From Mobula hypostoma (taxonomy: Eukaryota): DNA of 64,000 bases. The stretch covers positions 44,332,001 through 44,396,000 of the forward strand of contig NC_086108.1 in the NCBI RefSeq assembly GCF_963921235.1, given 5' to 3'. The translations under genes and the position numbers were made by a program. Positions 1 to 64,000 of the stretch are shown here, piece after piece (position 1 is the first letter of the stretch; each line of letters opens with the position of its first letter). Below the pieces are notes generated by a model. It saw nothing but the letters and a program-made list of their open reading frames with translations. It did not search any database and was not told the origin of the DNA.

Positions 1-169
1 TTTAAAAAAAAACTTGCTATCTTCAACATGGTTTTTGTTTCCTAATTCACCATTCTAAATGTGAGTACTCTTCTGAATTGTGCCATTCTGCAGTGGCGCT
101 TGTTAGGTGTTAAACTTAGTAATGATGCATTAACTCTTGTGTTTAGAACAATGGTGTATGTGCTTCCAG

Positions 170-375
170 GTATGATCCAGAAAAAGACCAGTGGGAGTTT
201 GTGGCTCCAATGTCAACCAGTAGAATTGGTGTCGGTGTTGCAATTGTAAATCGCCTTCTATACGCTGTCGGTGGCTTCGATGGAATAAATCGCCTTAGTT
301 CGGCAGAATGCTATCATCCTGAAGATAATAGGTGGACCACCATTGCATCAATGAACTCTGTTAGGAGTGGAGCAG
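170..375 (+). CDS. KEAP1: KEAP1-family Kelch-domain exon (equivalent to human exon 4)
   Basis: cttccag|G acceptor and GCAG|gtgagc donor; 206 bp; translates (R)[68 protein letters not shown](G), matching KEAP1 Kelch repeats. Confidence 0.96.
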
Positions 376-456
376 GTGAGCAAGTTGGAGGAAACTTGTC
401 AACACTGGCAGGGACTGAAGGACCTAGGGATGCATGTCCATAGCTGACTGAAACTG

Positions 457-2177
457 GCAGCTCCGATGAATAGGGTAGTGAAGAAGGCATTTGGTATACT
501 TACCTTCACAGGCAGAGGCTTTCAGTATGGAAGTTGGGACATCATATTGCAATCAAAATATTGGTTAGGCTGTACTTGGACTGTCTCTGGTTGCCAGACT
601 TGGGGTAGAAGAGGTTAACTGCTATGTTCTGTGGAATGAAGGGTTATGGTTATAAGGAGAGTTTGAATTTATTCTCACTGGGATGTAGGAGGCTGAGAGA
701 CCCTTAGGAGACTGTAAGAGATTTATAAAATTGAATGGCACAGACAGAATAGATGATCAAAATTTTTTTCTCAAGGCAGTAGAGTTGAAAACTAGAGGGT
801 TCAGGTTTAAGACTAAAGGGGAGACATTTAAAAGAGATACAGACAAGTGTGAGGTATTGCACGTTGGAAGGACAAACCAAGGTAGAACATACAGGGTTAA
901 TGGTAAGGCACTGAGGAGTGCAGTAGAACAGAGGGATCTGGGAATACAGATACAAAATTCCCTAAAAGTGGCGTCACAGGTAGCTAGGGTTGTAAAGAGA
1001 GCTTTTGGTACATTGGCCTTTATTAATCAAAGTATTGAGTATAAGAGCTGGAATGTTATGATGAGGTTGTATAAGGCATTGGTGAGGCCAAATCTGGAGT
1101 ATTGTGTTCAGTTTTGGTCACCAAATTACAGGAAGGATATAAATAAGGTTGAAAGAGTGCAGAGAAGGTCTACAAGGATGTTGCTGGGACTTGAGAAACT
1201 CAGTTACAGAGAAAGGTTGAATAGGTTAGGACTTTATTCCCTGGAGCGTAGAAGATTGACAAAAATAAGTGGATATTAATAGGCATAAGCATGTTTACAA
1301 TAAAACAATAAGTGTTTTTTGATTTTACAAAATGCTTTTTTGAAGTTTGATGTCAATGTTTCCTGATCAGATAGTAACTGTAAGTGTTTAGCCCAGGAGC
1401 AGGCATTATACTTAATGACATAATTTTGCTCCCGTGTCTTGTGGTCTCACAGGATATGGTGAGAAGACAGGTGCATGGGGTGAAATGGGATCCAAGATCA
1501 GCCATGATGGAATGGCAGAGCAGACTTGATGGACTGATTAGCCTAATTCTGCTCCTATGTCTTGTGGTCTTAAGAATGAGGGGAGATTTGATAGAGGTAT
1601 ATAAAATTATGATGGGTATAGATAGAGTGAATGCAAGCAGGCTTTTTCCACTGAGGCAAGGGGAGAAAAAAACCAGAGGACATGGGTTAAGGGTGAGGGG
1701 GGAAAAGTTTAAAGGGAACATTAGTGGGGGCTTCTTCACACAGAGAGTGGTGGGAGTATGGAATGAGCTGCCAGACGAGGTGGTAAATGCGGGTTCTTTT
1801 TTAACATTTAAAAATAAATTGGACAGATACATGGATGGGAGGTGTATGGAGGGATATGGTCCGTGTGCAGGTCAGTGGGACTAGGCAGAAAATGGTTCGG
1901 CACAGCCAAGAACGGCCAAAAGGCCTGTTTCTGTGCTGTAGTTTTTCTATGATTTCTATGGTTTCTAGATCTGAGGGATAAGTTCACACACAGTGGTGAG
2001 TATCTAGAGTGAGCTGGCAGAGGTACATACAATTAAAGTATTTAAATATGATTTGGACAAGTACTTTAAATAGGAAAGGTGTAGAGGGACACTGGTCTAA
2101 TGGAACAAATGGAATCAGTGGTGATGGCCATCACAGTCAGTGTGGACCAAAAAGGGCATGTTTCTATGCTTTATGGT
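457..2177 (+). mobile_element. Nested CR1-type LINE fragments in a KEAP1 intron
   Basis: An older CR1 3' fragment (about 457-838, resuming at 1971) is split by a younger CR1 (839-1970; LYKALVRPNLEYCVQFWSP, RGDLIEVYKIM, (tttctatg)n tail) flanked by AGAT at 835-838 and 1967-1970. Confidence 0.88.
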
Positions 2178-2419
2178 TTAAAAATAGTAAATTAGTTATT
2201 TCATTATGATCTTTTGACTACAGTAGACAACTGCAGGAGTAGTTGGATTGAGAAAGGCATTTTACAATGCATATTTTGGATGTGCCCTGGCATTCAAACT
2301 TAAAAATAGTAAATTAGTTATTTCATTATGATCTATTGACTACAGTAGACAACTGCAGGAGTAGTTGGATTGAGAAAGGCATTTTACAATGCATATTTTG
2401 GATGTGCCCTGGCATTCAA
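2178..2419. repeat. Tandem duplication with 122-bp period
   Basis: ttaaaaatagtaaattag...ggcattcaa starts at 2178 and again at 2300, with one internal mismatch. Confidence 0.95.
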
Positions 2420-3734
2420 CCGTTTCAGTCAATTGTACGACACAGTGCCGGAAGTGTTTATCACTAGTTCACCGGGAGATTGAATCTGGAGGTTTAAAAC
2501 TGCAGCATCTTTTTCCTGGAGGCAAATAGGTGCACTTTTCGGCCCCCTTCCTCAGTGGCCCTGAATTTACAGCAGAACAAATGTGGGTAAAACACACTAG
2601 TCATGTGCCAATTGGAATAGATGATGTACTGTTTTTGCTTGGAACTTTGGAAGTTTAGGCAGTCTAGAGGCTTAGGAACATCCATGACTCAATCTATTCT
2701 TAGCATGCTGCACGCTTGGGATAAAGTGTAAGTCATTAGGGATTCCCTTCTTGATTCAGTTGGATTTGAAAGGCACTAACAAGTTACACAGACTCCAAAG
2801 CCTGGCATGGGTTTAAATATATTGTGTCACTTAATTCTCCTGGATGCTCACTAAAGTTACAAACTACCTGCCGCAGAATGCAAAATATATGACCTTTGAA
2901 TATTTCCTGTTTTTCTGAAATTGCATCAGATCTATACTAAGTTTGTGTTGCATTACTTGAATACAGTCAGATAGAGGAAGGAGATTTACAGTTATGCTTA
3001 CCTCTGAAATACTTTTAAGAAGACCAGATGACAAATCAATAGTTATCTGAACTTCTCAATAACTATTCATATGATGAGTTCAATAAAATGCATTCATTTC
3101 AATGTCTCACATGCAAAGATATGCAGAGATCAAGATCTCTTTTAATGCTTTCCCAGAGAAATTGAATAACCTGTTCTCTGCTCCTTGTATGGGCTGATAT
3201 ATGAAGGTATAGTTGGAGTGATTATCTACAGTACATGGAAGCATACATAGCTCAGCATCAGAGCATAAAAATACTTAAAAGCACGACTAAACCATTTGGG
3301 GTTTGAGTAATCTTTGCCTTGTCGTGCACAACTCCAGATTGCTTAGTTCCCTTTTATCTCAACCTATCCATTTATGTTTTGACTAGTGACTTGAGTCTCC
3401 ACCTCCCTCTTGAATAGATAATTCCAAAGATTTAAGCATTCTTCTCTTCTCAGTCCTGAATGCCTGACCTTATTTTGATATTGTGCCTCCTGGTTCTAGA
3501 AGAAGCAATATGTTATATCTAACATAACAAACCTCATAAGAGTACAATGTTTTACCAGTGTCACTTGGCATTTTTCTGAACTCTAGACAATAGAGTGTGC
3601 TTCATTTCTCCTTGTAAAATAACCCCATCACTACATGAAATCAGCATAAACCTATACCTTCAAAAGGGAAAAAGTGGGGAGCGGATAGAATTTGAACTGG
3701 GTCAAGATAAAGGACTTTGTCTGTTTCTGCGTAG

Positions 3735-3911
3735 GTATCTGTGCACTAAAAAATTCAATCTATGCAATCGGTGGATATGATGGTGTAAATCAGCTGAACA
3801 GTGTGGAGCGATATGATGTTGAATTGGACAAATGGACATGCTTAGTGCCAATGAAACACAAACGCAGTGCTCTTGGAGTAACTGTCTATCAGGGAAAAAT
3901 TTATGTACTTG
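3735..3911 (+). CDS. KEAP1: KEAP1-family Kelch-domain exon (equivalent to human exon 5)
   Basis: tgcgtag|GT acceptor and CTTG|gtaagt donor; 177 bp; phase-compatible with both neighbours; [59 protein letters not shown]. Confidence 0.96.
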
Positions 3912-5150
3912 GTAAGTTTCAATATTAAACCTCTTTGTTGCTTGGTTTTGGCAGACCTGGCTTAACTTGCAGTGGAATCATGCTTTGAGATTGAGTGCAT
4001 GTGCTTTTAAATAATTAATTTTCTATAAAATCCTACATTTGTTTTAAGAAATTTTGGCCCCTTCAATTGTTGGGAGATAAATTTTTATCTACATTGTTCA
4101 GTTCTTTCATATGCTTGAAATACTTTTATTTTATTCTCATTTCCTGATTTTTTAAAAACAATCTAATTATGAATTTGGGTTGAATCCTCTCTAAACCATT
4201 GTATATATTTAGCATATAGTACCCTGATACTTCATATTGGGTTTTAATTATTATTTTGAATGCTCATTATTAACTTTTTTGTGGATCTATTGAAGCACGT
4301 TACCTGGTTTACATTTCTTATAAACTTCCAGAATCTTATAGGTTTTCCTTCACAGCCTGATCAACATGTAGTACTGCCCTTTAATGTCCTGCTGAAATAT
4401 ATCACCAACCTCTCTGCTTTTCCATAGCAGTGAACCTTGTTCTATTTGGCATCTAATTACAGCCCATTTACTTCATCAAAATGTTTCCCTTGTTTACCAG
4501 ATTTTTGACATCCACTTAAATTTTACTTTCCCCAATATTTATCAATATCCTTTTACAGATTCTTTCGATTGAAGAATTTAGACAAACTTCCTATTTTTAA
4601 ATTAAATGAATACTTTTGCACCACTTCCTATTTGAAGTACAGTAAGCAGAAGTGATTTCCAGATCTGAACCCTGTGGGATACCACAAGGAACCTTCAACC
4701 AATTCAGAAAGTTTCTTTTCTCCATCTTCTTCTTTCTTTTCATGTCCACATCCCTCAACTCCAGTTCCATATCCACTAATATTTTCAAAATAACAGTTTG
4801 TATTTTGTTAAAAGAATTTTTATTATATCTTTGTCCATTGAACTCTATTCATCTGCAATGTACTTGCACTTCTGGATTGCCTTTCATGGCTTATGTTTTC
4901 TGAAATGTAGTTGTGACAACCAAATTCCTCTGATCCAATATTGGTAGAATAATTTTAAGTGCCCAATAAATAAATATGGATGCTCATACCTTCCAGGTGA
5001 GGCACTGCTTCACCTGTAAGTCTATCAGGGTTACTTTCTGCATCCGTTGCTCTTGATGCAGTCTCTTCTACATTGGTGAGATCCAACACAGATTGGCAGA
5101 CAGCTTGGTCGAGCAACTTTGTAAGAGAAAGGATCCTGGTGGCCCCCATT

Positions 5151-5674
5151 TGGGTGTCATTGCTACTCCAGATCTGATACGGCACAAAAAAAAAACACAA
5201 GATTAAGAACACAATTTAAAAACACAGTAAATATATATTGATTATATCCATAAAGTGACACTAGGCACAGGAGTGTCTGTATGTGAGGTGACTGACAGGA
5301 AATGTTAAAGTGGTGTTTGGGGTTGAGTTAGCCGGTGAAGCTGTTGATCAGCCTTGCTGTTTGGGGAGAGTAACTGTTTTTGGGTTTGGTGGTCCTGGCT
5401 TGGATGCTACCTCCTCTCTGCTAGGTTTTGGACAGACAGTCCATAAGCAGGGTGGTTAGCATCTTTCATGATGTTACCGGCCCTTTTCTGGCACTTCCTT
5501 TATATATGCTCTTGATGGTGGGTAGGCTGGTGCCGGTGATGCATTGGGCAGTTTTGACTACCCATTGTAGAGCCTTCCTGTCTGCCACAGTGCAGTTTCT
5601 GTTCCATGAGTGATGCAGCTTGTTAGGACGGTCTCCACTGCACCTCTCTAAAATGACATGCATGAGTATAGATG
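5151..5674 (-). mobile_element. Rex1/Babar-like LINE 3' fragment
   Basis: Minus-strand translation SWNRNCTVADRKALQWVVKTAQCITGTSLP is typical of the Rex-like ORF C-terminus. Confidence 0.75.
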
Positions 5675-5786
5675 TTTCAGTTCCACTTCCCTTTCCCACA
5701 CCTACACACCTGCCCACACCCTTCTCAACTGCCATAATGAAGCCACATGCAAACTGGAGGGTTAACTCCTCATTCTGTCCCTAGGT

Positions 5787-5867
5787 CAGGGGTTCCAAAC
5801 CTTTTTTTATGGCATGGAGCCTTACTATTAACCAAGGGTCTGTGGGGCCCCAAGTTGGGAACCCCTG
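5787..5867. mobile_element. 81-bp hAT-like MITE
   Basis: TIRs caggggttccaaac / gttgggaacccctg; degenerate 8-bp TSD ccctaggt / gtctaagt; related copy at 53942-54013. Confidence 0.75.
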
Positions 5868-6272
5868 GTCTAAGTAGTGTCCAACCCAATGGCATGAACA
5901 TTGGTTTTTCTAACTTCTCCACATTTCCTGCTCTCTTCCTTTGTTTTCTGTCATTCTGATGGTTCTCTTACCCACTTCCCCTGGCCTCATTACCAGCCCA
6001 TCATCTCCCTCTGGTTTCCCAAGCCCAGAGTAACAATCTTCCGCCTATAATCTTCCTTTTAACATCATTCCCTTTCATTTCTTCCCCCCCCCTTCCCCAC
6101 CTGCCTACTTTCCCTATCATGTGCTCCACCCCCCCCCCCACTTTTTTTATTCTGGCTTCTGACCTCTTCCAGTCCCGATGAAGGGTCTTGGCCTGAAATA
6201 CTGATTGTTCATTTTGCCCCATTGATGCTGCCTGCCCTATTGAGTTCCTCCAGCATCTTGTGATTGTTGCTC

Positions 6273-6705
6273 TGGGCTTGTATTCACTGAAATTCAGAAG
6301 AATGTTGGGGGGGGGGTGGAATCTCATTGAAACCTATTGAATGTTGAAAGGCTTTGATAGAGTAGATTTGGAGAAGATGTTTGCCATGGAGAGGGAGTCT
6401 AAGACCAGAGGATATAGCTTCAGCATAGAGGGACATCTGTTTAGAATGGAGATGAGGAGGAATTTCTGTAGCCAGAGAGTAGTGAATCTGTGGAATTTGT
6501 TGCCACAGACTGCTTTGGAGGCCAAGTCAATGGGTATGTTTAAGGCAGAGGTTGATAGATTCTTGATTAGTATTGGCATGAAGGGATATGGAGAGAAGGC
6601 GGGAGATTGGGGCTGAGAGTGAAATGGGTCTGCCATCAGGAAGTGGCGGTGCAAACTCAATGGGCCAAATGGCCTAATTCTGTTACTATATCTTATGGTT
6701 TATTA
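6273..6705 (+). mobile_element. CR1-type LINE 3' fragment
   Basis: MLKGFDRVDLEKMF...RRNFCSQRVVNLWNLLPQ followed by a CR1 3' UTR. Confidence 0.85.
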
Positions 6706-7135
6706 TGTTCACCTTGAGCAAGTAACTAGTCATAGTTTAACATCTAAACAAACAGAAGGTTCTTTCTACACTTTCAATCCTCCCTTCCCAGACTGAACTG
6801 ATGTGTCTGTCTTGTCTATGTTTGCAAGTCTCAGGAATGGGCCTTGACCCATGGACTTTGATTTATTCCCAATATTTGGACAAAGATGATCAAAATAAAT
6901 AACTGAATTCATTCTATCAAAATGAGTGTGACTAGTATTTGGATTCATGAGAAGAGCTTGCCAGCACTAAGCTATAGCAAGGTTTACAGGATTTACTTTG
7001 TGTACACACTCAATGAGGGAGCAGGCATTGAGATACTTGCAAGTCTTGACCCAACTTGAGAATAAAGACATAAGTTGCAGGGATGTTAAGTTTTAGTGAC
7101 TGTAATCTAAGTTTTAACTTAATATTTTTGCATAG

Positions 7136-7284
7136 GTGGCTATGATGGACAAGATTTCCTCAGTAGTGTGGAGTGCTTCGACCCGGACACTGGCCAATGG
7201 ACAGAAGTGACACAGATGACATCTGGGAGGAGTGGTGTTGGTGTTGCAGTCACAATAGAACCGTGTAATTTGTCTCGGTGCTGA
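7136..7284 (+). CDS. KEAP1: KEAP1-family terminal coding exon
   Basis: tttttgcatag|GT acceptor; [49 protein letters not shown] with TGA at 7282-7284; absent from the ORF track because it has no start codon. Confidence 0.95.
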
Positions 7285-8041
7285 TGTTCCAAATCTCTGG
7301 ATCAACCTCAATCTTAATAGTTCTCTCGGACTTTCTGATGTGATCATCCTTTTTTTAAAAAAACTTTACCAGCACTTTAGTGCAAATCCCATTTTCAAAT
7401 ATGGAGAGCTTTTTGCACTCGTTTTTTCTGTAAATCAGAAGAAAATTTATATTAAACTCTTGACAATTTGACATTTACTAACTAATAAGGAACATAAATT
7501 CTGAACCACACAAACAATCCAATTAGAAATCTTAATGAATACTTGTTAGATAATCACAGGTGGGTTTGTGTTGCAGGGCTTGTCTTGCTCACTAATCTGA
7601 AATCTACAGTGTTTATCACCTATTCCCAAAGACAATTTCCATGTTCTAATGAGGATGGCATCTTGTAACAATATGCTAATTACCTAAATTAATTAACTTT
7701 GATATTTGCAATTACCCACTTCTTGAACAGCATGCACTAAATAACCGTAATAGACGGGCATATGGTAGTAAATTAGAACAGGAGCCTGACTGCTCCATGT
7801 ATGAGTACAGAATCCAGGTCGGATTACATTAGCTGCACAGAGTTCGAGGAGGAGCAGGGGGATGGGCACTGGAGCGAACATCCATTTAAAAGATTTTCTC
7901 TTTGCTCGCTACATCTGGTTTCTCTTGCGCTCTGAGAAGGGGAAGTGTAATTTAACTGTGACTGTTTCCCAGTGCCATACCACTTTATTTTGCACTAGTA
8001 CTTGGGTAAAAACATCAAAATAATTGAATCCATTCTAGCAA

Positions 8042-8122
8042 AATAAACATCATTGACTTAATTTCTAAGACAGTATTTTTAATAAAATGTGTTCACTTTA
8101 ATAAAATATTGTATTTAATAAA
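8042..8122 (+). terminator. Cluster of polyadenylation signals ending the KEAP1 3' UTR
   Basis: Four AATAAA hexamers at 8042, 8081, 8100 and 8117, about 0.8 kb after the stop and followed by T/GT-rich sequence. Confidence 0.7.
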
Positions 8123-8652
8123 ATTCATTGTAATATTGTGAGTTCTTTTATTTCAGAGCATGTTCTTTTCCTGAGTATGACCAGAGTTGATTCTGTTCAG
8201 AGATCTAGATGATTTTGTTTTCATTATTTCCAGATTTAAGTGCAGAAAATGATGGTTGATTTTTACCTACTATTAATTTGTCAGAACTAGCATCGGGAAT
8301 ATTTGCATACTGAATGCCATGTTAGTTTTCAGGAGAATCTCATTAAACATTCTGACTTTAATTGTATTATCAATTGGCAAGTTAATGTATATATAAACAA
8401 CTTAATGCAGGTGAATGTGCTAACCCTCATAACAACTTTTTCCCTCTCCTGATTACCTTTAGCCCTTCCTGAGAGGAGAACTGACCTATTTCTGCCAGTT
8501 TTCACTGAGATTGGACTCTGATTAAGGATGAGGATCAAACTTAGGTCCTCTATTTGCACCAAACTTTAAAATTTTATAAAGCAAGGAAACCTAGGAAGTT
8601 AGATCTACAGATTTTGGTAACTTTATAGAAATGTGTAATTGAGTATCAAAAA

Positions 8653-9126
8653 TAGATGCAGAGGTGATAATAAAGGATGTTGCCTGGATTGGGGAGCACG
8701 CCTTATGAGAATAGGTTGAGTGAGCTTGGCCTTTTCTCCTTGGAGCGATGGAGGATGAGAGGTGACCTGATAGAGGTGTATAAGATGATGAGAGGCATTG
8801 ATTGTGTGGATAGTCAGAGGCTTTTTCCCAGGGCTGAAATGGTTGCCACAAGAGGGCACAGGTTTAAGGTGCTTGGGAGTAAGTACAGAGGAGATGTCAG
8901 GGTAAGTTATTCTTGCAGAGAATGGTGAATGCGTGGAATAGGCTGCTGGCAACAGTGGTGGAGGCAGATACGATAGGGTCTTTTAAGAGACTTTTGGATA
9001 GGTACATGGAGCTTAGAAAAATAGAGGGTTATGGGTAACCCTAGTAGTTTCTAAGGTAGGGACATGTTCAGCACAACTTTGTGGGCCGAAGGGCCTGTAT
9101 TGTGCTGTAGGTTTTCTATGTTTCTA
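8653..9126 (+). mobile_element. CR1-type LINE 3' fragment
   Basis: YENRLSELGLFSLERWRMRGDLIEVYKMMRG and ttttctatgtttcta tail; same subfamily as 40510-41453. Confidence 0.88.
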
Positions 9127-11659
9127 AACTTACAGAAAGTAGTAATTTGATGGTTTTAGATGTGCTAATTTCAAAGAAATGTCAGGATTAAGGAAAAGAC
9201 AATAAAAAGAGATTTGCTAATGGAGTTAGGATGAGAGGTTACAATCACAAATAAAGACCAGTGTACATAAGGCTGAGGAAAAATATCCAATGATGGTACT
9301 CACCCAGTTTAATCAGTTAAAGAAAGAAAGGAACAGTTTGATAGTTGGTAAGGAGTTAACCACAGGACAAAAATAACATTATCAAAATAAAAGGAGAAAG
9401 TTAAAGTGTGTTTTTATAGTTAGGATAAAGCATAGCAAACCACTATCAGAAATAATGGTGTGAGGAAATTCTATTATAGCCTTTTTTAAACTTGAAATGG
9501 AGAGGAGACAAGACTGTATGATTAATAGAACCAGCCATGCTGGAGTGAATTACTTCCCCTATAAAATATTTCTAGAGGATTCCCGTCTTCAGTTCCCTTC
9601 TGACTTTCACTTGAATCGTTTCTTAAGATGCAGCTTATGCTACAATAGTCAAAGGTTGATGTAAAGCTGCAATTAGCCCAATCAAAATAGATAACTACAA
9701 CACCCCTGCTTCTATTACTTGCTCCTTTTGATGATCTTTGTTTTAATACTTATACCCTTGTGCTTTCTGGAATTTTTTTTTATTGGTTGACTGTTATCTG
9801 CTTTACCCTGGTGATCTGTTGGCAGTGGCTTGCAATTTGTAATTACTTTGTAGCTCTGCTAATCCTGCTAACATGAGTGGTGCAATTGACTAATGTGGCC
9901 TTTGGAAAAGGAGTGGGAAATAAAACAAACTAGATGTTTGCAATCAAATAATTACTCCTGAAAGTAGGTGTCTAATGAATCCCAATTACAATGCTCTTTG
10001 TTAATTAACTTGCTGCTATTTGGCTTATACTTGGACATTATTTTTAAGGTGATCAGTGGAAAATATGGGGGGATTGTCAGCTCTTTTTACACAGTGTTAA
10101 GTGTGTGGAATGCACTGTCAGGGTTTGTGATCAAGGCAAATACATTAGAGACTGTAGGTTAGGTATATGGATGAAAGAGGTATGGGACTATGATGGAGGG
10201 ATGAATCAGATTGATCTTGGAGTAAGTTACAAGGCCATCACAGCAATGTGGGTGGAAGGATCTGTATTTATGTTCTATTCAATAAAAAGGAAACCTGAAT
10301 TATGGTCACTACTACAATACCCAACAGCTGTGGAAATGGACCTGCTTTCAAAACTGGGTGGGATGCAGAAGAGTCAGTAAGTTCCAGCAGACAAATAGAT
10401 AAACACACTTGATGAATGGCCTCAGCCTGAAATATTGATGTCAATTCCTCTCTATAGATGCTGCCTGACCTACTGAATTGCTCCAGCATTGTCTGTTACT
10501 CTGCATAAGCACAGAATCACCATCAGCACCAGAGCTTGCATTTATCCCATCAAGTGAAAATTGTATAGACTAATATGTGTTGTGCACATCAATCAAATTA
10601 CTTTTTCCAAAAAAAAAGTGGTTCTGTTGCATTAATAATCTGATCAAAATAAATCCCAGTTCAGTGGGTGCTTTGTAAATATACAGTCGTTCATTTGCAT
10701 TTTCACTTTTTTTTAAACTAGGATGTGTTTGCAGACCTTTGCTATTTTCTCAGGAGCCTGTGCTGCAATCACTTTTAAGAGCCATTTTCCATTAGTAGAA
10801 CATATCTACTCACCAGCAGCCCACACTCCCTGGTGAAATAGAGGGAGTCAGGTTATGGAGAAGGGGAGTCTAACATAAAGTATATTGTTGGAGCACAACA
10901 GTACCCACTGTTTTATGGGCATATGTGCAACATCACAACACAACGGAAGGATGTCAGGACTGAAAATCTTGAGTGGCTGGATTGCTGTCTCTGGCTGCAA
11001 AGGTGACAGGAGCTTTATATTTTCCACCTGTGGGCCGTTGTATGTTGATGTAGAATGTGTCCCCAGGGTCTCCCATTGAGCTGTCCGTGGCAGGATCAGG
11101 GAAGGTACAAGGGTAGCCAATGCAAAGAAAGGTAGAATCACCTTTCCTTCCTACCCACACCACCCCCAACCACAAATAGGGAACAGCAAGGGACACATGC
11201 ACTAGAGTTTTGAAATATGAACTTTATCCCTGTGCAAAGTGTGATTAAATTGCAACCTATCACATTAATGGTTTGAGAAAGACCTACGAAACTGTAAGCT
11301 GTTGCATCTCCCATATCTGTGGGTTGTGTGCAAAGTCATTTAAAAAAAAATAAATGTTCATGGTGCATACCAGAAACCCAAGGAAAGGGCAGGACTCATC
11401 TTGCTTCCATCAGCTGTGCGCGCAATATTTGAGCTACCCTGCCAGACCAATAGATGGTCGTTAGAGAAGATGTTCGATCCCCTTTGCACCTGCTGCCTCA
11501 TCCTACCAGAGCTGCACAAATAAGGAGGGGCACTCTTGCAGAGAGGGAAGTATATTCACACAAAGTATTGTAGATACCACCATCTTTAATTCAGTAGGAA
11601 GTAAAGGAACAAAAGTAGGCCTTTTGTGGCATTGCCTTAGAGATTCTTTGGGATCCTGA

Positions 11660-12065
11660 GTTGGATTATGAGTAAAGGCTGAGCAAACCAGGGCTTTTTG
11701 GAGCAATGGCAAATGAGAGGCAAGTTGATAGAAGTGTATAAGAGGCATAAAAAGACTGGGCAGTCATCATCTTTTTCCCAGTGCAGCAACAGCTCATACC
11801 AAAGGACATCCACTTAAGGTAAATGGAAGAAAGAGTATGGGAGATGTCAGAGATAGGCTTTTTACACAGAGAATACTGGGTGCAGGGAATACTGCTGAAG
11901 CTGGTGATAGAGGCAGATAGAATAGGGACATTGAAGAGATTTAGATAAGAACATGAATATAAAAAGAATGGAGGATATGAGCTATGTAGGAGGGAGGGCT
12001 AAGATTGATCATGTAGGTTAGCACAATATTGTGGCCCGAAAAGCCTGTACTGTTCGATGTCCTGT
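11660..12065 (+). mobile_element. Degenerate CR1 3' fragment
   Basis: Similar to the 8653-9126 copy (ttgatagaagtgtataag, gagatgtcagag, gaggcagata...ataggg, aagcctgtactgt). Confidence 0.65.
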
Positions 12066-14146
12066 GATTTTTGGAGTTCAAATAATGAGCCAAACTTAGA
12101 TAGTCTTTGGCAGATGAGTGGAAATTAAGATTCATTTGACACTGAAGAAAGATGATGACCATTTCCACCTCCCTTAAAATTCAGCAATATTTCCATTACT
12201 AAATCCCTTGCCATCTCTATCTTGGAGGGAGGTTAGCAGATACTTCACTGGATATGTAGCAAACAAGCATAATCAGATGTCGAATACTCTGCAGCAAGGT
12301 GTTCAATACTTGAACCTGCAGAGTGTTTCCACCACAACGAGGAACAAAGCTCTCCACTCCCTTGAATTAGTGCATTTCCACAGCATTCAGGATCCTACCC
12401 ACTAGCTTGAGTTTCACAATTCCCACCATCAATGCGCCATGATTATTTATGCCATCTGCGAATGCATTGTAGATACCCACAAAGATCACTGACAGTACCT
12501 TAAAAAAAAAGTGACCTTCCATCCATCATCTGGAAAGATAAGGCAGTGAAAGCATAGGCACACCTTGATACATCAGGTTCCAAGTTTCCTTGCATCCTCA
12601 CTGAACATGAGTTTCTTTTCCTTACTTGTCTGCTAGTCAATAGGCTGCAATTCCTGAAGTAACAGCTTCATCTTACACACTGCAGTGACTAAAGAGGGCA
12701 CCTCACTATCACCTTTGGAAACCAATCAACAATAGCAATTAAATATATTCATGTCACGACTGAACGGAAAAGGGAATGATTATTATTTACCCTATTCAAG
12801 TACAGTACCTGTCTGTCCTCCCTCTGGAGAGTCGTCTTTGCATAACTTGGATGGTCAATTGTGGTCAAGCAGACCCTAGTTTGTCCTTGACTGTTCCACT
12901 GTTACTATCAGTTTTATGTAAATTGACAGCTATGCTCCTACATTACAATTTAGTGTGTTTGTAACATCTTGAAACATTATATAAATGTAAGTTAATCATT
13001 TCTTGCTGAAAGTGATGTGCTGATTTTCCTCATCGAGCTGTGATGAAATAAAACAAAATAAAGGAGCCCAATACCTAAGTGGGAAATCTGTCTGACTTTC
13101 CCCAGGTCCACTAAAGCCAATTGGAGGTGGAGCGGATGATATCCATGATGTTTCTGGCCCATAATCTTCTATTTAAAGAATGTTGGAGTCAATTGGCCAT
13201 GGTTTTTGTTGTCTCAGCTGTTGGATACTTTGATTTGATTTCTCAGGGTCATCCTGCTCCACTAAACATTTAGATCCGGGAGATCTTATCATTAAAGCTC
13301 TAGTTTTTGGCATGGCTCCTCTGTAGAGCAGCTGAGAGGGACCCGTCAACCAATCTGACTGAATCAGCTTATTCAGCTTTCAACAGCTAAGAGACAACAA
13401 GACTCTTACAATATTCCAAAATATTTTGATGTAACTTCCACAAGATTGACTTTGGAGCTGCCTATTTTGAAATGTTGTTCCAGTCACTGGATTTATTGGT
13501 ATTGAGTAGATTTCTTTGCAATGAATTGGAGAATAATTGGTGGGGAACAGGCTGGTTATTGAAGAGATGAAAAATACTTTGGGTTTATTATCACTCAACT
13601 GTACACATATTTACAAGAAAACAAAACAACATTCCACAGGGACAAAGGTGCAAAACACAGTACATAAAATAATATCAATGCAACAATATTAACAGATAAT
13701 AGTAAAAAAAAATCTGCAGGATATGACACATAGTCAACAGTATAATGCTACTGGCACTGTCATAACCAATGTGTTCTGCAGGGTGTTCAGAAGTCTGACA
13801 GCCTCGGGAAAGAAGCTGTTACCCACCCTGGCAGCCTTAATTTTGATAGTTTCACACCATTCCTTTGTTGGGATGGGGGAGTTAGGTTAGGTGTGCATTT
13901 GTTGCCCTTGAGTGAGGACAAACCATGTTTTTGAACTGCTGCTGTCCTTCTGTCAGTAGTGCTGGATAAATCATTCCAGGATTTAGATCCAGGGACAGTG
14001 GTGTGACTTGGAGGAGAACTGCAGATGGCAATGCTCCCATTTGCTTGCTGCCCCTTGGCATCCTTTGGTAATGGTTGCATGTTTGCAAGATATTTTCACT
14101 ATAGCCTGGGCAAGTAACTGCGGTGTATTTTGTAACTGCAAGTTGT

Positions 14147-14496
14147 CCTCCCCCAGCTGCCTATCACCTCCCCCATGGTTCCACCTCCTTCTACTACCCA
14201 TTGTGTTTTCCCCTATTCCTTCTTCCCTTTCCTGCCTATCACCTCCCTGCTTCCCCTCCCTCACCCCTTTGTCTTTCCCCTTACTGTTTTTTCACCTGGA
14301 ACCTACCAGCCTTCTCCTTCCCACCCTCCCCCACCTTCTTTATAGGGCCTCTGCCCCTTCCCTCTACAGTCCTGACGAAGGGTTCCAGCCCAAAACGTCG
14401 ACTCATCGTTTCCACGGATGCTGCCTAACCTGCTGAGTTCCTCCAGCGTGTTGTGAATGTTGCTTTGATCCCAGCATCTGCAGAATATTTTGTGTT
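14147..14496 (+). mobile_element. Penelope-like element 3' region with a decayed hammerhead motif
   Basis: Pyrimidine-rich tract, then cagtcctgacgaagggttccagcccaaaacgtcgact...gatgctgcc...gagttcctccagc...ccagcatctgcag, homologous to 61200-61579. Confidence 0.8.
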
Positions 14497-16787
14497 AACA
14501 AGTTGTGTACTGTTGTTTGTGGATGCTCAATATTGCCCAAATACTGAGAGGAGGACTTTGCATAATCAACCCTGAGCTGGGAAGGACCTTGCTAGGTCTA
14601 AATTTGGTACCTAGAATGATGTCAGCTGCCCACTTGGTTTTATTTTTTTCTGCTTTAACTAATAGACCTGATACAACCCAGTGGCTTGCTGAGCCAGGTA
14701 GGAAGGTATGAGATACGTAAATTGCTACAAGTCTGGACTCAGAAATTACAGAGACCATGCAAAGATGGCAAATTGCATTGAAGGGCATTAGAGTACCAGA
14801 TAAGTTTCTAGCAACAATCCAGTTATTTAATGGCCTACATCATTGAGGGAGCCTGTTTTAAATAATCCAGTTTATTAACTGAATATAAATTCTACCACCT
14901 TGGTGGGATTTGAATTCACGCCCCCTGAGTGTTAGTCCAAGTACCTGAGTTACTAAACAGGAAACTTAATCACCAATCAACATACTTTAACTGAGTAAAA
15001 AAAGATTGAGATTATTTAGGAATATCATTTTCATGTGTTTTAACTTCTACCAATAATATTTTCTAATACAGGTATACCACAGTTACTCCAGGAAATAATG
15101 AATACTCTGCTACTTATATATTGGTGCTTCTTTGAATAGTATAAGGATAGATACTAAACTGAGCAGTCTATGTGCCTAATCTGCTCGCCTGGGAATGCTG
15201 AAAAGCAGACAGACTTTGCCAGAAACATCTATGCAGCAAGTGAAAGTCCTTCCCAATACTATAATTTGAAACATGCAACTGTATCAGATAGGTTCAGCTA
15301 ACAGGTAGCTGTGGACTGCACTCTTCAATCTCCAATGTTTCCTCTGAAATTCATACTTCTGAAATTTTGTTTTCACAAATTTTAGACATAAATTTTGTGA
15401 AAGATAAACTTAGAATTAAGTTTCCAAATATATATAGTATATACATCTGGTTTGACATGTGATATGCTTTCCATTTCTAATACAGGTCATTTGTATTGGA
15501 CCTACATTTCTGAGAGAGATTGTCATTTAACACCAAATAATTAATTTTCATTTGTTAATCTGGACCATCTAGGAAATAAAACGGAGATTTTCCAAACTAA
15601 TTACAGGTAACAGGGCTTCATCTTAGTTCCTGGACTAAGAGACCAGGATCTAACCATCTAGACCAGTAATTTCCAGCTTATGTACTCTGTATCTAAGTGA
15701 ACAAATGGCTTGTGTAGACTAGACAAGACAATTTCAGTGGTCATGTTGGTGACTTGCAAAACTTCTGTCTCAATACCAATGAATTAAAGAATTACAAATG
15801 AAAAGAAATTTTGTTTTTCCCATCAATAGCTTGGTTGGTGAATAACTTGCTGATAAGCAATATAAATAAGGAAGGTCCCAGTTTATATCCGTCAATGTAG
15901 CCTGAGGAACAATTATTGGTCTTGACATCTTTTAGCACAGAAGCAAAGGACTGAAGTGTATAGATTTCTATCCAGTAACAGACGTTGAAAGAAATCATTA
16001 GTGCATTTCAGATGAGGTGGGAAAGACTCATTTGCACCTAGAACCTGGAGCAATTTCAAGAAGTCTGATTCAACACAAATAGATGGAACCTGTAGCATTT
16101 CAAGAATTAAGGCATGTTTTCTCACTGCTTTTCTGAGAGCAACAGATCATTAATATATAAACTTGCTACCAGCTTCTGTTGTCAAAACATGGTCCTAATT
16201 TGCAGGATTTTTCATGTATGAAATTGTAGCTTTTCTATCTCATATGTCACCTCCTGTCATCAAGTTTCTTTTCAAAGTTGAATGAAACTTGTATTAAATT
16301 GTATCCTCCAAAAAAAAAGGGTCTTGTTAACATGTATAGCATGACCTCTTATCTGTAAAACAATGCTGGATTTCCATCTCATCTTCATTTCCAAAGGATG
16401 ACCCTGAACCGTGCTTTAACAATACTCACAAATTGTTTTACAACATCTCAGGTCAAGCTTACTAGTCTAGAATTCCCAAATCCTCTCATTAATTGGTGCC
16501 AGCCAGGTTAGCTGCTTCTCAGTCATCTGGGGTCTCCAAGGGATAGTTTTTTCTACAGAAAACCTTATTATACAATCAGTGTTGAGTATATTACCATCAA
16601 TTACAAATGTTTTCTTTCTTGTCTTCTGCCTCTTCTGAAGCTGCTGGTTCGTGCTACAGCAATGTCCACATTCTGTATTCCTCTCCCCAACACGACATTC
16701 AAGTCAACAGTTTTCCTGATTCTGGGCTATTCAACTATTGGCAGGAACAACAACAGGCTAAAATATGTATACAAGTATATATATTTC

Positions 16788-17013
16788 TAATAGATTGTTC
16801 TTTTTAATTTCAAAATATACTTTATTCAAAAATAAAATTATGTACAATAAACCATTCAATGACTCTCAATCCTTTACAGATGTTTCCATTATGGACTTTA
16901 CATTTTTAATAGATTGTTTTTTAAAATGTCAAAATATACTTTATTCAAAAATAAAATTATATACAATAAATGACTCTCAATCCTTTACATATGTTTCCCT
17001 TGTGGTCTCTACA
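16788..17013. repeat. Imperfect tandem duplication (about 119-bp period)
   Basis: taatagattg...caaaatatactttattcaaaaataaaatta...gactctcaatcctttaca starts at 16788 and 16907. Confidence 0.85.
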
Positions 17014-17179
17014 TATCCATACCTTTGGCCACCCACATGGCACTCCGTTGGTTCATCTTACCACACCATTGTTGAGGTACATACTCCCCGCCACCCGACC
17101 CCTTCCACTCCCGCGGGAGAAATAGATTGTTCTTCCTTACGTAGGTGATGTAAGTACATGGAAAGTACGTGTTGGTGTC

Positions 17180-17455
17180 AGCACATGGTAGCGTAGTGGT
17201 TAGCACAACACTTTACAGTACAGACGGCCTGGGTTCAATTCCCACTTCTGCCTGAATGTTCTCCCTACGACCACATGGGTTTCCTCTGGGTGCTCCGGTT
17301 TCCTCCAACAGTCCAAAGATGTTTCGGTTTGTAGGTTAATTAGTCTTTGTAAATTATCCCATGATTAGACACCGATTAAATCAGGGGATTGCAGGGCAGT
17401 GTGGCTCAAAGGGCCAGAAGGGCCTACTCCACACTGTGTCACAATAAATAAATAA
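17180..17455 (+). mobile_element. tRNA-derived V-SINE (HE1-like)
   Basis: A box (tagcgtagtgg), B box (ggttcaattccc), V-domain gggtttcctctgggtgctccggtttcctcc and (aaat)n tail. Confidence 0.8.
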
Positions 17456-18303
17456 TATTTCCACTATGGCCTCCTCTGCTGTTGTGTAAAATCATAATGT
17501 CCAAACTCAATTGAATGTAGCTAATAAACACAGTCCTTATCTGCTTCTTACCTAATTGAAGGTATTTCAGTCCTAGATATCTGACTTCCTGAAATTTTGA
17601 GTTTAACCCCAGATTTCCATCGAAGTTAAAACATTCACTAATTTCCACCCTATCAAGCCATCTAATAATGTAACATGTTTCAATCAGATCACCTGTAACT
17701 CCTTTGAATTACAGGAATAAAATCACTACCCACTCTGTCTCTCCCTGCATGACGGTCCTGTCATCCCAGGAATCAATCTAATGGTCCAATCCTTACATTG
17801 CTTTAAGAGTTGTTGAGGCCTGTTATTTAACGGAGATGAGATTATTTTTAAACTTGCACATTTTGATCTGTTTAACATATTTGGTAGCATCTATCCACTG
17901 TGAGTGCTCTAAAATAGTCCTGGAATAATTCAAAGCACAGATCAAGGTGATTTTCAAAGTGTCTCATAAAAGTGCATACATGCTTTAAGGACAGAAACAT
18001 CGAAAACATTTGTACAGAACTGGTCATGAAATTTAGAATGGGATTTAGCAGATTTTCAACTTCTCTGGAATAAACTAAACTCTGTGAATGAAAGAAATGC
18101 GCCTTATCAGTGATTAACTATACCAGGAAAAAACTTGATAGGTTATCTTTGGTGAACATTGGAAATCAAAGTAAGAATTGTATATCTGGGACATATTGCC
18201 AAATGCATGAGGATTCCACATGGTTTAATGGTGTAAAGAATTACTTGTACTTGTAAAGAATCGTAGAACTAAAGGAACTTTCTAGTCGATTGTGTTTTCT
18301 CGT

Positions 18304-18919
18304 CAAGATGGTGCCAAGCTGCGATGTCTGTCGATATAGTGGCGCAGACTAAGTAGTTTTTTTAGGTTTGTAGGGATTGTTTTGGGGACAGCATGGGAAA
18401 TCAGGGGTCAGATCAGGGTTTAGGAATAGGGAGGAGGGAAAGTTAAATGTCAGGGGCAGTAACTGAAGAATCCTGGGATCGATACCCAGAGGATGGCAGA
18501 GCCAGAGGTCGAAGTCCAGAGCTCGGTGAGCCCAGTGCAAGAAGCTTGAAGGTCAAAGAATTCAGCCACTCCAAAGATAAAGGCCAAAGGTCAAAGCCCC
18601 AGATGTGTTTGCCCCGAGGTCAGGGGCCAAAGACTGAAGGGGGCCTGCCTGGGGTTGGTAACCTGTCTGTGTGTGTGCATGTTGTTGGGGGGGGGGGGCG
18701 TGGTGTGGAATTACTTTGTTCTGGCTGTCTTGTTCTGTTTTGTTGTTGTTAATGTTGCTGCTTGTGTTATTCTTTTCAACATTGCAGGCATGCTATGAGG
18801 CAATACTTCTCTTGTGGGCTGCCCATAGCACAGGCTTAGCTGTCCTGGTTATTAACGCAAATGACACATTTCACTGTACGTTTCGATCTACATCTGATAA
18901 ATAAATCTGAATCTGAATC
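18304..18919 (+). mobile_element. Non-autonomous retroposon with a Rex-like 3' end
   Basis: Starts caagatggtgcc and ends catttcactgta...ataaataaatctgaatctgaatc; no long coding capacity. Confidence 0.55.
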
Positions 18920-19889
18920 GGAAGCTGATTTCAATTTCAATTGGTGCTAAATGCTTGTGTTCACTGGTGCAGGCTACAATTGGCTTCAGTATGGGTGTAC
19001 GAAAAAAATCATTTTTAAATCATAGCAGAGGAAATGTGAAAACTATCATTTCTGGGCACTACAGAATGCATACCAGGGTGATTTTCTGTAATGCGGTTAA
19101 AATAAACAGAGGGAGACTGGAAAAAGAACAAAAATATCTCATATGACCGCAAGTTTTTCTAGATCAAACCTTTGTCAGCAATTCCTCAGACAGTGCCTCC
19201 AAGGGCTCTGATTATTATTGTGACTGATTCAGATTAGCTTACTGTGCTTTCAATCCATCATTGCTGAAACAAGCTCTCCTTTCTGAATGCAGCAGGTACA
19301 AACTGGAACTGCACTCTGCGAAATACACCATCAAAAAGATATGCATGCTAAAACAAGTAAATGTACAATCTGTAATTTGAGGCTTCTTCTTCTGTCTATT
19401 TGTGTGCCTTAATACACTGTGTCATTTTAAGATTTACTTTCAGAACAAGTAGGCTGTTTTGTCTGCTTATAAATTAAACAGAACAATTGTTGGAAGCAAA
19501 TTGTACCTACAGCACTGTCTGCAGATTTCCTGTGGCATTACCAAATTATTCACGAAGTGTAACCAGAGGATGCTTCAGATTTTTATAGCATTAAACATTT
19601 GATGTTAAGGGTTCCTAAACTATTACCTGTGACCATTCCCTTAATAAATGTAGATAGCACCATTAGCTCTGTTTACAGTGTAAATTGTTCCTATTAGTAA
19701 AATGAAAAGCAGATAGTTGCCAGACAGTTCAAATTTGTGTCATTACTGATGTTTTATCCTCAACACATCAACAGCAGACTATTCTTACAGCTGTAACTTG
19801 ATTGTACCCATTGCATCAACTGCAGATTTTATCTGCAGTGGTAATTGCAGAATGTGCGCTGTCCCTTCCAGGCGTGTGATTTGCAGCTA

Positions 19890-19903
19890 CCACAAGATGG
19901 CAC
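19890..19903 (+). promoter_or_regulatory. Candidate CTCF-binding site
   Basis: CCACAAGATGGCAC matches the CCACNAGRKGGCRS core and is not in an obvious repeat. Confidence 0.45.
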
Positions 19904-20269
19904 TTTGTTCACACTTTAAATATATCCCTTGGCTCCTACAGCGGAGGGTCCTGGTTAAACAGCATTCTTCATCTCTATGTACATTTTTCATAATGGTTCC
20001 ATCTCTCATATTTTCCTTTAAAGCCACAACACAGGATTTAGAATTTGGTGTTTAATTTGAATTGTTCATTTTACATTGGGACCACTTCAGTTAAAAAAAA
20101 GAATGTTGATTAAAAACAAATCTTTTACAAAATATGTTGCTTTAACACATTTTGAACACAGCAGAGTACAACACGGCCGATGAGAAAGGAATGAAGAAAA
20201 ATGATATGAACTTTCTTTGTTCATGAAATAAATAGGGAATCAAGAGCAAGCAAAAGAACACGAGAAATA

Positions 20270-20600
20270 TGGATCAAGGGAATGCATGGGGTTGGGAAAA
20301 GGAGTAAAATAGAGAGTGTGGTGAGAAATTGGGGAGTGGTGAAACAGAAGGAAGAGAAAAAGCTAGGAATGAGGAAGATGAGATAGAGAAAGGGGGCAGG
20401 AGAGTAGGGGAAGGTGCAAAGGAAATAAAAGGTGTGTGAAAATGTGAGGGTGTAAAGAAAGGGAAAATGAAAGAGTGGGAGGATGGGAAATAGTGAAAGT
20501 GGGGCATATAGAGAAGGGGAGGAAAATGGGTGAGAAGGATACAGAAAGGAAGGATGAAAAAAATGAGGGAAGGTGGCAGGAAAAAAGGATTGTGTAAACG
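20270..20600 (+). repeat. Purine-rich (G/A) low-complexity tract
   Basis: About 330 bp with strong G/A strand bias. Confidence 0.8.
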
Positions 20601-21884
20601 AGTGTCAAAGATTTATGAGAGGACTGGAGTGAATAGGGTTGTGGATGGATACTGGGGTTTTCCTAAGCAGATGTCCATTTTCTCTTGGTACCATCTGTGC
20701 TGTGATTGAGCTGCCGACCAGGACCGACACCAGTGCCGGAAGGGCACAAATTGTCAGTAGGGTCAACTTGACAAAAGCCTTCTCTTTTGACTCGACACCA
20801 ATCCACTGTACTACAATGTTTTCAAAGCACTTTGTTCCACAAACAATCTTCATGCTGGAATCCTTTAAGAAGTAAATCCGTTGATGCAAGAAATGGGATT
20901 TTAGCTCTTATGGTGAGGAGTTTACTTCCAACCAGTATAACGGCAGGTTATAATTTTTGATAAGGTTTTCCTCAGGGCTAGTTTTCCCCTCCTGTTGAAC
21001 GTTTTGTAGTCTGAAGTCCTCCTTCAGTCCTTCTTTACCTTTCTCCCCCTGTAAAAGATATCAACCTTGCCATTGAAGAAAGGATTTCTATTTACAATAC
21101 TGAATGTAGGGAAAGTAGGAAGCCTTTATGGGAGGAGTCTTTTTAAAGGTAGTGGAGGTGGAAAGGTTTCCTCAGGGAATTGGAGAGCAATGCTGGTGTT
21201 GGGATTGCACTCTTGTTGGTGTACTGGGGCTTGTGGAATGATTGAGATGGGAGCAGCCTCTGAGCTGCAGTTCAGTGCTGAAGGAGACTATAACAAGTTG
21301 CTGGAACCAGTGAAGATCTGCAAAGGCAGATGCAATGAATGATCAGTTGAAAGAGCCAATGGGGAAAGTGCCGGAGAACTAAACCTACAGATGAGAAGTT
21401 TCAGCCGTGATAACATTTGAGGAAGGTGCTTAGGGAGGAATGGGTAGAAAAGGTTGATTTTGGTGAGTTTGAAGCTATGGACCTGACCAGACAACAGATT
21501 TATATTAGGTTTTGCCCAAACTAGCAAAGAGGAGGCCAGAATCACAATAGCTATACTAAAGGGTTATAACATGGGACCACTATGGTACTTCTGAATTCCT
21601 CCAGTATGTGACCAGGCACAGGTGTTTACATCAGGGGTCCCCGGATATTAATCAGGACATGAAGTTGTCCCAGTTTCACTTCCCTAATCCTTGACTTCAA
21701 GACACCAACTGGAGTTTTCTTTTCTACTGTTGCTCTATTTAGGATTAAAGGACTCAACACTAATTGGAGACAAAATCTTCCGCTTTGCGTGTCTCACAGG
21801 AAAGAGCATCTAATTCAGTCTCAATACCCCACATCACTGTTCATGTCGTTCTGATAATAAAAGAGCATGATGCCATTATTCTTG

Positions 21885-22322
21885 ACGCGAGAGATTCTGC
21901 AGACGCTGGAAGTCCAGAGTAACACACACAAAATGCTGGCGGAACTCAGCAGGTCAGGCAGCATCTATGGAGAGGAATAAGCAGTCGAAGTTTTGGGCCG
22001 AGACCCTTCATCAAGACGAGAAAGAAAGGGGGAAGAAGCCAGAGTAAGAAGGTGGGGGGGGGGTGAAGGGACGGAATACAAGCTGGCAGGTGATAGATGA
22101 AGTCACCTGAGTGGGAAGGTAGGTAGGGAGGTAGGGGAGGGGAAATTAAGTGATAAGCTGGGAGGTGATAGATGGAAAAGGTAAAGAGCTGAGGAAGGAG
22201 GAGGATTTTGCCTTCTTCTCCCCTTCCTTTCCAACCGATGAAGGGTCTCAGCCCAAAACGTTGACAGTTTATTAATTTTCCTAAATGCTGCCTGACTTGC
22301 TGGGTTCCTCCAACATTCTGCA
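21885..22322. mobile_element. Two Penelope-like 3' ends in inverted arrangement
   Basis: A minus-strand copy (about 21885-22204) abuts a plus-strand copy (about 22205-22322); arms about 21928-22038 and 22212-22321 are complementary. Confidence 0.8.
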
Positions 22323-23194
22323 TACACCATATTGAGTATGAAGGAAAGGAACAAGAAAGCAGAGGATTCCTCCATTTGGCAGAGACTCTGGTCTTTACAT
22401 GATAGTGTGAACAAGCATCCAGCGGAGCCTAGATGATCACAGGAAGGGACAAGCATGGAAAAATGGACATGCATGAATTTTTCCCGCTTTACTTGAAGAA
22501 CTTCAAATAGCTTGTGAAGGAAGATACTTGTAGAGTACAGAGGTCAGCTGCCTGTCTTTGGCAATGCCTAATTCCTGACCATGGCTGAACTTGCAGTTAA
22601 ATAAATACTGCACATTGCACCTACCTCATTGGTCATCCTAGCACCTCTTGCTTTTCTACAGATTATATTGCAGTAAAGACAATTAATAAACTCTTCTCGG
22701 GGTCCTTTGATTTAATTATTATCATGGGTGTACAGCGAAATTGTCCAAGTACAATTACTGATAGTGAATTCCAAGGATTCTTGTCTGTAGGTTGCAGTCA
22801 TCTGTGGTGGGAACATGCATTATCTGGTGTTTCTGTGCACTGAAAATGTCATCGGTCTGATTTCCTGTATGCACTAGATTTTAGATGAACAACAAAATGA
22901 TAAAAAGATTTTCTGCTTCTGGCTAGGTGTGGGGGCGGGTGTAAAAATAAATCAAGCTTTGTTATCTTCATCACCGCCCGGTGGCCCCTCCTATAATGTG
23001 TCAGAGACCACTACAGTAACCCCCCCATACAAGTGTGTGCCCCATCAACACACATCGCCACAGCCTACACATGGAATGCATATCTTGGGGAAGTGTGGAG
23101 AACTGGTATGGCAGAACTCCTTGAAAGTTAAACTAGTAGCTTTCAGGAGTGAGTGTGGAGGATGCAAAACTTACCTTAAGCTTTTAATTGGTGA

Positions 23195-25070
23195 TGGTAT
23201 TGGTTTCTTATTGTCCAATGAACCAAGATACAATGAAAAGCTTGACTTGTATACTGTTTATACAGATCAAATCATTACATGGTGCACAAGGTAGAACAAT
23301 AACAATGCAAAAGAAGTGCAGTGCAGGTAAACAATAAAGTGCAAAGTCATAAAGAGGTAGCTTGTGAGGCCACAAATCCATCTTATCGTCCATTTAGGAG
23401 TCTGATAACAGAGTGGGATAGAAGCTGTCCTTGAGCCTAGAAGTACGTGTTTTCAAGTTTTTGTATCTTCTGTCCTTTGGGAGAGTGGTCTGGGTATGAT
23501 CTCCAGAAAGCAATTTTATAGGCGAAGTGGCAATGTCAGACTGATTATGAATCAATGAAGAATGCTCAACACCTGAAGCAGAACTTAAATGCGACATGGG
23601 TGACAACAGGGCTTCACTTCCAGATGAGCTCAAAGTTCAAAACAAATTTATTACCAAAGTACATATATGTCACCATATACAACCCGGAGATTCATTTTCT
23701 TCTGGGCATACTAAATAAATCTATAGAATCAATGAAGGACCACCCAACTTGGGCATTCAACCAAAGTGCAGAAGACAGCCAAATGTGCAAATACAAAATA
23801 AATAAATAAATAAATAAGCAAGCAAGCATTAAATATCAAGAACATGAGATGGGGAATCCTTGAAAGTGAGTCCATTGGTTGTGGGAACATTTCAACAATG
23901 GGGCGAGTGAAGTCGTTAACTCCTTTGGTTCTTGAGCCTGATGGGGTTGAGGGGTAGTAACTGTTCCTGAACCTGGTGGTGTGAGCTCTGAGACTCCTAA
24001 ACCTTCTTTCTGATGGCAGCAGCAAGAAGAATGCCTTCTATGCTCACTTTGACCGTCAAAGTGTGAAGGAACCTTCACAAACTCCCACAGCCCTCAATAA
24101 CCCTATGATTTCTGTCTCTGGTGTGCGAGGAAGCGGAAGTGAGGTGGGCGGGCGGGCAGGAATCCGTGTCAGGAAAGAAGTAAACCCTAGCCGGCCGGCT
24201 CTCCCGTCCATTCTGTCTCCAATGTCCACTTGCTGAGGGAATCGGGCCGGCAGTCCTCGGAGTCGCCTGATGCCGGTGGCCGGAGGTGGGGACGTCGTAA
24301 GCGGTGTGCGAGGAAGCGGAAACGAGGCAAACGGGCAGGAGTCCGTGCCGGGAGAAAAGCAAGCCCTAGCCGGCCGGCTCTCCCGTCCATTCTGCTCACC
24401 AACAAACATTAAATTGGACTGCATCCGACTCCAACAAAATACTCGGCGGGGGTACAGAAATGGACAGAACCCCGGACTCAGCTGTTTATTTATGTAAGTT
24501 CCCCCCCCACCCCCACCAAGCCATCGGACTACCAACCTACTGCCCTCTGCTGTGCCTATTGTCTTGTTTATTATTTATTGTAATGCCTGCACTGTTCTGT
24601 GTACTTTATGCAGTCCTGGGTAGGTCTGTAGTCTGGTGTAGTTTTTGTGTTGTTTTACATAGTTCAGTGTAGTTTTTGTATTGTTTCATGTAGCACCATG
24701 GTCATGAAAAACGTCGTCCCGTTTTTACTGTGTACTGTACCAGCAGTTATGGTCGAAATGACAATAAAAAGTGACTTGACTTGACTTGATATTAGAGATT
24801 CCTTCAAGAGGATGATCCCTTGGGAATCATCCAGCCCAGACAGCATACCTGGCTGAGTACTGAAGACTTGTGCTGATCAGCTGTCTGGAGTGTTCTCAGA
24901 TATCTTTAACCTCTCGCTTCGGCAGTTGGTTGTGGTCTTTCATCGATTTTATCGTGGTTCACGATATTAAACCTGATTCTGATTTACTAAGTATGCCTGC
25001 AAGAAATCAAATCTTAGAGTAGTATATGATTACATTTATGTACTTTGATAATAAACTTACTTTGAACTTT
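23195..25070. mobile_element. Cluster of Rex1/Babar-like LINE fragments on both strands
   Basis: Minus: LPKDRRYKNLKTRTSRLKDSFYP and LLPSERRFRSLRAHTTRFRNSYYP; plus: AFYAHFD...ISVS and VLKTCADQLSGVFSDIFNLSL; tail tactttgataataaacttactttgaactttg. Confidence 0.8.
24120..24789 (+). mobile_element. Young internally deleted Rex-like element with a duplicated 5' module
   Basis: CpG-rich [17 protein letters not shown]...[11 protein letters not shown] module present twice, fused to a 3' UTR ending aataaaaagt(gactt)n; interrupts an older RT fragment. Confidence 0.75.
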
Positions 25071-27327
25071 GAGGGGATTGAGTGTATGCTGGCTGCTTTA
25101 CTGAAGCAGCAACAAGTATCGACAGAGTCCATAGAAAGGAGACAGGTACCTGAGATTTTCTGAGCTGTAGTTTTTTGTGGTCACTTACAGAGCCATGCCA
25201 AGTGTAATGCAGCCAGTCACAATATTTTCCAAGATGCATCGATTAAAAACTGATAAGAGTTTAGCCTCCTGAGGAACTTTAAAGGATATCTCAACACACT
25301 ACATTGCCTTTAATATGGCACAGTTTCTCCTCAATGAGATTCCCAATCCCAACCACATTTTTCAGTTTAGGTTGTAATACTGCTAATTTGTTTAATTTGT
25401 GCGAATGCTGGTTCATTTAATGTTTAGCTTTCTTCAAAACACTAATTTGCTTCTGTTTGTTTTGGTCATTGCAGCCATTAGATTGCTGTAACCTCAAAGG
25501 CAATCCTGTTAAAAGGAACTTCCTGTAACAGCTCATTAATACCACAGCTTCCCTGCCCGCAGCCTGACTCAGCATTGCTGGAATGGGTATATGCCAGCAG
25601 AGCAACACGAGTCGTGATAGGATGACACCCTTAGGATATATAGGGTGCAGTGGAGCCTAAAAGGCCACACCTTGGGGATGGGGAAATGATTTACAGACGT
25701 TTCTTTCCCCAGTATATTCTCCCCCCAGTCTGCACTGTGACCTCTGTGAATCTAGTGAGACTCTAGTGTGCCTTTTTCTGCTTTCAATCTTTAAACAGCT
25801 TGCTGTTTCCTCTGCTCTGTCCTCTATTTTGTACAAATGCTGGGACATTAATTGGAATATTGATTGAACTTAACTCCCTATGTTCAAATTTTAATATATG
25901 TGGAATCAGGATGGCTATTGGATGAGAAAACAGATACTTAAATTAAAACTGAAAGCTGTGTGTAAAGTTAAGCTTTGTCACAGGAGATCACAGGGTTTTC
26001 CCTTGCACATGCTTGAACACCTACTGCAATAAGCATTCTTTTTTAACTTCAGTAGCAGAGATCTAACTGGAATATAAAGAAACGCTCTTCCTGTAATTAA
26101 TGAAGCATCCTGATACTGAAACTGCCTTTTTCATTGGCCACTGATCAAAGGAAACTTTGAGGAACCTATTATGCTTCAAACTTTTCATCCAAACAGAAAC
26201 ATTCTACAAACGTACTTCTGAATATCTTTAAAGGTTAATTTAAAATAACATTTTAACAAATGTATCAATACCAACTGAAACCAAGGCTGTTTGATGGACT
26301 TCTCAATAAATTTACTGTCTGGGGTTTGGTACAGTGCCACACTACCGGCGAGGCCTGGGTTGGGCTTTCTTACTTGAACAGAGAAAGCCCGAGTTCAGAT
26401 AAGATTGAGACAAATTACTTTAGTGTTTGTGGATTAGCAAAGTGTAAATCAGTTTTGGTAGTGACTCCTCAGCATAACCTCACTGGAAAGTGCAAATCAG
26501 GATTTATCTGTGATGAATTGGATTATTTGCAGTACCTACAGAGTGATCTTTGGCTGTAATTTTCAGTGGAAACCAGTGTGTAATTAGTATGCAGTTCCAT
26601 GTGTTTGACACTTTATAATAACAAGGCTAAGTGACCATTCTTTGCATGAGAGCAAATCAGTTTTACTGTTGTGACTTCACAAATTGGATTCATGGACTGA
26701 CTTTTGAGTTTGTCTAGAATATGATGATTTTCCCTCCTTATCTCAAGGTTGCTGAGGTAAATTAGAAAGACACCTGAACTGCCTGCCAATGTTTAATAAG
26801 CACCACAGCTTTGCGACTTGGAACCTTCCCTGTGATACATTTAAAGGGATCTCACAAAGGTTTATTTATAATAATGTATTCAGGAAGTTTTATTTTACTT
26901 TCTATATTCACAGTGGTGCCTGTGGATGCCAATGGACAACTTAATGCAGTGAACACGGAGTAATGGAGGACAACCAATGTCAAATACCAAGATGGTAATG
27001 ACAGCCAAGAGTGGAAGCAGGATATCAAGTTCTTACAGAGTTGTAAGAACATGTATATGCAGCACAGTAGCAAAAGTATACAGAGGGAACAAAGCACCCT
27101 GCATCTCTTTGCAATCCAATAATCCACAGTGGTTTATAAAATCTGGTATCAGCTCTCTATTCATTGTTGCCTAAGGCTTTTGGTAGTTTTTTTTATATAC
27201 AGAGGAAAATCTAGGGCTTCATAGTTTACCTAGTACAAGATTACTAATGGCAGATGGTCAACTATTGATTGTGTAGAACTTTTATAAAGGTCAGCCGAAA
27301 GTTCAAGAGTAACAGCGTAATTATTTT

Positions 27328-27423
27328 CACTGTGTTTTCTGCTTTATATTCACACTTTGGGTTACAGTACTGGGTGACACTGTGTTTTCTGTTTTATATT
27401 CACACCTTAGGTTACAGTACTGA
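27328..27423. repeat. 50-bp tandem duplication
   Basis: cactgtgttttctg.tttatattcacac.tt.ggttacagtactg starts at 27328 and 27378. Confidence 0.9.
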
Positions 27424-28987
27424 GCTATTCAATGATGTTTTCATATACTCTTATTTAGGAATTTTCTTTGCTTATATTTCACATTGTCCTTACTTAAAGG
27501 GTGGTTGGACAATATAGACTTCAGGAGGCTGGAAGATACTGCAGAAAGATTAGGCAATTGAGTAAGGATTTTTATTTTAATCAAAGAGAATCTAGAGCAA
27601 AATACTCAGAAGTAAGCAGCATCTTATCTGTATTAAAGTTAGGCAGTGAGAGAGTTAAAATAAGGCACAGCTCTTCCATTTACATGTAACTTAAGATGAC
27701 AGGAAAGCAGTTGCAAAGAGCTTTGCTTTCTTACTTGTTTCATGCAAGGAAACAACATTGGTAAATTACAAACCTTGAAACTATGTAACCTACAATAAGC
27801 AACCAATTGCTTGGAATGTCTGTCTATCAACATTTGATTCCGACTTTAATTGTTAGAATGGACAATTATTTTAAATTATTGTTAGTTAATGCTCTAACAC
27901 AATGTTATGAATTGGAACTTGAATCTCAAGCTCCTAATTCCAGCACCAGTACACAAGAGCACTTCAAAGTTTTATCTCCATGGCCCCCACATTGGTAAGT
28001 TGAAATGTTAAAGCCTGTGGAGACCTCTCTGTTGAAATCCAAACTAATGTACAGAAAATACTTTTGGTAAACCAAGCATACAAATAAAAAAAATACATTT
28101 GCAAAAAATCTTGTGGCAAAGTATACCTAAATGGTGCATATTTGGTATTTGCAGAAATTCTGAGGAAAAAACATAATGGGACATCATCAAGTGGTTTAGT
28201 TGTTGGAAGGACAATCACTAGTAACCTGTCTGTACTCATTCTGCATCCTTTTGCCTTGTTGAACCTCCTAAAGACACAGTAATCAGCCAAGTGTATTTTG
28301 AACATTATGGGATGAAGAGAGATCTATAAGACATATATAGCAATATTTGTTCGGGCTAGAATAAAACAAGGGAGTTCATGATGTGATTCAAAACTTTGTT
28401 ATTAACTAGGACTGGTGGTGTAATATTTTGAACTGGCCTTACAGGTCAATAATTGTAAGGTTTATGGGATCAGCTGCTTCAAGTTTTTTTTTAATAACCC
28501 CATTAATTGGATAGTAAACCAACATGGACAGAAAAGAGCGAGTAATAAACATAAAAAAGACTGGAAAAATTTCCTGATTCTCAGTGAATACTTTTGAACT
28601 TTAGAACATCCAAACTGCCTGAAACTCCCATCCTGTAACATGTAGATACTTTGATGAAGCTTTCAAAAAATGTTATGAGATTCATAGGAGAGGGATACAA
28701 AAAGGAAATGTTTGAACATTACTCCTAGTATATCAATAAAAACGAATGCATAGTGAACAGATCATTTCTAAAATTAAAAATTTATCTAAGACTTTACAGG
28801 AAGATACATGAACACCATCACTGTACACAATCTTGTACTTTACAATTCAGCAGTTTTCCAGGCACTGAAAGAACAGATCTGTGATTTTGATTTGAAAATC
28901 AAAATGCAGCTGTGAAGGCACATTTTTTCATGTATGAAGATGGCGATGTGTATCAAAGTATTGCTGAAAATATACTTGAAAGCTAAC

Positions 28988-30224
28988 TGCAATTTGCCTA
29001 CCACCATAATAGGTCTACAGTGGATGCGATCTCATTGGCTGTTCACGTGGCCTTGAATCCCCTGGATAATGCAAATACCTAGGTCAGGATGCTGTTTATT
29101 GACTACAGTTCAGTGTTTAACGCAATCATTCCTACAGTTCTGTTTGAAAAGTTCCAGAATCTGGACCTTACTTCTTTTGTTCCTTCCTCTGCAACTGGAT
29201 CCTCAACTTCCTAGCCGGAAGACCGTAATCTGTGCGGATTGGAAATAACATCTCCACCTCACTGACAATCAATACTGGCGCAGCTTTGAGATGTGTGGTT
29301 AGCCCACTGCTCTACTCTCTCTATACCCATGACTATGCGGTGAGGTACAGCTCAAATGCCATCTATAAATTTGCTGATGATACAATCATTGTTGGCAGAA
29401 TCTCAGATGGAGATGAGCGGGCGTACAGGAGCAAGATGTGGCAGCTGGTTGGTGTCGCAGCAATAACTTTGCACGCAATGTCATTGACCAAGGAACTGAC
29501 TGTGGACTTCAGAAAGGGGAGGACGGGGGAACATGAAGCATTCCTCGTATAGGGATTAGAAAGAGAAAGAGTGAGCAATTTCAAATTCCTGGGTGTCAAT
29601 ATCTCTGAGGATCTAACTTAGTCTCGATGCAGCTACAAAGAAGATGTGACAGTGGCTATATTTCATTAGGAGTTCGAGGAGATTTGATATGTCACAACAG
29701 TACTTGCAAATTTCTACAGATGTACTGTGGAAAGCATTCTAACTGGCTGCATCACTGTCAGGTTTGGGGTGGGGGTGGGGGGAACTACTGCAGAGCATCG
29801 AAATAAGCAGCAGAGAGCTGTAAACATAGTTTACTTCGTCATGGGCACTAGCCTCCATAGTGTCCAGGTCATCTTCAAGGAGCAATGCCTCAAAAAACCG
29901 TGTCCATCATTAACAACCCCCATCACCCAGGTCATGCCTTGTTCTCATTGCTACCATCAGGAAGGAGGTACTGAAGTGTGAAGGCACACACTCAATGATT
30001 CAGGAACAGCTTCTTCCCCTCTGCCATCCGATTTCTGAATGGACATTGAAGCCATGAACACTATTTCATTACTTTTTAATTTCCATTTTTGCACTAATTT
30101 TACGATTTAATATGAGAGTGTAATTCTCATTTTTGTCTATTGTTATGCATTGCATTCTAGTGCTCCTGCAAAGACAAGAAGTTTCACAATATACGCCAGT
30201 GATATTAAACCTGAGTCCGATTCT
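28988..30224 (+). mobile_element. 5'-truncated Rex1/Babar-like LINE with a decayed RT domain
   Basis: QFAY..NRSTVDAI, VRMLFIDYSSVFN, SPLLYSLYTHD and YKFADDT; several stops and frameshifts; tail gatattaaacctgagtccgattct. Confidence 0.9.
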
Positions 30225-30619
30225 AAATGGAAACTGATAAACAATTTGTTCATCTGATGACAGGAATCTGGCATTCTCCCCTAGTTTGAATAACTAATTT
30301 ATTTGGGAAAGGACAAGTTCTATGTTTCAGTCACCCATGGAAGCAGTTTTGGTATTTGACGATAAAATAGTGTCCCAAGCTTTTCTTTTGAACTAACATG
30401 CTGCCTGCGGTGAACGTAAATTAAAAGGATCAGCTTAGCCAAGAGACACTATTGCTTTTTATGCACAATGTGTTTGAAATTGGGTAAGCTTAATGAATTG
30501 TCTCCGACACTTTTTAAGCCATTGCCATTTATGAATTTACTACTGACTAATGAAGCATTTTGCAGGTCCCATTTTATTTTCTTGCTTGGTTTCAAGCCTG
30601 TTAAATATAAGGTTGCATC

Positions 30620-30795
30620 ATCTGGAAGAGCTGCTGGCTGCCTCACAGTGCCAGGGACTTGGATACTATCCTGACCTTGGGTGCTGTCTAAATGGAGCTT
30701 CCACGTTCACCCTGTGACTGAGTGGGCTTTCCTCCCGATTCTCCGGTTTCCTCCAGCATCTCAAGGATGTATGAGTTAGTGAGTAAATCCACACT
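30620..30795 (+). mobile_element. Degenerate V-SINE
   Basis: gctgcctcacagtgccagggac...tggagcttccacgttc...gtgggctttcctcccgattctccggtttcctccagcatc. Confidence 0.6.
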
Positions 30796-32689
30796 AGTTA
30801 CTTATCTAAACAAACCCAACCTTCCAGCACTTGGCAAATAGCTTTCCAAGCCTTGGCATTTTGACTGGGCAATTAAATACTTCTGAAATTTTGTAAGTGT
30901 ACCTTGCCCCGCCATCTGCTTTCCGGATTTCAACCATCCTCTGGATGAAGATGTTTCTCAAATCCCCTCCAAATCTTCCACCCCTTCTGTAAGTCTACAC
31001 TCTCTGATCCAGGGCAACTCTAATAGGGAGAAAAGTTTCTTATTATAGATCCTGTCTACTTCTCTCATAACTTTGTACATCCACATCAGTTCTCCTCTCA
31101 GCTTTCTCTGCTCCCAGGAAAACAAACCCAGTTTATCTAGTCACTCCTCAAGTGCACCCACTCCAGGCAACATCCAGGTACATCTGTAGAAATTTCCAAG
31201 TTTTAAAAACCAAATAATTAGATCCTTTGCACACTCAGATAATGCAGCAGAATGCCATGTTCGACATTGGGAATAAATGAGTTCAGGAGGAGAAAAGAAT
31301 CATGGTCCTACTGTATTAGTATTAATTGCTGTTTAGAAAAGATGTGGACTTTACAGCACTACTCCACGTATGGTTTTGAATGCACCTTAATTCAAAGCTG
31401 TTAACAGAAAACAAAAGTTAATAAATGAACATTTTAAGTTCAGAAAGCCAATATGTGGTACACTGAAATATTTTGTCTGGTACTTTTTAATGCTAATGGG
31501 AGTTTTAAAATAAAGACCTTTGATAGATCTGATTTAAGATTTCAGAAACTTTCTCCAAGGCTTACTGTAGTCATTGTTCATAAAGGAAGCTCTTTTAAAT
31601 TCTGAACTGAGAATTACAACGCCCATAAGTGTCGGTGAATTATATCTTTGATTCAAAAAGCAGATTTTAAAAGGAGCTGTGTTTCATTGTAGTTACACCA
31701 TGATGTCTACTGTTAAACGCAAACAAACAGATCTTGTATAAACACACATAAGTAATTTAAAAATCGACCAAAGACAAGATGCAAAGATTTATGCTATAAT
31801 TCTAGTTGTGGTCGCAGAATTAACCGATTAGTCAACATATGTTTGTACATCATGCACGGGCAGCTAGTGCTGAATTATTTAGTATAAACCATGGTGTGGA
31901 AGCTGAAAAAGTTAACACGGGGTCCAGGCAGTTAAATCTCAATGTAATCGTGTAGATGGCTCGTGATGTTTCCAATGAAGTTCGATGGGGATCTGAAATT
32001 GCTCCGAACTGTGAGATCTTGACCGATAAATACCCCGCTCCCAGTGCCTGTCCCGGAGTGTTTTTTCAGTCCTTCAAATCATACGCGACTGAATGGAAAA
32101 CTACTGCACATCACGTGCATGTAAACCGGTTTTGTTCAATCTCAAGAGTTTTGCGTTACTCCTATTCACTCCAACGAGCCTTGAAAAGGAGGAAAAACGA
32201 TTTTACCGCGTAAAAGTGGGTATACGGTATTATTATACATACTGCTAATAATTGGCGACGATGTATGTAGTATTCTGGTGGGTTGACTGTCTCTCCACAT
32301 GTTACATTTTCACCTGAAGCACATGCTTTGCGTTACATGCGCTTCTGATGATGTGAGTTGCGGGTTTTACAACATTGATTTAAAACCGAATAATTAGATT
32401 CCGGTTTTGTACAGATCTACAGTTAACTCTGTACGAACCTAACATCTTTTCAGTGCCTGAGGGCATGGCGGGAGGAGTGAGGTGGTGGAGAGAGCGACTG
32501 AGTTTGTTAAAGCCGTACTATTACATTATTAAATGGGCTACAAAACACCGCCCTTCAATAGAAGAAAACAATCAGAAAGAAATAATCCAGAAAGTTTACC
32601 CAATGAATGCAATAGATAAAGAACTGAGCGTCAAAGCAGTATTTTTTTCCGTGTGGACTTTATACCGAATGCTTTATTCCGTCCCAGGT

Positions 32690-33600
32690 TTTTGCAACAG
32701 CCATCGTGTGGGGGGATGCTGTCCTAGCCCGGAATAGCGTAAGGGGAGGGAGAGGGGGTTTAGAAACTCCTGGACACGCTGTTTCTAGGCTCCCCCCTGT
32801 CGATGTCTCTCAACAGCCAATCAGTGCAGTCCGTCTCAGTAACCAAACTGGCCAGTCACTCCACCGGGAAACACCCGCCCACTCAACTGGGTTTGATTGG
32901 CGGAGGGGCGAGCCCTTCTCGAGTGATTGACGTACAAGGGCTTGTAACAATTGGTCAACTCTAGAGATCGACGTCCATATTCGGCATCTGATTGATTGAT
33001 CTCGTTGTCACTCTAGCACAGAAGGCGGGGTCAAGGCCGCCCTTTCCGCTGCCGGGGCTGGGCTGCGTGCGCGGACGCGGCGATGGGGTCGCCCCGGGTT
33101 TGATGGTTTGACAGGTGCCCGACGCCAGGCAGCTCCTTCCCCAAAAAGCATGTTCGCTAAAAGCAAAGGTTCGGCGGTGCCCTCGGACGGGCAAGCTCGA
33201 GAAAAGTAAGTTTAATTTTTGTTATTCAGAATATACGGAATTTCTCAGCGTTTACAGGCTCCCCGGGGCCGGGCAGCGGCCGCTGCAAATCTCAGGGATT
33301 AAATTGCTTTTCGTTATTATTATTATTACTATTATTATTTGTTTCTGACTTGCACGCTGTGCGTTTCCGCTTCTTTGAAGAAGCTGAATGAAACATTGTG
33401 TCCGGCGGGTCTGGCTGGGTGCAGCGTCGCTCGATGACAACCTCCCCCCCTCCAGATCCTCACTTGCTCTCTCCCTCTTCTCCCTCTCGCTCCGCATTCC
33501 CGCTGTAATAAATAGATAGCCTTGTAACCGGCTCCTTTGTGTCTCCTTCGCCTGCAGGTTGGCTTTGTACGTGTACGAATATCTGCTTCATGTCGGGGCA
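32690..33600 (+). promoter_or_regulatory. SSBP3 CpG-island promoter / 5' region
   Basis: CpG-rich in a CpG-depleted background; CCAAT at 32817, ATTGG at 32896 and 32950, GC boxes (cccgccc, ggcgggg) and CRE-like TGACGTA at 32928; directly upstream of the ATG. Confidence 0.8.
33150..33205 (+). CDS. SSBP3: SSBP3 coding exon 1
   Basis: MFAKSKGSAVPSDGQARE(K) with AA|gtaagt donor; MFAK and SDGQ are SSBP3-type rather than SSBP2/4-type (MYxK, SDSQ). Confidence 0.93.
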
Positions 33601-33630
33601 CAGAAATCTGCACAGACCTTCCTCTCAGAG
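33558..33630 (+). CDS. SSBP3: SSBP3 coding exon 2 (LisH/LUFS domain)
   Basis: ctgcag|G acceptor and GAG|gtaact donor; [24 protein letters not shown]. Confidence 0.95.
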
Positions 33631-33854
33631 GTAACTCAATGTCTCCATCACTCCGCTTTAGCCTTTGTTTCTCAGGCGGACAATCTCGCCTCCATTTTGA
33701 ATTGTGTTAACCTTTTGCCATTTATTGTGGCTACAAAACAAAAAAAAATTCTATTCATCTGACTAGTTTTGAATGCTGTCTTCCCCCGACAACAACACCT
33801 CTCCCCGTTTTCCTTCTGGACTTATTCTGAGTTTTTTTTGCTTTTGGTTTACAG

Positions 33855-33916
33855 ATACGATGGGAGAAAAATATTACATTAGGAGAACCTCCTGGGTTTT
33901 TACACTCCTGGTGGTG
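33855..33916 (+). CDS. SSBP3: SSBP3 coding exon 3
   Basis: tttacag|ATA acceptor and TG|gtaagt donor; IRWEKNITLGEPPGFLHSWW(C). Confidence 0.95.
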
Positions 33917-35016
33917 GTAAGTAGATAATTTTGAGTGTCCCACATTGTTCCCAGTCATAAATATATTTTGTATTACCTTGATTCTGTGGCTTCTGTTGTA
34001 ACTTTTAGGTAACATTATAACAAACGTTACTGATAAATTGGGATCAACACAAAGGGTTATAGTAGCAACAGGCATCCCTTGCTAAAATGTAAGTTTGGGA
34101 TCTGGTTAAATATTAAATTGTTTATAGTTTATCAGTTTTAAATCGTACTGTGCAGGGTTTGTTTGCAATTTGTAGCATGTAGCTCTGTTTAGTTATTGAA
34201 ATGTGTAAATTCTTGTCAATTTCCGTGATTAAAAATTTCGTGTGTGTAACTGCTTTTACTACGTATTGTTTATAAACTGTTGTGTTGTTTTCAAGACTTC
34301 AGGGCACTGTGCTTGTGTGGGTTTAATTTTCTCTCAAGCCTGCTTTATTCAATATTGTTACTTTGTTAAGGAGAATGGAAGCAAAGTGCTGTGTTTAGGT
34401 GGGTTATAAGAATTGGTAGGTAATAGAATTGATTCAGTGGTTATTGAGACCTTGGAAGATGCATGAGGCATGCGGGAAACAGGATGTGTTGGGGGGTGGT
34501 GGAGGAGGGAGGAAGTACCTTTTGATTTTTCTCCCTTCTAAAGAACATGTTGCCTGTTGCTGAGGTGTAATTCCACAGATGTTAGCAGTTGTCTGACACC
34601 TCATCCATGTAGCTAGCAATTCTTGTTAACCGAGATGAATTGAGGATCCTGGATGTGTTGCCCGCATTATTTTGTGTGTTCTTATCCATGAAAGTTATCA
34701 TGTCAAATGGAAGCAGTACTTATGAAGTACCTCTGTTTACACACTAACACATGCCTCTGTACAGACTGGTGAAGCAGATCTGCTTTTCACGGCTCAGATC
34801 CTCACCTGGTGGCTTTCTAGGTGTTAATTTTGCTTGTTGGGTATTCAGCATCAGGTTTATTGTCACTGACACATGTCATGGGATTTGTTTTGTGGCAGCA
34901 AAGCAGTGCAAGACATTAAAAATTACTCTTAAGTTACAATTAATAAATAGTGCAAAAGAGGAATAACGAAGTAGTGTGGATGGTCTTTTCAGAAATCTAA
35001 TAGTGGAGCAGAAGAA

Positions 35017-36061
35017 CAACATCTCCTCCACGATCCCCCTCACAAGGCTGTGATTTGCCCCCTGCTCTACTGGCTTTATATTTATGACTGAGAGGATAAG
35101 CACAGCCCCATTGCCATATTTATGTTTGCCAGTAACATTACTGTCATTGGCCAAATCAAAGGTGGTAATGAATCATCATACAGGAGAGATTGAAAATCCT
35201 GGTTGAGTGGTGCCACCATAAGTGTTAGCAAGACCAAGGAGATCATTATTGACTTGCGGGGAAGGAAGCTGCTGGTCCATGAGCCTGCCCTCACTGGGGC
35301 TCAGAGGGTCAGCAACTTGAAATTCCTCTGTATTATCATTTCAGAGGATATGTCATGGGCCCAGCATGTGAATGCTATTATGGGCAAAGCATAACAGTGC
35401 CTCTGCTTTCTTAGAAGTTTGAGAAGATTTGGTATGTCATCTAAAACTTTGACAAACTGCTTTAGATGTGTGGTGGAAATGATATTGACTGGCTGCATCA
35501 CAACCTGGTATGGAAACACCAATGCTCTTTTACAGAAAAGCCCACAAAAATAATAGTGGACATAGTCCATCTGTTAGGGGTAAAGACCCCCCCCCCACCC
35601 ATCATTAGCACAGCTACACAGCGAGCTATTGCAGAAAGGCAGCATCCATCATCAAGGACCCCCATCATCCAGGCATGCACTCTTAGTGCCGCTGCTGCCA
35701 TCAGGAAGAAGATGCAGGAGCCTCACTTCCCATACCACCAGGTTCAGGAACAGCTATTACCCCTCAACCATCAGGCTCTTGAACCAGAGGGGATGACTTC
35801 ACTTGCCCCATCATTGAAATGTTCCCACGATCTAGGGACTCACTTTCAAGGAGTATTCATCTCATGTTCTTGATATTTATTTACTTATTATTGTTTTTCT
35901 TCTTTCCGTTTTTGCAGTTACATATTCTTTGCACATTGTCCGTCCTGTTGGGTCCAGTCTTTCATTGATTCTGCTGTGTTTCTTGTACTGTGATTGCCCA
36001 CGGGAAAATGAATCTCAGGGTTGTATATGGTGACAAATATGTACTTTGATAGATTTACTTT
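35017..36061 (+). mobile_element. Rex-like LINE fragment inserted into an opposite-strand Rex-like 3' end
   Basis: VSKTKEIIIDLR and SNLKFLCIIISEDMSW; tail tactttgatagatttactttg; flanked by GAAGAA at 35011-35016 and 36062-36067, with the host element continuing on both sides. Confidence 0.8.
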
Positions 36062-38493
36062 GAAGAAGCTGTTCCTAGAATGTGAGTGGATTTTGAGGGC
36101 TGGCCTCTATTTTGAGGGCAGTGGAGTGAGCAGGAAGTATTGATTTTTTCTTCTTTGGCTGTGTTTATTGTTAGAGACCTCCATTTGAAGTGAATTAAGA
36201 GTTCCATAGCAGGAATAGGAGAGATGTCTGTACAAGGGAATGTGTATATTGTCTTTTGAATATACAGATCTTTGAAGTGGAGTAATTTGGTTGAATGTGA
36301 CTGTTATAGCAGAATGGGTAAATTGCCGTAATGTTAATGTCAAACATTTACTGGTTCACGTATTTCTGTATGTAAACATACAAACTTTTGGGTGGGCCAA
36401 AGTTACCGCCATGTAATGCCAGTGCTCATGAATATGTTGGAATTGAAAATTAGAATCTATTTCTTGGGTGTGATTTTTTTTTTGTACTGAATGTTTTGCA
36501 GTGCGAGTTTAAATGCTTAATCATTTCCTTTGTCAATTATGTTAAATATGATCCTTGAAATGTTGATACAGGAACAGTTATTCTGTAATATAGGAAAATG
36601 CAATGTTTGATCTCATTTGACTTGATTGTTTGGGGGAGTGTGTGGTACAAGTATTTCCCACCCAGTTCTATGTACTCAGCAAGATATTTCTCATTTAAGT
36701 TAATAAATCCAAGATCACCAATGGGACAAAGTTTATGGTTTGGTGGTTGCATACTTTCTAGTTCATCTTCAGTGGCAGTGAGGAATTGTAATTTCTACCT
36801 CTACCATTGATTAGTTAATTTCTGGTTTGAAAAGTTTTATTGATTTGTGATTCTGCAGTTGTGTGAGCAGTCACCAAATGCTTGGAACTAGTGGTGGTTT
36901 CTGGATAGAACTTTTAAAAATTCTTTTGACTTCATTTTGTCTGAAAACCTGTCTTCTATGTAACCAAGAATAGTAACACATTTTATTTGTATCCTAATGG
37001 TTTTGGTAAAGAAGCTTGTTTTTGGTTTTAATTTGGTCATTGCCAGCCACCTACTGATGCAAATGTGACAGTGTTGCAAGGCATGAGTGTTCATTCTGAA
37101 ACAACTGCCCCTGCTGTGCTTGTGATGTTGCCTATATTGTTATGGTGAGGAGTTGAGTGAAGATGGTAAAAGTATAAGGCTTGGGAGTAAGTTGTCCAAA
37201 AGAACAGTGTTTAATGTAGTTGTGAGAGCTGTTATGAGGTTTGATTCTTACTGATCACAAAAAAATTCAGGTTCAGTCAGGGTCACTGCTGATCTCTGCT
37301 TGGGTGCTACCAATATCCTTAGTGACCCTCAGGCTAGGGAGGTTAAGAACTAACTAGAGGTACTGATTGCTGCTATTGACTATTTGAAGGGTGTGTTATG
37401 TTTGTCTTTTTAATGCAATCATTTGGTCACCTGTTGTAAAATTTCCTTGTATACCACAGTGTGAGGTATTTGGAATCTTAAGCGTGCAATTTGTAATGGT
37501 GACTGAGGGGTGATATTGTTACTGTCAATAAGATACTCAACTAGAATAGAAAGTTTATGTTTGCACTACAGGACAGGCATGAATATGAAGTCGCAAAAAA
37601 CATTTTCTGGCTAAACTTCAAGAACTGTAGCTGATACTTGGAGTGGTTTCCTAACTTTGCAAAAGATTGTTTTTCAAGTTGGAGGCAGAGGGGAGATTTT
37701 ATGGATTAAACTAAAAGCAACAAATACGTCTCTCTTTATCTGAGAGTCTCTGCGAGTTCAGAAAGGACTTGAGAAGCTTGGTGGAGGAAACCACAGTTTA
37801 TAACTCTTGATAGGCTGCTGGTCTTTGCAACAGCATACCTTGATGGGGATTGTTGCATTTGTGAGAATTTGGAGTTGAATGTGAGATGAGTGATGGGGTA
37901 GAAGTGTTAGGCTCATCATGATGATTAACTTTAGAATGGTGCAAATGGGCCTGTTCATTTTGAGGACTGTGAAGTGGATGTAATAGAAGCTGGAGAGATG
38001 TTAGTAGAACACTAATGATATAAAATAACGACAGACTAGTTTGCAAATTTATAGGGTCAGTCAGGTAAATGTTTTAGTAAAGCAGCACCTGTGAATACAG
38101 GCCCAGGGTAGAACCAGGGGAATTGTGGATGTGCAGCATACAGATGTGAATGGAACTGATAGAAGCTTTGAAATGGACAAAGAAGCTGATGGCTTGGAAT
38201 TATAGCTGATTCCTCACTGTTGGTATTTGCAGTAAAATGCCTGAGCACTAATTTACTGATTGTTACTCAGCATAAATAACACACTTTTTTTTGCTCTTTA
38301 AATTTTGTAAGAAAAGTAGAAATTGAGTTGATTATGAATTTGCTGCTTTTTAATTCTGTGAATTCATTAAGCTCTTGAATTGTAACTAATCTTGGAGATT
38401 TGATACCCATCTGCTCTTTTATCATTATTTATTTGAGTGCAGTGTTTTAGAATGAGTGAAATTGTTAACTATCTTCTTCTTTTTTTCTATCAG

Positions 38494-38578
38494 TGTATTT
38501 TGGGACCTTTACTGTGCAGCTCCTGAAAGGCGAGACACTTGTGAACATTCGAGTGAAGCAAAAGCCTTTCATGATTAT
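38494..38578 (+). CDS. SSBP3: SSBP3 coding exon 4
   Basis: Polypyrimidine tract plus atcag|T acceptor and TAT|gtgagt donor; [28 protein letters not shown]; no later exon recognised in the window. Confidence 0.95.
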
Positions 38579-40509
38579 GTGAGTTAATTAAAAGTTCTTC
38601 TGGATAATTATTTTGGTACACGATCTTGGTTGTCAACTTCTGTGTTCCTTTATGGAGTAGTATGTGTTGATGCTTGTGCATAGAATCTCAACTTTCTGGG
38701 AGGAGAAACTTTTTGTCAAAATAAATCTGTATGAGTTACAGATTCTGTGATTTTAAAGTGTTTGTTAGAAAGAATGAAAAGAATTGTATTTTTCTGGTCT
38801 TTATAATCTGGGTTAATTTGCAAAAGAATCATTTTGGATGGATTTGCTGCGAGCCTTGCTTTAAAACAGGAAACAAGTGCAAGTAGATCATTGTCTTAAA
38901 GAAGTGGCATTAAGTCTGTTTACATGGTTCCTTGTAGACTTTTTATTAAAGTGAATACATTTTGTTTCAAGGACATCAGATATTTTGAATTTGTAATTTT
39001 GTGTGAAAAGTGAAAGGTGGTCTTCATATAAACAGGACCATTTGCCTTTGGTCACTGAACTTTCAGCATACTGGTACATGGTACATATAATGATTTTCAG
39101 CAGGTGCCTGGGGTACATTTAATGCAGTGAGAGTCCAAGATCAATCTGCTTTGAATCTGAGCCTTCAGAATTGTACATTGTAGATTGTTGTGCATGATTT
39201 AAGAACACTGTTAGAAATGTGTTTAAAATTAAATGCAACTCTTTTTTTGCAGAAAATTAATTATTTTAAGAATAGATTTGACTGGTGGAAAAATAATCTT
39301 AACAGCTAAGATCTCATTAAGAATTTTATGTACTGAGTAAGACTTGTGTTGGGGGATTTTCCTCGTGGTGAGTGGCAGTTGTCATGATGAGTTTGACTAG
39401 TTGCTGACACATGCTTTGAATTAACACTTGGGCACTGGGGGTGTCATGATTAAGTATGCTGATGATGGTGAATGATATTATAAACCCTCAAATATAGAAC
39501 ACTTGCTAGAAGAGCAAGCAGCCTCTTTGTAGGAATATTGTGGAAAATGGAATGTTGGAATGGTTCAAGAATGTGTTTGTATTTGTGCTTTTATTTAAAA
39601 AAAGGATTTTGACTGTTTAAATTTAGTTTTAAAATACAAAAGAACCCACATAAAGCTCTAAATGTGTGGGATACCTGCCAACAGATGTTTTGTGGCGCTC
39701 TTTAGTACAACTTTTGCTCTGGTAGTGTAATCATGTCTGTTGGTATGTCACTGGTTCAGCTGAGTTGAGTTCTGTCATTTACTTTCTGATTGGATGTGAG
39801 GTGAAGTTAGTATGCTTTTGCAAGAACTGTACCTTCCCAGCAAGACTGTGCTAGAGACTAGAAAATTTATAACCCTGGCATAGGGTTTTATGTGTTGGCC
39901 AGGTGATGACAACCTGTTTAAGTAGCTGCACTGCAGGTGGAACTGAGTGGTTGAAACCAGGCTAAGGTGACCAGTTGAATAACAATAGTTTACCAAACTT
40001 GGAGGAAAAATTGTTGAAGGGTACATGCTGTATAATTTTCAACTATGTTAAGAAAAATACATAAGTGACGTTGCAAATTGTACACTTTTCTGTCGTAATC
40101 TGTTCAAACACTTTATGAGTTGTTTTAAAAAAAACAACTTATTTCTCATGGTTTACTTCTAAGAACTTGCATGGAAGATGACTGTAGGACAGTATATTTA
40201 GAGCTTTCATTGAAGTTAACACTGTAGATCTCAACATTTTTACATAAATTAAACTGGTTCCATAATTGGTGTAATTAATTTATGAAGGATATCATGGAAA
40301 CAGCTTTATGTAACATAAGAGCACCTGAGGTGTCTGATTTGAGCAAATGTTGACAATTACAGTCAAAAGGCACTGGGCTCAAAAGAATCTTCTCTGATTC
40401 AGACTGCTGGCTAAGTGCTGCCTCTTGGTTCACAACTGCTTGATGTCCGCTGAACTCCGTTTGGTGACTTTGCTGATCTTAAACAAGATGGGTGGGTTTG
40501 GATACTTTT

Positions 40510-41453
40510 TAGAAACGTAGAAAACCTACAGCACGATACAGGCCCTTCGGCCCACAAAGTTGCATGGAACATGTCCCTACCTTAGAAATTACCTAGGGTT
40601 ACCCATAGCCCTCTATTTTTCTAAGCTCCATGTACCTATCCAGGAGTCTCTTAAAAGACCCTATCGTATCCGCCTCCACCACCGTCACTGGCAGTCTATT
40701 CCATGCACTCACCACTTTCTGCATAAACAACTTACCCCGACATCTCCTCTGTACCTACTTCCAAGCACCTTAAAACTGTGCCCTCTCGTGCTAGCCATTT
40801 CAGCCCTGGGAACAAGCCTCTATCCACACGATCAATGCCTCTCATTATCTTATACACCTCTATCAGGTCACCTCTCATCCTCTGTCGCTCCAAGGAGAAA
40901 AGGCCGAGTTCACTCAACCTATTCTCATAAAGCATGCCTCCCAATCTAGGCAACATCCTTGTAAATCTCCTCTGCACTCTGTCTATGGCTTCCATGTCCT
41001 TCCTGTAGTGAGGTGACCAGAACTGAGCACAGTACTCCAAGTGAGGTCTGACCAGGGTCTTATATAGCTGCAACATTACCTCTCAGCTCGTAAACTCAAT
41101 CCCACGATTGATGAAGGCCAATGCACCATATGCCTTCTTAACCACACAGTCAACCTGCGCCGCAGCTTTGAGTGTCCTATGGACTCGGACCCCAAGATCC
41201 CTCTGAACCTCCACACTGCCAGGAGTCTTACCATTAATGCTATATTCCACCATCATATCTGACCTACCATAATGAACCACTTCACACTTATCTGGGTTAA
41301 ACTCCATCTGCCACTTCTCAGCCCAGTTTTGCATCCCATCAATGTCCCGTTGTAACTTCTGATAGCCCTCCACACTATCCACAACACTCCCAACCTTTGT
41401 GTCATCAGCAAATTTACTAAACCATCCCTCCACTTCCTCATCCAGGTCATTTA
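40510..41453 (-). mobile_element. Young 5'-truncated CR1 LINE
   Basis: SKFADDTK...WAEKWQMEFNPDKCEV and LYKTLVRPHLEYCAQFWSP; frameshifted; tail ttttctacgtttcta. Confidence 0.92.
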
Positions 41454-44400
41454 TGGCAATATTTCTTTAGAATGCATTTTTAGAAAATGGCTGAACCTTC
41501 TGATTCTCATCAGTCTCCTCTGATGTGCACATAGCTGACGGGTACAGGAAATGTACAAAATCCATAAGGGCTGGGATGACCCCTGAAAGCCTGCTCTGTT
41601 ATAAGTGGGCAAAAAGTGAGGGTATTTAGTATCCTGTCAATTGCCTCCTTTCAAAGTTGAACTTGCAGGTAAAACAAACATAGTTACAATTTGAAGATGC
41701 TCAGTTCAGAGTTTTCCTGATGCTTAAGTTTCTAATATAATCAATGTTTATGTTGTGATGCACAAAGTCTTACTGGGTTTGGTTGTGATCTGCGATGCAT
41801 CCGATAACTACTCTGGATTGAGGTGGTAGCTAATATGTAGGTTATCCATTGCATTTTTGGAACTTGGAAAATCAGTTCCTGATCTCATGATTCCTGCTGG
41901 AATTTGAGCTTTAGGTGAGAGCAGTCATAAGCTTGACTAAGATAGTAACACACTGAGTTGGTACCTGCAGCTGGTGGCATTCCATGAACTTCAGAATGAA
42001 CAGTTTTTCAGTTCTTTAGCCTGTGATTTTTTTTTGCAGTAGGAAAATCAGATGACATCCTTGTCCATGTGGATTCTTAGAATCTATTTCTAATGAAAGT
42101 CAATGGCAAGCAGGAGTCCTAAATTCTGTTTGGTGTGGAGATGATGAGTGAATGACATACAAAAAATGCTGCCTTCTAATGAGTGTTAATAGATTATAGC
42201 AAAATTGTAATTAATATGAGAAGCACTAGTTCTGGAAATGCCTATGTAAGTATACTCAAAGAATGTAGAAACTTGTTTTTCTATGTCCATTTGGGTAAAT
42301 TGCACTGTAGAATATCAACTCTGCAGTTGAATTGTTCAAAATCTATGTTTGCTATGAGAACACTTGTGATCTGTGATTGCTGGGTTTGTGCATTTATACC
42401 TCATTATGTCACCATCCTTGCTGTTAAAATTAGGTTGTGTTAATAGATGTCACAATTAGAACCAACAAATGCCTTTGTGTGAATTTTCATTGGGTTATAC
42501 ACATTCTCAAGCCTTCACTTGAATCCAAGTTCAGTTTTAGCTAAAAGTGTCTTAATCAACAGTGGTCAACATCTTAACAAAATGCCAACTCTTGAGTTTG
42601 TCAGTGAATGTTTGGCTGAGGGGTACTAACACAGACTCATAACTTTCAGAATGTTGTCCAGCAGGGTTTGTTTGGTAATGGCTAGGCATAACAACTTGTC
42701 CTGGTTTTGTTTTTGTTTCCTGCCGAGGAGCATTAAATCAGTTATTCCAATTGCTGCAGAAATTGCCTGATTGGGATTTGGATTTGAATTTGAGGACTTC
42801 TAGTAGCAGTACTTTACAGGATGATGCGCTTTACTTAATAAGAATCAGGATGTGTGGTTAGCTGTAGTTTATTGCTGCTTTGTCATGTCAGTACGGTTGT
42901 ATGCACTTGTCCGTGGTTTAGAAAGAGATGGCTATTTGTGATGTATTCAATGTCACTTTCCTGAATAACTGCTATGGACAACTAGTAGTTGAGGTTGGGA
43001 TATAATTGTTTAATTAGCATATGTCAAGCCCTGCTGTCTGAGCTTGGGTATAGCTACATTACCGGATATATTGATAAAATCTGATGAAATGTGAAGTCTC
43101 TGTAGCTCTTGCAAAGTTGGAATAACAATGGCTGAGCTTGGCAGTTGCCTAAGAGCATTCATTTTGCAAGAGGTTGAGGTGATCAACAGACTCTTGTCAT
43201 CATCAGCTCATAAGGTGATGATACTAATCAATATGCTCTTCATGTCCCTGCTGAAGTTGGCCAAATCAGGATAAAGTGGCTTTCTGCTCCTCCTGTTGAG
43301 TTCCACACCCAATGCTGCAATGTACCATTTAAGGAGCTTGTTCATCTTTGAGCTTTCTGTAAGAATGTTGCTGTAATTGTCATTGTGGGTGCTACTTGGT
43401 GTAGAACATAGTGTAACTTACACCACCCAAACCATTGCTTGTTAGAATGGAAAGGTTGATTTCCTGAGGCTTGAGCTTCAATTTGAGGAAGAACTTTGTT
43501 CAACGCTGATGACTTGAAATAAGTCAGTTTGTTGATGTTATTTAGAATTGCAGTAGGTTTTAGCTGGACTGGCATTCAGATGTGATGGGTAACTGCCAAG
43601 TGAGCTTTACGTTTTTTGAATTATTGGACGTAGTTAAATAAAAATTTCTTTGTAAACAAGTGAAAATGATGGCCTAGTTAGCTAGTTATAGCTCATTTTC
43701 ATTATGTAGTAATGGGTAATAGCACCAAAATATTCTTCAAAGTTACTTAATTTTTTCAGTGTACTCTAGTGTTTAGTATTTTTTTAAATTTAAAAAAAAA
43801 CCTTACAAAATGCTCGAGGGAATTTTTATTAGAATATAAAATTAGTTGAGGTATTTGTTAGAACAGGCAATAGGAATCAATCCAAGCAGAAGTTTCCACA
43901 GTGCTTGAATCTGGGTCCTTGTATCTCAAAGGTTATTTCTGGTCATTGCTCTATTCCAGAAAGGACAGCAGCCCTTAAATACTATGGGCTAAGTGCATTT
44001 CTCCCTTATTGTGTGCCTTAGCAGACATTATTGCTAGCCCATGGAAGGTAGTCCAGCTGATTTGATCCAACACCCTTGTGAAGGTTCCTGTAAAGTCCAC
44101 AGAAGTTCCTTTCCACTTGTGTTTTATTTTTTACTGAGAATCATTTTTGTGATTTAATTATCACCCAGGGTGGGTTCAGCAAGTTTAGCCCCAGTATGGA
44201 AATTATATGTGGGGTTTCTATTCAGCACTGCACAGATGGTAAAGTACATTAGAATGTTTTAATGTGACAGATGATGCTGTACAAATGCAGGACGTTATGA
44301 CTCAGTCCAATGTGACATGCTCAGTGCTGGGTGAGCTTCAGAAGGAGTCAGTTTAAAAGACGTAAATATGAGGAGAACATTAGGGAAAGTGTACAGAATT

Positions 44401-44919
44401 TACTGAATCTGTATGATGGGGGAAAAACACTTCATTAGATCCCTTGAGTCATGGAAGAAACTGGGAGTAAATGTAGAGGACGTTTAAGTTCCTTAACTCA
44501 GGATTCTAAAGTGTGCAGTTGTGGTTGAGTGTTTGTTAACTATCCAGGTTAATCTTACCATTTAAAAAAAAAATGAATTTCTCAATTGAAAGCACTAACT
44601 AATGAAAATGTGGGTGCATTATAAGAAAAAGTGTTGTTAAAATGTTTAACCTTGGAGGATGAGAAATTCCTGCAGGTGTGTTCATGTTTGAATACTGAGT
44701 CTTAGTTACAGGGGTGTCTAGTGCAAATGAGACTACATCTCTACTAGGGTTGCACTTAACTGAAAAACTGGTCAAATCCCATATTTGATCATCAGTCTGT
44801 TTGCTGAGATCAACCTTGATATTTTAGGGAAAGTGGATATCTTTACACTTGAGTTGGGTATTGAACCAGGTACAGGTATTCTACTTCATATGGTCTTTGC
44901 TGGCTAATGCATGTGAGAT

Positions 44920-46020
44920 CCACAATAAGGCAATTGGAGTAGGCTGCTTGTCTGTTTGAGCCTGTCCTGTCAATTATGATAATATTAGATCCTCTATCCT
45001 CAAACTATTTTCCTGCTTTACTCCTTTAACCTTTAGATGCATTTTTTTTACATGTAGATATCTATATATTGACAGCTTATTGGCTTGGCCTCTACTTCCT
45101 TCTGTGGTAGATGATCCGTCCTGTTCACTACACTTTGCATGAGTAAATATCACCATTTTTGTCATAAATGCCTTAATACTATAACCTGAGAACATAACGA
45201 CTAGTTCTAGACATTTCAATCAAGGAAACATTCTCTTTGCATGTAGTCTTTCAAGCCCTGTCAGAAGTTTGTGAATCTCTGTATATGACAGTGCTGCTAG
45301 TTCATGGATCATTTTGTCTATAACAAGTATAGGTTTTTGTAGGAGAGATCAATATTGTTCAATGCTCAAGATACAGTATCACCAAAACTCTTTGTAATTG
45401 AGCAAGACATCCTTGTGCCTATATTCAAACACTCTTGCAATGAAAGCCAGTGTTTTGATTCAGGCACTGGTCTACATTATTTCTTGATTTATCATCATTT
45501 AACTAATGGGCTACATTTGTTTTAACTTCCAAAGTGAATAACTTTACATACATCTACACTATGCTGTGTTTATTGTGTATTTGTCCACTTACTGAACTTG
45601 TCTAAATTGCCTTGAAATTTCTTTGCATTATCTTCATGATTCTCAGTGACAACTCTAGTGTCAATGATGGGCTTAAAAATATTATAATCAATTCCCACAG
45701 TCATTATATATTGAGAATTGATGAGGCCCAGGTACTGATGCCCACTACTTCAAGTTGTCATGTGCTATCCTAATAAAGACCCATTTATTCCTTGTTTTCT
45801 GCTCACCAACCAGTTTTCAGTCCTTTGTTCTATTTCTCCAACCTCATATCCTTTGATTTCCCAAACTCACCTCTTGAGTTGGGCTGTTAAAGAGATCTTC
45901 TGAAAATTCAAAAACAGGTTATCTACTGGTTTTTCCATAATCCCTCAAATCTCAAGTAGATTTGTCAAAAAAAGCATTTCCCTTCATAAATTTCTGTAAA
46001 CTTTGTCACATCCCAACCTA
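44920..46020 (-). mobile_element. Old degenerate CR1 fragment
   Basis: Recognisable minus-strand CR1 3' UTR and RT remnants (ggagtaggctgc...gagcctgtcctg, cttgcaatgaaagccag, gaggcccaggtactgatgccc). Confidence 0.55.
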
Positions 46021-47044
46021 ATCATCTAAGAATCTTGCGAGCACATCCTTCATCATAATCTCCCTCTAACTGGTAGGTTATCCATTCTATGGTTTATGGG
46101 TTTTCTTTCTTCCTTGACCTCTAAATCATTTGCTACTCTCCACTGTAGGAACTGTTCCTTAACATGTAGAATTTGGAAAATAATAACTAATAGTAATAAT
46201 GAATTCATACATTATTTCTTTTGCTTTTCAATTTTTATTATTTTGAGATTCAGATTATCCATCCTAGAAATTTCTCAAGAACAATTTTTATTGTTTCCTT
46301 TAATTCCTTTTCAATTGGACTCTTAGTTACCTGGCATTTCTGGGAAGTTGTGTCCACATCAGTGAAGTCAACTAAAGACTTTAATTTCTCTGCATTTCTT
46401 TTCCCCTTAATATAAACTAAGGAGCTTCATTTGTTGTCTTTATTTTTTTCCTGTTTAAGAAGATTTCATGATTCACTTTTATCTCTTTCCAAGTTTATTC
46501 TTGTACTCTCTTTTTTACTTCCTTAATCTTTGTCCATTTTCACTGAATTCTAAACTATTCCTAATTTTCTACTTTCTCTGACAACTTTATTTGACTCTTT
46601 TTTGGATCTAAGACTACATTTTTATTCATCGTATGACTATTTTCCTTTTCAGATGTAGATGTGTTCTTGCATTTGGTTCTTAAATGTCGACCATTTCCTA
46701 TCTACTATCATTTTTTTTTGTATTTTTTTGTTTTTTTTTCTTTTACTATCATATTTTTTAGTGAATGTTCCTCAGTGTTTCATGGCCTGCTCACTGGTAC
46801 ATTTGTTGGTTTGTGTAAAATTAAAGACACTAGTTTTAGACTGAACTATTTCACATACTACCTTAAATTCTATCTTTCCTAAAGGATGCGGCACAACACG
46901 ATTATTGATTAACCCCCTTGCACAGTACCCAAACCCAGATAGCTCGTTAGCTGTTCAGCTAGAGAACAACTTGTCTAAAATGTAATCCACTTCTAACTCT
47001 GCAAATCTATTTTCTGTGCTACTTTCAGAGAGTCTATGACTGTA

Positions 47045-47320
47045 GGATGCAGCTTTAGAATAGAAGGATGCCCCTTTAGAACAGATATGAGGAGGAATTT
47101 TTTTAGCCAGAGGGTGGTGAATCTGTGAAATTCATTTCCACAGATGGCTGTGGCAGCCATATTTAAAGCAGAGGCTGATGGCTTCTAGATTAGTGAGAGC
47201 ATCAAAGGTTATGGACAGAAGGCAGGAAATAGGGTTCAGCGCAAAAATAAATTGGCATGATTGAATAGTGGAGCAGACTTGATGGGCTGAATCGCCTTTT
47301 CCTGCTCCTATGTCTTATTG
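47045..47320 (+). mobile_element. CR1 3' fragment
   Basis: gatatgaggaggaatttttttagccagagggtggtgaatctgtg...cctgctcctatgtcttat. Confidence 0.8.
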
Positions 47321-50300
47321 CTAATTTGGTTTGAGCAGTCTATATTTATGATTAATTCTCTAACTTGCTGGTCTGTTGTCCCCCATGTTATTGGTTGGAG
47401 GCCAAGTGACGAATCCCATTAATGCTTATTGCCCGTGTCATTTAGCTCTACCCTGACTGATTCTGCATCTTGGATTTTTTTTAGTGAATATTCTTTATCA
47501 TAATTTGTATTTGCTGCTTTATTAACAATGCCTCACAGCTCTTCTTTTCCTTGCTGTCCACTGAAATCAGGCATCCAAGAACACGGTACTGGGTCCAAGC
47601 ACATTTTTAAGAGGTTTCAAAGGCTTTAATGATAAGAAAATGAAGGATTAAAGGGCTTGCATAAAATCAACTGACAAGAAGGCTTGTTTCTAAGCTAGAT
47701 GGTTAAATGCTTAAATGCTGTATCTTGGCAACAAAATATTTAACTTTTCTGACTATTTTCAAAATTGACCCCTGATCACCTTGGTCAATTATGTAGGTGT
47801 TTAAGTGGCATAAAAACTACTAGGGTCGATAAATGGAAGCAAGTATCAGTTTTTCAGAGTTTGAGAGAAGCTTGGAAGTCCTTCTACAATGATCTCAATT
47901 GAATCTTGAGGTTTCATTCTGCTGAAGTTGTGGATGGACTGATTCAATTGTGTAAAGGTTGTGAAGTTTTTAGTGTTTTGAAAGGAAAATAGCTGAATAG
48001 TAGGCTGATTTGGAATAACACACATGGATTTTTAGTGCAGTTAATGTTGAAAATACTCATGATGTAAATTTTGGAATAGTTAAATTTGCAGAATGATACT
48101 TTTGCCTTCCCCTCTGCTCCTTTTGCCACTTGGTCCGGACCTGACGTTGCTCGGATGTGGCTGAATACGAATTACGTTGTGGCAACTCTGCCTTTGATTT
48201 CGAGGGCATGAGGTGTGTTTCCTTGATATCCTGCAATGGTAGGTTAACTGTCATTTAAGTACCCTCAGTGTGCAGATGAGGAAGGGAAGAAATGTGGGGG
48301 AAGAGGCATGGAAAGGGAATAAAAAGAAATTAGTGCAATTGGGCCCATAATGGTTGGCATAGATTTGCTGGGATGTAAAGCATTTTTCAGTGCTGTGTGA
48401 CTTTGACTTGAGTAATGGTAAAAATTGCACACGAGTCTTGTGTGAGGGACTACAGTTGCTCCTACATGGCTAATGTGGAGTTCATATAAGGCTTTTTTTG
48501 AATTGGTGAGGTGATGGCTTTATCACCATTTTTCCTAGGGGGCAGAACATTTAGCTTCATGTGATTCAGTTGGATTTTCACTGTTCAGTTGAATGTGTGA
48601 GGGATACTACCCCAAAGTACTCCTTCACTACTACACTGGTCATTCTTAATTTTAAAATAAAATCCAGTATGCGGCCTGAATCCACGAGTTTGTAATCCAG
48701 AGCTAAGAATATAAGGCAGATGAAAATACAGAAATAACTACAGATGCTAGAAATCTGAAATAATAAATTGCTGGAAAAACTCAGCAGGTCGGGCTGCATC
48801 TGTGGGAAGAGAAACTGTTTGGTTCAGGCTGAAGACCCTGCATCAGAACTGAGCTGCTGAATTTTCCCAGCATATGCTGTTGAAGCAGAATTTCAAGCAG
48901 ATGTCCTACAACCACTAATGGAGTGTGGGAAATGTGTGTATGGTTTGTGTCTGATTTAATCTGGCAAAATTCATTTTGCTTGAACCATTTCCTCATTATT
49001 GAGATTATGGACTTATGGAAGTTTTACTATTGAATTTTAAGGTTTTCCTCTTGGTTTTTTTTTAATCCCTAAATTTCTAAGAAGGGTCATCGGTGTCTTT
49101 GCACAGCTTCCAGATGCATCCCCAATGGGTGGCCATTCTTTGTCTCAGTCATCCCAGACGGTGTATGTCAGCAGGCTTACTTACATGTGTAACATGTGGG
49201 AGGTCAATCCTGACCTCGGCTAACCTGACTCTGCTTGTGTGCATTTTCCAACATGGGTAGTGATTGAGAATGGGCACCCTTGCTGATGGTCTGAAATGTT
49301 AAATTAGAGGTGTTGAAGCCTCCTGTTGTGGTCCAACAGCCACTCTGATGAGGTCAAACAGGGTAATTTGCAAAATAATAGATGGGCTGTGACCTCACTT
49401 GTTTTGAAAAAATATTGACACATTCAAATGTACATGTCAAAAAGTATGTGTATTACTAAAATTAAAGCTAAAAATGTGGAGACTGCATGTTCTTGCTTTA
49501 GTGTCAAAATCCATGAAAACCAGGTATTTGGTATAGGGTATGTCAATGTGATTTCTGCCTGCACGTTTGATTACTTGGTAAAGGGAGAAGTAGTGTGTGA
49601 TTTTCCAGCTACTTGGTCTGTTTTTCTGAAATCTGTATTCACCTGGAGTTTCACTGGAAGAAACATTGAATAGGAAACCTGATGAAAAAAGAATGAAAGT
49701 AACATGTCACAGAAAAGGATAACATACTTTATTAAAATTGGTCCTCCAAAGCTGTATCTTAGTTGCAATGTGTAAGCTAATTGAATAGTTCACAAACAGA
49801 TGGAGCATTTGACTTTAGTGAGTAAAATTTAAAGAGCAGTGCGCAGTTCAATTCTGCTATATCATTTTAAAAAAAGCTTATGGAACACTTCATTTGAGAA
49901 TTTTTATGGAGCTTATAAATCTGTTTCCTCCTTTCACCATAAAATTATATAAATGTAACTACTGGGATTTAATAGAAATTCAATGTGAGTTTAGCAGTGC
50001 CCATAATTTTATTTTGTCCTGGATGCATTATATTAACACCCCTTGTGATCGGGTTGAAGCTCTTGTGTCCTGGTGGGTGGATCTTGAATCCATCCATTGG
50101 CATTTGGATTATAAGGCTGCAAAGTGGAAGCTTCAGAATCTGATGCAGGATTTTCAGCCCTCCTCCTTCACAGATGGGATTAGCTGTGTACCAGTGTTGA
50201 AGAGTAAGCTCGAAAATGATATTCAGGTTTATCAATCATCCTCTCTTGATTTACCTAAATGATAGCTGTTGTTTCAGAGTAAATAAATAAATTATCAAAA

Positions 50301-53300
50301 AATTCCTAGTTGTGGAAGTTGCAGTAAAATGCTTGCTGCATGTTAATTCTAGTTGTCATCCATTGTACAAAAATAGTAACAGAACATTGAAATGATACAT
50401 CGGGCTTTTGGTTTGGCAATTATACATAGTTTAAGTGAGTGGTCTTCTGAGTGTTCCATGTTCAATAGCATCAACTGATTGAAGAGACACTGGCCACAGC
50501 TTGATTTTTATTTTCCTGTTCACTGCCTCTCCTCCCAAGGCTGCCAACGGTTTACGATTTTGCTAACAGGTCAGGAACAAGTCACTTCTTCATAGGAACA
50601 ACCTTCTCTACCACTGCTGCCACCATCCTGAGTTGAATGCATATTTGTTTTGAGTAGCAGTAGCAGAGCTGTGCATAGCTGTGGTATAGTGTGAGCTGCC
50701 TTTTGTTTGTAGAATGTTGCTCATTGTGACATGGCCACGTGTAATAGGGGCCCGTAGTCAGATCTGTCTTTGTGTTAGTATGAGACAGCTATTGCTGGCT
50801 AAGTTGCACTTTGAGGTGTCTGACCTACGCTGGGGAGCTGGGTGGGATCAGGAGCCTGTTTTCTTTAGGGCAGAATGCCTAGTTACAGATTTGTAGTTTA
50901 TGGTGGTGTTTGGGCCTCTGTCCAGATTCTTTCCACAGTCTGTTTCTGAAGGACAAAAGGAAGACAAAAGAGGGAGATTTGCAATTCGTATTGGAAGCTG
51001 CAAGTATGACTTGCTTTGTGAACCACGAAAGAAAAAGCTCTAGTTATTTGGGCTCTTCTATTCAAATGGGGCATCTGTCCCTTGTGTGCTCTTGATGGTA
51101 CATCGTAAACTCTATCTGTGCTTTCTGAAGTGGTGTTGTATCTGGATTTATTTGTTTTTTTTTGAGGTTAAGATGTTGGGGAGGATTGGCAAGTATGACC
51201 CTGCTGCAGATTGCTGGATGTTCCAGCATTAAACTTTGCACAGTGGGGTGGGGGAAGGCAGTGAAGAACAGGGGAGTGTCAAGTCACTTTCCACTACTAG
51301 TTTACTGAAATTTACTAATTTACTGAAATTGTTTGCTTTAGTATTTGTAGAGAAGAATGTGGCCTTGGTAAGAACCAGATGTAATTGAACCTTTTTTTTT
51401 AACTGGATGCTAAATGATCTGCCTTTGTATTGGGTTAAGTGCTGTACAGCCCAGTATTGAAGTACAGATTCGTTTATTGGTAAAGTTTGCAATGTTTTCA
51501 CGATTCTGATGTTTAAAAATTCAGTGGTCTGTGTTTACTGCTGAAAACTGAATTTGGATTATCCAGGTGGAATCTAAACAACTGGTTGGAGACTTGACTA
51601 TAGAAGGAATAGTGGCTGATCTCTGATTTTTGTCAAATGTGCATTTTGTTCAGAGGTCATTAGATGATGATTGGGAGGAGGAATTTTGGCTGATTTTACA
51701 GCTCCCCACCCTAAACCACAGAGGTCGGTTGGCACACCCCTGTTCTCTCCCCAGCTAAGATCAACTAATTTCTCGGACGAAACTAAACACTTAATGGGAT
51801 AGAGAAACTGGGCTTGTGGAAAACTAACAAACAAATTATAACAATTCAAATAATATTACTGGCTTTCAAGACAAGGGGTGAAATACAAATTATCCCATGC
51901 ATATTGTAAAAAAAATATGTAGTTGCTTTAGAACTAATTAGTTCTCAGAAGTGGAACCTAATTTTAATTCTCATTTCTGACCCTGCCAGCCCCCCAAAAA
52001 ATTGTACCAAGGTGCCTAGTTTGTCATAAACATGAACTGTGCTTCGAAAGCTCTTCTTCAGATCCTAACCAAGCTGTTCTCTAAGTAGCTAATTGCTGGC
52101 TGCGCACACTGTTTACATGACTGAAGAATGTTTCTCCTTGGCTTTTTTTTGCAAGTAACTTCCTTTATCCGCTCGTTATGGAATTGATCTGAAGCTTCAA
52201 CACAAACTTTCTCACCTCAGTTAAGCACAGAAATAGTTCATTTGTGTTCCTTTCGTACCTGTATTATAACTTGGAAGGCAAATCTCTAAGTTTGAACATC
52301 GTACATTGATGTGTGGCCAGTCATATTTATTAGCATTTTAACTATTTCCTGAATAATGGTGACAAAATTTTACCCACATTCTGAGACGTTTATGCCAAGT
52401 TAACCACTGTCCATCTTCTACTTTTTGTTATTGTCTCAATCTTAAATCTACCAATTAAGATCATGGTTAATGACTTTCTGACCAATTACTTGCCCCTTCT
52501 GCTGTCACTTTATCTTCAATGGAAACTTACAATAACATGGCACCTCAGAAAGATGGTTTAGGTCATGTCTGAAAGGAGTTTCATGAGGAAGTACTAGACC
52601 CTGTGGTCTTGGTCGCTAAAGGGACAGGTGCCAGTGGTGGGGCTGAAGCCTTATTTTATCCCTGCGTTGATGTGTTTCTTTGTTATTTACCCTCATCTTA
52701 TTGCTGAGCTTGATTTTGTTTGAGTTGCACCATGTGCCCTAACCCAATTCATTTCAAACATTCACAGCTTTTCTTATTGACTTTTATATTACCTGTTATG
52801 GTGAGTGATTACCTCTTTTTGAAAAATAGTTACTTGTGACCTTTCAGAATATTCATCCTCAACCCTTTGTTCTTCTGAACAAATGTCTCAGCTTGACTCC
52901 TCTGTGGTTCTAATAAAAAGTCATTGACTGGAAACATTAATTGTGTTTATCTGTCCATTAATGTTGCTTGACCTGCTGCATATTTCCGGCATTTTATACC
53001 TGTGTTTCAGAAGTCCAGCATTTTTTTTTGCTTTAAGATTCTTTTTTGTAGCTCTGAATATGTTGCTTTCTCTATCCATGTGCATCTTTCCTGTTTGAAT
53101 TTCCTGCTGGGTTTTGTTGCAAATTGCATGATCTACTTTGATCATAATGCATTTTCACTCCTTGAATCTTAGTTGTTGATACAGTATCATGATTTGCACC
53201 TGTTGACCAAATTGATTTCACTTTTATCCACCAGATTATGGCAAAGTAATCTTCTGTATTGGCCTTTTCTGGTTTTAATACTGTTGTACTCATTAATGAT

Positions 53301-53941
53301 GTTCCATATGTTTCTCCTAAACAAGATCATATGTAGACATGAAATTAGCTCCACTCCACTGCCTGTTTTTGATTATTCAGTACCAGATGAACCGCAATTT
53401 CCTGCAAGGGGACTTTGGAGATGCTGAAGACTGGTTGCCCTTGTCACAAACTCTGACCTTCCAGTTCCATGTCTCTCTTCCTGGTTACGGACAGCTTCCC
53501 ATCTTGGAAGTTCTGTTTGAGCTGAGCTTGCAACTTAGTGCTTTCATTGCAAGTTCCATTTCAGTATTTTGACTATCTGCTGCTGACAGTCTATTTCCAT
53601 GAGACATAGCTATTTTTTTCCTTTCATCCTCATGAGCTTTATATCAGCTCGTATCAAACTCTGCCAATGTACTGGCCATCTTCTGCAACATTTCTGATTT
53701 TTCTGATCAACATTGGTACCTGACGCCTTCAATTTAAAATTCAGTTCCTTGTGTTTAAATTGCTTTGCCATCTGTTTCTGTGGCCTTCTCTCTTCTTCCA
53801 AGTCTGTTGCACACCTCTTCTGCCATCGGCAGAAATGGCCTCAGTTGATATATAAGTGCTTTGGAATATTCTCCCTTAAATCCTCAACCTTGTTTATTTA
53901 AGTAAACTCCAAACCACAAAATCAAAGCACCTTTTGAAAAC

Positions 53942-54013
53942 CAAGGGTTCCTAAACCACTGACCCCTTGCTTAATGGTATTGGTCCATGGCATAAAAAAG
54001 TTGGGAATCCCTG
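53942..54013. mobile_element. hAT-like MITE, same family as 5787-5867, opposite orientation
   Basis: caagggttcc...ccatggcataaaaaagttgggaatccctg. Confidence 0.65.
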
Positions 54014-54662
54014 CTCTATACCTTTTCATTAACTTGGTATCCAATTATGGTTGGTTGTATCTCTAAATCAGGTTTGTATTGTAAAATTACAAGGATTAAC
54101 TTTTGTACCACAAATGAAATGTACAGAGTAAATGCTTTTATATCTATATAAAGTACATTTTTCTTTCAAAGTCTCCCAGTGGTGGGATGTTTCCATTGAT
54201 ATTACTGTGGGATTATCCATAAGGAATGCCACGATTCTGTGGATTTAGTTTTAAACATATTACATATGTACAAAAATAACAAACAAGGAAAAGTCTTATG
54301 TCCATCAAGCCTGTGCATTTCTGATAGTACAGTTTGGGCATGGCATGATCTCCCTCTGATAGAAGATGTAGGGTGGTGCTAAGTCATGCAGTTAATAGCA
54401 ATTTAGGCCAATCTAAAGGTGGTGTGGAGGGGAATTTGCTTTTTGCTGAATTAGTCATATAGCTGTTTCATTACAAAAATGTCTTGATGTTAATTTGTAT
54501 GAACTTTTTTTTCCATCTCTGCTCTAGTAACCTTGTAGTTTGCTGTTCAGCCCAGAATGGATTTTGACCTCGGTTTGGAGTTGCTAATGTGGTTCAGAAC
54601 TGTAACTAAAAGACTCCTGGTTTACATTGATGTTAGTGTATGTGAATGATCCTGGGAATGGT

Positions 54663-55090
54663 TCTGGGCCTGTACTCGCTGTAGTTCAGAAGAATGAAGG
54701 GGGATATCATTGAAACCTATTGAAAGGCCAAGATATAGTGGATGTGGCAAGGATGTTTGCTATAGTGGGTGAATCAGGGACCAGAGGACACAGCCTTAGA
54801 ATAGAGGGACATCTATTTAGAGCAGAGATGAGAAGGAATTTATTCAGCCAGAGGGTAGTGAATCTATGGAATTCATTCCCACAGACGGCTGTGGAGGCCA
54901 AACCATTGGATATATTTAATATGGAGGTTGATAGATTCTTGGTTAGTTCAAGGTATCAAAGGTTACAGGGAAGATGCAAGAGAATGGGGGTTGAGAAGGA
55001 TGATAATTCTGACAAGATGGAATGGTGGAGTAGACTTGATGGGCTGAGAGGCATAACTCTGTTCCTATGTCTTACCATCTTATAGTCTTA
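54663..55090 (+). mobile_element. CR1 3' fragment
   Basis: GESGTRGHSLRIEGHLFRAEMRRNLFSQRVVNLWNSFPQ. Confidence 0.85.
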
Positions 55091-58000
55091 TGTAGATCAA
55101 CCTGTATATGGTATACAAAAACAGAAATAATTTTACTTTAGTTCTTCTTTGCTGGCAAATATATGGAAAAGGAACTAGTAATTGTATACTAGCCTCATCT
55201 AGTCCTTTGTAAAGAACAAAAATAGTCTACAGCCTGAATGCTTTATGTTCAATTTACACAATAGTTTTGAGAAATCTGCTATATTTGATCACAGATGCAC
55301 TGCTGTATGCTTGCTGGATTGTGATGAAAACTAGAATTGAACCTATTGATTATAGAGGATAAATTGATTCATGTACTGAGAGCAACAGAAATTGACAACT
55401 ATTTTCTTTCATTGAACTTGTTTTCAATTTTCTTGTGTTTATTTCAGAAATATGAAAATGGTGGTCTGTTAAGTTTTTTTCCTGTTTACTGGGACAAATC
55501 ACAAGATTAAGTGGGTGGTTCCTTTGTATTAAGTGATGACAGAATTCTGGACAGGAAGCTTCCCTATCTAAAAAGAGATTGGTGAGTCGGAAGTTCTAAA
55601 TAAAAACAAAACTGCAGCTAAATAGGACAGTGGTAACTGTTTCAAGGGAGACAAAAAACTCCACTTTTCTTAGAGATTTTCTGTAAAATATCATATTTCC
55701 TGTAAGGTTGAATTTTTGGCTTGTTTAGCCTGTTCAGCGATTGTTGGGTTAAACAGGGAAGTTAACTTCTGAATGTGAATTGAAGTTGTCTTGTACAGCA
55801 GTAAGTACATGTATAGTAATGGTCCTTGAAGCCAGAAAAATGGATGTGACCTTGTCCTCAGAATTTAGTAAACTGAAGGAGCTTGTGGTTTCTTCAGGTG
55901 CCAGTGGGTTTGTGTGTATATGGAAGAAATGATAATTGATGACGTTGATCATGTCTGAAGTTACTACAATTAGGTTGTAACTATCCTCACCTCTTACTAA
56001 AACCACTTGATGGCTTTGACTCTGTTTTCTTGTTTTCCCTCCTGATTTTTGTCTTTCTCAAATGTGAAGTAAGTGATTGACTTAAGGTATCCTGTTTGGA
56101 TGTGCCTTTCTCATCAAGTAGTTCTTGATGTTAGATGTGCAGGGAGGATTTCAGAGGATGAGTGGCAACCAGTTCTCCTTCACTGTTCGCACGCAAGGAA
56201 ATTGTTTAGCTAGCAGAATCTACATGGAGACCTGGGGAAATTTCTATATTCTGTTCCACATATCAGTCCATCATTAAATAATGCTTAATTATGAACATAT
56301 GAATTTAGGATCAAGCGGAAGCACTTGTGCACCTTCCCAGCCCCATGTTAGTTTTCAAATCTAATTTATTGAAAAATATTCAAGGGAATAGTTGGCTCTT
56401 TTTTTTTTAAAAAAAAGAAATTACAGGGCTGGGTCATTATGTTGTGATCCAGGACTTTTAAAGGTAAGAGAATATTAGAAAGACGAGGTAATAGTTTGAA
56501 TAGCTTTCTATTTTCCTGTGAAGAATTTGGGACTAAGGAATAGTGAGATGTAGAATCGTGAGGAATAATTGAAAGGAATACCTTACTCTAGATGGAATTG
56601 AAGGGAGAACGGGCAAGCATGTAAAGGAAATATTATCCAGTTGATGAAAATGAGGAAAGACAGCAGGAGATTTGAATTCTACACAAGTGCTAGAAAAGAT
56701 GGATAGGGTGTATTCTGTTCCATTCATCCTGTGTGTCCATAGGTTCTATACTAACAGGTACTCATGAAATTGCTGCTTGTATCACTCCATATACATGCTT
56801 AATCTTATTTGGAACACAAGTCTGTACTTTGTAGAACCAAGTGTCATTGGTTATTGGTGTGTTCTAAATAATGATAGGACCTCTATGTGTGGTGAAGAAG
56901 CCCAACCCCCTCAGACTGTTCCTAACGACTTCGGCTGTAAAGACCTAGACCCAGTTTTGCTGCTGTGAGAGGTGTTCAACAGGTTTTAAAATATCCCTGA
57001 CATTTGGAGATGCTAAAGCCATTAAAATGATGTAAATAATTAAAATTTAAATATTATTGACATAGGTAAAACACTCAAACACAGTAAATAATTCTATGTA
57101 GTGTTTAATTATTTAAAAAAAGATTTTGCTTTCCCTTCCTTAATGTGCGAAGGCCTACAAAGTGCACTGACATCAGTGAAGTTTGGACTATGTAGCAAAA
57201 TCTGAATTGGCACAGGACCTGAGAGAATATTTCCTTAGCTCAGGATTGGAGTATCTTGGGAAGATGGAGCTCTGCCTCTGGGTTCTCTGTTGCCTAAATG
57301 CTATCTGTTAGTCAGTAAGTTCGGGAGTTCCATGTTTGTTTCCTCCACAGATCCTGGTATTCAGTTGCCAGCCAGATCTGGAGCAAGGTGTTTTTTTGGT
57401 TGCCTGATATCTTTTGCTGGGGTTGCTGCCACTCTGGTTTTTGAAGTGAGTCAACAACCATTTTGATGTGGGGAGAGGGGTTGCTGCAGTGAAGCCATGA
57501 TGAAAGCTCAGCCCAGAGGTTAGGGAGTGGTATTAAATGTTAGCTAGCAGGAGTCTCATTTCCTGTTGCCTTCCTCTTCCCAATCTTTTGTCATGGCCAT
57601 TACAGCCTATTTATTATATCCCTTCCACTGCTATCCTGCGTAAGATTAACTCGAGTATTCGGGGTGGAATTTGGGACTTCCATGACCTTAGTTCACTACA
57701 TCATGTTGCATTTACTCAGAGTGTGAAAGGTACAGTGCAAACTATATCTGATATTGCTATTAGTATAAACCTTACTGGCTTTAAGGTTGGGGAATAAATG
57801 TTTCAAAACAGGCTACAGTGGCAAGAAGATTGTCTTGAAGCAGCTAATTAAGGTTTAAGGAAGTTTTGCTGCTGTCGGCTAAATTGAAACGTGTGTATAC
57901 AGACATTACCTCAGATGATAGAATGGGGTGTGCACCATTTTAGGGGTGTGGATCATGATGGGCTTAAATTACAGGGTGGGGGTTTATACAAACCCTGTAT

Positions 58001-59559
58001 TGTTGAAACAATGTGCATCTTTAATGAGTGTAGTTGTTAGTTGTAATATTAGTCTTCAGCATGTAGTAGTCTGTTCACTTGCCCTCTGTGCCTCTGAGCT
58101 AGGGAGGAGAAAGGTTGGTTTCAGTTCTGAACAGCAGACAGGCTTGGGTCTGTCGTTTGAGAACTGAAGGTAATGTCCACGAGACCATGACTGTATGACA
58201 CTGATATCCACAGTAGGTCATTCCGTAAGGTGGTGTACAGCTGCCTGTGTTTCAGGTTATACTTTCCAGCAGGTGTGGCTTTGCCCTGTGTTGTAGAACT
58301 GTGGCTTTGGAGATCTTATTCCCATCCCCATTCAGGAACCACGACAGACTTCCCAGTGCCTCTGAGTAAGCATAATGTTAAGGAAATCTCTGGTGCCCGT
58401 CTTGTGGACAGTATTCATGTTCCAACTCTAATGTAGGCAAAAATAACTTGAAATGGCTTAGATTTTAATGCAGATCCTTTATTGAATGTTAAGTTCATGC
58501 ACTAACAGATTTACAATCTGAGGGGACCAGTTGACTGTCCCACAGTTTTATTGTTGGGCATCAATAGGTTATACAACTTCGGAAATTATTGCCTGGTATT
58601 CATGTGTGTATTTACTTTCAAGGTTGTAGGAGAAATTAAACCCGTAATCCAAGGCCCTTTAAGATAGTTTTATCTTCTGTAATTCACGGTCACTGAGGCC
58701 ATGGTTGGTGTCAGACGGTTCAGGGATAGAACCTTGAGTAAATCACAACATTGTTCCGGTTGGGTGGTGCACAGGCAAACTAGGAAGGAGCTTGTCTGTT
58801 AACAATTTAACTAGTGAGCTCTCGGAGTACATGGTGTTGTGTTACTAAGAAACACATGGCCTAAATCATCTTTTACCTGTGGTGTGTTTAAATTTTAAAT
58901 AGATTGAAAACATCTGTGGTATTTTGTTTTTGAGGTGGAAATACGTGGTGTATGCATCTTGTACATTGCAGTCTGACTTGGGAATCGAGTGTGCCCCCTT
59001 AGCTTGGTGCCTGAGTGCATTTCAGTGTGGTGGTAGGTTGTTAAGGAGAAGAAAGGGAAGAAAGTGATTGTTGAAAATGGAGCCATATCCAAGGTGGTGG
59101 TAAATTTGCATCCTCAGGCAGCTTCCTGTTCTGGTAAGGCTGTTACCACTAGATTGTTCTGCAAGTCATGGCTCTCTTGGGTTGTTCATTCCATCCTGCT
59201 GACATATGCTACTATTTGGTACTTGATCTGTCATCTGGTTCTTCTTTCTCTAAAAGGGTAGCAGTGGGGCCATAAGAGTGGCCAAGGGAATTGAATTGAA
59301 TGCCACTTCACAATATGTTTTATTTCAGCTCCAGCTTTGTAACCTTAAGTGTTGTTAAATTCTTCCTCAATAAATGCACCTGTTTTGAGAAATTTTATTC
59401 TGGAGATTCTAAACTGTGATGCCAATAAACCTATAACTTTGGAAAATGTTTTGGGTGTGCTACAGAAATGTTACCACTTTATCTGCAGGTGTATTTCTCC
59501 TTTTATGCATGTCTGGCCTCACCGCACAGCCCTACCTGGTTGACCAACTATCTCAAGTG

Positions 59560-59790
59560 AACCTAAAAAGGCCTCACAACCCTTTCTTGCAGAAGAGAAT
59601 GGTTGATCCCATTAATTCTTCCAAATATCTGTCCCTCACCCAGCATGTCATAAATTGGATTATCTCGTCAAACAGAAACATTTGAGAGTTTCCTGATCAG
59701 AAATTGGCTGCCCACGTTTCTCACATTTCAACAGTGGCTATTCTTCAAAGGCACATTGGTGTTTGTGAGGTGCTTTAGGATGATGAGGTC
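59560..59790 (+). mobile_element. Ancient DeuSINE-like (SacSINE1/AmnSINE1-type) remnant
   Basis: aaattggctgcccacgtttctcacatttcaacagtggctattcttcaaag...cattgg...gtgaggtgctttaggatg resembles the Deu-domain 3' part as recalled. Confidence 0.5.
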
Positions 59791-60598
59791 AAAGAAGTAC
59801 TCACTAGTCTACTGTTCTTTGAATTTTCCTGTCTCCGGGAATTCTGTGCCGTGATCTGATTGCTTTATTTTGTACTTGGCTTTCCTGCTGGTTGTCACTT
59901 TGGATCGTTTTAAACTTTTTAATTTCTGTGAAGTTACATTTAATGTCAACTTCCATTGTTTCTGTAATATTAGGATGTAGATTTGTTCTGATGACAAGTT
60001 ACAGACCTGAAACATTGACTTTGTTTGATCTGCTGCAGTTGTTGGCTAACCTGTGTTTTGTATGTTTTAAGGTTTTTGAGCCTTTGTAGTCTTGAATTCC
60101 TCTCCTGGAAGAGGGGTGTTGCATATGCGTTAATTTTCAGGGACACAAGAATTGTATTGGATCTGTACACTTCTCTTTGCCACTGGCTCAAACTCCCCAG
60201 GTCCTACCCTGATATAGGTTTATATCCAAGAGAAAGAACATTGGGAGGAAAATAAAATATTTTTTGTATGTTTATGAGCTGGAGTGGTACAACTCTTATT
60301 AAAATAACTAATTATAAATCTTTGCAGTGTTTCATAAAATGGAATAAATTAATACTTATTCTATAGCATCTCATGAAATTGAGTATAAATGATCTTGTGC
60401 TGCAGCAGCTGGTGTCAACAGAATTTATTTTTTTAAAGCAGAGAATAATTAGCAGAACACAAGGAATCTTGGGCTATTTGATTTTTTTCCCTTTTGAATT
60501 ACATTTTGGAAAACGATAAAAATGGTTATTCGCCCCAAAAAGAGTCAAGGTAATACATTGCCAGCAGTAGCATATCTGCACTGCAATAGGCTGGAATA

Positions 60599-61579
60599 CC
60601 CCACTAGCCTCCGGGTCCAACATATTATTCTCCGTAACTTCCGCCACCTCCAACGGGATCCCACCACTAAGCACATCTTTCCCTCCCCCCCCTCTCTCTG
60701 CATTCCGCAGGGATCGCTCCCTACGCAACTCCCTTGTCCATTCGTCCCCCCCATCCCTCCCCACGGATCTCCCTCCTGGCACTTAGCCGTGTAAGCGGAA
60801 CAAGTGCTACACATGCTCTTACACTTCCTCCCTTACCACCATTCAGGGCCCCAAACAATCCTTCCAGGTGAGGCAACACTTCACCTGTGAGTCGACTGGG
60901 GTGATATACTGCGTCCGGTGCTCCTGATGTGGCCTTTTATATATTGGCGAGACCCGACGCAGACTGGGAGACCGCTTTGCTGAACATCTACGCTCTGTCC
61001 GCCAGAGAAAGCAGGATCTCCCAGTGGCCACACATTTTAATTCCACATCCCATTCCCATTCTGACATGTCTATCCACGGCCTCCTCTACTGTAAAGATGA
61101 AGCCACACTCAGGTTGGAGGAACAACACCTTATATTCCGTCTGGGTAGCCTCCAACCTGATGGCATGAACATCGACTTCTCTAACTTCCGCTAAGGCCCC
61201 ACCTCCCCCTCGTACCCCATCTGTTACTTATTTTTATGCACACATTCTTTCTCTCACTCTCCTTTTTCTCCCTCTGTCCCTCTGAATATACCTCTTGCCC
61301 ATCCTCTGGGTCCCCCCACCCCCCCGGCTTGTCTTTCTTCCCGGACCTCCTGTCCCATGATCCTCTCGTATCCCCTTTTGCCTATCACCTGTCCAGCTCT
61401 CGGCTCCATCCCTCCCCCTCCTGTCTTCTCCTATCATATTGCATCTCCCCCTCCCCCTCCAGCTTTCACTCTTCCTTCAGTTAGTCCTGACGAAGGGTCT
61501 CGGCCTGAAACGTCGACTGCGCCTCTTCCTACAGATGCTGCTTGGCCTGCTGTGTTCACCAGCAACTTTGATGTGTGTT
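60599..61579 (+). mobile_element. Young 5'-truncated Penelope-like retroelement with GIY-YIG endonuclease
   Basis: FTCESTGVIYCVRCS*CGLLYIGETRRRLGDRFAEHLRSV...PVATHFN...LRLEEQHLIFRLGSLQPDGMNIDFSNFR* (end 61194); premature stops at 60784 and 60925 plus a poly-C frameshift; flanked by GCTGGAATA at 60590-60598 and 61580-61588. Confidence 0.93.
61483..61518 (+). ncRNA. Minimal type I hammerhead ribozyme motif
   Basis: AGUC (stem I) - CUGACGA - A - GGGUCUCGGCCU (stem II) - GAAA - CG - UC^ - GACU (stem I'); conserved core nucleotides present; predicted cleavage after 61514. Confidence 0.75.
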
Positions 61580-62114
61580 GCTGGAATATCTGATCTGCTT
61601 TTCTCAGGGCTGCACAGGGAAACAACTGCAGGTAAAATTTTAGGGTTGCATTGTTTGAATTACAAAATTTTCCCTTAACAAAATTGACAAATTTCTATCT
61701 AAATATTTGAAATGCATCAGGGGAGGGGGGTGGTGATCGTGGAGAAAGGAGGTAAACAAGTCAACACAATTTCCTCCCCCCCCCCCCCATATAGTGAGTT
61801 TTGGAAATCATTGTAGGTTACAAAAGTATGTATTTTTGGCAATTATTGTTTCATTGGCATTCTGTAATTTAACAGATTATAGGAGTGAGCAGATGAGTCC
61901 AGTACATACCGATCCCTAAATTTTATATCACTTATGATTGAAATAACCATGATAGAAGAGTTAATCAATTTGTATAACTTTGTATTTTTACCAAAGGGAA
62001 AGTTTCTAGCAGGCTTAATTGTGGCGTGTCATGTGTGGAAAAACACATGGATAGTTCTGATAAAATTGGCGTGGCAAACAGTAAGCAACCAGAGCAAAGT
62101 GAATCATGCAATAG

Positions 62115-62250
62115 GCTGGGGGAACTCAGCAGGCCAGGCAGCATCTGTGGAAAAGAGTAAGCAGTCGATGTTTTGGGCCAAGACCCTTCATCAGGGAAAG
62201 CAGTTGAGGAGTAGATTATTTAAAAGGTGGGGGGGGGGAGGGGGAGAGAA
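62115..62250 (-). mobile_element. Penelope-like 3' end fragment
   Basis: ggaactcagcaggccaggcagcatct...cagtcgatgttttgggccaagacccttcatcagg. Confidence 0.75.
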
Positions 62251-63599
62251 AAAGCAGCATCCACAGATTTTCTCTAGTTTGTGAGAGGAAAGTGAATGTT
62301 CACAATTTCACAATTTGGGAGACGGTGGCTGTTCCACCTTTATTTTCTGACATCATTGCTCTTCAGTTTAGATTCATGGCTGACATCTCTTTAACAGTTT
62401 GTTATAGGCAAGACTCCAAGTTTTGTGTTTGGATTTTATTTTGTGCTTGCTTGCTTGTTGAATGTCATGTGACCAATACAGCAAAGGAAAATTTTGGACA
62501 GAAAAACTATATGCTAGTTTTGAGTTTAACCTGCAGTTGACCAGGGTGGAGCTGCTTGTCAGTTATCTTGTGCATTTCATGTTGAATTTTCACCACTTGA
62601 GTTCTGGCCATCTATGAACTAGCCATTTTTTATTGGAATTGCATTCAAATTAATTTAAGTCCACATTATTTATCTGTTTTCTTCACCATAAAGTGAGAAA
62701 TATAAACCATTTCTTGTCTTTAATATGTGGTGCCCAGATATGTCCCAGTTAACTGTGATATTTTTTCAAGGCATTAATTTCTAATCTGATTGAAGGTATT
62801 TCTGAGTTTTTTTTAAAACAGCATGTTTGTTACATGAACACTCAGTCTACCTAATTCCAACAATGTATAATTCTGATATGTTGATATGAGAGGGTTAGAT
62901 GTGAAATGGAGCATTCTCTTAGTAGCTACATCATTACGAACCATTGGATTAAATGACCAAAGAAACTTTAGCTATTGACTGTTTTCAATGAAAGCAAGTA
63001 CATTATTTTGGGTGGTGTGTGATTATTCCACTGCCCCAAATTGATTGCTCTTTTTAATGTATTTTCCAAGAGTAATATAATGTGAATGTAGGGGAAATCT
63101 TGACTTAAATCTATTGTAGAACTTGCCATATTGAAACAAAGCAAAAAAATTATGTTTTAAATCATAACTTAAAGCTTATTTGTGGCAATGCTTTTTAAGT
63201 AATGAAGTAATATTAAAATTATAGTGAGTTGTAATGTTGAAAATGTTGCTGAAAGTAGGCTTTAATGAGTGGTAATATGAGAATGATCAGGAAATTTTGA
63301 AATATCTTGGTGGAGTGATAAGTATTAATCAGGATGCCATTAAGAACCTTTCTATTCTTTGAAAACTGCAGTTTGATTTCTATTCATATGAGAAGTTCCA
63401 AGAAATCTTGACTGGCAGATTTGACAATGTTCTGCAATGTCAGTTTAATTTGACTTTCTGGTGTGAGTCTAGAAAAAAACAATTGCTCAAAGGTGCTTTA
63501 GCTTATCCATGACTGGTATTTTGGTGGTTCAGTGTCATTGTGCTTGGGGGGGGGCGGATGATGCACTGGTAGATTGGTAATGTAGAATACTGCAAGACC

Positions 63600-64000
63600 G
63601 ATTCACTGGTTCATTGGCAAGACTGGTGGGGGAGCTGTGTTGCCTTGGGTGTTACACGGAACAGGCCCACTTGTTGCAGCTGTTGTAGCCGCCTGGGAGA
63701 AAAGACACCAGAGGTGACATGAGAGAGAGCAGAAGCTTCTGGGGGCACTGGAATTCATTCTGGTTTGGGGGGGCTAACCCCTCCCATTGTTGCTGCACTC
63801 CAGTGTTCATTCGATGGAAGACAAACTGGAATGTGTGCATCTGTAGCCACACTAACACATGATGTGAAAGGTGGCTCCAGGATGACATCTCGCACACCAC
63901 CAATCTACAGGTCATGCCACTTAGGGACTTAGGCTATATTATTCTTTTGTGATTGTATGTTTTCCTGCTGTTGTAATTACATGCTCTGTGTGTGTGTGAC
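63600..64000 (+). mobile_element. Older non-autonomous Rex-like derivative running off the window
   Basis: SSVHSMEDKLECVHL resembles the endonuclease N-terminus (compare KLDCIRL near 24410), followed by a Rex-like T-rich 3' UTR. Confidence 0.45.

Follow-up and report, generated by a model that had tools for sequence, protein, structure and literature searches.

The window analyzed here, a stretch of 64,000 nucleotides from Mobula hypostoma, carries at 61483–61518 the minimal type I hammerhead motif of a young Penelope-like insertion, which is probably an inert passenger in an SSBP intron. A single intronic motif of this sort is an ordinary 3′-tail signature of a Penelope-like element (PLE), and motifs of the kind were already described in 2014 (PMC4209133). 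The useful point is one of scale, namely tens of thousands of identical recent hammerhead insertions, numbers that permit a well-powered test of in vivo cutting by Penelope hammerheads and of host selection against them.

Table 1. Features of the host gene, the inserted element and its hammerhead motif (window coordinates).
Feature	Position	Strand	Basis
Seven older, core-broken terminal-repeat homologues	6124–6301, 10409–10501, 14321–14503 (+); 21878–22018 (−); 22236–22307 (+); 48765–48852, 62120–62247 (−)	as given	
Exon 4 of host SSBP/SSDP gene	38494–38578	+	27/28 residues identical to SSBP2 chain 8hib_A
Host intron 4, 124,652 nt	38579–64000, onward to window-extended 163230	+	Exons 4 and 5
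Target-site duplication, left copy, GCTGGAATA, 9 bp	60590–60598	+	Homology to relatives ends here
5′-truncated Penelope-like element, 3′ tail short of the last ~35 nt	60599–61579	+	Alignment of relatives
C-terminal ORF remnant: Cys-rich linker and GIY-YIG endonuclease	60697–61194	+	PF01541
Predicted anti-core hairpin, pairs 61468–61474/61492–61498 and 61477–61480/61487–61490	61468–61498	+	
Stem I, 5′ strand (U)AGUC	61482–61486	+	Sequence, fold
Core C3–A9 (CUGACGA, 61487–61493) and extra A61494 between A9 and 10.1	61487–61494	+	Sequence, descriptor match
Stem-loop II, GGGU-CUCG-GCCU, with G10.1-U11.1 wobble	61495–61506	+	Fold, alignment
Core G12 A13 A14 (61507–61509), palindromic stem III ACGU (61510–61513), C17 (61514)	61507–61514	+	Sequence, descriptor
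Stem I, 3′ strand GACU(G)	61515–61519	+	Sequence, fold
Target-site duplication, right copy; first 3 nt also match element end (microhomology)	61580–61588	+	

The hammerhead motif

Read directly on the + strand, the 36 nt are AGTC-CTGACGA-A-GGGTCTCGGCCT-GAAA-CG-TC-GACT (Table 1). The first-pass annotation had claimed an intact hammerhead core here, and this is correct to the base: the core is complete at 12 of 12 positions (C3 U4 G5 A6 N7 G8 A9, G12 A13 A14 A15.1, U16.1 H17). The topology is type I, with stem II present and a stem I of 4–5 bp (AGUC/GACU plus a terminal U-G, 5 bp in all), and the palindrome ACGU at 15.2–16.2 stands where a stable stem III would be, in agreement with the minimal architecture that had been proposed. 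The cleavage site is predicted between 61514 and 61515. The extra A between 9 and 10.1 is kept in 169 of 173 old and 36 of 37 young copies in the alignment described below. The pair G10.1-C11.1, a typical feature of minimal hammerheads (min-HHRs) that lies outside the published descriptor, is absent, its place being taken by a G-U wobble in the window copy and in the young subfamily.

A strict descriptor comprising the core, both stems and the palindromic stem III gave 15 matches in 1,014,000 sampled bases, every one from the same repeat family, versus 0 in the reversed sequence and 0, 0 and 0 in three shuffles; the motif is beyond chance. A search with hammerhead models had been suggested as a check, and its outcome was divided: the descriptor matched, and the Rfam covariance models placed no hammerhead family at the motif at E values up to 10, six weak Rfam matches all falling off the motif with scores far below gathering. 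A core-like string at 59982 was considered as a second hammerhead and rejected, as it is stemless and fails the descriptor.

The Penelope-like element and its relatives

The assignment of the motif to a Penelope-like element is upheld by the endonuclease remnant, by the target duplication and by relatives with reverse transcriptase (RT) and GIY-YIG domains. Translated with X at two in-frame stops, the remnant matches PF01541 (E 8.7e-5, 23.2 bits versus a cut-off of 22.6). The stop at 60784–60786 occurs in the window copy alone among 30 aligned copies; that at 60925–60927, just inside the endonuclease domain, is common to 19 of the 30, a count biased by the ranking of copies by likeness to the window copy, and suggests a source without a full endonuclease that was copied in trans. 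The natural ORF stop is at 61192–61194, and the hammerhead lies 293 nt downstream of it, in the position of the 3′ terminal repeat of a Penelope-like element.

The window element differs by 1.9% from the majority sequence of 29 close relatives, and, judged by this divergence and by its intact target duplication, the insertion is young. When 60700–61600 was used as a query against the genome (best 40 of 4,745 candidates scored, 42 matches), the full-length matches were 95–96% identical to the window copy, with one exception at 89%. The 5′ end appeared to be fixed at 60598 in 21 of 29 relatives, as if this were a discrete 1-kb non-autonomous element, and we rejected that reading because relatives extend upstream by 165 to >1,400 nt; the apparent boundary is merely the query end.

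Open frames of more than 1,000 residues with RT and GIY-YIG domains were present in two of the five long relatives examined (L032 and L034, 1022 and 1004 aa), the matches to RVT_1 (E 1.1e-4 and 1.6e-5) and GIY-YIG (E 4.9e-4 and 9.5e-4) all being below Pfam cut-offs. The L032 frame has a DKG motif and, at residues 889–897 between RT and endonuclease (EN), a CX2-5CxxC linker that the window remnant has too. Among named proteins the best matches come from rays (Mobula hypostoma, 88–94%; Hypanus sabinus, 76–87%) and from sharks. Partial tandem or inverted arrangements (pseudo-LTRs) are found in L031, L033 and L034. In the partial tandem L033 the 3′ end of one copy runs into the ORF start of the next, so that the hammerhead is directly upstream of the next ORF, with the likely start codon ~140 nt after the cut site. 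Inverted truncated copies are described as usual for Penelope-like elements (PMC8557442).

Two inverted fusions have their junction within or at the edge of the hammerhead (L037 near 9793–10000, window-extended 83793–84007; and G000:C1:2546804-2546875). An older copy of the endonuclease-coding segment, 75% identical, lies at 4989–5118.

Copy number

The repeat family is as abundant as had been supposed. The exact 36-mer occurs 16,386 + 16,500 = 32,886 times in the 3.48 Gb genome (control 0), and the intact core pattern has 86,137 matches genome-wide versus 9 in the reversed control. A random 800-kb sample contained 102 profile matches to the terminal repeat, 8 of them exact, and the 102 extrapolate to roughly 440,000 genome-wide. 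Within 1.6 Mb sampled, none of 40 core-intact copies had a same-strand partner inside its own 10-kb stretch. Hammerheads with other stems, searched genome-wide, gave 1,301 matches versus 80 in the control; among 100 matches listed nearly all were decayed copies of the same family, and therefore no cross-family covariation is obtainable in this genome.

Decay of inserted copies and change between lineages

Our alignment holds 311 homologues from 1.81 Mb, of which 211 span the motif (37 young and 174 old; the 100 partial rows were left out). All 12 core positions are intact in 33 of 37 young and 28 of 174 old copies. As read from this alignment, inserted copies decay neutrally, because in old copies G12 is lost as often as a neutral loop G (65 and 64 of 174, Fisher p 1.0) and non-CpG core columns diverge much like the downstream block (9.7% and 11.2%); four TG/CA tests of CpG decay in old copies gave p 0.06–0.84. 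The window insertion is young and its motif identical in 27 of 30 close copies, and its intact core therefore requires no selection.

This bears on the idea that the motif was domesticated to regulate the splicing of its host gene, in the manner of the intronic hammerheads conserved in amniote RECK: domestication of intronic hammerheads has been proposed (PMC6155905), and the copy is sense, core-intact and in a long intron of a developmental regulator, but an insertion only 1.9% from its family majority with its target duplication intact, and with a stem III that cannot close as a monomer, makes that idea highly improbable.

On function in the source elements the evidence between lineages is mixed. 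The motif might be vestigial even in young source elements, copied as part of a 3′ end needed for reverse transcription and no longer cleaving, a reading we consider doubtful though worth serious attention. U11.1 replaces the conserved C in 31 of 37 young copies, as this reading would have it (across all 211 homologues the pair 10.1-11.1 is G-U in 93 and G-C in 82); its occurrence as a subfamily trait in the alignment rules out a private CpG mutation of the window copy. An older lineage with A6C (CUGC for CUGA; for example L124:4451, L087:2826 and L070:8290) was amplified even though A6C is described as a natural variant of low activity that favours Mn2+ (PMC3088659; PMC7151607). A6C with linked flank differences is found in 23 of 174 old copies, and among the first 100 of 1,537 listed matches an eye count at position 6 gave 72 C, 21 G and 7 T. 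The downstream block is conserved as well as the core, and hammerhead mutants of an anole PLE, whose ribozyme needs the element's protein, are reported to insert in vitro all the same (PMC11167929).

Three features speak for function rather than a vestige. Within the 36-mer the majority sequences of young and old copies agree everywhere but at N7 and 11.1, versus 8 differences in the 13 nt of spacer that follow stem I; the CpG change that became fixed at 11.1–12 is the one that retains G12; and one old lineage has a compensatory change of C-G to U-A at the first stem I pair (AGUU/AACU). At this pair the old copies comprise 22 U-A, 8 U-G, 36 C-A and 88 C-G (Fisher p 1.4e-5; three control columns p 0.28–0.84). 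Genome-wide the counts are 389, 710, 4,159 and 15,375, an odds ratio of just ~2.0 that age differences among copies could inflate. By eye count, stem-loop II is one base longer in 19 of the first 100 U-A matches versus 1 of 100 C-G matches. Covariation across copies, which had been proposed as a check, is seen at one stem I pair in one old lineage; the eight other pairs in stems I–III have at most three double changes each, and double CpG decay accounts for the 12 rows with TA at the palindrome. In-genome support for function in source elements is thin, being one compensatory change in stem I set beside an A6C lineage that still spread. In the A6C and U11.1 lineages nature offers a test of the role of cleavage in transposition.

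Predicted folding

Folded by itself, the motif is predicted to form stem II (GGGU/GCCU, CUCG loop) with pair probabilities of 0.87–0.97, the alternative A-U register having 0.02. The isolated monomer is predicted to form an inactive rod in which GACG pairs with CGUC (−11.0 kcal/mol). The double hammerhead is predicted at −11.5 kcal/mol versus −22.0 for two monomers and −30.3 for an inactive duplex; these energies would disfavour the active dimer, nearest-neighbour values leaving out core tertiary contacts and protein help. The predicted anti-core hairpin buries CUGA and GAAGGG at six of six transcript lengths tried, and with 40 nt of upstream flank added the predicted probability of stems I and II drops to about 0. 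Across 30 aligned copies 61470–61498 is nearly invariant. The anti-core pairing may have arisen by chance from the pyrimidine richness of the 3′ UTR. We also note that the segment 61468–61498 contains a family-encoded pyrimidine tract which, by prediction, base-pairs with the core while stems I and II have yet to be transcribed.

The host gene and cleavage of its pre-mRNA

The host is an SSBP/SSDP-family gene on the + strand whose exons 1–4, found using short motifs, lie within the window; exon 4 differs from SSBP2 in one residue. Exon 4 ends at 38578 and exon 5 is at window-extended 163231 (in L045; Pfam SSDP match E 2.9e-9), and therefore the motif is sense within the 124.6-kb intron 4, as had been claimed, ~22.9 kb from its donor. 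The naming of the host as SSBP3 stands in part: family membership is supported by the Pfam SSDP match, and the paralogue label is our assumption from the SSBP3 N-terminus sequence. In the 173 kb of host gene scanned, no sense copy but the window copy retains an intact catalytic half. Six further ACGU-H-GAC substrate halves lie there in sense, and the window copy could in principle cut them.

For the source elements we infer from PMC4209133 and PMC11167929 a scheme in which two motifs of a partial tandem would pair through ACGU, with the catalytic half coming from one motif and the cleavage site from its partner; the element's own protein would likely assist dimer cleavage, and the element's precursor RNA would be processed. 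By analogy with the PMC4209133 model of the double hammerhead, the cut strand would need a partner with an intact catalytic half. Single min-HHRs are reported not to cleave, and dimers and trimers to cleave at a low level (PMC4209133), and by this likeness the motif would depend on dimers, as the first-pass annotation proposed. This intronic copy, for which inactive hairpins are predicted and no cis partner with its catalytic half intact is present in the 173 kb scanned, would rarely cut host pre-mRNA, and we regard such cleavage as unlikely on these models. Splicing would probably cope with a slow cut inside the intron: PMC2995048, with reference to Dye 2006 and Fong 2009, reports that cutting of an intron by a slow hammerhead does not prevent its splicing.

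Strand bias was tested in the host gene and in the spans of 12 glutamate-receptor genes, deduced from Pfam exon matches that share one orientation. In these 973,440 bases of intragenic DNA there are 12 sense and 10 antisense core-intact copies (p 0.83), a count that includes the window copy itself (11 and 9 without the host gene), versus 32 sense and 38 antisense core-broken copies (Fisher p 0.63). Sense core-intact intronic copies are not depleted in this set, which with 22 copies in 13 genes rules out only a strong deficit, and tolerance of intronic cuts by splicing could mask real cleavage in such a test. An annotated genome would supply thousands of copies for the same comparison. With no catalytic partner in cis, predicted sequestration of the core, neutral decay and no sense depletion, the idea of a notable self-cleaving RNA acting in the host pre-mRNA is not supported.

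Cutting in trans deserves separate consideration, as ~33,000 identical copies could serve as partners for the window copy. Transcripts of these copies, with help from the element's protein in places where it is expressed, might pair through ACGU and nick host pre-mRNAs genome-wide, including this intron. The 32,886 identical copies and 86,137 intact cores, the relatives with open ORFs and the protein-assisted cleavage demonstrated for the anole PLE (PMC11167929) are all in keeping with this; it is nonetheless unlikely, as the predicted dimer is weak and the upstream hairpin would form first, sense intronic copies are not depleted, and the available account of the anole element reports no RNA-seq ends at its hammerhead cut site (PMC11167929). 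A more elaborate version, in which a recent and possibly ongoing Penelope burst seeded >80,000 intact cores that the anti-core hairpin silences in read-through transcripts, and that element protein and trans-pairing activate, nicking of host pre-mRNAs being thereby confined to sites of element activity, we consider quite improbable.

Comparison with known systems

Cervera and De la Pena (2014, PMC4209133) described min-HHRs in the terminal repeats of PLEs from fishes, coelacanth, Xenopus and reptiles, and Lunse et al. (RNA Biol 14:1499, cited in PMC6765202) also deals with minimal hammerheads. The motif described here agrees with the published type (PMC4209133) in its type I topology, in a complete core with an additional nucleotide between 9 and 10.1, in a short stem I and a palindrome at 15.2–16.2, in its terminal-repeat location, and in its occurrence mostly as dispersed single copies from truncated elements. 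It differs in having G10.1-U11.1 instead of the conserved G-C, and a stem II of 4 bp. Core matches of the ray family number 86,137, far above the published figures for Xenopus tropicalis (~9,000) and coelacanth (~4,000; PMC4209133), the descriptors being different. Cartilaginous fish are not named among the min-HHR hosts in the available text of that paper. Our literature search, outside which lay most subscription papers and the repeat databases, found no published description of the ray Penelope family, and queries on hammerhead ribozymes and Penelope in sharks and on batoid genomes found nothing on such elements.

Like the EN+ PLEs of Craig et al. (2021, PMC8557442), the ray family has a single RT plus C-terminal GIY-YIG frame, a DKG motif, a Cys linker, a 3′ hammerhead, partial tandems and inverted truncated copies; unlike those described there, the window copy is flanked by a clear 9-bp target duplication and lies outside any (TA)n repeat. 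The CX2-5CxxC linker between RT and EN defines the Neptune and Nematis clades (PMC8557442), and by this motif the ray element would resemble one or the other. Poseidon PAc of Anolis (PMC11167929) is likewise a vertebrate PLE with a minimal hammerhead in its terminal repeat, but it is probably of a different clade and its ORF starts inside the hammerhead, whereas the likely start codon of the ray ORF, as placed by the L033 tandem junction, is ~140 nt after the cut site; hammerhead activity has been shown for PAc, and the ray motif is known from sequence.

Non-LTR retrozymes also have a type I hammerhead of PLE origin and are reported in the sole chondrichthyan genome sampled (bioRxiv 10.64898/2026.07.22.740005). 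They are non-coding tandem arrays with a hammerhead in each unit, whereas the window copy is single and truncated with a coding remnant. With the RECK-type amniote hammerheads (PMC6155905) the window motif shares type I topology and an orientation sense to the intron; those are single-locus and conserved across species, whereas the window motif belongs to a set of recent insertions that runs into the tens of thousands.

Other repeats and gene clusters

Other dispersed repeats in the window lie at 6344–6571, 47017–47159 and 54720–54947. A long inverted pair (8657–9128 with 40508–40976) has 89–92% complementarity, and there are two local tandem duplications (2178–2419 and 24120–24394). Elsewhere in the genome, G000:C9:9.9-11.9 Mb holds a cluster of some 25–30 ANF_receptor-domain genes, which we take to be, probably, chemoreceptors of V2R/OlfC type.
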